NCBI RefSeq assembly: GCF_963921235.1
Contig: NC_086108.1
Coordinates: 46,316,001-46,380,000, forward strand
Source of the DNA: Mobula hypostoma
Taxonomy: Eukaryota
Length of the DNA: 64,000 nt
Direction: 5' to 3'
The notes beneath the pieces are model-generated. The model saw only the letters and a program-made list of their open reading frames with translations. It was not told the origin of the DNA and made no database searches. Made by a program: the position numbers and the translations under genes. The stretch's first letter is position 1, and each line of letters begins with the position of its first letter. This document shows positions 1 to 64,000 of this stretch, one piece after another.

Positions 1-430
1 ACATAGATGCCATGGCCAAGAAAGTGCACCAGCACGTCTACGTCCTTAGGATTCTGAAGATATTTGGCATGTCCACTTTGATCCTCACCAATTTTTAGTG
101 ATGCATTTCTCTATATGCATCAAGTTTTCATATTACAATAACACTGCCCATGATCACAAGAAACTGCAGAAAGTTGTGGACCCAGCTCAGCATATTACAG
201 GTTCCCTGGTATGTTAAGATGCACTCTGGATCTAACAAATTACTTTGTTATGAAGCTGCATCTTATTGACTACCAGTACTACACTTTATCCATAACTGCT
301 CTTCAACCAGAGGGGATAACTTCACACATTCCAACACAGAACTGTTCCCACAACCTATGAACTCACTATCAAGGGCTCTTCATCTCGTGTTCTCAATATT
401 GACTGTTTATTTATTTATTAGATTATAGCT
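1..430 (+). mobile_element. Degenerate 3' fragment of Rex1/L2-like LINE
   Basis: Start reads like the KKAHQRLYFLRRLKKFGM region also seen in the Rex1-like copy at 37.6-37.8 kb; heavily decayed, boundaries approximate. Confidence 0.5.
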
Positions 431-439
431 ATTGTATTT

Positions 440-2775
440 TTATTCTTTCTCAGCTCAAGCTGGTAAAATTTGAGGTATAGCCAAGCACACTCATTTCTCA
501 ATTTCTAGGAACATTCAGCCTATTCAATTAGTCATTAGTATTATGACTTTCTGGAGATTTACTGTACTGTATATAAATATTGCTGTGTAGGCTTAATTGT
601 TTAATGCTATTGTGTAGTGACTTTGGGTTGACACTAGTTGTAGATATTACTATTGGGAAAATGTATACCCTGTTCATGTTCCAGTCTTTCCAATTTCCTC
701 TTTTAATTTAGCATACTTCTGTCATTTTTCACTTATTCATTTCTCTATGTTGTGTATGTTTCGAAGGGCTCTATCTATTAAGTAAATTGTTCTTATTTTT
801 TATCCTGCATTATCCTGATAGAGCGTTGGCTGATTGGCAGGAAACAGAGAGTGGGAATAAAGGGATCCTATTCTGGTTGGCTGCCGGTTACCAGTGGTGT
901 TCCACAGGGATCAGTGTTGGGGCCACTTCTTTTTACATTGTACATCAACGATTTGGATTATGGAATAGATGGCTTTCTGGCTAAGTTTGCTGAGGATACG
1001 AAGATAGGTGGAGGGGCCGGTAGTGCTGCGGAAACGGAGAGTCTGCAGAGAGAGTTGGATGGATTGGAAGAATGGGCAGAGAAGTGGCAAATGAAGTACA
1101 ATGTTGGAAAGTGTATGGTTATGCACTTTGACAGAAAAAATAAACGGGCAGACTATTATTTAAATGGGGAAAGAATTCAAAGTTCTGAGACGCAACGGGA
1201 CTTTGGAGTCCTCGTACAGGATACTCTTAAAGTTAACCTCCAGGTTGAGTCAGTAGTGAAGAAGGCGAATGCAATGTTGGCTTTCATTTCTAGAGGAATA
1301 GAGTATAGGAGCAGGGATGTGATGTTGAGGCTCTATAAGGCGCTGGTGAGACCTCACTTGGAATACTGTGGGCAGTTTTGGTCTCCTTATTTAAGAAAGG
1401 ATGTGCTGACGTTGGAGAGGGTACAGAGAAGATTCACAGAATGATTCCGGGAATGAGAGGGTTAACATATGAGGAACGTTTGTCCGCTCGGACTGTATTC
1501 CTTGGAGTTTAGAAGAATGAGGGGAGACCTCATAGAAACATTTTGAATGTTGAAAGGCATGGACAGAGTGGATGTGGCAAAGTTGTTTCCCATGATGGGG
1601 GAGTCTAGTACGAGAGGGCATGACTTAAGGATTGAAGGGCGCCCATTCAGAACAGAAATGCGAAGAAATTTTTTTAGTCAGAGGGTGGTGAATCTATGGA
1701 ATTTGTTGCCACGGGCAGCAGTGGAGGCCAAGTCATTGGGTGTATTTAAGGCAGAGATTGATAGGTGTCTGAGCAGCCAGGGCATCAAAGGTTATGGTGA
1801 GAAGGCAGGGGAGTGGGACTAAATAGGAGAATGGATCAGCTCATGATAAAATGGTGGAGCAGACTCAATGGGCCAAATGGCCGACTTCTGCTCTTTTGTC
1901 TTATGGTCTTATTATTATATCTGAACAGTTATTATGGGTTGACCTATCTGTAATAATGGAGCAGTTGTAACTTGTGGAACTCTTGACTCTAAAACTGGAT
2001 CAGCCTTGTATTTATAGTAAGGTATGGTTTCTTCTATGAGTTTGTATTTTAAAGCAAGATTTTGGTGAATGATGTTTGCCATTTGATTGTTCCTGTGCAA
2101 GTAATCAGATTGAGTTAAACTGCTGCAGGATCCTGTTTCTGGTGTCCCTTGGCATTTTTCGCATTTATTGTGAATTTCTTGGTCTTTTATTATGTATTGT
2201 TGATATTATTGTGTTAACACCTGGACTTATATTGCCAAAAGGAACCCTTCTGTTTCTGGGAAGAGGTCTCCAACTTTGAGCTAGGCGTTTAATGCTTCCT
2301 TGTCAATATCTATTCTGCTCAGATCATGGGGATGTCTTCCATGGAGGGTCATGCTTTTCCATTGGTTAACTTTTTCTTCTATACTGATAATTTCTTCGTT
2401 TTTCTGGGCTGTGCTTTCATTTAAGTTTAGTGCTGTGTACTTCTTATTGGAATTGTGTATGCTAACATGGAGTGCTGAATCATGTTTTCGTTAATGAAAA
2501 GAAATCCTTAGAAGTTTTATCTGACTATTGTGTAATTTTTTAATGTCTGTTATTCCTCTTCCTCCTTCTGTCCTAGGTAGTGTTAATCTGAGTGTACATA
2601 GTGTTTTCCAAAAATTAGTCACTTCAGTTCTTATTTTTCTTTGTAAAATCTCCAGGTCGGTTTCAGACCAAGATATTATGTCAAAAGAATACATTAATAT
2701 GAGTATTGAGAAAGTGTTTATTTCCTTTGTTATATTTTCAGTATTGAGAGTTCTGTCTGGCCGATTTTCTTAAGC
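440..2775 (-). mobile_element. R4/Dong (Rex6)-like non-LTR retrotransposon, 3' part (RT C-terminus, post-RT region, restriction-like endonuclease), split by a CR1 insertion
   Basis: Minus-strand translation gives YSFDIISWSETDLEILQRKIRT, LRLTLPRTEGGRG, WKSMTLHGRHP, PETEGFLLA and MANIIHQNLALKYKL. After the CR1 it continues DIIMQDKKIRTIYLID...KYAKLKEEI...VYIFPIVIS, an RLE-like PD-(D/E)xK region. AT-rich, with many frameshifts. Confidence 0.7.
817..1912 (+). mobile_element. CR1-clade LINE, 5'-truncated, young
   Basis: ORF 851-1444 has SGVPQGSVLGPLLF, KFAEDTK and LVRPHLEYC; ORF 1547-1822 has RTRGH-like and FFSQRVVNLWN motifs; ends in a TCTTATGG-type tail. Confidence 0.95.
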
Positions 2776-3930
2776 CTTGAAGCAAATTGTGTCAGAAGTT
2801 AGTATCCTTTCTTTTTCCCTTTTGATATTTGCAGTATGTTGTCTTTCGTGCGTTGGAATTGGGTGTGGTCATTCTTTGATTCTATTGTGTTTCTTGTATT
2901 TACTGTGAATGCTTGCTAGAAAATTAATCTTAAGGTTCGATATGGTGACATGCTGTATATGTACTTTGATAATAAATTTGCTTTGAACTTTGGAACTTTA
3001 TTCTACATTCTGTAATTGTTTTACCTTGTTTTACCTCAACGTTGTAATGAACTGATCTGTGTAAATGGCATTTGTGTCACTGTACCTCAGTACTTGTGAT
3101 GCAAATAAACCAATTTACTAATTTACCAAACTAGGGCTGAAATATGACTGAGTGACATGATTCCTTTGCTTATGACACAGATAAACTGTCCTTAAAAGTT
3201 TTACTAATTAATCCACCATGTCAAAAACATATGTAAAAATATTCGACATTGATTTGGCTTCTAGAGAAATTATTTTATTTGGCTATAAATAATTTTAGTG
3301 AAACTATAAATATGAGGAAGATCTCAATGCTTTCTACATTCTCTATTTCAGCATAGTTGTAAACAGGTGCCAAAAGATTGATAGAGTTCAAATCTTTCCA
3401 TGTTGCTTCCTCTCCCCATAACTTCCTTTATTCAGAGCAAGTGCTGCATATCTTGCGAATTTTATCTTGCTAGTGCAAGCACCTGCACTAGCTTTTACCC
3501 CTGCCTTCACAAGCCTTCAAATCAACCACCAACAATGTGGAGTGCTCCCTCACTGAGCTCGGAAACCATCTCACTGCTGGTATTTTTAACCAGTTGGATT
3601 AAAACAGCAGAACCAACCTCTAAATAGTTTCATAGAAGTCCAAAGGTTGTGTTTAAAGATTAAGCTGCAGTTGGTAACTTCGAAAAGAATTGGATTACTT
3701 GCAAGACTGGTAGGTGATTTTAGGGTTTTGCTGATTTTTGATGACTTTGAATGTGACATCAGGGTGGATCTGTAAAGGGCAGATCACTTCTGATAAACTA
3801 ATTTATTCAAGGAGTGTTTAATGTAGTGGTAAAAATGCCTACAGACATTAGTTAACTAACTTCTCAGAGTCATTTGATGAAGTACTTCACAAAAAAACTG
3901 AGCTAAAGTGACAACCCATAGAATTGAAGA

Positions 3931-4986
3931 CATAAGACCATAAGACCATAAGACAAAGGAGCAGAAGTCGGCCATTCAGCCCATCGTGTCTGCTCCACCA
4001 TTTTATCATGAGCTGATCCATTCTCCTATTTAGCCCCACTCCCCCGCCTTCTCACCACAACCTTTGATGCCCTGGCTACTCAGACACCTATCAATCTCTG
4101 CCTTAAATACACCCACTGACTTGGCCTCCACTGCCGCCCGTGGCAACAAATTCCATAGATTCACCACCCTCTGACTAAAAAAAATTTCTTCGTGTTTCTG
4201 TTCTGAATGGGCGCCCTTCAATCCTTAAGTCATGCCCTCTCGTACTAGACTCCCCCATCATGGGAACCAACTTTGCCACATCCACTCTGTCCATGCCTTT
4301 TGACATTCAAAATGTTTCTATGAGGTCTCCCCTCATTCTTCTAAACTCCAAGGAATACAGTCCAAGAACGGACAAACATTCCTCATACGTTAACCCTCTC
4401 ATTCCCGGAATCATTCTAGTGAATCTTCTCTGTACCCTCTCCAACGTCAGCACATCCTTTCTTAAATAAGGAGACCAATCTGCCCACAGTACTCCAAGTG
4501 AGGTCTCACCAGTGCCTTATAGAGCCTCAACATCACATCCCTGCTCCTATACTCTATTCCTCTAGAAATGAAAGCCAACATTGCATTCGCCTTCTTCACC
4601 ACCGACTCAACCTGGAGGTTAATTTTAAGGGTATCCTGTACGAGGACTCCCAAGTCCCGTTGTATCTCGGAACTTTGAATTTTTTCCCCATTTAAATAAT
4701 AGTCTGCTCGTTTATTTCTTCTGCCAAAGTGCATAACCATACACTTTCCAACATTGTATTTCATTTGCCTCTTCTTTGCCCATTCTTCCAATCTATCCAA
4801 GTCTCTCTGCAGACTCTCTGTTTCCTCAGCACTACCGGCCCCTCCACCTATCTTCGTATCGTCAGCAAACTTAGCCAGAAAGCCATATATTCCATAATCC
4901 AAATCGTTGATGTACAATGTAAAAAGAAGTGGCCCCAACACGGACCCCTGTGGAACACCACTGGTAACTGGCAGCCAGCCAGAATA
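3931..4986 (-). mobile_element. CR1-clade LINE, 5'-truncated, same subfamily as 817-1912
   Basis: ORF 4462-5001 has SGVPQGSVLGPLLF and FADDTK; tail reads (CCATAAGA)n on + at 3931-3953. It sits inside an older, decayed + strand CR1 remnant (about 3730-3930 and 5020-5340). Confidence 0.95.
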
Positions 4987-5429
4987 TGCATGCAGGCGCA
5001 TATTGACATGACCAAAAGACTAATCAAATGACAGGACACTAAAATGTCCTTTCAGATGGACATGCACTCAAACAGGCAGATTGTTGCTAGTAATGCCCCA
5101 TAAGGATCTATGACAGCAACCACCACTCGCCTAATTACTAAAAAAAAGATAGATATTAAAAGATCCATATTTACCAATGAGAGAAAGATGGAAGATCTTG
5201 TAAGCTATTGAAATTTAAGTATTAAGTTACTGAAAAGGAATAAATTGGTCCAATTTCATCAGAAGAACATTATCTTTGGACCTATACAGGATAGAATGGA
5301 GTACTTTTTAAATGATGAAAAGCTGCTTTCAGTGGAGATCAGAAGTACCTTATGGATATTTTAACAGAACAGATTAGATTATGAAGACACACAGTCCTCT
5401 TTTATTATCATTTAGTAATGCATGCGTTA

Positions 5430-5760
5430 AGAGTCATAGAGTCGTAAAAAGGTAGAGCACAGAAACAGGCCCTTTGGCCCATCTAGTCCATGCCCTGCCC
5501 TTTAAGCTGCCTACTCCTTTTGACCTGCACGAGGACCATAACCCTTCATATCCTTCCCATCCATGGACCTATTCAAATTTCTCTTAAATGTTGAAATCGA
5601 GCTCTCATGCACCACTTGCACTGGCAGCTCATTCCACATTCTTATGACCCTTTGAGTGAAGTTTCCCCTTATGTCCCCCTTAAACTTTTCACCTTTCACC
5701 CTTAACCCATAGCATCTAGTTGTAGTCCCACACAACAGTAGGAAAAAGCCTGCTTGCATT
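5430..5760 (-). mobile_element. CR1-like LINE 3' fragment
   Basis: ORF 5511-5759 contains GEKFKGDIRGNFTQRVIRMWNELP, a CR1 C-terminal motif. Confidence 0.75.
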
Positions 5761-8166
5761 TAGATTATGGAAGATTCACAGCCATTTTTAAAACATACAT
5801 TATAAAATAGCCATGTGAAATACTAGCCTTTCAGAGGACTGAAAATAGGGAATAGTGCAGCTAAAGAAAGCCCTAATTCCGCCACAGCTGGAGGCTGGAA
5901 GCATTTCTGGGTACCTGCACTTCGGTCTAGGAAGCTGGTGTCGATTTAACACAACACCTCAGCTTCAAGAGTGAAATTGTGAAGAAAAATTACACAAATG
6001 AGGATTATATCTTCTGGAATTTAGAAGAATTAAAGAGTGATTAAGGTACAGAGATAGTAGATTCATGGATAAAAAGAAACCTGATTGAAAGTCTGTGACT
6101 GAACGGTATGGACTTCAACTTACAGTCAAGCCTTTCAAGAGACAAATTAGGAATTACTTCCATGCAGAAAAGCTGGTGGATATCAAAAACTCTCTGCTGC
6201 AAATTCCATCTGATGTTAATACTCAGTTTGAGACCGATTGTATTTTGTTAATTCAAAGGTTTGGAGTTAAATCATAGATCAACTATAACCTCATGGTAGA
6301 TCAGGCTCCAAGAGTATTACTGATCCAATCCACTTTACTCCTTTTTTATCCATAGTTCACTCACCTGGGTTCAGAATCAAAATTCAGACTTAGTCAAGTA
6401 CTATTCTTATTGCTTATGCAGAATAAATGGAACAGTTCTGATTCTATTATGGTTTCCCAAAGAAGATTTTTAAGTTCAGGGCTATAGAATTTTTTAAAAA
6501 GAACATTAGTGTTTGCTCCAGTAATCAATGCATTCAATTAGAGTATTAATCTAGCTATCATCAGGTATAATTAAATCTGTGTCTACAATCTGAAACAGCA
6601 TTGCTTGCAAACTAGAACATCATCTGTCCCGTTAGTATTTTGGACATTGTGTGGAAGAGAAATGTATTCTGATTAAATTTATTAATCTCTGCTTTTCAGA
6701 ATATCCAGGCTATTGTGTTCTAGAGCTGCTGGGCAAAGTGAACTAAGGTTAAATAGATGAGTTAATAACAGGAATTAATTTATATTTGAGAATGCACTGG
6801 AGAATTACAGCTAAAAGCTGTACCGGAGATCAAGGAAATTTCTTTTAACATATTTGTTTTCAACATAAGTTCTAAGAGGAAAAGAGAAGTCTTTAAAGCC
6901 ACCTCCTCTTCTGCTAATTGTATTTCAACTGTAGGTGCTGCTCAGAGATTTCAGCTTCTTGCATGTGCTGTTGTTTTTCTTTGCTCAGAAGGCTCACGAG
7001 AGACAGTTGTGAAAAAAATGTGCCTGAGACATAAATGAAGGAAACAGAGCAGGATTGCTGAACAATGACTTGACTACCTAACAAAATGCAAGAGGCAGCA
7101 AGAGATAACATCTGCTTATTGTGTGTGACAATTTTCAGGAAAGATCATAAATTTGCTGAATCTGTCTCCAAGACATCACATAGCTTCCAGGCACTAGACT
7201 TTGATTCTTTGTCTGTTTTTCATCTCTGTATATTAACAGGAGAAGCTTAGAGACGGGTAAAAATATTACAGTGATATTTTCAGTGAATCATCCCACTGGA
7301 GATTGGACTTGAATTTTCTTAACACTACTTAAGGAAATGTTATAATGGGTGAACTTCATACTTTCTAAATTGAGTAATTCTAAAGTGAGTAAAACAAGGA
7401 TACTTTAAATATTAAGGTTAAAATGCTACTACATTGTACAAAAACTAATGCTATAGTTGTAGGCAATACTGTTTCATTGGCTGGTTTCCACAAGAATTAT
7501 CTGAGTACAGAAATGGCTAATTGACCCCTGTTTGTTATATTATTGGTCAGGTTATCTAATGGCTTAAATAATGATCTGGGTTCAAATCTGAAAAATCTGA
7601 ATCTAATGACTTAAAATTAAAAATCAAAATGAATAATACAGTAGGTCAGACAACTTTTGTAGAAAGGAAGGTTAGGGATGAACTATAAATGCTAGCTACC
7701 AAAACCCTACAAAGAACTTTAAAGTTTGAGAACACCTTTTGAGAATTAAAACTGCTGTTACTTACCAGACAGGAACTAAAGTGGTTTTAATCTTATTGAA
7801 AACAGTTACTAGAAATAGATGATTTAGTAGTGTGGCAGGTGGCCCTTATAATTCTTCAAGGTCAGACTGACAGACTGAAACAGAAAGATGACTTAAGATT
7901 CTGTCCTCTCAGCAGACGGTTGTGCTGTTCTCAGTAATCGTCTGAGGGTTAACATACGTCTAACTGAGAGGTACTCTGACAATTTTCAGCATAAGTAGTT
8001 GAGGTGAGGAGGCTCAAGGCTCAATCTTCATATCTTTGGTGCTGGCGGAGACACAGGAGCATAGAAAATGGGAATTGGACGGGTTATTTGTTCCTGTAAG
8101 TTTTCTCCTCTGCTCACTTTGATCATGACAGGTCCGCTATCTCATTACTCTCTATACTCTTGGTAT

Positions 8167-8719
8167 GGGGTGTCAGGGAGGCGTAGCACCTCTGGTGGGA
8201 GAACATGTCGCGTCCTTTTCAAGGCGGTTAGTCCACCTTTGGTCCCCACCTGGCACTCAGCTCTCACCTGTGGCTCCCCGTAGCTGTTTGCATGTGACAG
8301 CGGCCACACCCCGGGCAACAGCTTCAACAAGCCAGCTAAACCAGGTGAGGGTAGCCGACGGGTCTCAAACCCTCGGTGAGATAGGGAGTTGTCTATCTCA
8401 GCATGTGAAGACAGACTCTGGCGGATTGAGCGGACGAGACCAATGGAAGTTCCAACGGTCAAGAAGGTGGTCTCTGCAAGCGTCGTGGAACGTGTAGAGC
8501 AGGACAAGACAACAGAAGATGTCCTGGTCATCCACTGCACCTAGTCCCATCTCCAGCCGCCTCGACTCTGTCTTGCCACTGGATCCAGATGGGAATTGGG
8601 AAGAGAGAGTGAGACTGACGCTGCGCAACTCTCCCTCACTTAAATCCAAATCACGCGCTAGTCTCGACACCATCATAATGGTGTTGAGGTCCTCATCGAC
8701 GTCGACAATAGACAAACGC
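8167..8719 (+). mobile_element. GC-rich non-coding insertion, probably a non-autonomous RTE-derived retroelement
   Basis: Flanked by an imperfect 13-bp duplication (ATACTCTTGGTAT 8154-8166 / ATACTCCTTGTAT 8720-8732) and lies at an old CR1 3' end. Has self-complementary 5' segments and no recognisable protein. Family assignment is inference. Confidence 0.55.
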
Positions 8720-8977
8720 ATACTCCTTGTATCCAGAAATCTATCCATCTGCTTCTTAAAAATATCAAGTGATTCACTTTCCACCATCTACTATATAGAG
8801 AATTCCACACGTTCAGCACTCTCTGAGTGAAGAAATTTCTCCTCATCTCAGTCCTAAATGATTCACCCTGCACCCAAAGACTGTGTCTCCTGGTTCTCAG
8901 CAGAAATCAAGGAAACATACTCCTTGCATTCAGCTTGAAATAACCTGCCAGAAATTTGTATGCTTGGATGTGATTCC

Positions 8978-9548
8978 CCAGGGGTGATAGTGGGGACAAG
9001 CTCCCATTACCTACTAAATGCTCCCAATGGCGTGCATCTCAAATAGACTCTGACAACCAAGTCCAGCTCCTGGCCTTCACGTGTGACTCAGGTACCAAGC
9101 CCAGCAGAAACATTTCTACTGACAGGAGGAGGGCCAAAAATGGGATGCTGGCAGCGTAAAACCATTCGCTTTGGGCAGAGGGGCTTACCGGCCATGGTCC
9201 TCAGCTCACCTAGGAAAAGGAAAACTCTGATCTCAAACCTGCGCTGTGATGCGGCTATACCCAGGCATTGGGAAGACTTTGGGGGTAAACCCTGAGTAAA
9301 AATCCGAAGGTGGAGTCCCTAAGGTAGTCCCATGTTAAGTTCAACACTAGTTAGCGATGCCTGTGACGCCGCTGGTGCCGGACTGTATTGGTCTTTGGCG
9401 TTCATTTGGATTCATCATCTGGGTGGAGGGGGAGTCTGCTACACAGGCAAGAGCTTGATCTCCATATCGTACTGCCCTGGCTTGTAAACCACATAGACAA
9501 CTGGGATGCAACATCCATGGTCAACCCTGACTAGGATAGGGCCTCAAA
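8978..9548 (+). mobile_element. Non-autonomous bipartite RTE-derived element
   Basis: Exact 11-bp TSD GATGTGATTCC (8967-8977 / 9549-9559). Contains AGGAAAACTCTGATCTCAAACC, an RTE 5'-region-like motif. Its 3' third is homologous to the tail of the CORE-SINE at 33045-33355. Confidence 0.7.
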
Positions 9549-9559
9549 GATGTGATTCC

Positions 9560-10140
9560 ATAAGACCGTAAGACCATAAGATCTAGGCAAAAAGTTAGCC
9601 CATTCAGTCCATCAAGTCTGCTCCACCATTCAACCATGACTGATTTATTTTCCCTCTCAGCCCCATTCTCCTGCCTCCTCCCGTAACCTTTGTCTCCCTA
9701 ACTAATCAAGAACCTATCCGCTTTAGGTACACCCCATAACTTGGCCTCCACAGCCATCTGTGGCAAAGAATTCCGCAGATTCACCACTCTCTGGCTAAAG
9801 AAATTCCTCCTCATCTCAGTTCTAAACTGACTTCCATTCTGAGGCTGTACCCTCTGATCTTAGTCTTTCCCACTAAAGGAAACATCCTCTCTATGTCCAT
9901 CGTATCCAGGCCATTCAATATTCATTTGGTTTCAATGATATCGCCCCACTCATTTTTCTAAACTCCAGTGAGCACAGGCCCAGCTACATCAAATGCTCCT
10001 TATACGTTAACCCTTTCATTTCCAAGATCATTCCAATAAACCTCCTCTGGACCCTCTCCAATGCCAGTACATCCTTTCTTAAATGAAGCTCAAAATCACT
10101 CACAATACTCCAAATGTAATCTGACTAATGCCTTATTAAG
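9560..10140 (-). mobile_element. CR1-clade LINE 3' fragment, followed by older CR1 remnants to about 11,270
   Basis: Tail CATAAGACCGTAAGACCATAAGA; sequence is homologous to the CR1 at 3931-4986. Confidence 0.8.
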
Positions 10141-11289
10141 CTTAAATTCCTTCTTTTTCCTTTTAATTTGGTGAATACTGACTTAGTTGGGCCAATTTTC
10201 CCTCATACAACAATCACTCCATCCCATAAATTGGAGCAGTGAACTTTTGTTGTCCTTACTTTGTAACAACTACATCGTTTTGTGGTTAAGGAGATGAAAA
10301 CTGCACACAACTCTTTAGGTGTGGTCTCTTCAGGACCGGTATAAATGAAACAAGATATACTTCCTTCTGCACTCAAAATATTTTACAATGAAGACAAACT
10401 TCCTACTTGCTTTCTTAAATGTATGCTTCATCTGTATGTTTGCATTCAGCAACTGGTGTACAAATATACGCAAGTCCCTGGCATATCAATGCTTACCAAT
10501 CTAACACAAGTTTCATAATACTCTTTCTGTCTACCATGATCATTTACATATTGTCCCATTTGCTTCATGTATTTGCCCATTTACTCGGATGGTCTAAATC
10601 GACCAGAAGCCTCTTTGCATCTGCTTCGCAATTCACAATTCCACCTATTTTTATTTATCACCAAACTTTAAAAAGACTGCATTTAGTTGTTTCATTTAAA
10701 TCAGTGATATACGGTTTATTGTAAATAGTTTGCAGACAAACGCTGATTCCTTTGGTGCCCAACTAGCCACCACCTGCCATCCCATTTATTTCTGGCTCAT
10801 AATCAATTTTTAATCTGTGCCAGTCTTAATGTTTCCATATTGCACACTAACCTCTTACATAGGATTTTGTTAAAGATCTAATACTAATCCAAATACACCA
10901 TATCCTCTGGTTTTCTCTTAGTTAATTCAGTTAAGTTCTCAAAAAACAACTCCAGTATGTTTGATTTCCTTCTTAATATCTATATTGACTTTATCTAATC
11001 CTACTGATGTGTGTTATCACATAGTTTGCCATTTTCTTGTCTGCTGATGATAGCCTTATTGCTCTATTGTTTACTGTTTTATTCCCCATAATTTTTAAAT
11101 ATTGGAATTGCATTTATTACTCTTTTTGACCCCAATCTCCAGGAGCCCTTCTATAATCAATCGAATCAATGCAGTACAATCTATTACTTCCATTGGTTAC
11201 AACTTTTGTATCTGGGATCTAGATCACTACATCCTGGTGATATATAACTCATCAGCCCATTAACATACTTTATACTTTATTGTTGCCAA

Positions 11290-11685
11290 ACAATTGATAC
11301 TAGAGCATGCAATCATCACAGCGATATTTGATTCTGCGTTTCTCGCTCCCTGGAGTACAAATCGATAGCAAATATTAAAAAATTAAATTATAATTCATAA
11401 ATAGAAAATAGAAAAGGGAAAGTAAGTTAGTGCAAAAAAACCAAGAGGCAGGTCCGGATATTTGGAGGGTACGGCCCAGATCCAGGTCAGGATCCGTTCA
11501 GCAGTCTTATCACAGTTGGAAAGATGCTGTTCCCAAATCTAGCCGTACAAATCTTCAAGCTCCTGAGACTTCTCCCGGAGGGAAGAGGGACGAAAAGTGT
11601 ATTGGCTGTATGGGTTGTGTCCTTGATTATCCTGGCAGCACTGCTCCGACAGCATGCGATGTAAAGTGAGTCCAAGGACGGAAGT
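11290..11685 (-). mobile_element. Rex1/Babar-like LINE 3' fragment
   Basis: ORF 11487-11675 reads RIIKDTTHTANTLFVPLPSGRSLRS...NSIFPTVIRLL. Confidence 0.75.
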
Positions 11686-11814
11686 TAACATCTACCAATA
11701 TCAACTTCCTTTCTCTTCTCACTTCCATTAGCTACTTGGTTCCCTGTTATCTCAGGGAAGTTGTGTGTAACCTCTTCTGTGGAGATGAACAAAAGTATCT
11801 GTTTATTGCTCTGT

Positions 11815-12226
11815 AACACACATAAAAATTGCTGGTGAACGCAGCAGGTCAGGCAGCATCTCTAGGAAGAGGTACAGTTGACGTTTCGGGCCGAGATCCT
11901 TCGTCGGAACTAACTGAAAGAAGAGTTAGTAAGAGATTTGAAAGTGGGAGGGGGAGGGGGAGATCCGAAATGATAGGAGAAGAAAGGAGGGGGGGATGGA
12001 GCCAAGAGCTGGACAGTTGATTAGCAAAAGGGATATGAGAGGATCATGGGACAGGAGGCCCAGGGAGAAAGAAAAGGGGGAGGGGGGAAGCCTAGAGGAT
12101 GGGCAAGGGGTATAGTGAGGGGGACAGAGGAAGAAAAAGGAGAGAGAGAAAGAGAATGTGTGTATATAAACAAATAACGGATCTGTTATTGAAATTCCAG
12201 CATCTGCAGATTTCCTTGTGTTTGTG
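11815..12226 (-). mobile_element. Penelope-like element terminal fragment with short inverted tail
   Basis: Exact 15-bp TSD TGTTTATTGCTCTGT (11800-11814 / 12227-12241). Homologous to the termini of the GIY-YIG-bearing copies at 24.4 and 49 kb. Hammerhead core is mutated (CCGACGA). Confidence 0.85.
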
Positions 12227-14054
12227 TGTTTATTGCTCTGTCTTTTTTTGTTTCCCATTATAAATTTTCCCCTTTCTGATTGTGATGGACTTATATTTGG
12301 TTTTGCTACTTTATTTCTTTTTACACCCTTCTGAAAGATTTTTAGACTTTTGCCCTGGAAATTTGCTCTCAAGCTTTATTTTAATATTTTAATCTCAATT
12401 ATATTTTGCTGAATTTGAAGTCTGCCAAACTTAAGTCTATTTCTTTTTCTTACAGCTTTGCATGTCTCATCTTTATATTGAACTGTTTTTGCATTAGAGA
12501 GGAATGTTTACTTGCTATGGTTCTTGTAATGGTGCCTTTAATATCAGCCATTCCCTATTCATTGCAACTTCCTGGTCCCTCATAACCAATTTCGAAGGAA
12601 CATCTTCAGATTGAAATGCAGCTTGACATGTAGCTCCATACTTTGTTTTAATTTCTTTCCAATCCTTCTGAAATATTGAATATTTGATTGAAATGCTCTT
12701 TACTGACAGAAATGTATACCAGTGAAGCTGGGAACATAATCAGTGTGGTGTACTGTAGAATATATAGCAACTTTTTTTTTGCACAAATCAAGGTTCCACA
12801 AAACAGAAATGAAATAATGAATGGAATTGTCTATTTAAGGATCATGTAAGACATACATATTGAGCAACACATTAGGAAAAACTCGCTGAAGAGCTGCATG
12901 AGATCATTTATGTTCATCTCAAAGTAAAGACAAGGGGCTTGGTTTAATGTCTCATCCATAAAGCTTCACAGGTAATACACAGTGCCGGTTAAATTACTTT
13001 AGATCTTTCAATGAACCAGCTCCTGATTCTTCTCCAGTTGTCTCTCTTAGATGTACACGTGTGTGCAGCGGGATCTGATTCAGTGCTCAGGATAAAGCAT
13101 CTCATTTAAGGTAGTGGTTTAAAAACTAACTCTAACATGATGCATGAAATGTTAACTGCATAGCAAGCTATTGAAATACATCGGTATTTCGTTTTCAAGG
13201 ACAGGGCCAAGGTTTGTCAAATACTCATCATTAGGATGCATTGTTTAATCATATCATGTTCAGTTATCAAAAAAACAAGAGGAAAAAAGACATTCATTTC
13301 TGAAGTAAATCACAAAACACATGGAAATCTGGAAATATATTAGAAATCTTGTCAGTGTTGTAACATGGGAATACAGCACCATGTAGAATACCAATTATGT
13401 TGATCAGTCCACTGTTCTTCTTCACTGGAGTGCCATTATGTCCTCAGCAAAAGCAGACGGAGCTTTAGCTTAATGCCTCACCTTTATCTTTGAGAATGTG
13501 GGAATCCCTCAGTCTTGCAGAGAGCAGGCCAAATATTAAAGATTAAGACCGTAACACAGAATCTTCTGGTTCAGAAGCAACCAATGAAAATTAAAGTCAT
13601 TCTGAATTAAAATCCGGGGAAAAAGACCCACTTAAATCCACCTGCAAAGGTTATGTCAGGATGATGCAGCAGATGTAACTTTCTGATTCCTCCCCCATTG
13701 CCCTGCCATTATGATATTCCTTCTTAAAGCCGAGGGAGCCCAACAAATGCAAAAGGCTGACTGCTGGAACTTTTCCTAAAGCACTTCAGAGCCAATGAAA
13801 CATGTCCAAAGGTGAGTGGTAGAAGCTGGGGAACTTGGTGGGAATATAAAATGGGTTAGCGTAGCACTAATATCTGTTTCTGTGCTCTGCCCCTTTATGA
13901 CTGTAAGTGCAATAGTCAAATGTAGTATTAGTTTCTGCAGAGCAAGGTAACTCTCACAAATTGATGGAAATTCTGACCCAATTCTCCAAACGTAAGGAAT
14001 TATAGATTAAAATATGTTAGTCTCTAGGCGTGGGGTGTGCGCTGCAAATGTGTG

Positions 14055-14285
14055 GGTGGTACCAGTAGCATAGTGGTTAGCATAACGTTATTGGCAGCCC
14101 AGGTTCAGTTCCAATGCTGTCTGTAAGGAGTTTCTTCGTTCTCTCCCTGACCATAGGGGTGCTTCAGCTTCCTCACACATTCCAAAGAAATGCATGTTAG
14201 GAGGTTAATTGGTCACATGGATATAACTGGGTAACACAAACTCTTCGGACCAGAAGGACCTATTACTACGCTGAACCTTTAATTA
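14055..14285 (+). mobile_element. tRNA-derived V-SINE (HE1-like), degenerate
   Basis: A-box-like TAGCATAGTGGTTAGC, B-box-like GGTTCAGTTCC, and V-domain-like TTCCTCACACATTCCAAAGA...GGTTAATTGG. Confidence 0.7.
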
Positions 14286-14750
14286 AAAATAATGAGATTA
14301 TGAATGATTTTCCATTGTGATGATTCCTTTGAAGGTAATTAAGTCCTTTCCATTGTGTAATACCAACGGAAACAATTCGCCTAAACTTCCTGTATTATTC
14401 ATGCATTGTTCACAGACTAAGCATGAATAATGTGAATTAGATTTTATCGCATTTGTTGCTGGGTGTGGGCAAGTACAAGTAATTAAACAAACACTTTCAA
14501 CACTGTTGTGTAATAAAGGGATTCCCATTCTCCTAAGAAGCTGATAACGTAACATTCCGACAGTCCACTGCTGTCTATAAATAATGCAATATTTTGCTCT
14601 AAATTATTCTGTCTAATCATATCAAAATTACAAAATCATCTAACTCGATTACTACTCACTGCTATCACTTCTAACACTGTGGAGTTAATGTAGGGATAGA
14701 TAAGAAGATAGGTGGTGTGGTGGGTCTGTGAATACATGTGAGTGAATAGA

Positions 14751-14963
14751 GCCACGGTACGTAGTGGTTAGCACGCACTCTTACAGCTCAGCCGTCACAG
14801 TTTGGAGATCAATCCCAGCCTGCTCTGTAAGGAGCTTGTACGTGCTCCCTGTGGAATGCGTGGGGCTACTCCAGGTCCTCCAGTTTCCTCCCACAGTCCA
14901 AAGATGTGCTACCAGTTAGTAGGTTAATTGATCATGGTAAATGATCCATTGGTTAGTTTACGG
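14751..14963 (+). mobile_element. tRNA-derived V-SINE interrupted by a solo LTR
   Basis: GTAGTGGTTAGC head and V-domain CAGTTTCCTCCCACAGTCCAAAGATGTGC...GGTTAATTG; appears to resume after 15,800. Confidence 0.75.
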
Positions 14964-15250
14964 TGTTACGTACCCCGTAACTGGGTTGCCAAGCCAGCAG
15001 AAATGGACCACTCATTGGAGTCTGGATTACTAGAAACTAATAAAATTTTATTAAAGAAATAAGTAACACAGTACTCTAGTCATAAGGATATAAATGCAAC
15101 AGGTTAGCAATGATAAAACACACATGTACACAGAACTAGTGTAATAGGAATCAACCAACCTCTCTCACAGTCCAGGGGTAAAATGATCAGTCTTAAGTGA
15201 CGCAGAGTTCAGTTCAGTTTAGTGCAGTTCACAGTAATCGCTGTTGTGCC

Positions 15251-15290
<40 letters not shown>

Positions 15291-15796
15291 TGATTCAGGT
15301 AGACCTTTGATGTTCTTCGCAATTGGTTTCGGGCGGACCCTTTTATGTCTTCTATCCCGCTGTGGTCGCCGACTGTGACCCCTCCGTTCCGGATACGACC
15401 GTTCTTCCGCGGTGAACCCGGCACCCGGGCAAGGGCGGACACACACACCAGGCTCCCACCGATCATACCTTTGCACCCTGAGTGTCTATGGTCGGTTCCC
15501 GCGCACCGGACCTCCAAACTGCCACCAACTTGTGGGGGCACACCGCTCTTCCAGGGTCTCGTTATCTCGTGATGTGTCCCCGCGCCTTAGTGAACCTGTT
15601 CTTTTTATCCCTCTGCTGGGGTATCGCCTGTCCATCAAACTTCAAACAGTTCAGGTTCAAAGCAACCGGTCTGTCAATATTCTGAATTGTGTTTCTTTTC
15701 CGTTATCTCTCTTTCCTCTCTCATTAACATTTTGAACGTTTCTCCCTTATCTCTCTCATTAGCATCAATCGTCTGATAACTTGGTTTGTCGTCACA
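14964..15796 (-). mobile_element. Solo LTR (833 bp)
   Basis: TGTTAC...GTCACA termini, exact 4-bp TSD ACGG (14960-14963 / 15797-15800), AATAAA on the minus strand near 15,050, internal (GA)n. Confidence 0.85.
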
Positions 15797-16389
15797 ACGG
15801 TTAAATCAGGGATTGTTGATTCAGGAATGAGTTTAACCTGTGACTAAAAAGGAAACCAAGCTGATTCAAAGTTCCATCCCTGCTTTGAGTTAAACCATCT
15901 CAACAAGGTCCACAGTGGTTTGGCCCCATTCTACTTTAACACATCTGGATATTAAGGGGAACAGCTGGGTCGAATTCCCACCTGAAGTCTTCATGAAGGT
16001 GTGTGTGAATGGGCAAGTGACGAATGACAATCAGGTGGAATGCCAACTCAACATTCCTCAGATACTCAATGGCAACAGTTCTCACGTCAATACTGGAGAT
16101 TTCACTCCAATGAAAATGAAAACGCAATTTGACATGAATCAGTACAGTACAGTACAAAGTCTCACTGCCTCAGAGCTGTTGTCCTCACAGTTTCAAACAA
16201 GTGGGTCACCAATATATCCTGCCCCAGTCTGCACTGCACATTCATAGGGAGGGTGACAGAGAAATGAGGAGCAAGGCATAATTGAATAATTGTTTTATTA
16301 AATATGTCAAAAATGATTCTGAAACTAACCTCAAATCGCTTCCAATTCGGTTTCAATTAGCTAAAAGGACTGTTACAATTAGTTACATG

Positions 16390-17325
16390 TCATAGAATCA
16401 TAGATCTATAGAGCACAGAAACAAGCCTTTCAGCCAACTATGTTCATGGTGAATCTTTTGCCCACCTTCTCTAATCCTATTGCCTGCTCCCCTCTATTCC
16501 TTGCCTATTCAAATGCCTGCCTAAGTGCCACTTAAACTTTGTGAATGTCCCTGACTCTATCACCTCTTCTGGCAGCAAGCTCCAGATATCAATCACTCTC
16601 TGTAAGAAAAAAGTTTTTACCTTCATGTCCCCTTTAAAGTCCCTTCCACTCACCTTAAACCTCCGCCCTCTTTTTAATACCTTTGCCACCAGGAAAAAGA
16701 CCCAATCTTCTACCTGACTCATGTCTTCCAAAAATTAATGTACCTCAATCAGGTTACTCCTCAGCCTCTTTCACTCCTGGGAAAACAAACCCCAGTGTTT
16801 TATAAATTTGCATCATAACTCTCAATTTATAATATCTCAACTCTTATATTCTATCCCTGACCTGTGATGGCAATCCTGCCGTATTTCTTACTCAAAGCTC
16901 TATCGACTGCACTTGTGTTTCCAATTTCATTCCTAGAATCAGAATCAGGTTTAATATCCTAGGCATATGTAGTGATATTTGCTAACTTAGCAGCAGTAGC
17001 AATACAATTCAATATATGATAAATATAAAAATTAATCAATCGACTACTATATATATATAATTAGTTAAATCAAAAATAGTGCAAAAATAGGAAAAAAGAG
17101 AGGTAGTGTTCATAGGTTCAATGTCCATTTAGGAACTGTATGGCAGAGAGGAAGAAGCTGTTCTTCAATTGCTGAGTGTGTGCCTTCAGGCTTCTGTACC
17201 TCCTTCCTGACGGTGACAATGAGAAGAGGGCACGTCCTGGGTGATGAGTATCCTTAATTATGGACGCCGTCTTTCTGAGCCCCTGCTCCTTGAAGATGTC
17301 TGGATACTACAGAGGCTAGAATGCA
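16390..17325 (-). mobile_element. Adjacent CR1 3' fragment and Rex1-like 3' fragment
   Basis: ORF 16477-16731 has FFLQRVIDIWSLLP (CR1). 16935-17320 matches the Rex1-like 3' end at 43.7-44.1 kb, including the AGAATCAGAATCAGG tail. Confidence 0.75.
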
Positions 17326-18599
17326 TCACTTTGCACTTGGTTGGATTAAGTTCCATCTGCTAATGCTCTGACCAACTTCTCATCTGATCCATAAACTAAT
17401 GTAGCCTTAGACAACCTTCCTTGCTACCTGCAACACTATGAACCCCCATGTCACCCCCTCCCCCGCAACAAAGTTGCTAATCATACCTCCAGGTCTTGCA
17501 AATGAATCCTAAAGCTGAATAATTCCAGAAGGATCCTGCTCATGAATTAAAAATAACTTCAAGTATCTTGGCTTGAAATATTGACTGTTTATTCCTCTCC
17601 ATAAATGCTGCCTGACCTGCTGAGTTTCTCCAGCAATTTATGTGTGTTGCTCTCAGTTCCAGCATCTGCAGAATTGCTTGTGTTTTTATTGTTCGCCTCC
17701 CACGAGACTTCATTGGCACTGACTTCTGCTTCAGTGTGCATACTACAGGAGTGTAAACAAGAATGCAGAAAAAAGAGCACCCATGATCTGTGATACTCTT
17801 CAGCAAAGGAAAGGCTGCAGTCACTTTTACAAGACCACAGAAGTGTTCCTACCAGAGAAACCTTAGCGTTATCCCTTAAAGTTCTCCCAACCCATCCAAA
17901 GCTGCACTTACCAAATAGCAACTGAATTAACATGAAAGCAGCATTTGGCTTTCGGTGGATGCTGGAGGCCAGATGTTACTCAAAACACCAAGGAGACCCA
18001 TCGGCACCTGTGGAAAGCAAAACAGAGTTAATGTTTCAGGCTGAAGATCTTTCATCAGAAGCAGAAATTTCCACTTCTGCTTTAAAGTTTATTTGATTTA
18101 GTTTTAAGAATCTGCATGAACTAAACTACTAGTGGTAACGGAATCAGTTTAAAAAGTGCAGTGATGTGAATTTCACTAGCAGAAAACTGCTGGCCTTATA
18201 TTAGTGATTCATTACACATATTTAAAAATTAAGAATAATGGTGATTAACATTGTTAATTTAGTCAAACATTGAATTAAATTTCTTTTCCTGTACAGAATT
18301 TGTACAGTGTACCCACAAATATTGATTAACGTTTCTTTCCCTATACAGAATATTTAAAGTGTGTCCCATAAACATCAAGGGCATATATGTATTTAAATAG
18401 TTTATTTTGCTATGAATGCGACATGGAGTCTGCATTACTCCAAACTAAATTCGGCTCTTTTACTTTTACACCACACCTTAATAAAAGCTATCCTTCCCCT
18501 ATATTTACAATAAATGGTCAGGAATATTCATGTATTTCATTTGTTTCATTCATGAAAAGACCAAGGGGTCATATATTTGGGCTCTCACTTTAAAAGCAA

Positions 18600-18795
18600 T
18601 AATGACTCATCTTCCGGCTGAAAATTCCCTACAGGAAATGAGGCAGACCTTTTATTATGACAAGTCATGCACAGTTTACAGTCCAATTCCATAATATGTA
18701 GCCAAAGCTCTAACTTTACCGTAACTTTGGATCAGTAATGTAAAAATAGCTTTCTCCTTTTTGTGGAAATTCCCAGCCTAATATTTAGGAAGTAC
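18600..18795. promoter_or_regulatory. Candidate inflammatory enhancer (AP-1, NF-kB x2, ETS x3)
   Basis: TGACTCA 18603-18609; CTTCCGG 18611-18617; GAAAATTCCC 18620-18629; CAGGAAAT 18632-18639; GGAAATTCCC 18765-18774; AGGAAGT near 18788. Lies in apparently non-repetitive DNA. Function is inferred. Confidence 0.4.
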
Positions 18796-18999
18796 TTTTC
18801 AGAAGTGAGGTGGTGGGTAGAGAAGTGTGTCCAAGAGACAGAAGTTAAAAAAGACTATCAAGCCACAGAATGATGCCCTTGGGATTCTCTTGTAGGGGGT
18901 TCAAAAGCTTTGGCCCTTCAGCTAATGCCAGAATGGCTTCTGTCCTTTAGCTTAAGCTTGCTTTTCTATTCAAGGACTGTGCCACATGCACAGAAGATT

Positions 19000-19745
19000 C
19001 AAGATTTAAGATTGTTTCATGTAATTTCCAGCACACAAGTGTAAAGAAGAATGAAATAATTGTTACTCAAAGCTAAATGTTTGAAGTAAATTTTATCATC
19101 AAAATACAAACAGTGTATGTCACCATATACAACCCTGAGAAATCACTTTCTTGTGAGCATACTCAAGAAATTTATAGAATAGTAACTATAACAGAATCAA
19201 TGAATGACCACCAAACTAGGGCTATCAACCACAGTGCAGAAGACAACAGACTGTGCAAATGCAAAAAGAGCAAACAATAATATAAATAATTATACAATAA
19301 GAACATGAGATGAAGAGTCCATTGGTTGTGGGAACATTTCAAAGTTGGGGCAAGTGAAGTTGAGTGAAGTTCTCCCCTTTGTTCAACAGCCTGATGGCTG
19401 AGGGCTAGTAACTGTCCCTGAACCTGGTGGTGAGTCCTGAGGCACCTATACCTTCCAACCGATGGAGCAGTGAGACGAGAACACGTCCTGGGTGGTGGTG
19501 GTCCCCAATGAGGGAAGCTGCTTTCCCACAACAGCATTTCATGTAAATGTGCTCAAAAGTATTGTTTTTTCACTATTTAAATGGTTTTCCATGGATAATA
19601 CCTGGACTTCTTGTATAGTTCCGGATCACCAGTCTTGAATGCCACAGATATAGCCCCCAGCAGACTACAGATCTCCTCGTTCATCCACGGTTTTAGGTTT
19701 GGATATGGCTGGTATGTTCTCGAAGGCACACTCTCATCCTCTTCT
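19000..19745 (-). mobile_element. Rex1-like LINE fragments
   Basis: ORF 19577-19786 has YPNLKPWMNEEI...AFKTGDPELYKKSRY; 3' end resembles the other Rex1-like copies. Confidence 0.7.
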
Positions 19746-20046
19746 TCTGGCATCCATGAATATTTTTTCTCTTCACATTGAAGCAACTTGTAAGAAAAGT
19801 AACAGCCAACTCAGACACAGTGCCAAAGGAAATTTGCTCTTCTTTACTTTATATTCCTGAGCTGTTTTACATCAATAGTTCTTAATCTCAAACACGGCAG
19901 TTAGAAAAACTGACAACCAGATTGTTTATCTAGGGGTAATTTTCCTGGAGCAGGAGCTCCACCTGATGCTTTAAGATTGCGGCTGAGAAGACACAAGAAG
20001 CAGGTCAAGCTTCCTGACGCCAGACCTGCAAAGGAGGGTCCAAAGG

Positions 20047-20483
20047 TGTTGCGGAAAAGTCTCAGGAGCAGCAGACAGAACAAATCAGGCCGACTCAGAG
20101 AATTGTTTCAGACTAAAGGACTTTACTTACACATTAGATAATGGAGAGCCTTTTTTCCTAAAAGTGGTGTTCAGAAGCTCTGGTTAGCTTTCAGGCACGC
20201 TTCATTATATAGACACAGGGTACATAACTAAAAGCACTTAACAATAACATTGCTCGACCGTGATCTGAGGCCTAAAATGTAACAAACATCGTGACCTTGA
20301 ACTTGACCTAAATTTCAACAAACAACAGCATTACGTAAATGCGGCGCCAGAACTTTTTTCTTCAGACATTATCAAGGACTTTCAGCTAAATTCTAAGAGC
20401 AAAGACTTTCGCTGAATTTGAAGAGCATTCACAAGCTATTAGGTTAACCCCTACATATTCAAAGAGTCTTAAATTCTTCCACA
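20047..20483 (-). repeat. ERV 3' LTR (437 bp)
   Basis: TGTTGCGG...TTCCACA on +; direct repeat of 30033-30461; preceded on the minus strand by purine tract AAGGAGGGAAT (20484-20494). Confidence 0.95.
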
Positions 20484-20530
20484 ATTCCCTCCTTGTTGAT
20501 CCTTTCAGATCAACATTCCTCATGAGGTAT

Positions 20531-21857
20531 TTACTCCTCTTCCTCATAGGGGGATTCATATCCCTCTGGAAAGGGTCTTTCTTTGCCAGGATGTACCTCT
20601 TTTCCCCACCAGTTTCACCTACTGCGCATTTCTCTCACCATCTGGGGTACCATAGGGACATTTTCAGGTCCGAGTAAGGCTCTTTTCATTAACTGGTAAC
20701 AACACAATCGTAATGCTCCACATACACAGCACCCTAAAACACAAACCATTACCACTATAATTATCCCATGGGTAATCCAGATTCCCCAGCCAGAAAACCA
20801 TCCCTCTATTATTTCCCACCATTTCGTTCCTGAACCAAAATTCTTAAGCTGTTTCCTTATCTTTCTAATCTCCTCAATTTTTCCTCTTATGTGTTGACTA
20901 AAGTCAGTTATGTTTTCTAAGGCATCGGGAATATAAGTACAACATTCCTGCCCTATCACAGCGCATGTTCCTCCTTTTTCAGCTAAGAGTAGGTCCAGAG
21001 CCATTCTATTTTGCAAGGCTACCATCGTAAGGGCAACTACTTCTGTTGTTAGGTCTTTCACTTGCGTCTGCACGTCAGTTAGGGCATCAGTAGTGTCATT
21101 GGCCAATTTCTCTAGAGCGGCTGCCATATTAATACTTTCTCGCGAATTTCGGGTCACACCAAATGGGGGAAATGCTACCATCCAAAACCTTTCACTTTCC
21201 GTTATCCCTCGCTTACTTCGCCTTAAATAAGGGTGTTGCAATATATCTTTTATAGCATGCATGGAGGGCACTATATAGGCCAAATAACAACAGCCCGTCC
21301 AGTTTCCTGGGGACACATTCCCATTTTTGCCTGGCGGCCCTGGAAACCAAGGATAAGCTCTTTCCCCACATACCGCCTCTGTTTAGTACAAGAGCTATTA
21401 CCCAAAATGTCCCATTTCCCCCTGCCGTATTACGATAACAAATTCCATTTACAGTTTTCTGTGTATTTACTAACTCAAAGGAGGGCATCCTTTTTCCCTC
21501 CATCGGGGTCCAGAGGCACCATCCTTTGAAACAGGTACACCCACAATCCCCTTCATTGACATCAGAGTCCTTTATCATCTTCTGCCAATCTCTTGTTCTA
21601 AAGTTGGAATAAGATGTGTTAAATTGGTTCCTAAGTCTCACAGAAAACATTTCACTTCCGTTCAGGGTGACCCATTCTAGGGACATTCCCTGGGCGGCAT
21701 GCTGAGGTATCTTTACACACACCCAACAAGTGTCCAACTCTTCACTTTGTTGACTGGTGCAAGTGTGACATAAAGACAGAAAGGTATTTTTGGATAAGGC
21801 CATACTAACTCCCCCCAGTATCAGTCCCCATAAAAGCATCTGGCTTGTCAGCTTCAT
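20531..21857 (-). pseudogene. env: ERV envelope (gamma-type SU/TM), frameshifted
   Basis: Signal-like MKLTSQMLLWGLILGGVSMALS; CWVC (CXXC) motif; furin site RRSKR; ISD LQNRMALDLLLAEKGG; CX6CC (CAVIGQECC); hydrophobic TM. Frameshift between ORFs 21213-21893 and 20615-21316. TGA at 20615-20617 is followed in frame by 27 more codons. Confidence 0.93.
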
Positions 21858-24458
21858 ACTTCCTTGTCTTCCAACTCCTGGTGCAGTTTGCACCTAGTAG
21901 TGTGAATCCATTCTCCTTTTCCTTCAACCTTTACCGCTGTTCGAGTTGTTAGCAGCACTGGGTAGGAGCCTTTCCACCTGGGAGAGAAAGAATCTTTATT
22001 CATTGATCTCACATATATTCTATCTGCCGGCTTTACGGATGCAGGTTACCTTCAGTTAAAGGTGCCTGGGCTTGCCGGACCCTCTCATACAATTTCCCTG
22101 CCTTCTGACACAATGCCTGTGCATATTTCAGTGTCTTCTCATCTTTCCATATTAGCGCTACCTTTTCTGGGGTCATGGGGGCTTAGTTCCTGTTGTCATA
22201 GGCCGCCCCATCAAAATTTCATGAGGGCTAAGTCCTGTATTTCTATTCTTCTGATTTTCGCAGAGTGTACGTTACTAGGGGCATTGCCTCTGGCCGTCTG
22301 AGACCGTTTTGCTGACAAACTTTTGTCAAAGCTGCTTTTATTTCCCCGTTTGCTCTTTCCACCATACCCAAGGACTGAGGCTTTTAGGGGATATGCAATC
22401 TCTGCTGGAACCCCAAGGCTTCCTTCAGTCCCTGTACTACTTTATTTGTAAAATGGGTTCCCATGTCGCTACTTACCCCTAGGGGAATTCCAAATCTAGG
22501 TATAATTTCCAGGTTGGAGCAGGTGATCAAATTTAGCGGGCGTCTTTCCTCTGTTGTTTTGTTGGCAAACTAAACAAGTTTGTGCTACCTTCTTGGTAGT
22601 TACTGTTTTCTCTGGGGTGTACCATTGTTGAGTGATGGCATGCTGCATCCCTCCTTTGCCCATGTGAGCCTGGCCATGTGCCAGGTGAGCCGGGGCAAAA
22701 ATAAATTATGCGGGTACACTGCTCGGCCGTCTGGATGACGCCATAGCCCGGTATTCCGGTAACATGCAGATTTGCTCCAGGTACATTTCTCTTGCTGTGA
22801 GGCAAGATTTTGGGCTTCCTGCAACCTCTGGATGTCCATACACACAGGGAGCTCCTTCCTTCCCGATTCAGCCCGAGGGGTCTGTGGCACAGGTTCTCGC
22901 TGTAGGGCCACCTGTTTTGCTACCATGTCTTCAAACTGGTTTCCCTTGGAGACCTTACTTTCGGCTGAAGTGTGTGCCTCGCACTTAATTATTACTAAAG
23001 TCTGTGGCAACTGTATAGCTTCTAAAAGGTTCAGTACGAAGGAGGCGTGTTTAATCGCTTTCCCTGACGAGGTGATAAATCCTCCATTTTTCTACAATCG
23101 CCCATAGTCATGTGCTATCCCAAACGCATAACGTGAGTCAGAATAAACATTGGCAGCTTTTCCTTAGGCCAAAATTGAAGCAAGCTCAGGTAATGGCATA
23201 GAGTTCTGCTGCCTGCACTGATATTCCTATTGTCAAGGCATAAGCTTCTACTATCTCATGGGGAGTTACTATAGCATACCCTGCCAGCAACAGATCATCT
23301 CTTGGGCAGTGCAAAGAGCCATCTGTGAAAAGAATTAAATCAGTGTTATCAATAGGTTCGCTTCTCAGATCTGGTGGGGGAATAGTAGTGGCTTCCACTG
23401 CGAGCAAAGAGTCATAGTCATTCCCATCCTGCTGTGCAGATGGTAATGGTACAAAAGTAGCTGGATTAATAGCCGGAGATCTTTTGAACGTACAGTTGGA
23501 TCGAGAGAGAAGAATCACCTCATAACCTGTCCTTCTGGCTGTGGTAAAATGCTGAGTAGCAGCATGGGGCATTACGGCATGGGGTACTATCACAGTACAC
23601 GGGTGATCCAATACAATAGGAATAGGTTTTTCTACCATTACATTTAGGTCATGGAAGGCTTTCTCCCTTTCGGGTGTCCAGTCCACAATGAGGGGCTCCG
23701 TTTTCACTGTAGCAGCACGCATTACTGCATCCCTCTCCCGGTTTTCGGGAATCCACTGTCAACAGTGCCCTACCGTGCCCAGGAAAGAAAGAATGGAATT
23801 TTTTGTTTTGGGGACTGGGATCTTCTTTATTGCTTTTATTCGATCCCTTCCCAAACTTCGCCAACCTTTACTGAGCTGGAATGCAAGGTACTGGATAGTC
23901 TCTTGGCAAAACTGCATTTTCTCCTCAGACACCCTGTGCCCTCTTCTCGCCAAAAGTTCAAGGAGTGTTAACGAATTGATCAGACATTGTGGCCCTGTAG
24001 CAGAAGCTATCCGGATGTCATCTGCATACTGAGTCAGCGTGGAATATTTGGACAGCTGGCATTCAGCCAAATCATTTTTAACTGCTGCAGCATAAACTGT
24101 GGGGCTTTCAGTATATCCCAGGCAGACGTGCCCACGTATATATTGCTCATTCTTATAAGCAAAGGCAAATAAGTACTGGCTATCCTCACGCAAAGGTATG
24201 GAGAAAAATGCTGGGCACCAATCGACTACAGTAAAGGTACGAGCTCCCGCAGGTATAGAAATAAACATGATGTAGGTGTCCAGCACCAGCGGAGTGATAG
24301 GGATGACTATCTTATTAATGGCTCTTAGGTCCTGCACAAAAATGCCATTCATTTCTCCGCAAACACGAGGAAATCTGCAGATGCTGGAATTTCAAGCAAC
24401 ACACATCAAAGTTGCTGGTGAACGCAGCAGGCCAGGCAGCATCTCTAGGAAGAGGTAC

Positions 24459-24494
24459 AGTCGACGTTTCAGGCCGAGACCCTTCGTCAGGACT
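24459..24494 (-). ncRNA. Minimal type I hammerhead ribozyme (Penelope-associated)
   Basis: Minus strand reads AGTC-CTGACGA-A-GGGTCTCGGCCT-GAAAC-GTC-GACT: core CUGANGA/GAAA, GUC site, stem I AGTC/GACT. Confidence 0.8.
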
Positions 24495-25914
24495 AACTGA
24501 AGGAAGAGTTAGTAAGAGATTTGAAAGTGGGAGGGGGAGGGGGAGATCCAAAATGATGGGAGAAGACAGGAGGGGGAGGGATGGAGCCAAGAGCTGGACA
24601 GGTGATTGGCCAAAGGGATATGAGAGGATCATGGGACAGGAGGCCCAGGGAGAAAGAAAAGGGGGAGGTGGGGGGAAACCCAGAGGATGGGCAAGGGATA
24701 TAGTGAGAGGGACAGAGGGAGAAAAAGGAGAGAGAGAAAAAGAATGTGTGTATATAAATAAATAACGGATGGGGTACGAGGGGGAGGTGGGGCATTAGCA
24801 GAAGTTAGAGAAGTCAATGTTCATGCCATCAGGTTGGAGGCTACCCAGACGGAATACAAGGTGTTGTTCCTCCAACCTGAGTGTGGCTTCATCTTTACAG
24901 TAGAGGAGGCCGTGGATAGACATATCAGAATGGGAATGGGACGTGGAATTAAAATGTGTGGAATTAAAATCTCCATCCTCCTGCCCCCCTACTAGGAAAG
25001 GGTTCCCCTTGTCCTCACCTACCACCCTACCAGCCTCCGGGTCCAACATATAATTCTCCATAACTTCCGCCATCTCCAACGGGATCCCACCACTAAGCAC
25101 ATCTTCCCTCCCCCCCCTCTGCTTTCCGCAGGGATCGCTCCCTACACGACTCACTTGTCCATTCGTCCCCCCCCATCCCTCCCCACCGATCTCCCTCCTG
25201 GCACTTATCCTTGTAAGCAGAACAAGTGCTACACATGCCCTTACACTTCCTCCCTTACCACCATTCAGGGCCCCAGACAGTCCTTTCAGGTGAGGCAACA
25301 CTTCACCTGTGAGTCGGCTGGGGTGATATACCGCGTCCGGTGCTCCCGATGTGGCCTTCTATATATTGGCGAGACCTGACGCAGACTGGGAGATCATTTT
25401 GCTGAACACCTACGCTCTGTCCGCCAGAGAAAGCTGGATCTCTCAGTGGCCACACATTTTAATTCCATGTCCCATTCCCATTCTGACATGTCTATCCATG
25501 GCCTCCTCTACTGTAAAGATGAAGCCACACTCAGGTTGGAGGAACAACACCTTATATTCCGGCTGGGTAGCCTCCAACCTGATGGCATGAACATTGACTT
25601 CTCTAACTTCCGCTAATGCCCCACCTCCCCCTCGTACCCCATCCGTTATTAATTTATATACACACATTCTTTCTCTCTCTCTCCCTTTTCTCCCTCTGTC
25701 CCTCTGACTATACTCCTTGCCCATCCTCTGGGTTTTCTCCCCTCTCCCTTTTCTTTCTCCCTGGGCCTCCTGTCCCATGATCCTCTCATATCCCTTTTGC
25801 CAATCACCTGTCCAGCTCTTGGCTCCATCCCTCCCCCTCCTGTCTTCTCCTATCATTTCAGATCTCCCCCTCCCCCTCCCACTTTCAAATCTCTTACTAA
25901 CTCTTCCTTCAGTT

Positions 25915-25950
25915 AGTCCTGACGAAGGGTCTCGGCCCGAAACGTTGACT
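25915..25950 (+). ncRNA. Minimal type I hammerhead ribozyme
   Basis: AGTC-CTGACGA-A-GGGTCTCGGCCC-GAAAC-GTT-GACT. Confidence 0.75.
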
Positions 25951-26329
25951 GTACCTCTTCCTAGAGATGCTGCCTGGCCTGCTGCGTTCACCAGCAACTT
26001 TTATATATTAATTTCTCCGGCCTGTTTTTGGGATAGGTAAAATAGGGGTGTTATACATGCTTTGTGTCTTCACCAGCACCCCTTGCTGCAATGTGTCAAT
26101 TACTGGAGCGACACCTTCTTCAGCTTCAATACAGCGCAGTGGCACTTTCTTTTTAGAGTAACTTTATACTCTGGGGCTGTTTGGGCCTTTCCCACATGAT
26201 TGCTATGTTGGGCCCATAGGTTCCCTGGAACCCGTGCTAAGGCTCTAGGGGGAAGTAGAGGGTCTTCTGGTGGTGGCTGTTGCTTTTCAAGGGTTGTTTC
26301 CCAGCTCTTGGACTTTAACTTAATTTTCC

Positions 26330-26810
26330 CTTCCTTTTCGTTAAAGACGTCTATTCGGGCTTCCTGTCCCAGTACCAGCAGTTATAGTATTAACGGCCTT
26401 CGTTTCTTTCGCCAATCATTTTACCATCGTCCCAATATCTTTATGGTTCTCTGGTGGTTTAATGGCCACTGTCAAATGAGGCATTGAGGAGTCCCCTAAT
26501 CGGAATCTTTTTTTCTGATCTTCCACTAAGTCTACCAGGATCTCTAATCCCTCGGGACCAAAATATACATACAGTGTTGCCTTCAGCTTTAAGGGTGTGC
26601 AGCCTGATCATAGTGTGGGTCAGTTTGTAAAGTGCAATAGACTGTGCAATGGAGCTGCTTCTTCCTTCGGCTGCTATTAATCGAGTATTGCAGATTTTGC
26701 GTGTAGTGGTTGGCTGGTCTTATCAATGTGTCATACAGTCTCTGAACTTGCCAAGCATAGAGATTGCTATCGAGCTGCCAACACTATAGAATGGGTTCTG
26801 AACTGTCCTT
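26330..26810 (-). pseudogene. 2H-phosphoesterase (CNPase-like) domain within ERV pol
   Basis: Manual minus-strand translation: KQLHCTVYCTLQTDPHYDQ (LHCTV 26640-26654), a frameshift, then LYVYFGPEGLEILVDLVEDQKKRFRLGDSSMPHLTVAIKPPENHKDIGTMVK (PHLTV 26467-26481). Two HxT motifs between PR and RT; outer boundaries approximate. Confidence 0.8.
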
Positions 26811-26984
26811 TTCTCACCCATTCATTAATTTTAGCATTTGAGGGACCCTATTTTGAGGAAGCTCCATGTATATACCTTCAGCTGTACAGTGCAGTGTTGC
26901 CCCTAATTTACAAAGGGTCTGCGGACCCAGCAGGGGAAGCGGGGCTGTTTTAAATATAATGAAGGTGTCTGTTAAAAGCTTACC

Positions 26985-27759
26985 CTTCATTCTCTTTTTC
27001 TCTTTTCCTGCCTTTTTTTTTCCTTTTCGGGCGCTTTTTAAAGTCATCTCTAGTGCTGCTAACACTCCCTTCAGCTCCCTCAGCTTCAGTTCCTCTTTCC
27101 TGAGACCCTTCTCTTGTTATAGTGATGTCTGCTCCCAGGGGGTGTCAGGTGCCTGAACTTCTGGCATGGGGGTTGGAAGGAGTGGGTGCGGGTCATCCCA
27201 AGGCAGTCGTTGTCGTTATTAAATCATTTATTTCACTATTGGGTGCCAATGGGGCACTGGCCGGTACGGGGAGTTGGGGATAAAGTCCCGTGGCAGGTTC
27301 CGTTTCAGCCCCAGCCTTCTCTGTTTCGGGCTGCTTAATTTCCTTTTTCTTTGGAGGTTGGTGTCTTTTAGCCACCTCCTTCCATCATTTAAAACGTCTT
27401 AACATGTAATCAGCATCCCAGTTTGGGTTGCCGTCCCCATTTCGGGTGGTATCGTCCCAGTGTTAGATTAGTCTCAAATTAAAACTTCCCCTATACGGCC
27501 AATCCCCATGTGACCACTCACTACTGAGTGTTACGGCATAAGGATCATCTCTGGTCTCTCTGATTACCATATCCGCCGGGGATCCAGGCGGGACTAAGGG
27601 GCCTCACATTTGCTGGTGGTGCCATTTTATCTTATTAATCTTTTTTGGCGGTCTTTTTCCTACCTGCAGTTGAGTGTTCAAAGCCTTCGTCTTACCTCCG
27701 GAACTCTTCGGTTTATTAGCAGGATCAGCGCTAGCCGATCAGCTGCTGGCACTTCCCAT
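26985..27759 (-). pseudogene. gag: ERV gag remnant (matrix and Pro-rich region; capsid/nucleocapsid apparently deleted)
   Basis: ATG at 27759 gives MGSASS (myristoylation-like) then a stop; class I matrix motif WPYRGSF near 27,490; GLYPQLPVPASAP; abrupt junction to protease C-terminus near 26,985. Confidence 0.75.
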
Positions 27760-27995
27760 TTTTCCTGTTTAGGATTTTAATTTCAGTTAAGACAGCACAA
27801 AGTTTCTTTATGCACACTGTGTACACAATGAGCACTCACTGGTGTGCTCCCTCTGATTTTCCACAGGTCTCTGAGTTCAGTCATGGAATTGATCGGAAGC
27901 TACCTTGGTACTCCCACGAGCACCCCCTGCCGTCCCCCTTTCAGCTAGGACGCAGGACACCTGCCCCCCCTTTCAGCTAGGAGACAGGACATCTG

Positions 27996-29855
27996 AACAC
28001 AAAATAATCTGCAGATGCTGGGGTCAAAGCAACACTGACAGTATGCTGGAGGAACTCAGCAGGCCGGGCAGCATCAGTGGAAACGATGAGTCGACGTTTC
28101 GGGTTGGAACCCTTCGTCAGGACTGAACAAAGAAGGAGGGGGAAGGATTTGAAGAATGCTTGTATGTTCAGTTGAAAAACCAGTAATTTGAAAGACAAAG
28201 GGGTGGGGGAGGGGAAGCAGGGACGTCATAGGCAGGTAAACAATGGGTAGTAGAAGGAGGCGGAACCATGAGGGAGGTGATAGGCAGCTGGGGGAGGGGC
28301 GGAGTAAAATAGGGATAGAGAAAGGGAGGGGGAGAGAATTACCGGAAGTTGGAGAATTCTATGTTCATACCAAAGGGCTGGAGACTATCTAGACGGTATA
28401 TGAGGTGTTGCTTCTCCAACCTGAGTTTAGCCTCATCCTGGCAGTAGAGGAGGCCATGTCTGGACATATCTGAATGGGAATGGGAAGCAGAGTTGAAGTG
28501 GGTGGCTACTGGGAGATCCTGTCTGTTGTGGCGGACGGTGCGGAGGTGCTTGACGAAGCGGTCCCCCAATCTGCGTCGGGTTTCACCGATGTAGAGGAGG
28601 CTGCACCGGGAGCACCGGATGCAATAGGTGACCCCAACAGACTCACAAGTGAAGTGTTGCTTCACCTGGAAGGACTGTTTGGGGCCCTGAATGGTGGCAA
28701 GAGAGGAGGTGTAGGGACTGGTGTAGCACTTACGCTTACAGGGATAAGTGCCGGGTGGGAGATCCGTGGGGTTGGATGTGCGGATAAGAGAGTCACGGAG
28801 GGACCTATCACTGCGGAAAGCGGAGAGTGGTGGAGAGGGAAAGATGTGCTTAGTGGTGGGGTCCTGCTGAAGGTGGCGGAAGTTGCGGAGGATAATGTGC
28901 TGGATCCGGAGGCTGGTGGGGTGGTAGGTAAGGACTGTCTCTGTTGTGGTTGCAGGAAGATGGGGTGAGGGCGGAAGTGCGAGAAATGGAGGAGATGCGG
29001 GTGAGGGCATCATTGATGACGGTGGAAGGAAAACCACGATCCTTAAAGAAAGAGGACATTTGAGATGTCCTGGAACAGAAAGCCTCATCCTGGGAGCAGA
29101 TGTGGCGGAGACGGAGGAACTGGGAATAGGGAATGGCATTTTTGCATGTGGCAGGGTAGGAAGAGGTATAGTTGAGGTAGTTATGAGAGTCAGTGGGCTT
29201 GTAGAAGATGTTAGTGGACAGTCTGTCTCCAGAGATGGAGACTGAGACTTCGAGAAAGGGGAGAGAAGTGTCCGAGATAGACCAAGTGAATTTGAGGGCT
29301 GGGTGGAAGTTTGAAGTAAAATCGATGAAATTAACGAGCTCAGCATGGGTGCAGGAAGCAGCACCAATGTAGTTGTCAATGTACCGAAGGAAAAGTTGGG
29401 GAGCAGTACCAGAATAGGCTTGGAGCACAGACTGTTCCACATAACCAACAAAGAGGCAGGCGTAGCTGGGTCCCATGCGAGTTCCCATAGCTACTCTTAG
29501 TCTGAAGAAAGTGGGAAGAGCCAAAAGAGAAGTTATTAAGTGTGAGAACCAGTTCCGCCAACCGGAGGAGGGTGGTGGTGGTGGGGAACTGGTGAGGTCT
29601 ATGATCCAGGAAGTAGCGGAGGGCTTTGAGACCTTCTTGATGGGGAATGGAGGTGTATAAGGATTAGATATCCAAAGTAAAAATGAAGTGGTTGGGACCT
29701 GGGAACTGGAAGTTATTGAGGAGGTGGAGGGCATGGGATGTATCCCGGATGTAGGTGAGGAGGGACTGAACTATGGGTGACAAAATAGAGTCCAGGTAGG
29801 CATATAGTTCGGTGGGACAGAAGACAGAAGCAGGCAGAAACTATGGGTCTACCAT
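27996..29855 (-). mobile_element. Penelope-like element (RT + GIY-YIG endonuclease), 5'-truncated, inserted in ERV leader
   Basis: GRPIVSAC, AMGTRMGPSYACLFVGYVE, FLRYIDN, KNAIPYSQFLRLRHICS, VTYCIRCSRCSLLYIGETRRRLGDRF. Near-TSD AGGACATCTG 27986-27995 / AGGACACCTG 29856-29865. Confidence 0.93.
28089..28124 (-). ncRNA. Minimal type I hammerhead ribozyme, second Penelope subfamily
   Basis: Minus strand reads AGTC-CTGACGA-A-GGGTTCCAACCC-GAAAC-GTC-GACT; stem II has a different sequence but still pairs. Confidence 0.8.
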
Positions 29856-30011
29856 AGGACACCTGTCTCCCACTTTCAGCTAGGAGACTAATTTTCCTTC
29901 CCAACTTGGAAGGCACCTTTCTGTCTTGCTTCTCCTTATCCGCTTAGGGTTCTTTTCCTAGAATTGCGTAAGAGCAGCTGTCTTGCTTCCGCTCAAGTGT
30001 ATCCTATAGCA

Positions 30012-30029
30012 ATCCCATCCTCATCGCCA
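30012..30029 (-). other. Primer-binding site complementary to tRNA-Ser(GCU)
   Basis: Plus strand ATCCCATCCTCATCGCCA matches the vertebrate tRNA-Ser(GCU) 3' end ATCCCATCCTCGTCGCCA at 17/18 (reference recalled, not searched); 3 nt from the 5' LTR. Confidence 0.85.
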
Positions 30030-30032
30030 TTC

Positions 30033-30461
30033 TGTTGTGGAAAAATCTCAGGAGCAGCAGACAGAACAAATCAGGCCGACTCAGAATTGTTTCAGACTAA
30101 AGGACTTTATTTACACGTTATATAACGGAGAGCCTCTTTTCCTAAAAGCGGTGTTCAGAAGCTCTGGTTAGCTTTCAGACACGCTTCATTATATAGACAC
30201 AGCGTACGTAACTAAAAGCACTTATCAATAACATTGCTTGACTGTGAACTTAGGCCTAAAATGTAAAAACAACGTGACCTTGAACGGCCTAAATTTCAAC
30301 AAAGAGCATTACGTAAATGCAGCTCCATAACATTTTTCTTTAGACATAATCAAGGACTTTCAGCTAAATTCTAAGAGCAGGAACCTTAGCTGAATTTTAA
30401 GAGCATTCACAAGCTATTAGGTTAACCCCTATATATCCAAAGAGTCTTAAATTCTTCCACA
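30033..30461 (-). repeat. ERV 5' LTR (429 bp)
   Basis: TGTTGTGG...TTCCACA on +; minus-strand TATA (CTATATAA near 30,190) and AATAAA (near 30,108). Confidence 0.95.
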
Positions 30462-31417
30462 AAAGGTAATTAAAATCAGAAGTAGTATAAATCAAGGTGG
30501 TGGTTGAAACGTGAAAGTTTACAAATAAATTCAAAATTAGCCAAAATTAGGGAAGTATTGGCAAATTGGGGGGCAATTGTCCACTCTCGGAACAATGTCA
30601 GGTCAACTCTTTTGCACATTAAGTACGCAAATAACTGCACCATGTCCAACACTGCCTCAAGATGGAAGACAAAAACTGAGCTAAAAATGTAATAATTGTT
30701 GGACAATGCCAAGCAAAAAAAGAAGAAAATTCATATTGGACAACTTACTTTGGGGAAACAAAAGAGGAAAGTACAAAAGACAGCTCCGGTGATGCAGGAC
30801 AAATGCAAACCTTGGGTTATGAGTTTGTACAGTCCCCATGAATCTCCGTGTTCCAGTTTCCTACCCCATACCAAACATATGCTAATAGATTCATCGTACA
30901 CCTTAACCAACCAGCACATCCCCTGTCCCCTAATGTGCGGGTATTTGGCCAATTAAGTGGTAAATGATGGTACGTGTGAGAAAATAGATTACATGGAATA
31001 AAGGAGGAAACAGGGATGAAGAATTGTCCTGAGAGTTGCCATAGACTGGAGGGGCCGAATGGCTTTCTTTCATGGTGTAAGAAAACATGAGTAGTTCTTT
31101 CTCTGAGGTAAAGAATATCGCACTAACAGCATTCTATCAGTTCTGTAAGATATGTATGCTCAATGAATTTATTTGCATTGCAATTTGCTTAACCACAAAC
31201 CAGAGTGAACAGACAAAGCTCAAATAATCTCAAAGTTTCTAATGTAATCTGCTCATGTGCTATTTGAGTAATTTGAACTGTTGACTCAAAACAAACCAAT
31301 GTGTTCAGGCAGTGAACTATTCACCTACGTTTATGACTGTGTGATTCTTATCAAGTCATAGTTTAAAACTACTTATCAAGTTTCAGGCTGGTAAAATGTT
31401 ATTACTGGGGCCCATTT

Positions 31418-31892
31418 GAACAACACCTTATATTCCGTCTGGGTAGCCTCCAACCTGATGGCATGAGCATTGACTTCTCAAACTTCTGCTAATGCCCCAC
31501 TTCCCCCCTCGTACCCCACCCATTATTTATTATATACACACATTCTTTTTTTTTCTCTCTCTCCTTTTTCTCGCTCTGTCCCTCTCACTATACCCCTTGC
31601 CCATCCTCTGGGTTTTCCCCTCTCCCCCTTTTCTTTCTCCCTGGGCCTCCTGTCCCATGATCCTCTCATATCCCTTTTGCCAATCACCTGTCCAGCTCTT
31701 GGCTCCATCCCTCCCCCTCCTGTCTTCTCCTATCATTTCGGATCTCCCCCTCCCCCTCCCACTTTCAAATCTCTTACTAACTCTTCCTTCAGTTAGTCCT
31801 GACGAAGGGTCTCGGCCTGAAACGTCGACTGCACCTCTTCCTAGAGATGCTGCCTGGCCTGCTGCATTCACCAGCAACTTTGATGTGTGTTG
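31418..31892 (+). mobile_element. Penelope-like 3' fragment with intact hammerhead at 31795-31830
   Basis: Near-identical to 25540-26001; AGTCCTGACGAAGGGTCTCGGCCTGAAACGTCGACT. Confidence 0.88.
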
Positions 31893-31949
31893 CCATTTTC
31901 TAATGACCAGAGAAAGAGGGATGAAGTTTGCAAACAATAGGAAAATAGA

Positions 31950-32730
31950 TGGTAGGACATAGTTTTGCTGGAGAGGGATATAGACCGAAGATGAGACTGG
32001 GCAAAAATTGGGAAAATGGAGTTTAACATGGGGAAATGTGAGGTCATACAATCAAAAAGTGGATTATCATCTGATCAGATAAACTGCAAATGGGTGCTCC
32101 AGATATTCTGGTGCATAAATCACAAGAAGTGGCCAGGCAGGTCTAATAGCATTAAGAAGGTAAATAATATGCTGGGCATTATTGCAAAGGGATTGTTTAA
32201 GAATAAGAAAATATTGAAAATATTGTAAAGGGTGTTGGTGAGGCCATGCCTAGAATGTTGTGACAGTTTTAGTCCCCTTACATGAAATAGGATAAAGTAG
32301 CATGGAGATAGATAGTCCTTCGGAGATTAGTCTGGCTAATTCCTGGGGTGAGAGGATTGTGCTGTTAGAAGTTCAGAAGAATGTGGTGTTTGACAGTGTA
32401 AATATTGAAATGCTTTCATTCGCCGGAGAGTCACACACAAGGCAACATAACAACAAGACAAGCCGCCAGTCATTTAAAAAGGATAGGCAGAAATTTCTTC
32501 TCAGAGGGTAGTGAACCTTTGGAATTTTTGGTCTATGAGGGTGGCAGAGGCAGGATCACCAGGTATATTTAGGGTGGAGCTAGAAAAAAATTAGAAAGAT
32601 TGAGGAATTAAGGATTGAAGGATTGAGGATTGTGGGGAACTGTCTCAGAAAAATAAAAGGCAGCATGGATAAGTTATGATCATATGGGTTTGAGGGCCTG
32701 ATAGTCTACTCCTTCTCCTATTTTCTTGTG
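31950..32730 (+). mobile_element. Old degenerate CR1 fragment
   Basis: MEFNMGKCEV and NMLGIIAKG; CAGAGGGTAGTGAACCTTTGGAAT corresponds to QRVVNLWN. Confidence 0.7.
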
Positions 32731-33044
32731 TTTTGTGTATCAACAAAATGTTGAAACCTCAGATGAACAAGATCTGATATGCTGCAAAAACTCAAATAAC
32801 AGGAAGATACCAGGAGGTTTAAACGAAACCACACACTATGGTTGGTCCATTTTGGATGCTTTCTTCAAAAACTTCATTATTTCCAATTTCCCTCCTTCAT
32901 TATTGTAGGATCTACTGAGGATATTGCTGCATTCAAAAGAAAATCAGAAAAAGCAATTTGATTTTCCTTTAATAAAACAGAAGTTCTGGAAACACTCTGC
33001 AAGTCAGGCAGTATATTGCATATGGAAGACACAATATTTAATGT

Positions 33045-33355
33045 TTTTTTTTAGGCATCTGTTAGTCTCGTGAGATCATGGATTTGCGCCTTGGAAGGTT
33101 TCCAGGGCACAGGCCTGGGCAAGGTTGTATGGAAGATCGGCAGTTGCCCATGCAGCAAGTCTCCCCTCTCCACACCACCAATGTTGTCCAAGGGAAGGGC
33201 ACTAGGGCCAATACAGCTTGGCACCGGTGTCGTCGCAGAGCAATGTGTGGTTAAGTGCCTTGCTCAAGGACACAACACGCTGCCTCAGCTGAGGCTTGAA
33301 CTAGCGACCTTCAGATCACTAGACCAACGCCTTAATCACTTGGCCACGCGCCAAC
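33045..33355 (-). mobile_element. CORE-SINE with tRNA head and RTE-like tail
   Basis: Minus strand: A box TGGCCAAGTGATTAAGG, B box AGTTCAAGCC, CORE TGTGTCCTTGAGCAAGGCACTTAACC, tail CCATGATCTCACGAGACTAACAGATGCCT and oligo(A). Imperfect TSD ACACAAT(AT)TAATGTTT. Confidence 0.85.
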
Positions 33356-33422
33356 ACAATTAATGTTTAATATTTTTGCTATTACCTCAACACAGTTTAC
33401 ATCAGTCTTTCTCCTTGCTGAA

Positions 33423-33642
33423 CAACATACCAAAAATACTGGAGAAACTCAGCAAGTCAGGTAGTATCCATGGAGAGGAATAAAAAGTTGACATTTCAGT
33501 CCGAGACCCTTCATCAGAACTCTCAGCCCAAAACATTGACTGTTTATTCCTTTCCATAAATTTAACCTGACCTGTTGAGTTCTTCCAGCATTCTGTGTGT
33601 GATGCTCTGGATTTCCAGCAACTGCAAAATCTCCTGTGTTTC
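33423..33642. mobile_element. Short fold-back element made of two inverted Penelope terminal segments
   Basis: Left arm CTGGAGAAACTCAGCAAGTCAGG..ATGGAGAGGAATAAA is the approximate reverse complement of right arm TTTATTCCTTTCCAT..CCTGACCTGTTGAGTTCTTCCAG; degenerate hammerhead at the centre (33486-33521). Confidence 0.7.
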
Positions 33643-36340
33643 TCTTTGTTGAGACGTTTTGCCAAGACAGAGCTTTCTCTTAATTTTCTCTTTAGTAAAG
33701 CTTGAATGATATACCAGAGGCACTGAAGACACCAAGCCCTGGTCTTATGGCGGTAAATGAATCTGTAAGTAGCTCTTCCGGTTTTACCCACTAATTCCTC
33801 ATCAAACCCCACTCTACTTTTATGTATCATTACGTGCAAGTTCAATAAGTTTAGAATCAAATTTTCGCATGTGCAGTTGTGTTTGATTTTCTGCTCATTT
33901 AAAAATAATCAGAATTTGGAGAAGGTGATGGTAACAAATCAATATGGAAATAAAGCAGAATGAAGAGATGTTTGGAGGAGATAATACTTCATCGCATCTG
34001 TAAACTGGAAACTGATAAGATATACAATTGCAATTGGGTTACACACATCTTTCTATGACTATAACTGGGCATTACCAATCTAAGGAAGTGGCATTTGTGG
34101 GTTAATGAGGTATGCCAATCTCAGTTGGGTTACAACTACTGAAACTCATTGCTTTTTGAGAAACCGTCCCCTACTTGAATGCAATGTTACTATTTTGATG
34201 CACTTTCATTTTGGCGGGTACACAGGACAAAGCAGAAGTAAACCACCAAAGTTAGATCACAATCTCAGTGCCCTGAACCATGGGCAATATTCTGTTCATT
34301 TTTCCACAGTGTCCTAACGGTAAAGATGCTTTAAGAAGGCACGTTATAAGTCTGTAATTCATATTATCTACATTTCTTTCCCAGCCTGGTTGTAGCAAGG
34401 TCCTATTGAAGTGATTTTTTGACTTGATTTGCAAAAAGAAACAGCATATGACAAAAACTGCTTTGTATAAACAAAATATGTGATATTTAGGATTAAAAAT
34501 GTACAAGTTAGGACAGAACAGTAGCCAATAGAGCTGCTGCTTTACAGCTCCAGCAACCTGGGTTCAATCTGATCTCAAATGCTTCCTCTGAGGAGTCTGC
34601 ACATTCTCCCCCTGGAGCTCCTTTCTCCCTACATCCCAAAGACATTTGGATTTTCTGGGTAAAGTGAGGAAGGTGTATTCCAAAAATGAAGAAATGTTCA
34701 AATGGCAAAATAGTACGACCATGGCTGACAAGGGAAGGCAAAGCTAATGTAAAAACAAAAGAAAGGGCATACAACAAAGCAAAAATTAGTGGGAAGATAG
34801 AGGATTGGGAAGTTTTTAAAAACCAACAGAGAGCAACTAAAAATATCATTAGAAGGGAAAGGATAAAATATGAAAGCAAGCTAGCAAATAATATCAAGGT
34901 GGATAGTAAAAGCTTTCTCAAGTCTGTAAAAAATGAAAGAAAGATGAGAGTGGACATAGAACCACGAGAAAATGCGGCAGGAGAAATAACAGGGACAAGG
35001 AGATGGCAGATGAACTAAATGGGTACTTTGCATCAGTCTTCACTGTGCAAGAATCTATTGGCTGCTGAGGGAGTTCACGGCTGTTATCATCACAGTGGTG
35101 TACATTCTGCTGCAGGCTGGTACTGATCTGGCTCTCAAGGAACTGTACGAGACCATCAACACACCGGAGACTGCACACCCAGGGGCTGCCTTCATCGTAG
35201 CCGGTGGTTTTAATCGAGCATTGCTGACGAAAGTCTCTCCGAAGTTTTGCCAGCACATCCAGGTGAGCACTCGTGGAGGTAACACACTTGACCACTGTTA
35301 CACTCCCTTCTGCAATGCTAACAAAGCTCTCCTTCACCCAGCTTTTGCAGAACCAGATCACTCTTCGATCCTACTTTTGCTGACGTACAGGCAGAAGCCG
35401 AAACAAGAGGCGGCCGTAGTTAAAACCATCCACTGTTGGTCCGACCAATCAGCCTCCATGCTGCAAGACTGCTTCAGTGACGTCAGCTGGAATGTCTCCC
35501 AGTTCACTGATGGAGTCACGTGCTTCATCCGGAAGTGTATCAATGGTGTTGTCGGTCAGGGTCTTCCCGAACCAGAAACTCCAGATCAATAGTTCCGTGC
35601 GAGCAGCACTTACCACACAACATAGAGCTTACACTGCCGGAAATCAGCAGGAACTGAAGAAAAGCAGCTATGATCTGTGTAAAGCTATCAAAGCTGTGAA
35701 ATAACAATACACGGACAAGACGGAGTCAAGATTCACAATGAATGGCAAACATGACTTATGGTGAGGGCTGCATACCATCGCAGACTTCAAAGCCAAATGG
35801 TGTGGTGCTGCCAACATTGCAGCCTGTCTCCCGAATGAGCTCAATTGTTTTTACGCTCGGTTCGATGTCGCTAACTCTGAGCCTCAAAGGAAAGCCACCG
35901 CTACAACCTGCAACCTGGTCATCTCTGAGGCTGAGGTACGCAGATGTCTCCAACGAGTGGACAGTCACAAGGCTGCGGGACCAGACGGCATCTCAGGGCG
36001 GGTACTCAGGGTGTGAGCAGCACAACTGGCAGGTGTGTTTACAGACATTTTTAATCTCTCCCTCTCCCAGTGTAGAGTACCCTCCTGCTTCAAAACATCC
36101 ACCATTATCCCTGTACCAAAAAGACCCAGGTAACATGTCTGAACGACTGGAATCCTGTTGCACTCACCTCAATAATAAGCAAATGCTTTGAGAGGCTGGT
36201 CAAGGACTATGTCTGCAGCATGCTACCGCCCAAACTGGACCCAGTACTATTCACCTACCGACATAACAGATTGATAGACAATGCAATAGCCACTGTTCTA
36301 CATACCATCCTTACACATCTGGAAAAGAAGGAAGCTTATG

Positions 36341-37123
36341 GTATGCTGGCCTTCATAACAAGGGGAATTGAGCATAAGAGCAAAGAGGCCCTTCTGCAGC
36401 TGTACAGGGCCCTGGTGAGACCACACCTGGAGTACTGTGTGCAGTTTTGGTCTCCAAATTTGAGGAAGGACATTCTTGCTATTGAGGGAGTGCAGCGTAG
36501 GTTCACAAGGTTAATTCCCGGGATGGCGGGACTGTAATATGTCGAAAGATTGGAGTGACTGGGCTTGTATACTCTGGAATTTAGAAGGCTGAGAGGGGAT
36601 CTTATTGAAACATATAAGATTATTAAGGGAACATACATCAAAGTTGCTGGTGAACGCAGCAGGCCAAGCAGCATCTATAGGAAGAGGCGCAGTCGACGTT
36701 TCAGGCCGAGACCCTTCGTCAGGACTCAGGTTATCAGATTATTAAGGGATTGGACACGCTGGAGGCAGGAAGCATGTTCTCGCTGATGGCAGGAAGCATG
36801 TTCCCACTGATGGGTGAGTCCAGAACCAGAGGCCACAGTTTGAGAATAAGGGATAGGCCATTTAGAACGGAGTTAAGGAAAAATTTTTTCACCCAGAGAG
36901 TGGTGGATATATGGAATGCTCTGCCCCAGAAGGCTGTGGAGGCCAAGTCTCTGGATGCTTTCAAGAAAGAGATGGATAGAGCTCTTAAAAATAGCGGAAT
37001 CAAAGGTTATGGGGATAAGGCAGGAACTGGATACTGATTGTGGATGATTAGCCATGATCACAGTGAATGGCGGTGCTGGCTCGAAGGGCCGAATGGCCTA
37101 CTCCTGCACCTATTGTCTATTGT
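36341..37123 (+). mobile_element. CR1 3' fragment nested in the Rex1-like LINE
   Basis: LVRPHLEYCVQFWSP and FFTQRVVDIWNALP; flanked by CTTATG (36335-36340 / 37124-37129); removal restores KKEAYVRMLFLD. Confidence 0.9.
36631..36735 (-). mobile_element. 105-bp Penelope terminal mini-insertion with intact hammerhead (36691-36726)
   Basis: Exact 14-bp TSD AGATTATTAAGGGA (36617-36630 / 36736-36749). Confidence 0.88.
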
Positions 37124-40089
37124 CTTATGTGAGAATGCTGTTCTTGGACAACAGTTTAGCCTTCAACACCATAGTTCCATCTAGGCTTGACAGGAAGCTC
37201 AGAGATATTGGCCTTCACCCTGCCTTATGCAGCTGGATCCTGGACTTCCTGTCAGATCAGCGGCAGGTGGTAAGAATGAGATCCCTCACCTCCACCCCTC
37301 TGACTCTCAACACAGGGGCCCCTCAGGGCTGTGTACTAAGTCCCCTCCTTTACTCCCTACATACCCATGACTGTGTCACCATCCACAGCTCTAATCTGCT
37401 AACTAAATTTACCGACGACACTACATTGATTGACCTAATCACAAACAATAATGAGGTGGCCTACAGGGAAGAAGTCATCTCTCTGTCACAGTGGTGTCAA
37501 GAAAACAACCTGTCCCTCAATGTCACAAAAGCAAAGGAGCTGGTTGTGGACTAGAGATGGGCTAACCCCTATTGACATCAATGGATCTGGGGTTGAGGGC
37601 AAACTGTTTTAAGTTCCTCGGCATCCACATCACTGAGGACCTCATGTGGTCTGTACACACCAGCTGTGTGGTGAAAAAGGCACAACAGCACCCCTTTCAC
37701 CTCAGACAGTTGAGGAAGTTTGGTATGGGCCCCCAAAGCCTAAAAACTTCCTACAGGGGCACAAATGAGAGCATCCTGACCGGCTGCATCACTGCCTGGT
37801 ATGGGAACCGTACTTCCCTCAATCGCAGGACTCTGCAGAGAGTGGTGCGGACAGCCCAGCGCATCTGTAGATGTGAACTTCCCACTATTCAGGACATTTA
37901 CATAGACAGGTGTGTAAAAAGGGATTGAAGGGTCACTGGGGACCTGAGTCATCCCAACCACAATCTACTCCAGCTGCTGCCATCCGGGAAACAGTACCGC
38001 AGCATAAAAGCCAGGACCAACAGGCTCAGGGACAGCTTCTTCCACCAGGCCATCAGACTGATAAACTCACGCTGATTTGAGTGTATTCTATGTTACATTG
38101 ACTGTTCTATTTATTATAAATTAGTACTATGATTGCACATTGCACATTGTGGAGAGGTAACATAAAGATTTTTACTCCTCATGTATGTGAGGGATGTAAG
38201 AAATAAAGTCAATTCAATTCAATTCACTAGCAGTGTGCCAGATGTTGTAGTGTGTAAAGGAAGAGAAGTGGTGCTCAAAAAGCTGAAAAACCCAAAGGTA
38301 CATAAGTCACCCAAACCAGAGGAACTGTACCCAAGGGTTCTGAAAGAGGTAGCGTTAGAGATTGTAGTGGCATTCGAAATGATCTCTCAAAAATCTTCAG
38401 ACTCTGGCAAGGTGCCAGGAGACTAGAAATTGCAAATGTTTAAGAAAGGAGGAAGGCAGCAGAAAGGAAATTATAGACCAGTTGACCTGACTTCAGTGGT
38501 TGGGAAGATGTCAATTGTTAAGGATGAGGTGATGAAGTGCTTGGTGATACAGGACAAGATAGGACAAGGTCAGCAAGTTTTCCTTAAGGGAAAATCTTGC
38601 CTGACAAATCTGTTGGAATTCTTTGAGGAGATTTCAAGCAGGATAGATAAAGGGGATGCAGTGGATATTCTATATTTGGACTTTCAGAAGGCCTTTGGCA
38701 AGGTGCCACACACGAGGCTGCTTACCAAGTTAAGAGTCCGTAGTATTACGGGAAAGTTACTAACATGGTTAAAGCATTAGCTGATTGGAAGGAGGCAGCG
38801 AGTGGGAATAAAAGGATCCATTTCTGGTTGTCTGCCAGTGACTAGTGGTGTTCCGCAGGGGTTGGTGTTGGGACCACTTCTTTTTAGGCTGTATAAAAAT
38901 GACTTAGATGATGAAATAGATGGCTTTGTTGTCAAGTTTGCAGATGATACGAAGATCGGTGGAGGGGCAGGTAGTGTTGAGGAAACAGGTAGGATGCAGA
39001 AGGACTTAGACAGATTAGGAGAATGGGCAAGAAAATGGCAGATGGAATATACTGTTGGAAAATGCATGGTCATCCATTTTGGTAGTAGAAATAAATGTGC
39101 GGACTATTTTCTAAATGGGGAGAAAATCCCAAACATCTGAGATGCAAAGAGACTTAGGAGTCCTTATGCAGAACACCCTGAAGGTTAACTTGCAGGTTGA
39201 GTCAGTGGTGAGGAAGGCAAATGCAATATTAGCATTAATTTCAAGAGGTCTAGAATACAAGAGTAGGGATGTGATGCTGAGGCTTTACAAGGCACTGGTG
39301 AGGTCTCACCTTGAGTATTGTGAACAGTTTTGGGCTCCTCATCTAAGAAAAGATGTGCTGTCATTACAGAGGGTCCAGAGGAGGTTCACAAGGATGATTC
39401 CAGGAATGAAAGGGTTATCATACGAGGAATGTTTGATGGCTCTGGGTCTGTACTCACTGGAATTTAGAAAGATGAGGGGGGAATCTCATTGAAGCCTTTC
39501 GAATGTTGAAAGGCTTAGACAGAGTAGATGTGGAAAGTATGTTTCCCATGGTGGGGGAGGCTAGGATAAGAGGGCACAGCCTCAGGATAGAGGAGTGTCC
39601 TTTCAAAACAGAGATGCGAAGAAAATTCTTTTGCTAGAAGGTGGTGAATTTGTGTAGTTTGTTGCCACGTGCAGTTGTGGAGGCCAGGTCGTTGGGTATA
39701 TTTAAGGCAGAGATTGATAGATTCTTGACTGGACATGGCATCAAAGGTTACAGGGAGAAGGCCAGGAAATGAGGTTGAGGAGAAGAAAAAATAGGATCAG
39801 CCATGATAGAATGGCGGAGCAGACTCGATGAGCCAAATGGCCTAATTCCTGTTCCTATGTCTTATGTTCTTATGGTCTTATAGACTGACAGATTAATTGC
39901 CCTTTGAGTATTAGTGAGTGGTGGAAAACAGGGGGAGCTAACAGGATTGATATATGCTCGTTGGGCTGGGTGAGCTGAAGGACCTGTTTCTGTGCTGTAT
40001 GACTCCGTGACTTTGAGTTAATTCTACATGTGAGACCCACATCAGAATTGCTTGACTCCAGCTTTATAGATTTCTCTTTCATTACCAGC

Positions 40090-41198
40090 AAGATGCCGCA
40101 AATGAGGCTGCTGAACAAGATAAGAGACCACAGGGGTACAGGAACGTGGACAGAAGACTAGCTGACTAGTAGGAGGCAAAGAATGGGAATAAAAGGTTTT
40201 ATCTTCTGGTTGGCTGCAGGTGACTAGTGGTGTTCCACATGGGCTGGTGTTGGGTCTGCTGCTTTTCACATTGTACGTGAATGGTCTGGATGATGGTCTT
40301 GTGAGCCAGTTTGCAGATGATATAAAGACAGGCGGAGGGCAAGTAATGCTAAGGAAGCAGGGAATCTGCAGAAGGACTTGAATGGATTAGGAGAATAGGC
40401 AAAGAGATTGCAGATGGAATACACTGCAGATAAGTGTATGGCCACGTACTTTGGTAGAAGGAATAAAAGTGTAGGCTGTTTTCTAAATGGGGAGAAAATT
40501 TAGAAATTTGAGGTGCAAAAGGATTTGGGAGATACATGGCAGAATTCCCTAAAGGTTACTTTGTAGGTTGAGTCAGTAGTAAGGAAGGCAAAGCAATGTT
40601 AGCGTTCATTCCAAGAGGACTAGACTATAGAAGCAAGGGTATAATGCTGAGATTTTATAAGTCATTTGTCTGATCACATTTGGAATATTGTAAGCTGTTT
40701 TGGGCCCCATATCTAAGAAAGGATATTCTGGCATTGGAGGGGTTGAGAAGAGGTTTACAAGATTGATCCCAGGAATGAAAGGATTAATGTGAGGACTGGT
40801 TGATGGCTCTGTATACTCACTGGGGTTCTTAAGCATGAAGTAGGATGTCATTGAAACGAAATGAACATTGAAAGGCCTACAAAGGATTCTTCCAAGACTG
40901 GAAAGTCTAGGATCGGAGAGTACTAAATCAGCATAGAAAAATGTCATTTCAGAACAGAGATGAGGAGGAATTTCTTTAGGAGGCGGGTGGTGAATCTGTG
41001 GAATTCATTGCTACTGTTGGCTGTGGAGGCCAGGTCATTGGGTACGTTTATAGTAGAGGTTAATTAGTAAGGGCATCAAAGATTGCAGTGAGAAGACAGG
41101 AAATTGTGCGTTGAGTGGGAAAATAAATTAGCATGATCGAATGGTGCAACAGACTTGACAGGCCAAATGGCCTAATTCTGCTTTTATGTCTTATGTCT
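40090..41198 (+). mobile_element. CR1-clade LINE 3' portion, degenerate
   Basis: GTGACTAGTGGTGTTCCAC (VTSGVP), TTTGCAGATGAT (FADD), TTATGTCTTATGTCTTA tail. Confidence 0.85.
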
Positions 41199-41567
41199 TA
41201 CATATAGGTATTCTGGGATTTCACTGACCACTTTTTGCAAGGAAAAAGACATTTCTGTATGACATTTGACACATGGTTTATTCATAAAGATATAATGAAA
41301 AAATCAAGGCAACATAGAATAGAATTAAATTCTAATAAACAAGCTTGGATGTTATTTCTCCAAAGACTATGGGAGTAAATTAGCTTGACTTTGTTCTTCA
41401 ATAAATGCTTCAAGTCCACTGTGTTGGAAAGTCTTTGTTCTCTTCCTAGCTGGAATGAAAGGGAAATGAAGTATAGGAAATGATGGAGACATATGTGGTT
41501 CTGAAACAGAAATCTGTGAGCTTATCAGATGAGGCAAAAGATGTTTTTATTAAGTTGAAACTATATC

Positions 41568-41849
41568 TGTCACGTACCCCGTGACGGGGGTTAAGAAACC
41601 AGCAGAGATGGAAAACACTTTGGAGTCCAGTATTGCTATAAACTAATAATATTTATTAGTAACTACACAATACAGTAATATAAATGTAGATAAATCAAAC
41701 AGGTTAGCAATGATTATATATAAAAGTAAGTGTGGAATATATATATATGAAAAAACTAAGCTTCTTTAAGTCTAGGGGTAAAAAGATACAGTCTTACGAT
41801 GTTGAGTAAAGTTCAGTTCAGTTCAGTTCGTGCTATTTAGTTGAGTAGT

Positions 41850-41918
<69 letters not shown>

Positions 41919-42583
41919 GAGTCTTCAGGTGAGCTGATGCTGTCGATCTTCTCGTCGTCCTCAGAAATCCTTTACAAGTCACCGACTGTGACTTTAACCA
42001 GGGGGACTGGTCTTCTGTGGTGGAGCTATCACCCAGGTGAGGATGGACACATAGACAACTCCCCACCAGTCAACTCCTTCTTCACCGTTGGAATAGCAAT
42101 TTGGATTGATCTGCCTGATCAATCCTCCAAAATCCACTTTCTCTGCGGGCACAACAATGCTCATTCAGTGTCCAGATCATGTGTCTGAGGTCTGTATCAT
42201 CTGACCTCTCATTTATTTCACCAGGCTGAGCATCACCTGTCATTCAAAGAGTCCCTCCGTCCTTTGTCTGTAAAGGAGTGCACAAGCAGGCACCAAGTCC
42301 TTGGAAGTAACATGAACAATCTGCCTTTGGTCACCATAGCAACCTTCGAGCTGCTTGGTGCTGTCTCCAACTCCAAACTCAGTAGAAGTCCAAAGTTACT
42401 TCCAATGCCTTAAAGTGACAGTCCAACTGTTGATCTTCGTCTCTCTCTCTCTCTCTCTCTCTCTTTTCAAAAGCAACATATCAGTGGTAAGTAACTCTGT
42501 CTCTCTCTCCTTTCCAAACAAACCATCAATGATAAATGTCTCTCTCGAAACAGTTAATGGGGGCACTCCAGGATCCCCTCACA
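41568..42583 (-). mobile_element. Solo LTR (1016 bp) related to 14964-15796
   Basis: TGTCAC...CTCACA termini; exact 5-bp TSD ATATC (41563-41567 / 42584-42588); shares TGTYACGTACCCCGTRAC start, AGTTCAGTTCAGTT and (GA)n. Confidence 0.85.
41854..41916 (+). repeat. (GA)n microsatellite within solo LTR
   Basis: About 31 uninterrupted GA units. Confidence 0.95.
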
Positions 42584-43724
42584 ATATCATTTATGTCAAG
42601 CTTACCTTGCAGAACTCCAGTTCAACTGTAAAAGTCTATCCTTGCTCAAGTATCTCTACATACTGATAAAATTCTGGTCATAAGCAAACATAATTATACA
42701 GTTGTTATCTTTACTTAACAGGAAGAGATTACCATGAGTATAGAGAAAATGACCTGAAGATGTGCTCAAAGATCTCTACTGACTCAAAGGCTTTGGCCAA
42801 TGACAGGGCAAAATTAGAGGAGGAGCATTTGGAAAGGTATTTACAATGTTATGCCCCTGCCTTGGGAGCATACAGAAGCCCTGTATAAAAGGTGAAGTCG
42901 AAGAGCCTGTGTTTATCATCAGGATATCATCAGTCACCTCAGATCCCACAAAACTGGAATAAAATTCAGTCTCAAAGTTCAAAGTTCAAAATAAATTTAG
43001 TATCAAAGTGGATATATATCCTAATGAAAGAAGAAAATAGAATAAAGAAGAAGCAGAAGAAAGAAAAGAGCTTCCTTAATCACTCAAGTTTGAAAGAGAT
43101 TGTTTTGCCCTTGATCCTTGAACTTTAATTGGATAGATTTAAGGAACAAAGGGATCTTCTCTTTACTGGGACAAGAAACAGAGCAACAATGTGTGCTAGA
43201 GGGGTAGAACTTGGGCTGGAATAGGGAAATGCCAGGTTCAATTATGCAGAGAAGACTCTGAGAGCAGAATCTCTACTAATCCCAAACGTTAACAGTTCTG
43301 ACAAAAGACTGTGTATACCTTTCTGTGTCACTGGCCATCAGAGGATCCGGCATGTTGTTGGCTGCAGCAGACTTGGAGTCCCAGATTCCCATACTGTTGA
43401 ATACAGAAGGAGAATCTTCCAAGGGCCCAAGCTGAAATTATGGCCAGACCTCCTAAAGAAATAAATCTGTCTTTTTTTAAGCATTTCTTAATAAAGATGG
43501 AAATCCCTTTTTCTGCAGGTGTTCAGAAAGATACCACTAAATAGGAATACAGAGCAATGAATCTATTAAAATCCTAAAGCTTAATGAAATTAGCTGGTTT
43601 AAGGAGTATTTCAAAAAAGAGATTAAGACAGAGGAATTTTAAAGCAACTCCCAGAAGTGTTGCACAGGAGCCTGCCATCTTATGTCGGTACATTGATAGA
43701 AAACATCACAAGTCATGATAAATA

Positions 43725-44760
43725 ATCAGAATCAGGTTTATTATCACCGGCACGTGTCATGAAATTTGTTGACTTAGCATCAGCAGTTCAATGCAATACA
43801 TAATATAAAAGAAGAAATAAATAAATAAATAAATAAATACATTGCAGTATACATATGTTGAATAGATTAACAATCATGCAAAAAACAGAAATAATATATA
43901 TTTAAAAAGTGAGACAGTGCTCATGGGTTCAGTGTCTATTTAGGAATTGAATGACAGAGGGGAAGAAGCTGTTCCTGAATCGCTGAGTGTGTGCCTTCAG
44001 GTTTCTGTATCTCCTACCTGATGGTAACAGTGAGAAAAGGGCATTCCCTGGGTTCTGGAGGTCCTTAATAATGGACACTGCCTTTCTGAGACACTGCTCC
44101 TTTAAGACGTCCTGGGTACTTTGTAAGCTAGTACCCAAGATGGAGCTGACTAAATTTACAACCCTCTGCAGCTTCTTTCAGTCCTGTGCTGCAGCCCCTC
44201 CATACCAGACATTGATGCAGCCTGTCAGAATGCTCTGCCTGGTACAACTATAGAAGTTTTTGAGTGTATTTGTTGACATACAAAATCTCTTCAAACTCCT
44301 AATGAAGTATAGTCACTGCCTTGCTTTCTTTATAACTGCATTGATATGTTGGGACCAGGTTAAGTCCTCAGAGATCTTGACACCCAGGAACTTGAAACTG
44401 TTCATTCTCTCCACTTCTGCTCCCTCCATGAGGATTTGCATGTGCTCCTTCGTCTTACCCTTCCTGAAGTCCACAATCAGCTCTTTCGTCTTACTGATGT
44501 TGAGTGCCAGGTTGTTGCTGTGGTACCACTCCACTAGTTGGCATATCTCGCTCTTGTCTGCCCTCTCGTCACCACCTGAGATGCTTCCAACAATGGTTGT
44601 ATCATCAGCAAATGTATAGATGGTATTTGAGCTATGTCTAGCCACACAATCATGGGTATAGAGAGAGTAGAGCAGTGGGCTAAGCACAAGCCCCTGAGGT
44701 GCACCAGTGTTGATTGTCAGCAAGGAGGAGACATCGTCACCAATCTGCACAGATTATGAT
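43725..44760 (-). mobile_element. Rex1/Babar-like LINE 3' portion
   Basis: ORF 44313-44750 has TGAPQGLVLSPLLYSLYTHDC, FADDTT and KTKELIVDFRK; ORF 43929-44138 has LLPSGRRYR..NSFFP. Confidence 0.9.
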
Positions 44761-44934
44761 GAGATTTACTCATGAGGTCATTTTCTATCATTGATCTATT
44801 TTCCAGAATGTCTCAATTTATTCACCTTTGTCCTGGGCAGCCTGATTATCCTTTGTGTACTTAACATTTCTGAAATCCAATCCTACTTTCAGGAGACAGG
44901 GAAGGTGAGGAAAAAATTGCCTCCTTGAATCTGT

Positions 44935-45988
44935 AAGTGAACATTTGACACTGGCAGTCTGTGGCGAGTGGGATGCCGCAGGGGCTGGTGCGGGGCCTGC
45001 AGCTGTTTACCATTTACATTAATGATTTGGAGGAGGGGACTGAGTGTAGCGTAGCAAAATTTGCTGATGACAGTAAACTGAGTGGAAAAGCAAATTGTAC
45101 AGAGGATGTGAGGAGTCTGCAGAGGGATATAGATAGGTTTAGTGAGTGAGCCAAGGTCTGGTAGGTGGAATACAGCATTGGAATACAGCGAGATCATCCA
45201 CTTTGGAAGGAATAATAGAAGAGCAGATTATTATTTAAATGGTGAAAGACTGCTGCATGCTGTTGTGCAGATGGACTTGGGAGTGCTTGTTCATGAATCG
45301 CAGAACGTTGGCTTGCAGGTACAACAGGTTATTAAGAAGGCCAACAGAATGTTGGCCGTCATTGCTAGGGGGATTGAATTCAAAAGCTGGGAGGTCATGC
45401 TGCAACTATACAGGGTACTGGTGAGGCCGCACCTGGAGTACCGTGTGTAGTTCTGGTCTCCATACTTGAGGAAGGATATACTGGCTTTGGAGGCAGTGCA
45501 GAGGAGGTTCACCAGGTTGATTCCAGGGATGAAGGGGTTAACCTATGAGGAGAGATGGAGTCACCTGGGACTATACTCTCTGGAGTTTAGAAGAATGAGA
45601 GGGGATCTTATAGAAACATAAAATTTTGAAAGGAATAGATAAGATAGAAGTAGGAAAGTTGTTTCCATTGGTAGGTGAGACTAGAACTAGGGGACATTGC
45701 CTCAAGATCCAGGGGAGAAGATTTAGGATGTAGATGAGAAGGAACTATTTTTCCCATAGAGTGGTGAATCTGTGGAATTCTTTGCCCAGGGAAGCAGTTG
45801 AGGCTTCCTCACTAAATATATTTAAGAAACCGTTGGATAGATTTTTACATAGTAAGGGAATTAAGGGTTATGGGGAAAAGACAGGTAGATGGAGCTGACT
45901 TTACGGACAGATCAGCCATGATCTTATTGAATGGCGGGGCAGGCTCAATGGGCCAGATGGCCTACTCCTGCTCCTATTTCTTATGTTC
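44935..45988 (+). mobile_element. CR1-clade LINE 3' portion
   Basis: SGMPQG, YINDLEEG, KFADDSK and LVRPHLEY. Confidence 0.92.
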
Positions 45989-48916
45989 AATAAAGGGATC
46001 ATAGAATTAGTAAATGAAAAATAGAAGCTTTTTTTCTCAATTATGCACAAATATTCTTCTGAATGTGAATTTGCTTATCCGTATGGGAACTTTTGTCCTT
46101 TCCCTGCTGAGGGTGAGGACTCATTGTGAGGTATAGTTCCAGATCCGCTGTTCTGTGGCAGACGCATTACATCCTCAACATCCGGTGAATAATTTAACAT
46201 ATGTGATGAATTGGAAAACTTGGTGAAAGATAAAGCTGCTAATATAGTGAAACAACATTATATAAGCAATTATTTATCTCATGATGTCACAAACATTACC
46301 ACATTCTGCTAAAAAAAGGTTTCAAATGATAAAAGAAGTCATCCAAATAAGGATATTTCTCATAATCTTTGATCAAAATGCATCTTCTCGTATTAATTTG
46401 CATCCTGCATGGTTCTTCTGCGTCATTTCCACTTTGTTGGGCATAGATAAGAAGAAATAAATGGGAGACGCTGGCAATGTGCAATAAGATGGTTAAAACT
46501 AGGAGTATAGTAGTATCTAAAGTATACAAGCTGCATGTGAAGGTAAAAAACAATTCTGTTGGAACTCAGAAGGCTGAGCAGCATCTGTGGGGAAATGGAT
46601 TGTTGATGTGTTGGGTCAAGACCCTGCATCAAGGCTGGTGTGAGTACGTACTCTGCCGTGCCTCATTGACTATGGAACATGGCCCTTCAAGGTTCATCCT
46701 TCACCTATTCTCTGTTGCTGACTCATTGCTTCATAATTTCCTCTGCCTGGCCCAATGTGTCCTTCGTTGGGGATCTTTCTCAAATTGCACCACCTCGTTA
46801 TTCTGCATTGATTTTTAAAGATCAATTCCTTTTTAAGGCACATAACTTCCAAGCTTCAGGGGCCCTACTCAGTGCTTCCTTCTGTTGTTCATGTGTCTGG
46901 GGCCACTCTCATTTCAACACACCTTTGGAAGCCCAAAGTATATTGTATAGGATAAAATTAACAATCCCATCTGGGAGAAGAACTGGAGTTAGTTATGGGG
47001 TTTTCACCATTACGTTGGAAGAACCAAACAGAAAGAAAAATGTTCTAGTCCATCAATCTGGCATGGGCTCTTTGAAAGGACTATCCACCTGGTCCCTCAC
47101 TCTTGACGTTTCCATATTAGCTTACCCACTTTTCTTTCTCCTTTATGTATTGAACGTTCATTTCTCTTTGAGTACCCAATTTCAAAATTCACCTCTATGG
47201 ATACTGGAGATGATAGTGAGATGAAAAAGACTCGCATGATGTATTAGGGGTGGGTTAAGATATTCTTCCACTGCATGGGTGAGATGCAAATGTAAATTCA
47301 GAAATCTACACTGCTGGAATTATGCTCCCACAATGAGGCCAAGAATATGGATAAAGTTGGTGAATCAAAAATGTTATGCTTGGTACTCAGCTGGATGTTC
47401 TATGTGGTAAGTGAGTAGGTAATCCTAGATGAGTACACACAGAAACAGGTCATCCACCTAACCAATCTGCACAGGCCCCTAGACTCCACACATTCACACA
47501 TCCTTCTATTCTTTGCCCTACATGAATTGATTTACCTACCCCTTAAATGTGCCAAATGTGCTTTCTACAGGACATGTGTATCTGCTGGTAGGTTAGTTAA
47601 CAGGATCAGATACATTGACACCACCCTGAGTACTGTACATTTATGCTGAGCTGGCAGAGAGCTCTCTATAAATGAACATCAGATAAATTGTGCTTACCTT
47701 TGAGAACTCAACACACACTAAAACTAATAGAAACAGATGTTCAGTATATCATATCATTTTTAGTTCTCGCCTGCTGCTTACAATATCAACAAAAATATTT
47801 ATCTCAACCCTACCCTAACCTAAAGGGATTAAGTAATCAGCTACCATTTCAGCTCCAGTTGCATGTAGCGCTAGGATGTCCAACAGGAAATGGGTATAGA
47901 GGCATTTATTTGGACAGAAAACGCATTTCCCTTCCTTATCAGAAAATAAAACAGTTCTTGGCTGTGTCTGGAAATCATTATCAAACAGAGGAAATGTCTT
48001 CTGTCAACATCTGTTTTTTTTAAGCATCCAGTAAGAAGGCAGCTCCTCCAATGTCACAATGGAAAATGCATCATCCAGTCTGAAATGAATACACACAGGA
48101 CAGTCTCGACAAGGCATTTCAGCCAAGATGGCAATGGAAATTTCCCACCTCAGGAGGAAGAAATCTGGCGACTTCAAGCTTTGCCACGGCACCAACTGAC
48201 TCCTGCTTGTCACTTCAGGATATGGTGATGCTGCCTATGTGATGATTGTTTGTTGGCACACGCGATCAGACATTATGGCGATGGCGCTGTGTGATTGTAC
48301 AATCAATTGGTGTAGTAATGCTGTTCCTCTGATTGTTCAACTGGTACAGCTCACCACAAAGCTTTGCTGATTACAACAGTCACATTCTTTCCTTAACAGA
48401 GTCGTGAACATGATAAAATACCCCAAGCTTCTTAAGTCAAATCACTGAAAAAGTTTGATCCTTATCCCAAGATTTAAGCTAGTTGATCAAAAGATTGGCC
48501 AAAAAGCTGAATTTAAGGGACGTTTTTTAAAAAGAGTGAGGGAAATGAGAGACAAGGAGGAATCTGAAGGAAATTTGGAGTTAAATTCGTTAATGTCCAT
48601 CAATGGTGAATGGTAGGATATAAGATTGACCAAAATCCACCTTTGGAGAACCCAAGCAATCTCTCAGAACTATGGTAAATGGATTAAGGCAGATCTGAGA
48701 TGGCAATGTTATTGGATTGGAGGATTGTTAAAGTGTAAATTTGGATATCACTGTTTCAAATTGCCTAGTTCAGACTAAGACACTGGCATGAAAAGGGAAT
48801 GGAATTGTTGGGTAGGGAACACAGGAACCAAACATTATGACTTTGCAATATCCAATTGGCAAAAATTTCATCTCAACTAATGCTGGATCTCATTCAAACA
48901 GGCAATGAATGCAATA

Positions 48917-50209
48917 ACAACACACGTCAAAGTTACTGGCCAGGCAGCATCTCTAGGAAGAGGTACAGTCGACGTTTCAGGCTGAGACCCTTCGTCAGGA
49001 CTAACTGAAGGAAGAGTTAGTAAGAGATTTGAAAGTAGGAGGGGGAGGGAGAGATCCAAAATGATAGGAGAAGACAAGAGGGGGAGAGATGGAGCCAAGA
49101 GCTGGACAGGTGATTGGCAAGAGAGGATCATGGGACAGGACGCCCAGGGAGAAAGACGGGGGGGGGTGACCCAGAGGATGGGCAAGGGGTATAGTCAGAG
49201 GGACAGATGGAGAAAAAGGAGAGTGAGAGAAAGAATGTGTGTATAAAAATAAATAACGGATGGGGTATGAGGAGGAGGTGGGGCATCAGCGGAAGTTAGA
49301 GAAGTCAATGTTCATGCCATCAGGTTGGAGGCTACCCAGACGGAATATAAGGTGTTGTTCCTCCAACCTGAGTGTGGCTTCATCTTTACAGTAGAGGAGG
49401 CCGTGGATAGACATGTCAGAATGGGAATGGGACGTGGAATTAAAATGTGTGGCCACTGGGAGATCCTGCTTTCTCTGGCGGACAGAGCATAGGTGTTCAG
49501 TAAAGCGGTCTCCCAGTCTGCGTCGGGTCTCACCAATATATAGAAGGCCACATCGGGAGCACCGGAAGCAGTATATCACCCCAGCCGACTCACAGGTGAA
49601 GTGTCACCTCACCTGGAAGGACTGTCTAGGGCCCTGAATGGTGGTAAGGGAGGAAGTGTAAGGGCATGTGTAGCACTTGTTCTGCTTACAAGGATAAGTG
49701 CCAGGAGGGAAATCAGTGGGGAGGGATAGGGGGGACAAATGGACAAGGGAGTCGTGTAGGGAGCGATCCCTGCGGAAAGCAGGGGGGTGGGGAGGGAAAA
49801 ATATGCTTAGTGGTGGGATCCCGTTGGAGGTGGCGGAAGTTTCAGCAAAGTGGTCCCCCAGTCTGCGTTGGGTCCGTTACCCATCTTTTGGGTTTTTCCC
49901 CCCCTCCCCCTTTTCCTTCTCCCTGGGCCTCCTGTCCCATGATCCTCTCATATCCCTTTTGCCAATCACCTGTCCAGCTCTTGGTTCCATCCCTCCCCCT
50001 CCTGTCTTCTCCTATCATTTTGGATCTCGCCCTCCCCCTCCCACTTTCAAATCTCTTACTGGCTCTTCCTTCAGTTAGTCCTGACGAAGGGTCTCGGCCT
50101 GAAACGTCAACTGTACCTCTTCCTAGAGATGCTGCCTGGCCTGCTGCGTTCACCAGCAACTTTGATGTGTGTTGCTTGAATTTCCAGCATCCACAGAATT
50201 CCTGTTGTT
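48917..50209. mobile_element. Penelope-like element with inverted (tail-out) structure
   Basis: Minus arm with GIY-YIG ORF 49286-49579 (IYCFRCSRCGLLYIGET); plus arm about 49875-50205; hammerheads at 48967-49002 (-) and 50077-50112 (+); imperfect TSD AATGAATGCAATA / AATGAATGTCATA. Confidence 0.9.
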
Positions 50210-50770
50210 AATGAATGTCATAAGATATATTTGAAACAGGCGGCACCAGTGGCACCTGATACACCTTCAGATCTGGGGATGCAATGAGCATAAGAAATAG
50301 GAAGGAGTTGAGGATTGCTCCGTGTTGAAGCAGTGGAGAGGCAAACCATTTCTTATGACCAAATATATATGGAGTGAAAAAGCACCTTCTAAGCATGGCT
50401 GGATAATATGGAGAAGGTGGTGGCAGATGATACCACCAACAGTGTTAAAGGCTACAGACAGAATGCGAAAGAAAAGAAAGATTAGTGCATTATGGTCACT
50501 TAGTAATTTTGCTGAGGCTGAACATGGAGTACAAGAGCTTGGTCAGCCCTAACACCCGGACGCAACACCACAGCTAATATTTTTGGAAAACAAATTCCAC
50601 TGTCTAATTTAAATAGGTGAAAAGTCGCAGGGTTGTGCAAGCCTGGGATGAAAGATACAGGAGCTGACAGGAATACTGACTTATTGGCAGGCGACAGATA
50701 AAATCATTGATGTCTGTCCATTAACACTTGGCATTGAAAAGGCGGTTCCGTCTATTTTATTCTAATCAGT

Positions 50771-50826
50771 TAATGTCACAGGGAAATTTTCCGGAAATGG
50801 CCAGGAAACTGTGACTGAGGATATAA
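50771..50826 (+). promoter_or_regulatory. Selectin core promoter: ATF/CRE-like, NF-kB-like, ETS x2, AP-1-like, TATA
   Basis: TAATGTCA 50771-50778 (TGACATTA on minus); GGGAAATTTTCC 50781-50792; CCGGAAAT 50791-50798; CAGGAAAC 50802-50809; TGACTGA 50812-50818; TATAA 50822-50826; strong donor CAG/GTAAGG about 120 bp downstream. Confidence 0.65.
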
Positions 50827-50849
50827 GGCCCTCTGCTACAATGAAAGTG

Positions 50850-50943
50850 CAGTGTTCTTTTCCAGAGCAATTGAAAAGACACAGCTGAGTTCTTTCTTCA
50901 AGTGAACACCAGAGTCAATTGCAGTCATTTGGATTGGGATCAG
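50850..50943 (+). other. Putative non-coding exon 1 of selectin gene
   Basis: Lies between the TATA box and donor CAG/GTAAGG at 50943/50944; start inferred about 25-30 nt after TATA. Confidence 0.55.
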
Positions 50944-52674
50944 GTAAGGTAAGGTATCATCTTAAAAGTAACTGTGTCTTCTGCACAAAAAAATAATATG
51001 TTATAACATTTTATTTGGAAGAGAATAGTGATACTAACACTGCAATACTCTAATTTCTGAAATATGATAATTCTTTATTTTAATTCATATTTCAGAGACA
51101 GTTGCACAGTCTGTCCTCATTGGACATTGATTGAACCAGAGAAAAAGACTGCTTATATTTAGTGAAAGCAAAATTGTTTCCTCAGAAGGAAAGCACATAA
51201 AAAGACCAGTTAAATTAAATTTATGTGTAAACAATTGCCATTTAGGTCTTGCTACCTTTGTGAAGATGGTAAGAGAGGGTACTAATACTGTACCACATTG
51301 TCTTACATATACTTCTCTAAACTAGCTGACTCCCAATCTGTAACAATCAGCACTTAAAGAAATGCCTTTATCGAGCCTCTTTGGCACAATCTCAGAGTAC
51401 TTTACAACCAATGAGGCACCGTGTGGTTGTTAGTGTAATGTAGGAAGCATAGTTGTTAAATTAAACTCGGCAAGTTCCCCAGTTCAATAAGGATCATGTG
51501 ATTAGATTTTAGATTGGTGATTGAGGAGTATTCATTGAGCAGGAACCTTGGGACAATTTATACACACATCAGATTGCAGGAAAGGGCTCAGACCATTCTT
51601 GCTATCTGAAGTGTGTATAAATTATCCCAGGCGTAGTATTCTTTCACTGCCCCAAAGTGTCAGCCAACATGAATGGGTTTAACACTCCAAAGTGGGACTT
51701 CAACATGAAACCTATTCATGTTAAGAAGAATGATTGAGCCACAGGTGGGAAAAGTGAACCCTGTGCAACCAAAAGCAAAATTATAATTAATTCTGATACT
51801 GTCAATTTATTTCAGCTACAGTTCAATCTAAAAAAGTCTTCTTTGAAATTAGCTTTGATAAAGTTTTTCTCCATAAAATAATAAGTAGCCTCTAACTTAA
51901 TAATCGTTTGGAATTTATTTTTATGGGTTGCAACTTGTTTAGTACATTGATGAACAATGAGGCAAAATTTCAGGTTTAGAATAAAATTAATAGTGTAGCA
52001 ATCCAGAAAATATACTGTATAAATCTCAGGAGGACCTCAGGCTCTCAGGACAAAAGTACCATCTTTAGAACAGATTAGTACCTCCTTAGAACATAGCCTC
52101 GGGTAATGCTGGCAGATATAGATCTTGGTAGAAGCAGGGAAACAGAAGACTTTGTAAGTTTCACTTACCCAGTAGTTAGGTAAGAGCTGAATTTTAGCAT
52201 TAGTATTTAGTTAAGGGGGGATTAGTTTCCTTCTATGATTAAAAAAGTTATGAAGTTTAAAACTTGCTTCACGTTGCCTATATCTCTTGAAGAGCAGAGC
52301 AAGCATGCTTTTGTTTGATAGTAGTTTTTCTTAGGAAAATAACAAAAAAGGCCCTTCAGGATTAAGGCTGTTCCATCCCAAGGCATGATGTTACTGTGAG
52401 TAGAAGAAATGAGTCTTAGCACTGTATGTCATGTTGAGAATCATGATTTTGAAATCACAACATTGACATGTTTTCATAGAATAGAAGGAACTGATAGAAT
52501 TTGAAATGTGAACATCGTATGCCATAATTTTATTTTTAACATACATGAAGAATGAGCCTCATAAACAGCATGTAATCACTTTCTTAGCATGAGTGGTAAA
52601 TATTCAAGATTGCTTTGGTTATTCTATTCGATAATGATTATAAATAACATCTTATTATCTATAGATACAACAGA

Positions 52675-52756
52675 ATGGCAAAAATGGTAAACCAACAAAC
52701 CCCACAAATTCTGAGAGCGGGATGTCGAATGCAGTTTGTCGCTATAATTATTCTTG
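52675..52756 (+). CDS. Selectin signal-peptide exon
   Basis: [27 protein letters not shown]; acceptor TATAG at 52664, phase-1 donor G/GTAAG; joins in frame to [13 protein letters not shown]. Confidence 0.75.
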
Positions 52757-55700
52757 GTAAGAAAGGAGTGATATAAAATATAAGAGCAATTACAGTATAC
52801 TGCTTTTTAATACAAAGATGGCATCTATTGTGCTTACATTCTTTTTGTGCAAGTCAAGCCATTACTGATGTGATATTAGCAAGCTATAGTCACAAATGGC
52901 AAACAAGGGAAGTGCCTGGGGTGGGTGTATCAGCCAGTCAGATGAAGGGCTTTCACTTCTATATTGAGGTTAAACATTCTCCCAAATTCTTCTGTTTGAT
53001 GGCTATTCAGGCCCCAATGAATAAACTTTTCTAATCTCACTTTAATTCCTTATGCATCCAATTCAAAATTAATTTTGCTTTTTTTTTTGCTATTACATTT
53101 ATTTTGGAATCTCACTCCAAACTGCCGTAGAAAGCCTTATGTAGGAAAAGGGAAGCATGTCACACAGGTATGGAAGGATTCATTGCTGCAATTGGAACAG
53201 AATAGAAATAGCTTTTCCTAACTTCTGGCAGATTCCAGATGGTTTGGAGCAGCCATTGGGTGCTAGGAATAGAATAATTCAATTTTCCAAACGATAGCAA
53301 TGACCTAAAATAAAAATACAACATGTTCTAAGTACTCAGCAAATCAGACAGCATATGTAACAGGGGAAACAACTTATGCTTCAGATCAATCAGTGACCTT
53401 CAACTTGAAATGTTAGTCTCTGTCTCTTCCTGTTGACACATACTGACCTGTTGATTATTTCCAATATTTTCTGTTTTTATTTACTTTAAGTATCCAACAT
53501 CTACAATTTATTTGATGGTGTTAATAAATTTAACTAGTACAAAATGAAGGACAAAACAAGAAAATAACTTGAGCTAAACAGTGGGAATGATTCTTTAAAA
53601 TTATCCCTTTCTTTACAGAACTATTGCTTCTGGGTGAAATCCATGGCTGGAAGTACAATTACACTATTGAAGATATGTCTTGGAAAAATGCAAGATCCTT
53701 TTGTCAAAGCAAATATACTGATATGGTTGCAATCCAGAATGCAGAAGAAATAGAGTATTTGAATAATAACATACCAAAATCAAACAGTTACTACTGGATT
53801 GGACTGAGGAAAATTAATGATGTTTGGACCTGGGTTGGCACTGAGAAGCCACTCAGTAAAGAAGCAGAGAACTGGGCTACTGGTGAGCCCAATAATAGTG
53901 GAAAAACTGGGAATGAAGATTGTGTAGAAATGTACATTCAGAGAGACATTGACTCAGGGAAGTGGAATGATATTGACTGCAGAAGAAAGAAAAAACCTTT
54001 GTGTTACACAGGTAAAAATATAAAGTAGTCTATATCATCATCACAATCAACTTTAAATTCTGAAATTATATTAAAACTTTGCTAAGATAGTTATTGGTAG
54101 ACTTTTCTAATCCAATACGAGTTCTTCAATTATGTCCTTTTAAACAAAAAAAAACAAGAATTTAAGAATGACAAAATGGAAGAGTAGCAATTATAATAAC
54201 CAAATTTGGAATTTGAACATAGAAAGTTCCCTTGTTCCTTAAACAATAAACATGATGAAATGAACCTGCATGAGTATATAATTTTCCTCATTACACTAGA
54301 TCACTATCTTGTTTGATAATAATTTAAACATCTTCTGGGTTGTTAATAATGATTAATTTGTGTTATTTGTTTAAGCCTCATGCAGTAAGACGTCATGCAG
54401 CAGCAATGGAGAGTGTGTAGAGACCATTGGAAGTTACCGTTGTGTCTGCAATGATGGATTCTACGGACCAGAGTGTGAACATGGTAAGTGCCTTTACAGA
54501 CAGTATGATTTGACTTGTATAAAACACAATGATTTATTACGGTTCAAGGGTTTCAAAAGTACAGTTAATGTCAGAGAAATGTATACAATATACGTCTTGA
54601 AATTCTTTTTCTTCGCAACCATCCACGAAAACAGAGGAGTGCCCCAAAGAATGATTGACAGTTAAATGTTAGAACCCCAAAGATATAAGCAAAGGAGTCA
54701 CTGTTAGGTGCCATTATCCTCCTAAGCTCCACCCATCTGTGAGGTACATGGTTTGCTCAAAATCATAGTTTTCAATCAAAGGAGCTGTTAGACTTATTTG
54801 GCTGTACATTTTACATCTTGCACATGTTACTGGTGATACTGTTACTGCCTATAATTACCTAGCTATTGCCATACCTCTGTCACTTCCTATGTAACTGCAA
54901 TGTTAGCATTCATTTCGAGACCACTAGAATATAAAAACAAGGATGTAATGCTGAGGCTTTATAAGGCACTCACGAGTCTGCTGAGCAGTTTTGGTTCCAT
55001 TATCTAAGAAAGGATGTGTTGACATTGGAGAGGGTTCAGAGGAGGTTCACGAGAATGATTCCAGAAATAAAAGGATTAATGTATAAAGAGCATTTGATGG
55101 TTCTGGACCTTTACTTGCTGGAGTATAGAAGAAGGGGCGGGGGGGCGCAGATCTCATTGAACTTATTGGATGTTGAAAGGCCTCGACAGAGTGGATATGG
55201 AGAGGATGGTTCCTACGGTGGGTGAGCCTAGGACCAGAGGGCACAGCCTCAGAATAGAGGGACGCCCATCTAGAATGGAGATGTGGAGGAATTTCTTTAG
55301 CCAGAGAGCAGTGAATCTGCGGAATTCGTTGCCACAGGCAGCTATGGAGGCCAGGTCACTGGGTGTATTTAAAGTGGAAATTGATAGGTTCTTGATTAGT
55401 CAGGGCGTGAAAGGTTACAGAGATGAGGCAGGAGAATGGGGTTGAGAGGGAAATGGATGAAATGGCAGAGCAGACTTGATGGAATGAACGGCTTAATTCT
55501 GCACCTACGTCTTAAGGTCTTATAGTCCAACTGGTGTTTCTTCATTTGTTATCACAAAATCCAAAAGGGCACATTCATGGATTTGCCCATCATTTTTCAG
55601 CAGAGAGAAGGCAATCTGATTCAACTTATTCCCCTCAATATCACTCATGTGAACATGGGCCCAATGTTTGAGTATTTACTGCTGCCTTAGCTTTAGTCAA

Positions 55701-58700
55701 CTAATACCACACGTCAGAAGGAAGCTCTGCCTTCAGTAAATGAGAAAATACAAGTGGAAGTTATTCAGTATTTAATAAGTAATGAATCTATAAAGACTAC
55801 ACGCTGAGGAGAAGCATCGGTGGAAGGTGGTGGGGGGGGCGCGGGTGAATTATCAACATTTTGGTCAAGATCTTGCATTAATTAGAAAATTACTGACGTT
55901 TGGTCAAAAGAAATCCTAAATGCTCATTCAAAGTATTGCCTTGAAATTGTGAAACGGACAGCTCTGGTGCATTTTGATTTAATTTTATAACTAACCCGTT
56001 TTCTGAGTTAGCAATTTGGAGAGAATCAGAACAAATCACTCACTGCAAAGAAGATTAATGAATCAGTGAAAAAAAAATTCTGATTACTTACATCATCATA
56101 TTTATTTAAAATCTTACCTTAAGATTTGAAACCCACAGGTCTGAGGTGTTATGGTTTGAAAACAAAAGGTTCCCTCTTGTTTCTTGCAGTTGTGAATTGT
56201 GCAAACCTGGAGGAGCAAGAACAAGTGACTATGACCTGCTCGGATCCACTTGCCCCATTCGGTTACAACTCAACGTGTAACTTCAGCTGTGCTGAGGGGT
56301 TTCAGCTCCGGGGGTCAGAAACACTGGAGTGTGGAGCATCTGGGGAGTGGTCAGCGCCAACCCCTCACTGTGAAGGTAACTGAACATTTATGACAATGAT
56401 GAAGAATAAAAATCTCTTAAGATTTACATCACTATGTTTATTTAGCAACTTACCATGGAAGTGTGAAATAGATAAGTCTGATGTAATTTCAATTGATTTT
56501 AAAACAAACAAATTCTCCATTTCTTCTTGCAGCAGTACAATGTACAAAACTCGAGGAACAAGAACAGTTGATTGTGACCTACTCGGATCCGTTTGCACCC
56601 TTCATTTACAACTCAACGTGTGACTTCAGCTGTGCTGAGGGGTTTGAGCTCCAGGGGTCAGAAACACTGGAGTGTGGAGCATCTGGGGAGTGGTCAGCGC
56701 CAACCCCTCACTGTGAAGGTAACTGAAGACTAGTGCACTAGTGAAGAACATCTCTGAACATTTGCCTCAATATGTTATTTCAAAATCTTGTCTTGAAATT
56801 GTGAACTAGATAAGACTGGCATAGTCTTAAGTCTTGATAATTCTCCTTTGTTTCTTGCAGCTGTACAATGTGCAAACCTGGAAGGGCAAGAACAGCTGAA
56901 TATGACCTGCTCGGGTCCATTTGCCCCATTCGGTTACAACTCAACGTGTAACTTCAGCTGTGCTGAGGGGTTTGAGCTCCGGGGGTCAGAAACACTGGAG
57001 TGTGGAGCACCTGGGGAGTGGTCAGCGCCAACCCCTCACTGTGAAGGTAACTGAAGATTAATGAACTATTGAAAAAAAGTTCTGATTATTAACCTCAATA
57101 TGTTCTTTCAAAATCTTGACTTGAAATTAGGAAGTAGTTAAGATTAGTGTATTTTGAATTGGTTTTAAAACAATAAGTTCTCTGTTGCCTTTTGCAGCTG
57201 TACAATGCGTAAACCTGGAGGGGCAAGAACAGCTGAATATGACCTGCTCGGGTCCATTTGCCCCATTCGGTTACAACTCAACGTGCGACTTCAGCTGTGC
57301 TGAGGGGTTTCAGCTCCGGGGGTCAGAAACACTGGAGTGTGGAGCATCTGGGGAGTGGTCAGCGCCAACCCCTCACTGTGAAGGTACAGACAAATTGTAC
57401 TAGATGACTAATTAGCTCTTAAAGGAGAAAAAGCCAAAGCCATAGATCTCCAAAGTTAATTGCATAGTCATAGATTTGCCATTAGTTTAATATTTTACAA
57501 ATCTATAATCTGTAATCTATGGAAGCTTGTAGCCAACAGGGTAGATAATTGAGAATCAGTGAATGTGATGTATTTTCAGAAAGCTTTCCATAAGAACTTC
57601 CACAGGAGATCATTGAACATATTTAGAGCACATGGGTAGTGTGGATTGTCAATTGCTAAAAAGATAGATGACAAAGACTAACCATAAATTCTTCCTTCTT
57701 AGTTTGGCATGTTCTAAGAAGTAAGACATTGTGAGGATCAGTGCTAGAACCCTAACTATTCATAGTCTACATTGGCCAGGGGACCAAGTATGCTAATGCC
57801 ACAGTGGGAATGTGAGTAATGAAAAGGATGCAAAGAAGTGACAAGGGAATATGGGCAACCACAAGGCAGATGTGGAAACTGTGAGGTTACACACTTTAGC
57901 AGAGTAAATTAAAATACTAAGAAGTTATTTTTAAACTGGTGATATATTGCAAACTGCTGTTCACAAGGACCAGGGTGTCATTGTACATATTGTAAGCACA
58001 GAAAGCTAACAGGTGCAACAGGCCGTTAGGAAGTGAAGTGATAAATCAATCTCTACTTTATGTAAGGTTTGAGTACAAGAGTAAAGAAGTCTTAGCACAA
58101 TTATATTGTGTGTTGATGAGAATGGACTTGTAGAATTCATGTAGAATTTACATTCCCATCCCAGAGACTGACTGATTAAAAAATAAACTCCCTATTAATA
58201 TCACTGCAGATTTGTTATTGGTAATACAAGTCCTTTTTCAGACCAATATGTTTATTTCCTCTTTAGAAAATGTACTATTTTGAGCATGTCTAATATCTTG
58301 GGTGTGGTAGTAATGAACTGGGCTCTGGAGCATGGTGTATCATCGTGTTTGTTCAACTAACCACATCTGAATTGTTTATCTTATTTACTTCAAGGTGATT
58401 CATGTATGGGCCCAATTAAAGCACCAGTTAAGGTGCCTTTATCGATGTGAGAGCTAAAGGCTAAAGCGCCCGCAACCATGTTCTGACATTTATCCATCTA
58501 TTTTCCTCCCATGATTCTTCTCAGCCCGATATACCATTCTCCCAATTTGATTCACTTTACTCATGATAAACAAATCCCCGGGAATTTAAAAGAAAATAGC
58601 CAAAGTTTGTGATACGGTCAACTTAAGTGCCGTCTAAATGAAACCCCTTGTTACTAGGCTTCTCTGGAAACCCAGCTCATTAGCCCCTCACTGGATTCTG

Positions 58701-61700
58701 TGGCCATAAAACCACGTCTGTCAGGTTTCGTACGTCTTTGGTCCCGCCAAATCCATGGTGTTGGGATGCCTCGCCCACGCGAACCCTGGACTGTGTGAAT
58801 GCTGTGTGATTTACTGTCCCTGGCAAGAAGTAACACATCATACACTCCATGCAATTATAAACAAGTATATTTAAGAATGCTAATTTAAGCAAGCCATTAT
58901 TAAATGAAAGAAAGAGAAAAAGCAGGAAGAGTCCATTACTCTTAAAAAGTCAAATGTACACTTATGTTGGAGGTCATCTTGAAGTTGTCTATCACTCTTG
59001 TGCTGGACCCTTAGTCCGTGTGAAAGCTCACACCACCTTCCGAATGTCACTCGAAATCCATCTCAAACAGACGAGTCTCCCACGGGAGTATTGGTCCTTT
59101 CTCCTTGAAGCCATTCATCTGCTCAAAAGCACCTTGTGCAGCAAGGATGCCATCCTCAGCCATCTTCCCTCCTTTCTTCTCCCAGCTCCCACCAATGAAG
59201 ATCTGCACCCCAGCATTCTCCAGACCTTCTCCCAATTCCACTATCCCAATTGGCTGACAGCACACTCCTAAGTTGAACAACAAAGGTTCTTATCGCAACT
59301 CAAACCCAAACAAGCTGAAGGCAGTGCAGACTGCTCTTACAGAACTGCTAAAATGAGCTACCTACAGCACAGCAGTTACATTCTTATCCAGGGTGTTACA
59401 TAAATTAGAAAGGGGTGATAGGAAAATAGGCAAATAGTGGAGATGGCTCAAACATCACCAGAGAAACAGGCTACTGTTGGTTTGACAAAGGCTCATCTTT
59501 TGTCAGATGCATTCATGAAAGGGGTTAAAATAAACCTAAATCACAAATGTAATTTTGCAGTCAATGATTCTGATGTTATTTGTACTCAGTTCTTGATCTT
59601 TCATTCCAGCTGTGAAATGTGACGTACTGGAGATTCCTGAAAATGGGAACATGAGTTGCTCCCACCCAAAAGGAAACTTAAGTTACCTCTCAGTTTGCGA
59701 GTTTGGTTGCATGAAGGGCTTCTCATTGAACGGATCAGTGACTCTGCAGTGTGATAGCTTTGGACAGTGGTCAGCACCAATTCCAGTCTGTGAAGGTAGG
59801 TTGAAACAGCACATTTCATTTTAAAAACAGGTTGATTACATAACAAACTTAGGAAGAATTACATGGAATATGTTGGAAACAACTTTTAAAATTGAATAGC
59901 GAAGTTTGTTGAAATATCCAATAATAGCTTCAATGTTGATTTTCTGACTGTTCTCAGATTCCAATCCACAACCATTCCCTGAAAACTACACACCGATATT
60001 AGTAGCATCTGCCATGGCATCTGGCTTCTCTGCTTTGACAATGATCATCTGGCTAATGAGACAACTCAGGAAGAAGGGTAAATAATGTCTCATATTTTTA
60101 AATTATATTTTTATGGCTTTCTAGACTCTCTATTGATTACCATTCAAAGCTATTTCTACTTGAATGATAAGCATTTAACGAGTTTCTCCCTCCTGTAACT
60201 TCATGGCATGCTCTTTCAAGTTGCTTGGTGTGCTAATTCAGTTCTTAGGCACATATTGTTCTCCAATCACTGAAAGCATTTCCAGGCCAGACTTTCATCT
60301 CCACCATGTCTAAAATATCAATTGCCAGTCCAAAAACTAGTGTTTTTCCTGGTTAATTATTGGTAAGATCCAAATGATTGTGCTTAGTATAAATTCTGTT
60401 TCTTAAGCACCATACTTTGACTTCACTATGTGCTTCAGACAACACATTCAAACCATGACTGGGATAACTGACTCGCTGCTGAAAGTCTTTTCTGTGCTCT
60501 GTTGCTTGTAGATGTGGTGTCTCCACTCACTCCATGCCAGGCTCATTCTACTCCATACAAATCATCCCAAACTCATTTACACAAGAAATTCTGCAGATGC
60601 TGAAAATCCAGAGAAACACACACAAAATGCCCGAGGAACTTGGTAGATCAAGCAGCATCTGAGGACAGGAATAAACAGTTTCAGGGTGAGACCTTTTGTA
60701 GTGTGAAGGGTCTACAAAGAAATTCCTCTCAATAGATGCTGCCTGAACTGCTAAGTTCCTCCAGCATTTTGGGTGAGTTACTCCAAAACTCACATGTTTG
60801 TTCTAACTAGCGCAAATTCCCATTTACTAATTGCTCTTGTTGTTACCTAAGTAAATTGTCTCCAAGTTATAACTCAAAATTCAGCACTAAAGTAATCATC
60901 CTTGTTTTCAGTTTCTTCCATGATCTTGTCCCCAACTCACCTCCTCACATCTTATAATTCTCCAAGATGTTTTCAAATTCTACTCTGTTGATTATCTCCC
61001 AGTCACCAGCAGCCATTGCTTCAACTGCCAATACCCTGAAGCTCCAGAAATTCCCTGTAAAATGTTTGTTCCATTCTATATGATATTCCTTAAAATCAAA
61101 GTTTGAACAGAAAATGCTGGAAATACATTGTCATTACCACACTGTCTGTGAAGACTGCAGGAATTTCTGACATACTAAAACCCATTTGACAACTAGGATT
61201 TCTAAATGGGCATCTTTATGTCCCACTATTGTTTTGGTCTCATCCTTTATTACCTGGTGTTCCTGGGAGCATCTCGAGTCATTTCATTATGTCTTATTAT
61301 GTGAAAATCGCCATGTTAGTAGACAGCCTTGCTGCTTGTGAAAGAGCCCTGATATTTGGACTGGTATAAGTAAACATAACAATTATGACTGGGTATGGGA
61401 ATCATGACAAAATATATTAAATAAATGTAATGCAGCAGGAAATGCAGAGATTGAAATTGTACTCTGTAACATTAGTGGCTGAACTACTTGAAGGAAATTA
61501 TTTTGCTCATTTTATGAACAAGCTGTTAAAAGTACCCTGTTACTCTAATGTCATTTAGAGAAATTTACTCCAAACATGATGATGATTCTAGTATTCATTT
61601 ACTATTCCGACTAACTGCCTACATTTGAGGTTAATTTGAGAAACATCGTACGTGCGTACAAACATCTCTTATTCAGGTTGTTGAGCTGATAAATAATGAG

Positions 61701-63006
61701 TATTTCCTGCAGTAAGGGTGGAGTATTACACGTAGATAAAAATCTGTGATGAAGAAAACCACCTTGTTGATCAAAAACAGTACAGAAAGGAAAAAAACAC
61801 TACAGAGGTGAGGAGAGGAATGCTTGGACAAACGCATCTTCCTCACTGGGATCAGAGTCCAAATCCAGTGTTATTGTGAAAACTGCCTTTTTTGTTTGCA
61901 AAATCTAATTTGTACTTACCCCATTCATTGTGAGAGTATCAACCGAACAGGAAGATCTCCCAAGGGCATAACCATGTCAAGAAAAAATTCAAGAGTTATC
62001 AGGCAACTACCCTGGTTGCAATGTAATCTGATGCATTCAACATATCAATATATCATTGACTGATAGTTAATTTTCACCCGAGGGGAGAACAAAATTCTGG
62101 ATTGTCTATGCTGCTGTTCTTATTAACTGGTGCAAATGACCTGGCACTGTGTGGCAGATCCTACAAATTCTCACACTTATTGAGTGTACAGTTTGGGATT
62201 TATGTAGCATTCTTTTCAAAGAGAATCTGAAGGCAGAGAAAGTGTTGGTTTTAAGCAGCACTTGAGCAATCATGTTCTATAGCAATCCATTTAATCTAAT
62301 CAACTCATTTAACCTAATGTGCTGCATCCATCCCTGGGAACAAAATAGTAATGGTCTTTCTCTCTTTCTTTTTCAGCACAAAGAAAAAAATTCTCACTTT
62401 TAAGGTAAGAATGTAAATAGTTTTAGGAACTGACCTGTCATAACGTTAGTTACATACGTTATTTTCATTGGTATCATCTGTGGCTTTTTGTAACCTCAGA
62501 ATGCGATGTTAAGCTTGTAGTTACAGAAGCAGAACATGCAAGCATTTCACATAAAAATAAAAATCATTTCCTGATGCACTGATAAAGCAGCATTCAGTAT
62601 GGAACTGAGACTTCTAAACTAAGGAGCTTCTGGCTTCAGTCACTCGTCTGAGCTGTTTAATCTGGAACTATTAGGAACAGCTGGACAAAACTGAGAAAGG
62701 AAAATTAGATAGGATTCTAGTATGGTTGGTTCATTTCTGCTCATGGGACCTGCAGGATCTATGAATGGCTGAGTAGTTATGTATGGCCCATATTTTAAAA
62801 CTTGCTGGGATAACTTTTCAGTGGTGTTCAGCTATGGGCCAGCACTATAAAAAAAAGGTGGAAAATATACAGTTAACTTAAATCAATTACATCTCAGTAA
62901 ATTTAAGAATTCTATTTTAATACTAATGAAACCTTTATTTCCATATTTTTACAGCAATAAAACACATAAAGCATTGGGCACTTACAAAGTGAATGAAGAA
63001 GTATAG
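52675..63006 (+). CDS. Selectin (C-type lectin, EGF, 5 sushi, TM, cytoplasmic tail), 570 aa; E/L/P orthology unresolved
   Basis: join(52675-52756, 53619-54011, 54376-54483, 56190-56375, 56533-56718, 56861-57046, 57198-57383, 59610-59795, 59958-60077, 62377-62404, 62955-63006) = 1713 nt. All introns GT-AG, phases compatible, no internal stop. Confidence 0.93.
53619..54011 (+). CDS. Selectin C-type lectin exon
   Basis: [56 protein letters not shown]; 393 nt, phase 1-1. Confidence 0.97.
54376..54483 (+). CDS. Selectin EGF exon
   Basis: [36 protein letters not shown]; 108 nt; TTAAG/ and /GTAAG. Confidence 0.96.
54895..55525 (+). mobile_element. CR1 3' fragment in selectin intron
   Basis: [31 protein letters not shown]. 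Confidence 0.9.
56190..56375 (+). CDS. Selectin sushi/CCP exon 1
   Basis: 186 nt, 6 Cys, VVNCANLE...WSAPTPHCE. Confidence 0.95.
56533..56718 (+). CDS. Selectin sushi/CCP exon 2
   Basis: 186 nt, 5 Cys (second Cys is Tyr), AVQCTKLE...WSAPTPHCE. Confidence 0.9.
56861..57046 (+). CDS. Selectin sushi/CCP exon 3
   Basis: 186 nt, 6 Cys, AVQCANLE...WSAPTPHCE. Confidence 0.95.
57198..57383 (+). CDS. Selectin sushi/CCP exon 4
   Basis: 186 nt, 6 Cys, AVQCVNLE...WSAPTPHCE. Confidence 0.95.
57500..58140 (+). mobile_element. Old degenerate CR1 fragment in intron
   Basis: TTTTCAGAAAGCTTTCCATAAG (FQKAF-like), GGATCAGTGCTAGAACCC (GSVL-like), GAGTACAAGAGTAAAGAAGTC (EYKSKEV). Confidence 0.6.
59610..59795 (+). 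CDS. Selectin sushi/CCP exon 5 (divergent, membrane-proximal)
   Basis: [62 protein letters not shown]; 186 nt. Confidence 0.96.
59958..60077 (+). CDS. Selectin transmembrane exon
   Basis: [40 protein letters not shown]; 120 nt, phase 1-1. Confidence 0.92.
60578..60780. mobile_element. Short fold-back Penelope-terminal derivative
   Basis: Arms GAGGAACTTGGTAGATCAAGCAGCATCT and AGATGCTGCCTGAACTGCTAAGTTCCTC are approximate inverted repeats; same terminal sequence family as 33423-33642. Confidence 0.65.
62377..62404 (+). CDS. Selectin cytoplasmic micro-exon (28 nt)
   Basis: Long polypyrimidine tract + CAG; encodes AQRKKFSLL; donor AG/GTAAGA. Confidence 0.85.
62955..63006 (+). CDS. Selectin last coding exon
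   Basis: [17 protein letters not shown]; acceptor TTTTTACAG; donor CAG/GTGAGA at 63022 and acceptor TTGCAG at 63189 suggest a separate 3'-UTR exon. Confidence 0.8.
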
Positions 63007-64000
63007 TGACAACTCAGTTCAGGTGAGAGACCAGTATTTAACTCATCATCTTTACATATTATTAGTCTTTTCAATATGAACATTAAGGTATTCACTTTGC
63101 CAACATTGTACAGTTTCTAATAAAACAATGGCAATTCTAAAGTTAGTTATATAGGGCAGCTCTAACATCTAATTAATATCTTATTGCAGGCTTTTCATAT
63201 CTTTATGCAAAGGATGACCAGAAATGAAGGGATTCAGAAGATGTATTCCAATAGCACCGGATTTGCATATTCAACCATTCGACAAGCTGGTACCATTATG
63301 AATGGGTGTATCTCAGGGCATCATCTTTGACTTCATTCAAACGAGTCTTCCATCTTTCTGAATGATAATGGTGGCAAAATACCAAACTTGCCCTCTATAG
63401 TCTTGTTTTACATGCTTGGCTTCATGGAATTAAGCCTCAAGAGATGGGTACTGGGCAATCTGAAACTGCCACACCTCCAAATCAAGGAGACACAGGCAAC
63501 TCTATGGTTGATCCCAAACTAATTTCAAATTACTGGATTTGCTGCCAAATTTGATTTGGTCCAGCCTTGCATTGCGTGCTATGTAGATTTATATAGCTAC
63601 AATGTTTATGATATGTAATGTTTACAATACTACTGATTTCGATGACAGCATGTTAAATACAAAACCACCGAAGAACAAAGTAATGTACTACTCGTGATAA
63701 TGGATTTGTTTAATGTTTTACAATCAATAGTCCCATAAAGATGGAATTTCATTTGCCTTTTCATTCAGGTTCCCCTATGCCACACATTATTTTCTGCTGC
63801 TGTGAGGAGGCAGCATGTATCTAGGTATTTTCCTAAGCCTTGATATCTAACCTAGAATAATGTCTTCACTTACCTTTTTCTCACACCAAACTCTTACCTA
63901 CTATTTTTTTCCTCGTATGCTCCCAGCCTTTTAAGACTGTGAGCAAATTAATGGCTGACTATTCCAATGGCCCAATCATTGATATATAAAGCCATTTCAT

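What the first reader, a model, noticed from the sequence alone, without database searches (positions are those of the whole stretch)
26330..26810. Retroviral pol carries a 2H-phosphoesterase (CNPase-like) domain between protease and reverse transcriptase
Seen: about 600 nt separate the protease C-terminus (LCKLGATLHC, near 26,890) from the RT start (VPGNLWAQ, near 26,230), where MLV-type pol has almost nothing. Hand translation of the minus strand gives QLHCTVY..DPHYDQ (26640-26654). After one frameshift it gives VYFGPEGLEILVDLVEDQ..PHLTVA..KDIGTMVK (26467-26481). Established: paired HxT/S motifs define the 2H phosphoesterase superfamily, and the pattern resembles vertebrate CNPase (LHCTT...AHxTLG). 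Viral 2H enzymes (coronavirus ns2/NS4b, rotavirus VP3 C-terminus) destroy 2-5A to block OAS-RNase L. Inference: the ancestral virus packaged a nucleotide phosphodiesterase released from Gag-Pol. It might counter oligonucleotide immune signals or process 2',3'-cyclic phosphate RNA/tRNA ends. I recall 2H domains being noted in some teleost retroviral polyproteins, so the architecture may not be wholly new. Its function, and its presence in this lineage, look little explored. This copy is broken and invisible in the ORF track.
Basis: partly seen in the sequence, partly recalled or inferred. Interest (0 to 1): 0.88.

Follow-up and report, generated by a model that had tools for sequence, protein, structure and literature searches.

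The report
CNPase-like enzyme domain in retroviral pol
A long-dead endogenous retrovirus in this vertebrate genome carries, between its protease and its reverse transcriptase, a domain folded like the cellular enzyme CNPase; such domains have been noted before in fish retroviruses, but what they do for a retrovirus has never been tested.

Summary
On the minus strand, 654 nt lie between the protease C-terminus (26886-26915) and the RT N-terminus (26196-26231). They encode a broken domain of about 185 codons (26259-26813) with two HxT motifs: LHCTV at 26640-26654 and PHLTVA at 26464-26481.

It is a real domain, not a private insertion. The same genome has at least 41 DNA matches and 84 protein-level matches. 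These fall into six divergent ERV groups (my grouping), and a sawshark database protein (P0002, 38% identical) also carries it. Where the flanks survive, the order is PR, domain, RT.

No sequence library names the domain. An AlphaFold2 model built only from ERV sequences (pLDDT 73.7) matches the CNPase catalytic domain: Foldseek E 5e-7, VIA Z 11.9 over 176 residues. The next rows are other 2H phosphoesterases at Z 6.3 or less. An independent ESM Atlas model gives the same top hit (TM 0.71).

Novelty is lower than claimed. Two papers already state that fish retroviruses carry 2H or CNPase domains, and BFVD models of walleye retrovirus proteins match the model. Function is untested. I favour 2',3'-cyclic-phosphate chemistry carried into the virion with RT. 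This window copy is dead and belongs to an internally deleted subfamily.

The parts
26259..26813 (-). Broken CNPase-like 2H phosphoesterase domain. It is read in two frames, with four in-frame stops and two frame changes.
   Evidence: Translation. Alignment to 26 other copies and to divergent groups. Fold of the homologous intact domain.
26640..26654 (-). Motif 1, LHCTV. The H-C-T codons are 26643-26651.
   Evidence: HxT is kept in 17 of 27 family copies. It aligns with LHCTT of the host CNPase exon.
26464..26481 (-). Motif 2, PHLTVA. The H-L-T codons are 26470-26478.
   Evidence: HLT is kept in 25 of 27 family copies. It aligns with SHITLA of the host CNPase exon.
26817..26981 (-). C-terminal remnant of the retroviral protease (KLLTDTF...LCKLGATLHC...QMLKLMNG). 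The N-terminal half with the active site is missing in this subfamily.
   Evidence: Comparison with L014 and L020, which hold about 1.2 kb more. Pfam RVP matches the homologous frames of L057 (E 4.6e-6) and L020 (E 0.067).
26008..26231 (-). N-terminal part of reverse transcriptase (VPGNLWAQ... and ...NTPILPIPKTGRRN), in two frames.
   Evidence: It is collinear with residues 295 onwards of P0002, whose RVT_1 domain is at 375-541.
23759..24391 (-). Core of reverse transcriptase. It is separated from its N-terminus by an inserted retroelement fragment.
   Evidence: Pfam RVT_1, E 3.3e-16.
21854..22569 (-). Integrase remnants (core domain and MLV-type C-terminal domain).
   Evidence: Pfam MLVIN_C, E 8.6e-15. 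Pfam rve, E 0.004, below its cut-off.
20615..21893 (-). env, with a gamma-type transmembrane subunit.
   Evidence: Pfam TLV_coat, E 8.8e-16, on 20615-21382.
20047..20484 (-). 3' LTR, in the element's own orientation.
   Evidence: blastn: 90.6% identity over 438 nt to 30033-30462. Direct repeats D2 and D4.
30033..30462 (-). 5' LTR, in the element's own orientation.

Best explanation
The stretch is the decayed copy of an accessory enzyme domain of a class I retrovirus with a gamma-type env. The domain is about 185 residues long and belongs to the 2H phosphoesterase superfamily. Its closest structural relative is the catalytic domain of vertebrate CNPase/RICH.

Shown here: the domain is encoded in frame between protease and reverse transcriptase. 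The fold is CNPase-like. Both catalytic-type HxT motifs and the aromatic residue five positions after the first His (LHCTxxY against LHCTTKF in the host enzyme) are conserved across divergent ERV groups. The coding sequence evolved under some purifying selection.

Inferred: in the living viruses the domain was made as part of Gag-Pro-Pol, packaged, and cut out by the protease. It would then sit in the core beside RT. A junction motif F-[EQ]-[KR]-Q-Q-P-P, seen in five of the six groups and in the sawshark protein, precedes the RT.

Inferred chemistry (about 0.35): CNPase-type hydrolysis of 2',3'-cyclic phosphodiesters. The substrate would be free 2',3'-cNMPs or RNA ends left by metal-independent RNases, on the tRNA primer or the genomic RNA. 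This would clear products of a host RNA-cleaving defence at the start of reverse transcription.

The window copy itself has no function. It carries stops and frameshifts, its RT is interrupted by another retroelement, and its subfamily lacks the protease active-site half.
For: Fold:
- AF2 on an alignment of ERV sequences only, without templates, gave pLDDT 73.7 and pTM 0.74.
- Foldseek against PDB gave 50 hits at E <= 0.001. All 40 listed rows are CNPase or RICH catalytic domains; the best is 4wc9, E 5.3e-7, TMq 0.61.
- VIA-align against 48,161 chains gave CNPase 2xmi_A at Z 11.9, rmsd 3.7, 176 of 190 residues aligned. Rows 2-21 have Z 6.3-3.5, and 19 of those 20 bear names of phosphodiesterase or ligase-like proteins that I recognise as 2H.
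- The ESM Atlas's own model of P0002 hits a vertebrate CNPase cluster at TM 0.71 over residues 99-275.

Motifs and register.

Architecture:
- L057 has a 358-aa open frame with RVP at 20-110, then the domain, then the RT N-terminus.
- PR, domain and RT are collinear in groups B, D and F, and domain then RT in group C.
- P0002 has a PR C-terminus, the domain, and RVT_1.

Selection: dN/dS is 0.23-0.59 in 12 of 14 within-group pairs, and 0.80 and 0.85 in the other two.

A weak sequence hint: the group E copy L056 matches Pfam 2_5_RNA_ligase2 at E 0.005, below its cut-off.

Precedent: PMC9503650 section 3.4.5 and PMC4977317 (passages read). BFVD matches to walleye retrovirus proteins.
Against: - No profile library recognises the domain. 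Pfam finds no 2H family at E <= 1 in P0002, or at E <= 10 in P0001 and the window pieces. The host-genome scan with the CNPase HMM found the host gene only.
- PDB sequence searches found no 2H chain.
- hhalign to the host CNPase gives the right register but only P 0.005 and probability 3-7%.
- The model is of medium confidence, and I could not inspect the active-site geometry.
- The Arg two residues before the second His in the host CNPase (SRSHITLA) is not kept.
- The spacing between the motifs is about 62 residues, against 79 in mouse CNPase (H230 to H309 by the PDB titles). In the host enzyme the two motifs lie on separate exons, so I did not count its spacing.
- 15 of 27 family copies share a 5-nt deletion between the motifs. 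In four of them a second indel restores the frame, so about 30 codons are scrambled. That subfamily therefore spread without an intact domain. It also lacks gag CA/NC and the PR N-terminal half, so it was probably copied in trans.
- Nothing here bears on the substrate.
Confidence: 0.78

Rival explanations
1. The domain is a cyclic-dinucleotide phosphodiesterase. It would destroy 2'3'-cGAMP-type messengers made when cGAS senses the reverse-transcribed DNA. Being packaged with RT puts it in the right place at the right time.
For: 2H enzymes that cut cyclic oligonucleotides are in the fold list: phage Acb1 7t27 at Z 4.5 and penguinpox cGAMP PDE 9bkq at Z 4.2. Acb1 proteins also appear in BFVD. 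That retroviral DNA is a cGAS ligand is my own knowledge, recalled.
Against: These matches are much weaker than the CNPase match (Z 11.9). No sequence feature specific to Acb1 or poxvirus PDEs was found. No assay was done.
Confidence: 0.2
2. The domain is a 2',5'-phosphodiesterase that degrades 2-5A and so blocks OAS-RNase L. This is what coronavirus ns2, rotavirus VP3 C-terminal domain and AKAP7 do.
For: Rotavirus VP3 C-terminal domain (4rpt, Z 6.3) is the second-best fold match. MHV ns2 (4z5v, Z 4.7) and AKAP18 (Z 4.9) are also listed. PMC9503650 names this role for RNA-virus 2H domains (passage).
Against: The fold match to that clade is about half the CNPase score. By my recollection, not checked here, the OAS-RNase L pathway is poorly represented or absent in fishes.
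Confidence: 0.12
3. The domain does not act as an enzyme for the virus. It is a captured copy of the host restriction factor CNP, used as a decoy or dominant-negative, or simply as a structural spacer in Pol.
For: CNP is described as an interferon-stimulated gene that antagonises HIV-1 particle assembly (PMC10761555; title and start of abstract seen in the listing). A subfamily with scrambled inter-motif codons still multiplied.
Against: Both HxT motifs and the flanking aromatic residue are the most conserved columns across the groups. That conservation is expected for catalysis and not for a spacer. Identity to the host CNPase is only 16-20%, so any capture is ancient. The scrambled subfamily is also deleted for gag and PR, so it says little about an autonomous virus.
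Confidence: 0.1
4. There is no real domain. The region is a fast-evolving linker, and the two HxT triplets are chance.
For: No Pfam, PDB-sequence or word-based homology hit. The first AF2 attempt was unfolded, with pLDDT 43.5.
Against: Two independent structure predictions converge on CNPase. Six groups and a second species conserve the motifs. dN/dS is below 1.
Confidence: 0.02

Closest known systems
[quoted passage not shown]
   Same: Best fold match by a wide margin (Z 11.9; Foldseek E 5e-7). Shared features in the same order:
- LHCT first motif with an aromatic residue at +5
- H-[ILV]-T-[LV]-A second motif
- an N-terminal L-Y-x-W-x-L strand against YFGWFL in the host
- a central F-x-P...G...V...Q...[FW] hairpin
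   Different: Only 13-19% identity in the Foldseek alignments. It does not reach the Pfam CNPase model. There is no N-terminal P-loop domain and no free C-terminus, because it is flanked by PR and RT. The segment between the motifs is shorter (about 62 against 79 residues). The Arg at -2 of the second His is not kept.
2H domains of walleye dermal sarcoma virus and walleye epidermal hyperplasia virus (Mazumder et al. 2002, as cited in PMC9503650)
   Same: A 2H-fold domain inside a polyprotein of a fish retrovirus. BFVD models A4GTG3 (WDSV) and Q9WHI8 (WEHV-1) match the model at E 9e-5 and 1e-4, probability 1.00.
   Different: Both BFVD entries are named 'Envelope polyprotein', so there the domain seems to sit in Env and not between PR and RT. 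Identity is 12-13%. They were not found by HMMER with P0001. I could not read Mazumder 2002, so its stated position is unknown to me.
Teleost epsilon-like ERVs with extra reading frames for CNPase or macro domains (Basta et al. 2009, as summarised in PMC4977317)
   Same: Class I fish ERVs that carry a CNPase-type gene.
   Different: The review describes them as 'additional open reading frames' in ray-finned fish. Here the domain is an in-frame part of Pro-Pol, in ERVs whose only database relative is from a sawshark. Basta 2009 is not held, so whether it shows the PR-2H-RT order is open.
Viral 2',5'-phosphodiesterases (MHV ns2, rotavirus VP3 C-terminal domain) and AKAP7/AKAP18
   Same: 2H fold and two HxT/S motifs. 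They are viral accessory enzymes embedded in, or next to, replicase proteins.
   Different: Much weaker fold match (Z 4.7-6.3). They come from RNA viruses, not retroviruses. Their substrate, 2-5A, is not established here.
Retroviral dUTPase (betaretroviruses, non-primate lentiviruses, ERV-L); my own knowledge, recalled
   Same: An extra nucleotide-metabolising enzyme domain carried in frame inside Pro or Pol of some retroviral lineages only.
   Different: Unrelated fold and chemistry, and different positions in the polyprotein.

Membership tests
2H phosphoesterase superfamily | Two H-x-T/S motifs | tested here: met
   HCT and HLT are present in the window. They are kept in 17/27 and 25/27 family copies. 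All six groups keep motif 1 and five of six keep motif 2; the single group F copy reads DLT. P0002 has HCT at 155 and HLT at 217.
2H phosphoesterase superfamily | The 2H alpha+beta fold | tested here: met
   Model pLDDT 73.7. The top match and 19 of the next 20 VIA rows are phosphodiesterase or ligase-like proteins that I recognise as 2H. All 40 listed Foldseek rows are CNPase or RICH. The ESM Atlas structure rows are CNPase, tRNA_lig_CPD, LigT and AKAP7.
2H phosphoesterase superfamily | The motifs coincide with the catalytic motifs of a known member | tested here: met
   hhalign of A2 against the host CNPase exons puts LHCT on LHCT and PHLT on SHIT. The statistic is weak (P 0.005, probability 3-7%). 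The three-dimensional positions were not inspected.
2H phosphoesterase superfamily | Match to a curated sequence model of a 2H family | tested here: inconclusive
   Nothing for the window pieces, P0001 or P0002. One sub-threshold hit of L056 to PF13563: E 0.005, 17.3 bits against a cut-off of 27.
2H phosphoesterase superfamily | Phosphodiesterase activity dependent on the two His residues | not testable with these tools
   This needs an enzyme assay.
CNPase family (Pfam PF05881; vertebrate CNP/RICH) | Score over the PF05881 cut-off | tested here: not met
   hmmscan of P0002 at E <= 1 lists RVT_1 only. The six-frame scan of the host genome with PF05881 at E <= 10 returned 7 matches, all on contig C91. 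Six are over the cut-off and lie at the host CNPase locus. No ERV copy was returned.
CNPase family (Pfam PF05881; vertebrate CNP/RICH) | Closest structural relative is the CNPase catalytic domain | tested here: met
   Z 11.9 against 6.3 for the next row. TM 0.71 to a CNPase cluster.
CNPase family (Pfam PF05881; vertebrate CNP/RICH) | N-terminal P-loop (kinase-like) domain and a free, lipid-modified C-terminus (features recalled) | tested here: not met
   The domain is preceded by the protease and followed directly by RT in one frame.
Retroviral Pol-embedded accessory domain | In frame with PR and RT, and at the same place in independent groups | tested here: met
   The L057 358-aa frame. The L020 264-aa frame with PR and the domain's N-terminal half. 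Collinear tblastn hits in L043, L057, L062, L063, L048, L044 and L047. P0002.
WDSV/WEHV-type retroviral 2H domain | Same position in the viral genome | tested here: not met
   The matching BFVD entries are named Envelope polyprotein. The position within them is not given by the tool.

The most novel reading that the evidence does not exclude
PR-2H-RT may mark a whole clade of retroviruses of cartilaginous fishes. They would package a further enzyme, beside PR, RT/RNase H, IN and (in some lineages) dUTPase, in the core. The domain would have been captured long ago from the host gene CNP, which mammals now use as an interferon-induced anti-retroviral factor. It would have been kept through at least six ERV groups because it removes cyclic-phosphate RNA ends or cyclic-nucleotide alarm signals at the moment of reverse transcription. 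The Env-located 2H domain of walleye viruses would then be a second, independent acquisition of the same fold by retroviruses.
Probability: 0.25. Interest if true: 0.75.

Novelty: new member of a known kind. Interest (0 to 1): 0.45.

Why it matters
Retroviruses are usually credited with a small, fixed set of enzymes. A 2H/CNPase-like domain is a rarely mentioned extra. It has been listed in surveys since 2002 and 2009, but I found no assay of it (the two primary papers were not readable).

This window adds three things.
- The domain can sit inside Pro-Pol, next to RT.
- It is specifically CNPase-like, not ns2/AKAP7-like.
- It persisted through several divergent ERV groups in a genome whose only database relative is a shark protein.

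2H enzymes elsewhere destroy immune nucleotide signals (2-5A, cGAMP, CBASS messengers) or repair RNA ends. The host's CNP is itself reported as an anti-retroviral interferon-induced protein. A simple enzyme assay on a natural intact domain could therefore reveal a retroviral counter-defence, or an RNA-end activity, that is not yet documented.

Tried and rejected
Sequence searches that found nothing useful:
- Pfam on the window's ORF pieces and on the 211-aa open read of L014 found no family.
- PDB sequence searches with P0001 and with profile A2 gave chance hits only.
- Word-based homology searches found nothing but P0002 itself: P0001 'longer', and P0002 residues 95-300 both 'near' and 'longer'. 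So I cannot say whether full-length Pol proteins with this domain are in that collection.
- HMMER over 1.84 billion representatives with P0001 gave one hit, P0002. The degenerate query may have missed relatives.
- The scan of viral contigs with P0002 found no pattern match.

Structure:
- The first AF2 run, on a shallow alignment (A1, 15 rows, one family plus P0002), gave pLDDT 43.5 and I discarded it.

Host gene:
- I considered that the domain might be a recent capture of the host CNPase and rejected it. The host gene on C91 is only 16-20% identical.

Papers:
- Mazumder 2002 and Basta 2009 are not held.
- Han 2015 on shark ERVs does not mention such a domain (passages).
- The searches 'CNPase-like + retrovirus', 'phosphodiesterase domain + endogenous retrovirus + protease + reverse transcriptase' and 'Q2VF30' found nothing.

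Expression:
- No RNA holder is listed.
- Two runs guessed to be RNA gave one and two short contigs, covering 4 and 16 of 30 bins. I do not count this as evidence either way.

Earlier notes of this scan: none on this kind of element.

Full report
WHAT IS IN THE WINDOW

The finding lies inside a degraded provirus on the minus strand.
- Its LTRs are at 20047-20484 and 30033-30462. They are 90.6% identical over 438 nt.
- Pfam recognises the env (TLV_coat, E 8.8e-16), an MLV-type integrase C-terminal domain (E 8.6e-15), a weak integrase core match, and an RT core (RVT_1, E 3.3e-16).
- This makes it a class I ERV with a gamma-type envelope.
- The RT is split. Its N-terminus is at 26008-26231 and its core at 23759-24391, with a foreign retroelement fragment between them.

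CHECK OF THE OBSERVATION

- LCKLGATLHC is at 26886-26915.
- LHCTV is at 26640-26654.
- PHLTVA is at 26464-26481.
- VPGNLWAQ starts at 26231.
- The gap between the PR end and the RT start is 654 nt.

It has four in-frame stops (26814-16, 26784-86, 26589-91, 26416-18). It has a deletion with frame change at about 26590 and a second frame change near 26382.

IS IT A REAL, CONSERVED PART OF THE VIRUS?

- A DNA search of the window's own 3.48-Gb assembly found 41 matches at 75-100% identity.
- I aligned 27 copies and read each in the codon frame of the one copy (L014) that is open across most of the domain. I marked breaks and did not fill them.
- The HxT triplets are kept in 17 of 27 copies (motif 1) and 25 of 27 copies (motif 2).
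- HMMER over 1.84 billion representative proteins found one relative, P0002 (E 8e-21, 38% identity). A source names it an uncharacterised protein of the sawshark Pristiophorus japonicus.
- P0002 has a PR C-terminus, the domain with HCT at 155 and HLT at 217, and RVT_1 at 375-541.
- Searching the genome with the P0002 domain gave 84 matches at E <= 0.01 among 150 scored candidates.
- By inspection I sorted the matches into six divergent groups. A is the window's family. B is L043, L049, L053, L057 and L062. C is L044, L047, L052 and L060. D is L048, E is L056 and F is L063.
- Rows of the six groups are only 26-35% identical to the sawshark domain.
- All six groups have a copy with motif 1. Five have motif 2; the single group F copy reads DLT.
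- The most conserved columns are LHCTxxY, YFGxEGL, QxxxFR and PHLTxAxxPP.

Architecture:
- L057 has a 358-aa frame without stops. It reads protease (Pfam RVP, residues 20-110, E 4.6e-6), the domain, and the RT N-terminus.
- tblastn with P0002 shows collinear PR, domain and RT in L043, L057, L062, L063 and L048, and domain then RT in L044 and L047.

Selection:
- Pairwise dN/dS within groups is 0.23-0.59 in 12 of 14 pairs, and 0.80 and 0.85 in the other two.
- This fits purifying selection during viral life, diluted by neutral decay after integration.

WHAT FOLD IS IT?

Sequence methods fail.
- Pfam finds nothing in the window pieces, P0001 or P0002 apart from RVT_1.
- PDB sequence searches find nothing relevant.
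- The only sequence hint is a sub-threshold hit of L056 to Pfam 2_5_RNA_ligase2 (E 0.005).

Structure methods agree with each other.
- A first AlphaFold2 run on a shallow alignment was useless (pLDDT 43.5).
- With 26 rows from all six groups, no CNPase sequence and no template, the P0002 domain folded at pLDDT 73.7 and pTM 0.74.
- Foldseek against the PDB gave 50 hits at E <= 0.001. All 40 listed rows are CNPase catalytic domains (mouse; rat 2ilx; 'human phosphodiesterase' 1woj) or goldfish RICH. The best is 4wc9, E 5.3e-7.
- VIA-align against 48,161 representative chains, without Foldseek, put mouse CNPase 2xmi_A first: Z 11.9, rmsd 3.7 A, 176 residues aligned.
- Next came the rotavirus VP3 C-terminal domain (Z 6.3) and a run of other proteins at Z 5.4-3.5: AKAP18, a phage PDE, Usb1, plant CPDase, MHV ns2, ASCC1, Acb1, LigT and penguinpox cGAMP PDE. 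Unrelated folds appear only from Z 2.5 down.
- The ESM Atlas holds its own model of P0002. Its best structural neighbour is a vertebrate CNPase cluster (TM 0.71 over residues 99-275). The other rows are tRNA-ligase CPD, LigT and AKAP7 families.

Register with the host enzyme:
- The host genome's own CNPase exons align with the ERV profile in the expected register.
- YFGWFL aligns with LYCWQL, LHCTTKF with LHCTxxY, LFVTPRTAGARV with YFGPEGLGxxV, and SHITLA with PHLTxA.
- The statistic is weak: P 0.005, probability 3-7%. Identity is 16-20%.

I conclude that this is a 2H phosphoesterase domain of CNPase-like shape. It is not a member of the Pfam CNPase family by score, and it is not a recent copy of the host gene.

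THE WINDOW'S OWN SUBFAMILY

- Compared with L014 and L020/L021, the window copy and most of its close relatives lack about 1.2 kb. In L014 and L020 that stretch holds the nucleocapsid zinc knuckle and the N-terminal half of the protease.
- 15 of 27 copies also share a 5-nt deletion between the two motifs. 10 of 27 lack it. The window copy and L024 have larger gaps there.
- In L007, L010 and L012 a further 10-nt gap restores the frame, and in L015 a 2-nt insertion does. About 30 codons between the motifs are therefore scrambled in those copies.
- My inference is that this subfamily was non-autonomous and was copied in trans. Its damaged domain therefore says little about whether an autonomous virus needs the enzyme.

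HOW IT PROBABLY WORKS

Shown: the position in the polyprotein, the fold, the conserved catalytic-type residues, and some purifying selection.

Inferred:
- The domain is translated as part of Gag-Pro-Pol, packaged, and released by the protease.
- A junction motif F-[EQ]-[KR]-Q-Q-P-P precedes the RT in five of the six groups (A, B, C by tblastn; A, B, D, F) and in P0002. It may mark the RT N-terminus or a cleavage site.
- The fold is far closer to CNPase and the tRNA-ligase CPD clade than to the 2-5A or cGAMP degraders. I therefore favour, at about 0.35, hydrolysis of 2',3'-cyclic phosphodiesters on nucleotides or on RNA ends of the tRNA primer or genomic RNA inside the core.
- The rivals are cGAMP-type messenger destruction (0.2), 2-5A destruction (0.12), and a non-catalytic decoy or spacer (0.1). 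No tool result discriminates among them.

WHAT IS KNOWN

[quoted passage not shown] 2002.
- PMC4977317 (passage read) states that some epsilon-like ERVs of ray-finned fish carry additional reading frames for a CNPase or macro domain, citing Basta et al. 2009.
- Neither primary paper is held.
- My model matches BFVD models of WDSV A4GTG3 and WEHV-1 Q9WHI8 (E about 1e-4, probability 1.00). Both are named 'Envelope polyprotein'. It also matches an unnamed entry, Q2VF30_1 (E 2e-5).
- So a retroviral 2H domain is a known kind. The PR-2H-RT position differs from the walleye viruses. Whether it is already in print I could not establish.
- Han 2015 on shark ERVs does not mention it.
- CNP is reported as an interferon-stimulated antagonist of HIV-1 assembly (PMC10761555; title and start of abstract only). 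That makes a viral CNPase-like domain more intriguing, but it proves nothing.

DISTRIBUTION

DNA contigs at least 90% alike cover all 30 bins of the stretch in runs of two other organism labels, B and C. The ERV family is therefore shared with related hosts.

VERDICT

It is a new member of a known but unstudied kind. It is of moderate interest, mainly because a cheap enzyme assay could settle a function that has been open for over twenty years.

Noticed in passing
window 24392-26007 and about 28000-29950; repeats 25652-25951 / 31532-31831 and 25542-25631 / 31418-31507: Fragments of another retroelement family interrupt the provirus, one inside RT and one in the gag/leader region. A third copy lies just outside the 5' LTR. 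Their ORFs carry a CSRCGLLYIGET...H-rich module with a weak Pfam GIY-YIG match (E 0.002). By my recollection this looks Penelope-like.
   Followed up: partly
window about 26982-26985, compared with L014 and L020/L021: The window copy and most close relatives lack about 1.2 kb that L014 and L020 retain. That stretch holds the nucleocapsid zinc knuckle and the protease N-terminal half. The window's subfamily is therefore an internally deleted, probably non-autonomous derivative.
   Followed up: partly
window about 26589-26592; same place in L002-L013 and L015-L017: A 5-nt deletion between the two HxT motifs is shared by 15 of 27 copies. Different second indels restore the frame in four of them, near an A-run before motif 2.
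   Followed up: partly
G000 contig C91, 33.776-33.782 Mb and 33.955-33.962 Mb (L028-L033): The host CNPase exons appear twice, about 180 kb apart, with identical scores. In the first copy the exon order on the strand looks rearranged. This may be a tandem duplication or an assembly artefact.
   Followed up: no
L043, L048, L057, L063 and P0002, at the domain-RT junction (window 26259-26290): A motif F-[EQ]-[KR]-Q-Q-P-P is conserved across five of the six groups just before the RT N-terminus. It may be a protease cleavage site or the start of RT.
   Followed up: no
L002, 2894-3440: A Tc1/mariner-type transposase reading frame has inserted into that ERV copy downstream of the domain.
   Followed up: no
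window 26784-26786 and 26814-26816: At two of the window copy's stop codons, contigs of other runs and most other genomic copies read a sense codon. These stops are therefore private to this copy.
   Followed up: partly
BFVD entries A4GTG3 and Q9WHI8: The walleye retrovirus proteins that match the 2H model are named Envelope polyprotein and are unusually long (1159 and 1317 aa). In those viruses the 2H domain would then be part of Env.
   Followed up: no
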